Below, piece by piece: positions 1 to 12,552 of a stretch of 12,552 nucleotides of DNA (position 1 is its first letter; every line of letters begins with the position of its first letter). The notes under the pieces were generated by a model, which did not search any database, had not been told where the DNA came from, and worked only from the letters and a program-made list of their open reading frames with translations. Made by a program: the position numbers and the translations under genes. Source of the DNA: Promethearchaeota archaeon (lineage in GTDB: Archaea; Asgardarchaeota; Lokiarchaeia; Sigyniarchaeales; SOKP01). The DNA is taken from NCBI GenBank assembly GCA_048941265.1, contig JBHLNT010000120.1, positions 1 to 12,552 on the forward strand, written 5' to 3'.

Positions 1-1377
1 ACTTACGGTAATAAATGGATAAAAACACCTCATTTTGACGAGTTTGCTAAAGATTCCATCGTTTTTGATAAAGCTTATCCTGAATCTTTACCTACTATTC
101 CTGTTCGGAGAGCTATCCATACTGGAATACGAACTTTTCCCTTTAACCACAAGAGGCCGGAACTCAGAACCGATGATATTGTCATAATCCCAGGATGGCA
201 TCCAATCCCCCCTCACCAGACTCATTTAGCGGAATATATGAAAAAGCAAGGATTTGTATCATCATTTATTACAAGTACCTACCACCAATTTAAGCCAAAC
301 ATGAATTTTCATCTCGGATTCGACCAATGGAATTGGATAAGGGGTCATGAAGTTGATAAATTCCGGGTAATACTTCGGGAAGGGAGTAAAAAGCTCAAAC
401 AAATACTTAGAGAACACACGGTAATAGACCTTGAGGGTAAAGATTATCAAACTCGTGTGTTGAAAACTCACTTTTCTAATGTTCAAGGAAGAAAAGAGGA
501 AAAGGACTATTTTCCAGGTCAAACTTTTAATAAAGCAGTAGAATTTGTAAAAGATAGTTTAAATTTCAAAAATGTATTCTGTTGTGTGGATGAGTTCGAT
601 CCGCATGAACCATGGGACCCACCTCAAAAATATCGTGATCTCTATATCGATAAAAATTATAAAGGTAATAAAATTGTCACTCCCGCTTATAGAAGGGATA
701 TAGATTATCTTACAGAAGAGGAATTAAAATATATGAGAGGTTGTTATGCCGGAGAAGTGTCTATGTGTGATAATTGGTTCGGATTTTTCATCAATGAACT
801 TAAAAATATGGAATTGTATGAGGAATCCTTAATTATTTTAATAAGTGATCACGGGCATAGTATCGGAGAACATAATGCTACTGGAAAAATTCCATTTAAT
901 ATTTATCCTGAACTGGTTGATATTCCTTTAATGATAAAACCCCCAGGGGGCATTAACGGTCCAAAAAGAATTAAAAAAACCTATGTTTATGACCATGATC
1001 TTTTACCGACTATCTTTGGATTCCTAAATCGAGATAAGCCGGAGGTTTTTGATGGAATAGACCTTTCGATTTTTGATGAACAAGATGATCAAGTTTTAGA
1101 GAATCGTGATTATATAACCTGTGGATTTCATGCGTTTACCTTATATAAAGATGATCAATATGCATTAATTACATCCAATAATAGAAAATTTCAAAAATTA
1201 TTTGATTTATCAAAAGATCCCGATTGGAATGAGAATATAGCCGATGATAATCAAGATATTTATAATGAGCTATTCAAAATAATAGAAAAGGATGCGAAGG
1301 GGGAACTACTTATGGAAGATGAGTCGCAATTGTTGAGATCAATGGAATGGTATGATGAAAAAAAAACTAGCGAATAG
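1..1377 (+). CDS. Sulfatase-like hydrolase (alkaline phosphatase superfamily), 5'-truncated by the window edge
   Basis: The frame of ORF 238..1377 is open back to base 1 (TYGNKWIKTPHFDEFAKDSIVFDKAYPESLPTIPVRRAIHTG...), so the true start lies upstream of the window. Sulfatase hallmarks: KTPHFD, xPxR-x4-TG signature (TIPVRRAIHTG), DPHEPW, SDHG metal-binding motif, IPLMIK, HDLLPTI, LFDLSKDP. Confidence 0.9.
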   Translation, partial: TYGNKWIKTPHFDEFAKDSIVFDKAYPESLPTIPVRRAIHTGIRTFPFNHKRPELRTDDIVIIPGWHPIPPHQTHLAEYMKKQGFVSSFITSTYHQFKPNMNFHLGFDQWNWIRGHEVDKFRVILREGSKKLKQILREHTVIDLEGKDYQTRVLKTHFSNVQGRKEEKDYFPGQTFNKAVEFVKDSLNFKNVFCCVDEFDPHEPWDPPQKYRDLYIDKNYKGNKIVTPAYRRDIDYLTEEELKYMRGCYAGEVSMCDNWFGFFINELKNMELYEESLIILISDHGHSIGEHNATGKIPFNIYPELVDIPLMIKPPGGINGPKRIKKTYVYDHDLLPTIFGFLNRDKPEVFDGIDLSIFDEQDDQVLENRDYITCGFHAFTLYKDDQYALITSNNRKFQKLFDLSKDPDWNENIADDNQDIYNELFKIIEKDAKGELLMEDESQLLRSMEWYDEKKTSE

Positions 1378-1395
1378 CATTGTATATTAATGATA

Positions 1396-1403
1396 TTTAT
1401 ATT
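1396..1403 (+). promoter_or_regulatory. Candidate archaeal TATA box for the first GNAT gene (near-leaderless transcript)
   Basis: TTTATATT ends about 24 nt before the ATG at 1427, a typical archaeal spacing. The AT-rich background weakens the call. Confidence 0.35.
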
Positions 1404-1426
1404 ACTTACTTTCTTTATTCTTAATC

Positions 1427-2026
1427 ATGCCTAAACCTAAATCCGAAGATTGGTTTAATCAGATCAGGAAAAATATTAGAGACACTTTTCAAAATATTAC
1501 GGCTGAAATTCTAGATGTATTTGAAGAACGTCCATCTTATGTTCAAATGAGACTTCCTGTTGACAAAATTACACAGGAGTTTGAAGAATCCTTGAAAGAA
1601 AAAATCGAACAGGGTGTGCTTCAAGCAGAGATACGGAAGGCTACAGAGCAAGATATTGAAAAAGTATATAATATATATAGTAAAGCATGGCAATCCACTT
1701 CGATGCCATTTCGAGAGGTTAGTCAGGATACTTTTTTAAAGTTTCAAAAACAATTCAATACTATTTTTTTAGTTGCTCGGGTTGAATCCATTGATAGTGG
1801 ATTTATCCTTATCCATTTTGAGGGAAAAAATAACGAGATTGGAGTAATTAACGGATTTGGAGTCTTACCTCAATTTCAACACAAAGGTTTGGGTATTACT
1901 CTCGCAATGGCCGCCTGGAATTACTTCAAAGAGAGAGGCGTTAGGGAGCTTCGATGTGAGGTTCATAAGGATAATAAAATTCCATATGCGTTTATCAAAA
2001 GTCTTGGCTTCGAAGAAATGCTTTAA
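1427..2026 (+). CDS. GNAT family N-acetyltransferase (paralogue 1)
   Basis: 199 aa. Start-of-domain IRKATEQD, acetyl-CoA motif A VLPQFQHKGLG, and motif B region LRCEVHKDN...FIKSLGF. Confidence 0.9.
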   Translation: MPKPKSEDWFNQIRKNIRDTFQNITAEILDVFEERPSYVQMRLPVDKITQEFEESLKEKIEQGVLQAEIRKATEQDIEKVYNIYSKAWQSTSMPFREVSQDTFLKFQKQFNTIFLVARVESIDSGFILIHFEGKNNEIGVINGFGVLPQFQHKGLGITLAMAAWNYFKERGVRELRCEVHKDNKIPYAFIKSLGFEEML

Positions 2027-2158
2027 GAGAACCATTTCTTCAGGTTATAAGAGGAGAGTATAAATAATATAATAACGAATATCAAATTAACGTTTCATTT
2101 TATTGTATTTTCCACACTTTAATATATCTAAAAAAATTGCATATATGATTTGATATGA

Positions 2159-2788
2159 ATGTCAGAAGATCAATCTAAGAGCAAATTTAGCCTTAAAAGG
2201 GAAAAAGTGAGAAGTGTTTTTCAGCATTTTGTCGATGGCATTACCGGATTATTTTACAGTAGAATTGATTATATACAAATGAGGTTATCAGTTGATAAGA
2301 TAACAAAAGAATTCGAGGATTCATTAAGAGAGAAAATTGAGCATAATGTGGTTCATGCTAAAATCCGCGAAGCAAGTGAAGAAGATATTGAACATATAAT
2401 GAAAGTGTATGATCTTGCGTGGCATTCAAGTCCAATGCCCATAAGGGATGTGGGCAAAGCAACATTCTTAAAAATCTTTAAAGAACCCACATCTAAGTTT
2501 TTAATTGCAAGCATCGATTCCCAGGATGCTGGTTTTATTCTTATTGATCTCGAGGGAAGAAATAATGAGATCGGGTTGATTGGAGGTTTAGGTGTTTTAC
2601 CGAAGTTCCAGCATAAAGGGGTAGGTACCGTTTTAGCAATAGCAGCATGGGACTATTTTAAAAAAAAAGGAGCTAAAGAGCTTAGATGTGAAGTCTATAA
2701 GGATAATCTAATACCTTATTCTTTCATAAAAAGTCTTGGCTTTGAAGAATACACTAAAAGTTTTGATTTTGATCATTTAATGAAATAA
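2159..2788 (+). CDS. GNAT family N-acetyltransferase (paralogue 2)
   Basis: 209 aa. IREASEED, VLPKFQHKGVG, LRCEVYKDN...FIKSLGF; colinear with the upstream paralogue. Confidence 0.9.
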   Translation: MSEDQSKSKFSLKREKVRSVFQHFVDGITGLFYSRIDYIQMRLSVDKITKEFEDSLREKIEHNVVHAKIREASEEDIEHIMKVYDLAWHSSPMPIRDVGKATFLKIFKEPTSKFLIASIDSQDAGFILIDLEGRNNEIGLIGGLGVLPKFQHKGVGTVLAIAAWDYFKKKGAKELRCEVYKDNLIPYSFIKSLGFEEYTKSFDFDHLMK

Positions 2789-2911
2789 TTCATCTTTTTT
2801 AGAAAAAAGGAAAAAAAAGTGAACGGTTTTAAAGCTTCTGTAGCTATGTAAAACTTTTTAATTTGAAATGAATTAAAAAAAATATCATTAAAAAAGAGCT
2901 TAATTTAGAAC

Positions 2912-4171
2912 ATGCTGAAAGTAGGGATAATAGGCACAGGTAGAGTATCTGATCTTAATTATTTAGCATATTATTATTCTTCCGATGCAGAAATAATTGC
3001 TGTTGCTAATACTGATAAGAATGAAGCAATAGAAAAATTGAAAAAGTGGAATTTAAGAACTGTTAAAGTATACACTGATTATAAAAAAATGATTGATAAT
3101 GAAGAGCTTGATATTGTTGAAATTTTAACCCCACACCATTTACATTGCTCAATGACAGAATACGCTGCGAAGGCTGGAGTGCCTGGAATATCTGTCCAAA
3201 AACCATTAGCACATACAATTTCAGACTGTGAGAAAATTATTCAGATTTGTGAGGAGGAAAAAGTTAAATTAAGATCGTTTGAAAATTTTCGATTTTATCC
3301 ACCCTACCTAAAAGCAAAAGAACTGCTTGACAACGGGATAATTGGAGAAACTATAAATTTTAGAATTAATACGATTGAATTTACAGGACCAGGTTGGCCA
3401 GTGAAACCAAGTTCATACCAATGGAGAGTTCAAATTGATAAATGTGGAGGAGGTCCATGGATATATGATGATGGGATTCATAAATTTTCCGTGGCGCTAT
3501 GGCTTATGGATCAAGATCGAGTAGAAAAAGTATATTCATGGATTGATTTCTTTACTGGAGTGATTGATGGGCCCGCTAATGTTTTTTGGAAATACCCAAC
3601 TAAAAATTCGGGTGATCCTCCTAAATATGGGTCTCTGGAGTTTTCTATGCCCCCAAATTTGTATTATCCTTCAAATTACTATGCCTGTGATGAATTTATT
3701 GAGATTTCGGGAACTAAGGGTATAATGTGGCTAAATCAATGTACAGCAGGGGGAAATTTCTTGTCAGAAACACCTCAATTTCCTCCCATTGTTGTATATG
3801 TTGATGGAGATATTAAAACATATGGGGAAGATCTACCAAGAGACTGGAGATATTCATTTATTAATGCAACGGAACATTTTATAGAAGTAATGAAAACTGG
3901 ACATGGAGAACCTATATATACTGGGGAACAAGGGAAAAACTTATGTATTTTTGCAAAAATGCCGTATATTTCGAATCAACGACGTAATATTGTTTATTGG
4001 GAAGAAATGACCTCAGAAAACGAAGATAAGGGATTATGTCAAGTTGAAGACCTTTCAGAAGGAAATGGAAGAGGAAATACAAGATTTTCTATTCGGAAAA
4101 AGAGAGATATGAGAAAAGGTATTGAACAAGGCTTAGAACATAAAGATTTTAATTATGAATACGATGACTGA
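2912..4171 (+). CDS. Gfo/Idh/MocA family NAD(P)-dependent oxidoreductase with C-terminal extension
   Basis: Rossmann start KVGIIGTG, DIVEILTPHHLH, QKP (EKP variant), ENFRFYP, GGGPWIYDDGIH (catalytic DxxxH). Confidence 0.92.
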   Translation: MLKVGIIGTGRVSDLNYLAYYYSSDAEIIAVANTDKNEAIEKLKKWNLRTVKVYTDYKKMIDNEELDIVEILTPHHLHCSMTEYAAKAGVPGISVQKPLAHTISDCEKIIQICEEEKVKLRSFENFRFYPPYLKAKELLDNGIIGETINFRINTIEFTGPGWPVKPSSYQWRVQIDKCGGGPWIYDDGIHKFSVALWLMDQDRVEKVYSWIDFFTGVIDGPANVFWKYPTKNSGDPPKYGSLEFSMPPNLYYPSNYYACDEFIEISGTKGIMWLNQCTAGGNFLSETPQFPPIVVYVDGDIKTYGEDLPRDWRYSFINATEHFIEVMKTGHGEPIYTGEQGKNLCIFAKMPYISNQRRNIVYWEEMTSENEDKGLCQVEDLSEGNGRGNTRFSIRKKRDMRKGIEQGLEHKDFNYEYDD

Positions 4172-4261
4172 TTTTGTTTTTACTAAAGAATATAATATTT
4201 AGATATAATTGGTTTTTCATGAAACAGAAATTTCACGAATAGTTATGCTTTTTGGTTAATT

Positions 4262-4489
4262 TTGACTGGTTTAATTATTACATTTAGCGCTTATCTTACA
4301 TTAGCAATTTTATTAAGATTATATTCTATATTTCTTATTCTTGTATTTATTATATGGATGATATTTATATTATCTTGTCTTTGGGTATATATCAGAGATA
4401 AAATATTTCTCTCCAAAATATCATCACAGGAAATAGGAAACTATAATAAAAAAGATATTAAAAGCCTTCAACCAAATGAAATTAGCTAA
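4262..4489 (+). CDS. Small membrane protein (about 2 TM), start uncertain and possibly frameshifted
   Basis: 75-aa ORF from TTG with two hydrophobic stretches and a polar tail, filling the gap between convergent genes. The frame is open upstream to 4223, and an ATG at 4219 is one base out of frame. Confidence 0.5.
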   Translation: MTGLIITFSAYLTLAILLRLYSIFLILVFIIWMIFILSCLWVYIRDKIFLSKISSQEIGNYNKKDIKSLQPNEIS

Positions 4490-4537
4490 ATCTGATCCCT
4501 CTTTTTGGAGATAGGATTACAAATTTAGAGCTTTCTT

Positions 4538-5809
4538 TTAATCTCTTTTTACAACGTCCCTAGCTTCCCCTCCCTTAACAAAAAACATTGAAACTAAAGC
4601 TGCTATAAAGAAAAGTGAAATAATTAGAAAAAAGATATCAGTTCCAAGGAAATCAATAATAAAACCAACTATCGTGGGACCTAGTATAGCCCCTATGAAA
4701 ATTGCAAGGAAATAGAGCCCCGTAGATGTTCCCGTATTTTTACTTGAAGGAAGCAGTTCCCAGAGAATAACAACTACATGTATAACTATAAAAGAAAATC
4801 CTACTCCCGCTATAATAAGCCCGATGATTATCATTAGAGGAGTTTGAAATAAATGACATAATATCATTCCAAAAAAAAATTCTATTAGACCTATTTTAAT
4901 TGTTAATTTTCTCCCAATTTTGGTACCTATTATACCAGAAGGAATGGTCATCAATAAAAAAGATAAGGATAAAAAAATTAATAATGTTCCTGCGAGACTT
5001 CTTTCCAATTTCAAGACATCTGTGGCATATACACTGAAAAGTGATCTGAGTCCATAATATCCCGCTGAATACAAGAAAATAGCTAATAATAGAGCAATCG
5101 CACTTTTATCCTTGCTTTTAAGAATGTATCTAATATTTTCTATTAAACTTTGAAAAGGACCATCATTATTGTTATCTTTTTTTTTCTCCATTTCGATTAT
5201 TAGTTGATACCCATAAGAATCATTTTCATTAATCTTTAGCAACATCAAAATTAAACACATCACCATAATTAGAGCAATTATTAAAAATCCTAAAGCAAGG
5301 CTGATAGGCACCAAGAAAAAACTTATAATAAACGCAAGAATGGAGCCTATACTTGCCATAAAATTAAATACCGCGTATCCTTTACTTCTGTTGACTGGTT
5401 TTATAAAGTCTGGCATAAGAGCAATAGACTGAGATCTAAAACACGACATAAAAAAAGTAAATATAAACATATAGAGGAGCAATAACCAGAGAGGATCTGA
5501 ACTGGGATTTATTGTTGAGATTAGGATAAAAAAGAGTGCGGATAGAGGAATTCCAACCATTAAATAGGGCATTCTCCTTCCGAATCTAGTCCGAGTTTTA
5601 TCGGATACAGAACTGATTATTGGGATGACAATGATAGGAATGATATTAAAAATCGCAATCCAAAAACCGACTAACCCATAAGAACCTAGATATTGAAAGA
5701 GAGTTATAGATACTTGAGCATAATAAAAAGTCCAACAGAGTATATTAATGAAAAAACCTAAACTAAGAAAGAGTGTTAAATGTAAATTAAATTTGTCTTG
5801 TTCAGTCAT
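4538..5809 (-). CDS. MFS transporter, GPH/SLC45-like (sugar or glycoside) type
   Basis: 423 aa with about 12 hydrophobic segments in a 6+6 layout. Loop motif SDKTRTRFGRRMPY, ALMPDFIKPVNRSKG, and second-half motif GIIGTKIGRK. Confidence 0.9.
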   Translation of the reverse strand: MTEQDKFNLHLTLFLSLGFFINILCWTFYYAQVSITLFQYLGSYGLVGFWIAIFNIIPIIVIPIISSVSDKTRTRFGRRMPYLMVGIPLSALFFILISTINPSSDPLWLLLLYMFIFTFFMSCFRSQSIALMPDFIKPVNRSKGYAVFNFMASIGSILAFIISFFLVPISLALGFLIIALIMVMCLILMLLKINENDSYGYQLIIEMEKKKDNNNDGPFQSLIENIRYILKSKDKSAIALLLAIFLYSAGYYGLRSLFSVYATDVLKLERSLAGTLLIFLSLSFLLMTIPSGIIGTKIGRKLTIKIGLIEFFFGMILCHLFQTPLMIIIGLIIAGVGFSFIVIHVVVILWELLPSSKNTGTSTGLYFLAIFIGAILGPTIVGFIIDFLGTDIFFLIISLFFIAALVSMFFVKGGEARDVVKRD

Positions 5810-5824
5810 TATTTCAAGGAGAAT

Positions 5825-6931
5825 TCAGTTTATATCATCAATATAAATTTCTTTACCAATTTCTGATGATTTAATAGCAGCTAAGTTAAATTTTAAAATA
5901 TATTTTGCTTGTTCACCAGATAAAATTGGATCTTTATTTCCTTTAATTACCTCAATAAAATGTTTGGTCGCATTGATGAAACTACATTTCCAATCTTTTT
6001 CAAAATCGGAGTAGGTTTCAACTTTACCGTCTCGAATTATAACTATTGGAGGGAATACTTCTGAATTTGACATTTTATTTCCAATTGACGTTCCTTGATT
6101 AACTTTCATTAAACCTCGACTTCCGATGATTTCAATAAACTCATCAGTAGGATAATATTTAGAGGGAAGCTCCATTTCAGGCATTAGAGCAAATTCCATG
6201 TTTCCATATTGCGGGACAACGTGCTCTCTACTTGCTTTAAATTTCCACATTACATACGCAGGAGCGTCTATTCCTTTATAATTATCAGTCCATGCAAAGA
6301 CTCTTTCAATATCCTCCCCAAATAGCCACCAACCTAAAGTGAATGCATGCCAGCCATTATCAAGAAGAACAGGAGATCCTTTTTCAGCACCACCCACTAG
6401 GCTTGGATCTAATCGCCACTTATCAGCACTTTCTGGAATAAACCATCCTCCTTTAGCACCCATGGCAATTTTGATTCTAATAGACGAGGGATCTCCTATG
6501 TAATCTTGATCAATAAGTTGTTTTGCTTTTAGAATGTGAGGATCAAACACAAAGTTTTCATAAATAGATAAAATTGAGCCTGACTCCTTACAAGCATCAA
6601 TCATCTTATCTGCTTCTTCTAATGACATAGCCATTGGTTTTTGGACTGATATTCCTTTTATCCTTTTTTGAGTAGCATAAATTGTTGCTTCAGCGTGCAG
6701 ATGGTGAGGTAAGAGAATTTCTACTATATCTAAATTCTCACTATCAATCATTTCTTTATAATCAGAATATACTGGAATTGACTTGTTAAGCTTAAACTTA
6801 TCGATTTTCTCCTTAGCTTTTTCAATTGTCCGATTACATAAGCATGTGATTTCCACATCATTATTATTAAGATAACCAAGCACGTTTAAGTCAAAAATTA
6901 CTCCAGTCCCTATTATTCCTACTTTTAACAT
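5825..6931 (-). CDS. Gfo/Idh/MocA family NAD(P)-dependent oxidoreductase (paralogue of 2912..4171)
   Basis: MLKVGIIGTG, DIVEILLPHHLH, SVQKPMA, LLDNGWH. A 15-bp gap to the MFS gene suggests co-transcription. Confidence 0.92.
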   Translation of the reverse strand: MLKVGIIGTGVIFDLNVLGYLNNNDVEITCLCNRTIEKAKEKIDKFKLNKSIPVYSDYKEMIDSENLDIVEILLPHHLHAEATIYATQKRIKGISVQKPMAMSLEEADKMIDACKESGSILSIYENFVFDPHILKAKQLIDQDYIGDPSSIRIKIAMGAKGGWFIPESADKWRLDPSLVGGAEKGSPVLLDNGWHAFTLGWWLFGEDIERVFAWTDNYKGIDAPAYVMWKFKASREHVVPQYGNMEFALMPEMELPSKYYPTDEFIEIIGSRGLMKVNQGTSIGNKMSNSEVFPPIVIIRDGKVETYSDFEKDWKCSFINATKHFIEVIKGNKDPILSGEQAKYILKFNLAAIKSSEIGKEIYIDDIN

Positions 6932-7019
6932 AACACTTATTAAAAATTTCTAAAGAAATTAAATATGTATAATATCTATTTTTAAAAATATTTAACCATC
7001 AAAATCGATAAAAACCTAG

Positions 7020-7181
7020 TTTGGATTTATAGATTGGAACAAAATTACAGTAAGCTGCAAAACATCTAATTGACTTAGAGTTTATTTTAGTGCGGATTAT
7101 ATAAGAGAGCACGTAAAAGAATACTCTGAGGAGGTATTAACGAATTTAATAAGAAATCAAATAGGCGAAAAGAAAGATTAA
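7020..7181 (+). pseudogene. Possible degraded gene fragment with one in-frame TGA
   Basis: Reads FGFIDWNKITVSCKTSN*LRVYFSADYIREHVKEYSEEVLTNLIRNQIGEKKD*, protein-like and purine-rich, with no canonical in-frame start codon. Confidence 0.25.
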
Positions 7182-7284
7182 ATTTAAAGTGAGTTCTATG
7201 CTGATTTGAAGAAATTGAGTATTCAATACTAACAAATTTGTATTTAGTAAATTAATTTCTAATAAGTCATAAGTTAGTGTCTCA

Positions 7285-8220
7285 TTATTTTAAAAAATTT
7301 GATACAAATTTAAAATCTTCAAAATCGAATGGTTTTAAAATCAGTCCATTTGCTCCTGTTTCATTTTTTTTTTTCTCAGCTTCTTTTTTTGGAATTGCTG
7401 TTAAATATACTATTGGAATATCTTTATATTTTATATTAGACTTTAATTTTTTGCAAAATTTATCTCCCATCATATCAGGCAAGAATATATCGAGAAGAAT
7501 TAATTTAGGGATATTACTGTTTAATTCTTTTAACGCATCTCTCGTGTTAAACACACATTTAAAGGAAACACCTGATCTTCTAAAGTGTTCGGAAACTAAT
7601 TTGGTTGTTCCAATATCGTCATCGATTAATAATACATTATATTTAGAGTGTTTAACAATAGAAGATTCAAAATAATATTTTAATCTGTCTTCTAAGTCTA
7701 AACAGGATTTATCAAGTTCTTGAAAATAATGATTCTTTTTAAGTTGAGGAAGATCGTCAAGAATTAAATTACTAAAACCTCTTATAAGAGATAAAGGTTC
7801 CTTTAAATCGTGAAAGATCTCAGAATTAGTAAATTTCTCTTTTTGATAGTAATTTTTAATTGATTCAGTAGTTAAATTTGAAACTGACTTGAAATTTGTT
7901 CTTTCACCAAATCCTTTAAGTAAATTGGTAATATCTATTAAATAACTTACAGCTAATCTTAGTAGTTTTGAAATTGAACTATATTCGTTTTCATGAGCAA
8001 ATTTAATCCATTTATCTTTCGTATTAAAATTTAAATAAGTAACAACTTTTTCAATATCTTGGTTATAAGAATAAATTTTTTCTCCTTTTTTCCATTTTTT
8101 AAAACTAGCGGTAATTTTTTCTTGCCAAATAGCTTTTTTACCTGTTTCCTCCTCGAATAGGACCATTTCTTTTGTTTTTTTGCTCTTAGCGATTTTAAAA
8201 TCCACCCTATTTTTTTTCAT
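7285..8220 (-). CDS. Atypical response regulator: N-terminal ETGKxAIW motif, putative ribbon-helix-helix, HisKA/DHp-like helices, C-terminal receiver domain
   Basis: Receiver: VLLIDDD, LILLD244IFLPD, T274, K296P. H-box-like FH137DLKEPLSLIRGFS with no HATPase boxes. Strand-helix-helix pattern at aa ~57-97 (KVVTYLNFNTKDKWIKFAHENEYSSISKLLRLAVSYLI). The receiver call is firm; the RHH call is by pattern only. Confidence 0.85.
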   Translation of the reverse strand: MKKNRVDFKIAKSKKTKEMVLFEEETGKKAIWQEKITASFKKWKKGEKIYSYNQDIEKVVTYLNFNTKDKWIKFAHENEYSSISKLLRLAVSYLIDITNLLKGFGERTNFKSVSNLTTESIKNYYQKEKFTNSEIFHDLKEPLSLIRGFSNLILDDLPQLKKNHYFQELDKSCLDLEDRLKYYFESSIVKHSKYNVLLIDDDIGTTKLVSEHFRRSGVSFKCVFNTRDALKELNSNIPKLILLDIFLPDMMGDKFCKKLKSNIKYKDIPIVYLTAIPKKEAEKKKNETGANGLILKPFDFEDFKFVSNFLK

Positions 8221-8234
8221 AGAGAATATTCTCT
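8221..8234. repeat. Perfect 14-bp palindrome abutting the response regulator start codon
   Basis: AGAGAATATTCTCT equals its own reverse complement and lies immediately upstream of the minus-strand ATG at 8220. Function unproven. Confidence 0.6.
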
Positions 8235-8405
8235 TTTGAAAATATTATTATTAAAAATTTTAGACTTTTTTATATTTAATAGTTATGAGATTTTGGTAAT
8301 ATAAATTAGACTTGCGAAAATAAAACTACTATTTTTTATATATAAATTAATAAATTCTTTATTTTAATAAAAATATCAATAAAAAATTAAGTGATTATAT
8401 TCTCT

Positions 8406-9131
8406 TTATGGTTCTTCAAATTTACTACCAATACCATAATAAACTAAATAAGATCCAGTAAGTGCTAAAAATAAAGATATTAGGGCCCATATAGTCCTGA
8501 ATGTAGAATTATGTAATGTATTTGAGAAAAATATTCCATACAATAAAATAAACAGTAAATTTGAACCTATTATAAATATTTTCCATTTTTTCCTTAATAA
8601 TTCGTCTAAAAGTATTTGGTATATTTTTACTTCAAAATATATACTTGGTATTATAGCAATAGTTGTCATTATAACCATCACATAAATAAAAAGGGTTAAG
8701 TTCCAGTGTGGATACCATCCAGTATCAGCATTAATTATAACTCCATTAGGGATTAATACCATAAAAGAAATTAACATCCCATAAATAAATATTATTAACA
8801 GTTGAGTTGATTTGTTAATTTTTTCCTCACCCTTAAATATAGTTAAACAGAAAATCATAAGAAAGATGGGACCAAGAATTACAAAGAAATTCGTGAGAAA
8901 GTTTAAAAATATTAAAATCTCTGGATCAGTTAGAGGAAAATAAATAAAATTAATAAATATACCAATATCCTCAGATAAAAAAAAACCAACCAGAATTATT
9001 TTTAGTTTCTTTGGATCATTTTTAATAATTCTAACAATTAAATAAAGAAAAAAGATAAAAACAATACTCAGAGCAATGTAAACTTGTATAAATCGAATTA
9101 ATGTTAGTTGAGATAAAACCGTAAATATCAC
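8406..9131 (-). CDS. Stand-alone 7-TM membrane protein (HisKA_7TM-like putative sensor)
   Basis: 241 aa, GTG start. Seven hydrophobic segments, basic loops after TM1, TM3 and TM5, a longer loop between TM4 and TM5 (NGVIINADTGWYPHWN), and no cytoplasmic signalling domain. Confidence 0.75.
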   Translation of the reverse strand: MIFTVLSQLTLIRFIQVYIALSIVFIFFLYLIVRIIKNDPKKLKIILVGFFLSEDIGIFINFIYFPLTDPEILIFLNFLTNFFVILGPIFLMIFCLTIFKGEEKINKSTQLLIIFIYGMLISFMVLIPNGVIINADTGWYPHWNLTLFIYVMVIMTTIAIIPSIYFEVKIYQILLDELLRKKWKIFIIGSNLLFILLYGIFFSNTLHNSTFRTIWALISLFLALTGSYLVYYGIGSKFEEP

Positions 9132-9232
9132 CTATTAATTTTTAATAGTATTAATAGTTATTAATATTCTTCAAAAATTGTCAAAAAAAAATTATAAAAA
9201 TCCTAATTTTTTTCTCTCTTTCATTTTTAATT

Positions 9233-10822
9233 TTATAATGGAAGACTAAAGAAAAAAGTTGAACCCCTATTTCTTCCTTCTGATTCTGCCCAAATTTTAC
9301 CATTGTGAAGTTTTATTATTTCCTTTGAAAGAAATAACCCAAATCCAATTCCTTCATTAATTATATCTAAATGATTACGTTCAATTTTACCGAATTTAGT
9401 AAAAATCTTTTTCTGTTCTTCAGATGTGAGTCCTACACCTGTATCTCTTACCGATATTATTAAGTTTTTATTATTTTCTTCGATATTTACTACTATCTCT
9501 CCGTTAGGAGGAGTATTATTAATAGAATTAGAAATTAAATTTTGAAATACTCTAAATATCTGGGACTCATCAATATAGAGTTCAACTTTTCCAGATATAT
9601 TATGTTTAATTTGAATATTTCTTTTTCTTGCTTGAATAAGAAGCATTTTAATACATTCTAACAATAATTGGGAAATGTCTACTCTTTCCTTATTTAATTT
9701 AAGAATGTTTATATTTAACTGAGAGAGATTTAATAGATTTTCAGCTAGATTTTTTAACCTTTTTGAACCAGAGCGTATTAAATCGATAAATTCTTTATAA
9801 TTAGGTGAAAATAAAAAATCGTACTTTGAATACAATTCTTCATACATTATTGAAATTAATTCTGATGCGCCGTAAATTGATGAAATAGGTGTTTTTAACT
9901 CGTGCGATGCTCTATTAATGAAACTTCCTCGTAATTCATCAAGCATTTTTAATCTCTTATTTTCTTCTTGAATAATTAATTCAACTTGTTTTAGTTTAGT
10001 AACATCTTCAGAAACAATTTGAATATAATCTTTGCCACCTATTTTTACATGTGAAAAAAGATTTTTTAGCCAAATTATTTCATTTTTATTATTTGTGTAC
10101 TTAAATTCTATTGGTTCGGTTATGGGTTCGTTTAATATTTGTTTAAAAATTCTTTTAATCTTTGATTTTACGCTTTTAGGCTTAGATTGTCCTTTTGTTA
10201 AATTAAATGTAAAAATATTCTCATTTACTATCTTGTTTTTAGGTAAATTTAAAATGCGTTCAGTAATTTTGTTGCAATCAACCACAATTCCTTCTAAATC
10301 CAATAGAATAATTGAATTTGGGGATTTTTCAAATAAATTTCGAAATTTTTCTTCCGATTCAATTAAAGCTTCTTCTATTTTTCTACGTTCCGTTAAATCT
10401 CTAGATATTAATAATATTTTATTTTGACCATCTTCCTCAACAACTAAATTACCCCTACTTTCAATCCATATATACGTTCCATTCGTGCGTTTTATCCTCA
10501 ATTCTATAGAAGATCCATTAGTAAAATTGAGATTTTCAAAAAAATTCTTCGTTCTGAGTTGATCTTGAGGGTGTATTAAGCTAAATATCATTTTACCAAT
10601 TAAATCTTCTTTTTTATATCCTAATAACTTCTCGTGAACTGAATCGTTAATATATTCATATTCAAATTCTTCATTAAAAATAGATATCAAATCGTATGCA
10701 TTTTTAGTAATTAATTTATTATATTTTTCATACTCCTCTAATTCTTTCTCGATATTTCTCCTTTCTTTCAAATGTTGTATAATTCCCTCAATCGTAAGTA
10801 TGGGAGCCTTTTCGTTTGTCAT
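9233..10822 (-). CDS. Soluble PAS-PAS sensor histidine kinase
   Basis: Two PAS/PAC units (LIHPQD...WIESRG...SRDLTERR; SPNSIILLD...SEDVTKLK). H-box ASH307ELKTPIS, N-box NLISNS, G1 DTGVG, F-box IFTKF, G2 GIGFGL, GSTFFFSLP. No TM segment. Confidence 0.95.
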   Translation of the reverse strand: MTNEKAPILTIEGIIQHLKERRNIEKELEEYEKYNKLITKNAYDLISIFNEEFEYEYINDSVHEKLLGYKKEDLIGKMIFSLIHPQDQLRTKNFFENLNFTNGSSIELRIKRTNGTYIWIESRGNLVVEEDGQNKILLISRDLTERRKIEEALIESEEKFRNLFEKSPNSIILLDLEGIVVDCNKITERILNLPKNKIVNENIFTFNLTKGQSKPKSVKSKIKRIFKQILNEPITEPIEFKYTNNKNEIIWLKNLFSHVKIGGKDYIQIVSEDVTKLKQVELIIQEENKRLKMLDELRGSFINRASHELKTPISSIYGASELISIMYEELYSKYDFLFSPNYKEFIDLIRSGSKRLKNLAENLLNLSQLNINILKLNKERVDISQLLLECIKMLLIQARKRNIQIKHNISGKVELYIDESQIFRVFQNLISNSINNTPPNGEIVVNIEENNKNLIISVRDTGVGLTSEEQKKIFTKFGKIERNHLDIINEGIGFGLFLSKEIIKLHNGKIWAESEGRNRGSTFFFSLPL

Positions 10823-10977
10823 GATTAAATTTAACTTTTTTTTTTAAAATCCTTACTTTTCTACATTTTTATAAAAATATTTTGAAAATATTAAATAAAT
10901 ATGTTAACAAGAAATGATCTTTTTTCATTTAAAAATCTTAATTTTCTTTTTGTTTATTTATATCAATTTAGCGTATA

Positions 10978-10992
10978 TATATTTAAAAGTTT
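10978..10992 (-). promoter_or_regulatory. Candidate BRE/TATA element upstream of the histidine kinase
   Basis: The minus strand reads AAACTTTTAAATATA about 155 bp upstream of the kinase ATG. The surrounding region is very AT-rich. Confidence 0.25.
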
Positions 10993-11362
10993 AATACTTG
11001 ATTTTATACGAATTAAGATTTTTATGTTAATTTAAATTCTACCTATGAAACTATTATAAAATTTTTAATTAGGAAAACTAAAAGATCTGTGAGCGGACAA
11101 ACATTCTAAATGTAATATTTTCGATTTTGACTTAAAAGTTTTTAAGATTAAATATGCTATAATGCTTCCTCGGTCGTAATTTTATCAATTTTTTGTTTAC
11201 TAAGATTGGAAAATAAAAATTATCTTATTTGAAAATAAGTTATAAATATTTTTTAACTATACTATGAAAAAAAAATGATTTAAAATTTTTTCGAGCTTTT
11301 ACATTATTACTATTAAATCTTAGGCATATTAAATTGGACTATATTATTGATAGATTTGTTTA

Positions 11363-12430
11363 TTACCAGGATCTCCAACCATGTTGACATAAAGTCAAAG
11401 CAGAAGTAAGCGTTGTTGTACTTATAGGATCAAAAGACATAGGGATTTGAAATACAATACCACCAGAGGGATTTCTAGCTTGTAACCAAATTCCAATTGG
11501 AGGAAAAGAGACTGATTCAATTGATATCCAAGCTCCACCATCAGGATGATTTATTGAGCTAAGATGTAAAACTGCTTCGAATTCCAAAACATAAAGAGTT
11601 AAAACAGCCAAAATTATGGTGGCTATCAGTCCACCAGCGAAAAGTCCTATAACCCAAGTTATTGCATCTATTATAAGTGTGCCCGTACCTATATTATTTA
11701 CTTCTGTCGCCGAATATTTAAGATGAAATGTAATCGAAATATATAGTGGAATGAATAAAAACCAAAGATTCGTTAAAATACATGCAGTAGAAAATAATGG
11801 AACGATTAATTCAGGTTGTGCTAATATTAAAGCCATTCTTAGTATGAGGGATTGAGCATTATTGCGAGCATCATCTAAATGATTAAATAGGGCATTGACA
11901 AGCAGAGCAAAAGTATATCCCATTAAAATCGCATCAACGACACCTCCAAATCCGACGATCTTTTTGTTAGTGTTTTCTGTGAAATTATAAATATTAGCAC
12001 CATAGCAGGCTGCTAGAAATATATACTTAGCCGTCGTTTGGGAAATTAATTGTGATAATTGATACCAAGAAATTAACTCTCCATCTAAGATAATACCATT
12101 TTCTGAACCGTGAGAAAATATAACAAGTATTTCGTTATTATCAGACGAAGCAATATTATCTTGTTGATCAATTTCAACTTCGCTATTTATATTATCTGTA
12201 AAGGTTAAAACTCCAGTATTTGCAGCATCTTCGTCACTTCCCACAATTAAAGTAACTTTTTGAAGTATTACGGATGTTTTCGGATCTTTGTCGGCTTGAT
12301 CAGCGATATCGTTATTTTGAGTTGTAGAATTAATATTTTGAAATTCGACAGCAATAATGAAATAAGTACTAAAACAAAAGAAAAATATGAATACCATCGA
12401 TTTAAATTTTTTATTTTTCAGTTTTTTCAC
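11363..12430 (-). CDS. Exported protein with caspase-like (clan CD) cysteine peptidase domain and hydrophobic C-terminal domain
   Basis: GTG start, basic N-region plus hydrophobic stretch (signal peptide or anchor). ILVIFSH107G and YIFLAAC142YG match the strand-His-Gly and strand-Ala-Cys dyad of the caspase/CHAT/gingipain fold. Gly/Ala-rich hydrophobic stretch at aa ~251-286. Confidence 0.7.
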   Translation of the reverse strand: MKKLKNKKFKSMVFIFFFCFSTYFIIAVEFQNINSTTQNNDIADQADKDPKTSVILQKVTLIVGSDEDAANTGVLTFTDNINSEVEIDQQDNIASSDNNEILVIFSHGSENGIILDGELISWYQLSQLISQTTAKYIFLAACYGANIYNFTENTNKKIVGFGGVVDAILMGYTFALLVNALFNHLDDARNNAQSLILRMALILAQPELIVPLFSTACILTNLWFLFIPLYISITFHLKYSATEVNNIGTGTLIIDAITWVIGLFAGGLIATIILAVLTLYVLEFEAVLHLSSINHPDGGAWISIESVSFPPIGIWLQARNPSGGIVFQIPMSFDPISTTTLTSALTLCQHGWRSW

Positions 12431-12552
12431 CTTTTTTTTAATAACTTTTTTCGATAAATTCTAAAATTCGACCATCAACAGAAATTAAATTAAATGATCA
12501 AATTTGAGAAAAAGTTATCAACTTTCATATTTAAACTCTTTACTGACTTTTG

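What the first reader, a model, noticed from the sequence alone, without database searches (positions are those of the whole stretch)
11795..12430. Exported caspase-like (clan CD) protease domain
Seen: a signal peptide or anchor (aa 1-28), a polar linker ending DPKTS, then an alpha/beta domain with ILVIFSHG (His107, 12110-12112) and YIFLAACYG (Cys142, 12005-12007), followed by a KIVGF strand. Known: a hydrophobic strand plus HG and a hydrophobic strand plus xC is the catalytic dyad pattern of caspases, metacaspases, CHAT/separase, gingipain and the C80 autoprocessing domains of MARTX toxins. Inference: a compact extracellular clan CD peptidase likely to be annotated only as hypothetical.
Basis: partly seen in the sequence, partly recalled or inferred. 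Interest (0 to 1): 0.75.

Follow-up and report, generated by a model that had tools for sequence, protein, structure and literature searches.

The report
Archaeal caspase-like protease with swappable cargo
This gene encodes a probably exported archaeal protein in which a small caspase-like protease is fused to a fast-changing, water-repelling tail that it probably cuts free, a layout typical of the toxins microbes use against their competitors.

Summary
The caspase-like domain is real, but it is only part of the gene. His107 and Cys142 are invariant in 71 of 71 aligned homologues. A confident model (pLDDT 90.5) best matches a CHAT protease (Z 11.6). Close relatives lie in Asgard (Promethearchaeota) genomes. 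In 59 homologues the peptidase is one family, but the tails fall into 22-25 BLAST clusters. Conservation stops sharply after Leu212 (Leu in 64 of 71), and one pair has an 86%-identical peptidase with unrelated tails. In 2 of 5 related loci the gene is followed by a small membrane gene and a 5'-truncated copy of the peptidase, the toxin-immunity-orphan layout; the window lacks both. Best reading: an exported pro-protein that cleaves itself after Leu212 and releases a polymorphic, probably membrane-active effector. Fold and polymorphism are shown; cleavage and toxicity are inferred. No library searched holds the family.

The parts
11363..12430 (-). Whole ORF, 355 aa from GTG. The true start may be the in-frame CTG at 12419-12421, because the GTG lies inside a GGTGA Shine-Dalgarno-like word (inferred).
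   Evidence: the same word sits just before the presumed starts in L003 and L005
12341..12397 (-). Hydrophobic core (aa 12-30) of a Sec-type signal peptide or uncleaved membrane anchor, after a Lys-rich N-terminus; no twin arginine
   Evidence: 43 of 52 homologues with a long enough N-terminus have such a stretch; no signal-peptide predictor was available
12269..12340 (-). Polar linker, aa 31-54
   Evidence: pLDDT below 50 in the full-length model
11795..12268 (-). Minimal caspase/CHAT-like (clan CD) peptidase domain, aa 55-212
   Evidence: model pLDDT 90.5, pTM 0.85; SAVED-CHAT 8tl0 Z 11.6, rmsd 3.6, 149 aligned
12110..12112 (-). His107, predicted catalytic, at the end of strand 3
   Evidence: 71 of 71; secondary structure
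12005..12007 (-). Cys142, predicted nucleophile, just after strand 4
   Evidence: 71 of 71
11933..11935 (-). Asp166, at the start of helix 4, in the expected substrate-binding loop
   Evidence: 69 of 71; isolated beta-bridge in the model
11795..11797 (-). Leu212, last conserved residue; predicted P1 of self-cleavage (inferred)
   Evidence: Leu 64, Met 3, Ile 2, His 1, gap 1 of 71; conservation drops at 213
11366..11794 (-). C-terminal cargo, aa 213-355: beta-hairpin, hydrophobic helical hairpin, three-stranded sheet, helix; no family match
11561..11701 (-). Hypervariable hydrophobic helical hairpin of the cargo, aa 244-290
   Evidence: 40% mean identity among 16 close relatives, against 88% in the peptidase and 83% in the following sheet

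Best explanation
A Sec-exported or membrane-anchored archaeal pro-protein of a polymorphic toxin-like system. Outside the cell, the CHAT-like His107/Cys142 domain binds its own C-terminal junction (aa 209-212), cuts after Leu212 and releases the 143-aa cargo. The cargo's hydrophobic helical hairpin most likely inserts into the membrane of competing cells. Cargo type is varied by rapid divergence and by recombination with 5'-truncated cassettes. In one subclade a small adjacent membrane protein is the candidate immunity factor. Shown: fold, dyad conservation, constant-peptidase/variable-cargo architecture, swaps, cassette layout in two loci. Inferred: export (about 0.85), self-cleavage at Leu212 (about 0.65), toxicity and immunity (about 0.5).
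For: Fold; the full-length model's Foldseek list is mostly caspases. Dyad 71 of 71. Polymorphism: 59 rows give 1 peptidase cluster but 22-25 cargo clusters; 1229 of 1711 peptidase pairs and 71 of 1711 cargo pairs have E<1e-5. Swap: P0070/P0084 are 86% identical in the peptidase and sisters at 100/100 support, their cargos have no BLAST match, and each cargo matches a different group. Boundary: among 16 close relatives aa 205-212 are invariant and 213-214 fall to about 35%. L003 vs L005 differ at 17 of 156 peptidase residues and 65 of 144 cargo residues (P=3e-11); pN/pS is 0.45 in the peptidase and 0.9-2.3 in the cargo blocks. Positions expected to line S1 (70, 73, 140; mapping recalled from caspases) are hydrophobic or small. 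The model has isolated beta-bridges at Asp166 and Pro211, as a substrate-like docking would give. 56 of 59 cargos have a membrane-length hydrophobic segment. L003 and L005 show gene, small 2-4 TM gene, then a truncated peptidase repeat (90% nucleotide identity in L005). P0016, P0018 and P0106 begin with the sequence of that junction and carry complete cargos. Precedents: caspase-like releasing peptidases upstream of toxin domains (PMC3482391); P1 Leu in C80 (PMC4357240) and in the Runella CHAT protease (10.1101/2021.06.07.447441).
Against: No cleavage or toxicity data. The window has no candidate immunity gene downstream (only a 44-aa ORF in 10823-11362) and no orphan copy; the upstream side is off the contig. 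The cassette layout is in 2 of 5 true loci only. Cargo labels mostly follow the peptidase tree (9 changes, minimum 7, shuffled mean 28.7), so swaps are few. HHalign merges several helical cargo clusters (85-97%), so 22-25 overstates the number of unrelated folds. No cargo matches a known toxin above noise, apart from a glycine-zipper match (best E 3e-6) and a weak Bacteriocin_IIc match (best E 0.054) in 2 of 71 members. Some members carry non-toxin-like tails: TSP3 repeats, Ig-like domains, a weak reprolysin match. Pro211-Leu212 falls where the sixth caspase strand begins. The bridge partner cannot be read without coordinates. pN/pS rests on one pair, uncorrected. Mosaics in metagenome proteins could be assembly chimeras.
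Confidence: 0.5

Rival explanations
1. Same self-cleavage, but the module is a general removable pro-domain or release device for surface proteins. The cargo is a coat, adhesion or kin-recognition subunit that diversifies to escape viruses or to mark self; it is not a toxin.
For: The same peptidase heads large proteins with Ig-like or TSP3 repeats (P0039, P0087, P0092, P0100). Query-type cargo continues into long tails in P0021 and P0024. No immunity candidate in the window or L002. Microbial GAIN-like MAIN domains release varied surface proteins (10.64898/2026.05.12.724683, abstract).
Against: Uniform small hydrophobic cargos (130-212 aa) in 59 rows. Adjacent small membrane gene whose divergence concentrates in one segment (50% identity against 78-87% elsewhere). 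Orphan cassettes.
Confidence: 0.27
2. No self-cleavage. Leu212 starts the sixth strand of the caspase fold, and the protein is a membrane-tethered protease acting in trans; the variable C-terminal domain is an anchor or sensor that sets its specificity.
For: Clan CD members have a six-stranded sheet (PMC4357240), while the model has five core strands before aa 212. The procaspase-7 alignment runs to model residue 159 (aa 209) at chain residue 287, just before caspase strand 6 (numbering recalled). The junction resembles the CHAT C-terminal motif (recalled). Asp166 could select a basic P1, as in separase (recalled).
Against: Residues after Leu212 are unconstrained. In 15 of 63 rows a Gly- or Pro-rich linker follows within 30 residues, and several rows have Gly directly after the Leu. 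Alignment occupancy drops from 0.98 at aa 213 to 0.55 at aa 214. The cargo evolves faster than an anchor needs to.
Confidence: 0.15
3. A stand-alone 212-aa secreted peptidase.
For: Motifs and hydrophobic N-terminus are present.
Against: The frame continues for 143 codons and the tail is conserved in relatives.
Confidence: 0.03
4. The domain is a flavodoxin-like or periplasmic-binding-like alpha/beta fold and the His/Cys pair is not catalytic.
For: Flavodoxins, LacI-type and ABC binding proteins fill most rows at Z 8-8.9 and in Foldseek. No Pfam clan CD model passes its cut-off.
Against: The CHAT hit stands 2.7 Z units above them, with 149 residues aligned. His and Cys are the only invariant columns and sit after strands 3 and 4. 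The only peptidase hits in Pfam are weak C13 and C25 matches. Six of ten Atlas structure rows are named CHAT and one C13.
Confidence: 0.05

Closest known systems
CHAT family proteases (PF12770; SAVED-CHAT 8tl0, Craspase TPR-CHAT 7y85, Runella gasdermin-associated CHAT)
   Same: Best structural match (Z 11.6-11.8); His/Cys placement; the Runella enzyme cuts after Leu and activates a pore former.
   Different: No Pfam CHAT match in any of 71 members. About 158 aa only, with no TPR, SAVED or other sensor domain. Carries a signal peptide or anchor, and the presumed substrate is in cis.
Polymorphic toxin systems with caspase-like releasing peptidases (Zhang et al. 2012, PMC3482391)
   Same: Signal peptide, caspase-like domain directly upstream of a variable C-terminal domain, domain exchange, stand-alone cassettes, adjacent small gene.
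   Different: The passages read list bacterial lineages for the caspase versions. Here the host is archaeal, there are no RHS or filament repeats, the protein is about 350 aa, and the cargos are hydrophobic with no match to known toxin domains.
C80 cysteine peptidase domain of MARTX and large clostridial toxins
   Same: Clan CD autoprocessing with P1 leucine, as inferred here.
   Different: Weak structural match (3eeb, Foldseek rank 37, TM 0.39). The model keeps two helices after strand 5, where C80 has the InsP6-binding beta-flap. The predicted cut is C-terminal to the domain.
Halocin C8 precursor (ProC8)
   Same: Secreted archaeal precursor cleaved to release a C-terminal antimicrobial part (10.64898/2026.07.27.741052, passage).
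   Different: ProC8 is Tat-exported, its N-terminal part is the immunity protein and its protease is unknown. No Pfam match to it.
Legumain (C13)
   Same: Second clan CD structural hit (5obt, Z 8.7-8.8); weak Pfam C13 match in 2 of 71 members; has a C-terminal domain that blocks S1.
   Different: Below cut-off; Asn/Asp specificity; its C-terminal domain is a conserved pro-domain, not polymorphic.

Membership tests
Clan CD (caspase-haemoglobinase fold) | His and Cys at the C-terminal ends of strands 3 and 4 | tested here: met
   Strand 101-105 then His107; strand 136-140 then Cys142; 71 of 71; feature as in PMC4357240
Clan CD (caspase-haemoglobinase fold) | Structural similarity to solved members above background | tested here: met
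   8tl0 Z 11.6, rmsd 3.6, 149 aligned; next unrelated row Z 8.9
Clan CD (caspase-haemoglobinase fold) | Six-stranded sheet, five parallel and one antiparallel | tested here: inconclusive
   Five core strands before aa 212; whether aa 213 onward supplies a sixth cannot be read without coordinates
Clan CD (caspase-haemoglobinase fold) | His and Cys adjacent in space; Cys-dependent proteolysis | not testable with these tools
   Model coordinates are not returned; no assay
CHAT (PF12770) | Match to the Pfam profile | tested here: not met
   No CHAT match for the query (E<=1) or among the 25 families listed for 71 members
C14 caspase/metacaspase, C25 gingipain, C13 legumain | Pfam profile above the curated cut-off | tested here: not met
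   Query: none. Members: C25 3 of 71, best E 0.013; C13 2 of 71, best E 0.0013; C14 not listed
C14 caspase/metacaspase, C25 gingipain | Charged S1 pocket for Asp, Arg or Lys | tested here: inconclusive
   Positions 70, 73 and 140 are hydrophobic or small, but the mapping is recalled and Asp166 is conserved nearby
C80 MARTX/Tcd CPD | InsP6-binding beta-flap in place of helices 4 and 5 | tested here: not met
   Helices 167-181 and 185-204 follow strand 5 at high confidence; feature
Polymorphic toxin system | Constant N-terminal export/processing region with variable C-terminal domain | tested here: met
Polymorphic toxin system | Exchange of the C-terminal domain by recombination | tested here: met
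   P0070/P0084 clear, P0096/P0098 probable, P0107/P0108 mosaic; few cases, assembly chimeras not excluded
Polymorphic toxin system | Stand-alone 5'-truncated cassettes near the full gene | tested here: inconclusive
   Truncated peptidase repeats in 2 of 5 loci, both ending before any cargo; absent from the window. Cargo-bearing versions are known only as proteins P0016, P0018, P0106
Polymorphic toxin system | Adjacent cognate immunity gene | tested here: inconclusive
   Small membrane gene directly downstream in L003 and L005; no homologue in the window, L001, L002 or L004
Polymorphic toxin system | Toxic activity of the C-terminal domain | not testable with these tools
   No family or fold match for the cargo

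The most novel reading that the evidence does not exclude
Asgard archaea carry their own family of secreted, self-activating membrane-active toxins. A minimal caspase-like protease cuts a pro-protein after a leucine and frees one of many interchangeable hydrophobic effectors, backed by membrane immunity genes and silent cassettes. It would be a caspase-fold-activated membrane attack system in the lineage closest to eukaryotes, with cargo folds not yet described.
Probability: 0.4. Interest if true: 0.88.

Novelty: new variant of a known kind. Interest (0 to 1): 0.7.

Why it matters
Little is known about how Asgard archaea compete with or recognise other cells. This family gives a concrete, testable candidate: a small two-domain protein with a predicted cut site, a point-mutant control, natural cargo variants and a candidate immunity gene. 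It also adds an unclassified, minimal, exported clan CD peptidase family (about 90 clusters at 50% identity) and several undescribed membrane-active domain candidates. It bears on how old the pairing of caspase-fold proteolysis with membrane-damaging effectors is.

Tried and rejected
No match for the query in Pfam or NCBIfam. The domain fragment has none in PHROGs or PADLOC, and other members show only scattered weak hits. Profiles A1, A5 and A2 found nothing meaningful among PDB sequences. No tblastn match in the phage or plasmid collections. The search for longer fused forms by word index found none, although later returned long members. The cargo gave no usable Atlas hit (features none, best TM 0.40). 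The full-length model (pLDDT 55) gave no Z of 8 or more and no viral hit at E<=0.001; the cargo was not folded alone, so its fold is untested, not shown to be new. Locus L006 (Bacillota, 40-residue match, E 4e-4) was rejected as chance. Promoter and terminator scans were at chance level. The window has no informative repeats. The cluster look-up could not be made, so the taxonomy of the distant members is unknown. Scans with the diverse alignments A2 and A3 could not be run; only close relatives were located. Metagenome and viral contig collections stayed unchecked. The 2019 mBio survey of archaeal polymorphic toxins (recalled) was not held and may already touch on this family.

Full report
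Observation. The extent is wrong. The frame runs on to a stop at 11363, giving 355 aa. The neighbours are a PAS histidine kinase, a response regulator, two Gfo/Idh/MocA oxidoreductases, an MFS transporter, two GNATs and a sulfatase. None recurs next to the gene in related loci, so they are not part of the feature.

Family. The word-indexed search gave 14 proteins, one of them the window's own. A profile of these found 91 representatives at E<=0.001 in the 50%-identity library. Alignment A2 holds the window fragment (aa 51-240), 6 further proteins and 64 of those 91. I left out the self hit and 26 fragments, long proteins or atypical rows. In A2 His107 and Cys142 are the only invariant columns; Gly108, Gly112, Trp122, Asp166 and Leu212 reach 90%. 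Of the 26 rows left out, 17 of 17 that cover the His keep it and 21 of 21 that cover the Cys keep it. The profile itself contains these residues, so this is partly circular. The query matches no Pfam or NCBIfam family. Members show only sub-threshold C13 and C25 hits among peptidases.

Host. The scan of GTDB genomes confirmed 6 of 59 candidate stretches. Four are Promethearchaeota MAGs, one is an uncultured archaeon and one is a weak Bacillota match that I reject. The true hits are 37-48% identical, in loci of 26-32% GC against 29% for the window. I infer an Asgard host. The taxonomy of the distant members could not be looked up.

Fold. With A2 the model of aa 51-240 has mean pLDDT 90.5 and pTM 0.85. 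It shows five core strands, His after strand 3, Cys after strand 4 and two long helices after strand 5. Against 48,161 PDB representatives the best match is SAVED-CHAT (8tl0, Z 11.6, rmsd 3.6, 149 aligned). Unrelated alpha/beta proteins follow at 8.9 or less and legumain scores 8.7. Foldseek ranks the same entry first; Craspase and procaspase-7 appear at Z 8.2 and 7.8. The poorer full-length model (pLDDT 55) hit mainly caspases. The dyad placement matches the clan CD definition in PMC4357240 (passages), but a sixth strand is not evident inside the domain. It is a clan CD fold closest to CHAT, and not a member of PF12770, C13, C14, C25 or C80 by the tests run.

Constant head, variable tail. For this analysis I kept 59 of the 71 rows, dropping 6 near-duplicates, 5 truncated tails and 1 misaligned row. 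The peptidase forms one cluster; the tails form 22 (E<1e-3) or 25 (E<1e-5) clusters. Tails are 130-212 aa with mean hydropathy 0.61 against 0.11 for the peptidase, and 56 of 59 have a membrane-length hydrophobic segment. 43 of 52 rows with enough N-terminus have a signal-like stretch. By eye there are two broad types: beta/helical-hairpin/beta, like the query, and all-helical. HHalign joins several helical clusters at 85-97% and links the query type to group B at only 46%, so the cluster count overstates fold diversity. On the peptidase tree the cargo labels are strongly clustered: 9 changes, minimum 7, shuffled mean 28.7; the helical label was partly set by eye. Most diversity is therefore divergence by descent. 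Swaps do occur. P0070 and P0084 are 88% identical up to the junction and sisters at 100/100, yet their tails share no BLAST match and each matches another group. A few long members carry Ig-like, TSP3 or weak reprolysin matches.

The junction. The column of Leu212 is Leu in 64, Met in 3 and Ile in 2 of 71. In 16 close relatives aa 205-212 are invariant and 213-214 drop to about 35%. Mean identity there is 88% in the peptidase, 71% in the first hairpin, 40% in the central helices, 83% in the sheet and 53% in the tail. P0107 and P0108 are identical over the peptidase part they cover but carry different central helices. L003 and L005 differ at 17 of 156 peptidase and 65 of 144 cargo residues (P=3e-11). 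Their pN/pS is 0.45 in the peptidase and 2.3, 0.9, 2.0 and 1.7 in the cargo blocks; this is one pair, uncorrected. Residues I expect to line S1 are hydrophobic or small (mapping recalled). The model has lone beta-bridges at Gly108, Asp166 and Pro211. The simplest reading pairs Pro211 with Asp166, as P2 pairs with the substrate loop in caspases, which puts Leu212 at P1. The partner is not given, so this is inference. Leucine P1 is documented for C80 and for the Runella CHAT protease (10.1101/2021.06.07.447441, passages). The rival is that Pro-Leu marks the start of strand 6. The unconstrained, often Gly-rich sequence after it argues against that.

Locus layout. In L003 and L005 the gene is followed, on the same strand, by a 142-146 aa membrane gene and then at once by a copy of the peptidase gene that starts near aa 128. 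In L005, 5829-6061 and 7248-7480 are 90% identical, and a further remnant lies upstream at 5176-5280. Both copies are broken and end before any cargo. P0016, P0018 and P0106 begin with the sequence of that junction, lack the His strand and carry complete cargos, so cargo-bearing cassettes probably exist in other genomes. The membrane gene is 78-87% identical between the two loci except in one segment at 50%. This is the toxin-immunity-cassette layout described in PMC3482391 (passages). Against this, the window, L001, L002 and L004 have neither a homologue of that membrane gene nor a second peptidase copy, and the window ends 122 bases upstream of the gene.

Mechanism. Export by Sec; cis cleavage after Leu212 by His107/Cys142; release of a cargo whose hydrophobic hairpin enters a target membrane; specificity varied by fast divergence and occasional exchange. 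Fold, dyad conservation, polymorphism and the two-locus layout are shown. Export, cleavage, toxicity and immunity are inferred (overall 0.5). The main rival is the same release device serving non-toxic surface or recognition proteins (0.27).

Novelty. Nine literature searches were run. Eight were aimed at this family (listings only) and showed no description of it; sought the gasdermin precedent. I read passages of PMC3482391, PMC4357240, PMC6393860, 10.1101/2021.06.07.447441 and 10.64898/2026.07.27.741052. I saw only abstracts and outlines of PMC9424270, PMC13431529 and 10.64898/2026.05.12.724683. No supplements were read. Supplementary domain tables, Asgard orthologue tables and a 2019 archaeal conflict-system survey (recalled, not held) could already list the family. 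The logic of the system is known; the host lineage, the minimal exported peptidase and the cargos appear undescribed. Verdict: new variant of a known kind, interest 0.7.

Noticed in passing
window 12419-12431; L003 about 178-217; L005 about 5445-5484: A GGTGA word sits 5-7 bases before an in-frame CTG (window) or ATT (L003, L005). These genes probably use non-ATG starts, and databases call them late and lose the signal peptide.
   Followed up: partly
L002 8858-9420 and 11049-11614: The homologous gene lies between two copies (about 80% identical, 560 bp) of a winged-HTH plus zinc-ribbon gene pair, suggesting insertion or local duplication.
   Followed up: partly
window 1427-2026 and 2159-2788: Tandem GNAT acetyltransferase paralogues, 56% identical.
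   Followed up: no
window 2912-4171 (+) and 5825-6931 (-): Two convergent Gfo/Idh/MocA oxidoreductase paralogues (45% identical) around an MFS transporter, near a sulfatase; possibly a sugar or sulfated-sugar use cluster.
   Followed up: no
window 7285-8220 and 8406-9131: Response regulator with an unannotated N-terminal region and a degenerate HisKA-like segment, next to a 241-aa multi-pass membrane protein with no Pfam or NCBIfam match, downstream of the PAS kinase.
   Followed up: no
proteins P0021, P0024, P0039, P0074, P0087, P0092, P0100, P0056: Several long proteins have the peptidase, a query-like cargo or both at the N-terminus, followed by Ig-like or TSP3 repeats or a weak reprolysin-like domain. 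P0056's tail looks like a glycoside hydrolase by eye (recalled; no Pfam match).
   Followed up: partly
proteins P0053, P0063, P0065, P0066, P0067, P0084, P0090, P0103, P0042 and others: All-helical cargos share a start motif like G-L-S-x-x-E-x-x-Y-W and an acidic end like D-x-D-D-x-V-G, often after an Asp-Pro-Gly/poly-Gly linker. The conserved ends might mean further processing.
   Followed up: no
window 11780-11782 and 11387-11389: The cargo has Cys217 near its start and Cys348 near its end; L001 and P0004 also have cysteines at both ends, so a disulfide may close the cargo. Not kept in L003 or L005.
   Followed up: no
proteins P0081, P0082, P0089: Weak hits with the His/Cys motifs but no signal peptide or cargo; possibly a stand-alone sister family.
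   Followed up: no
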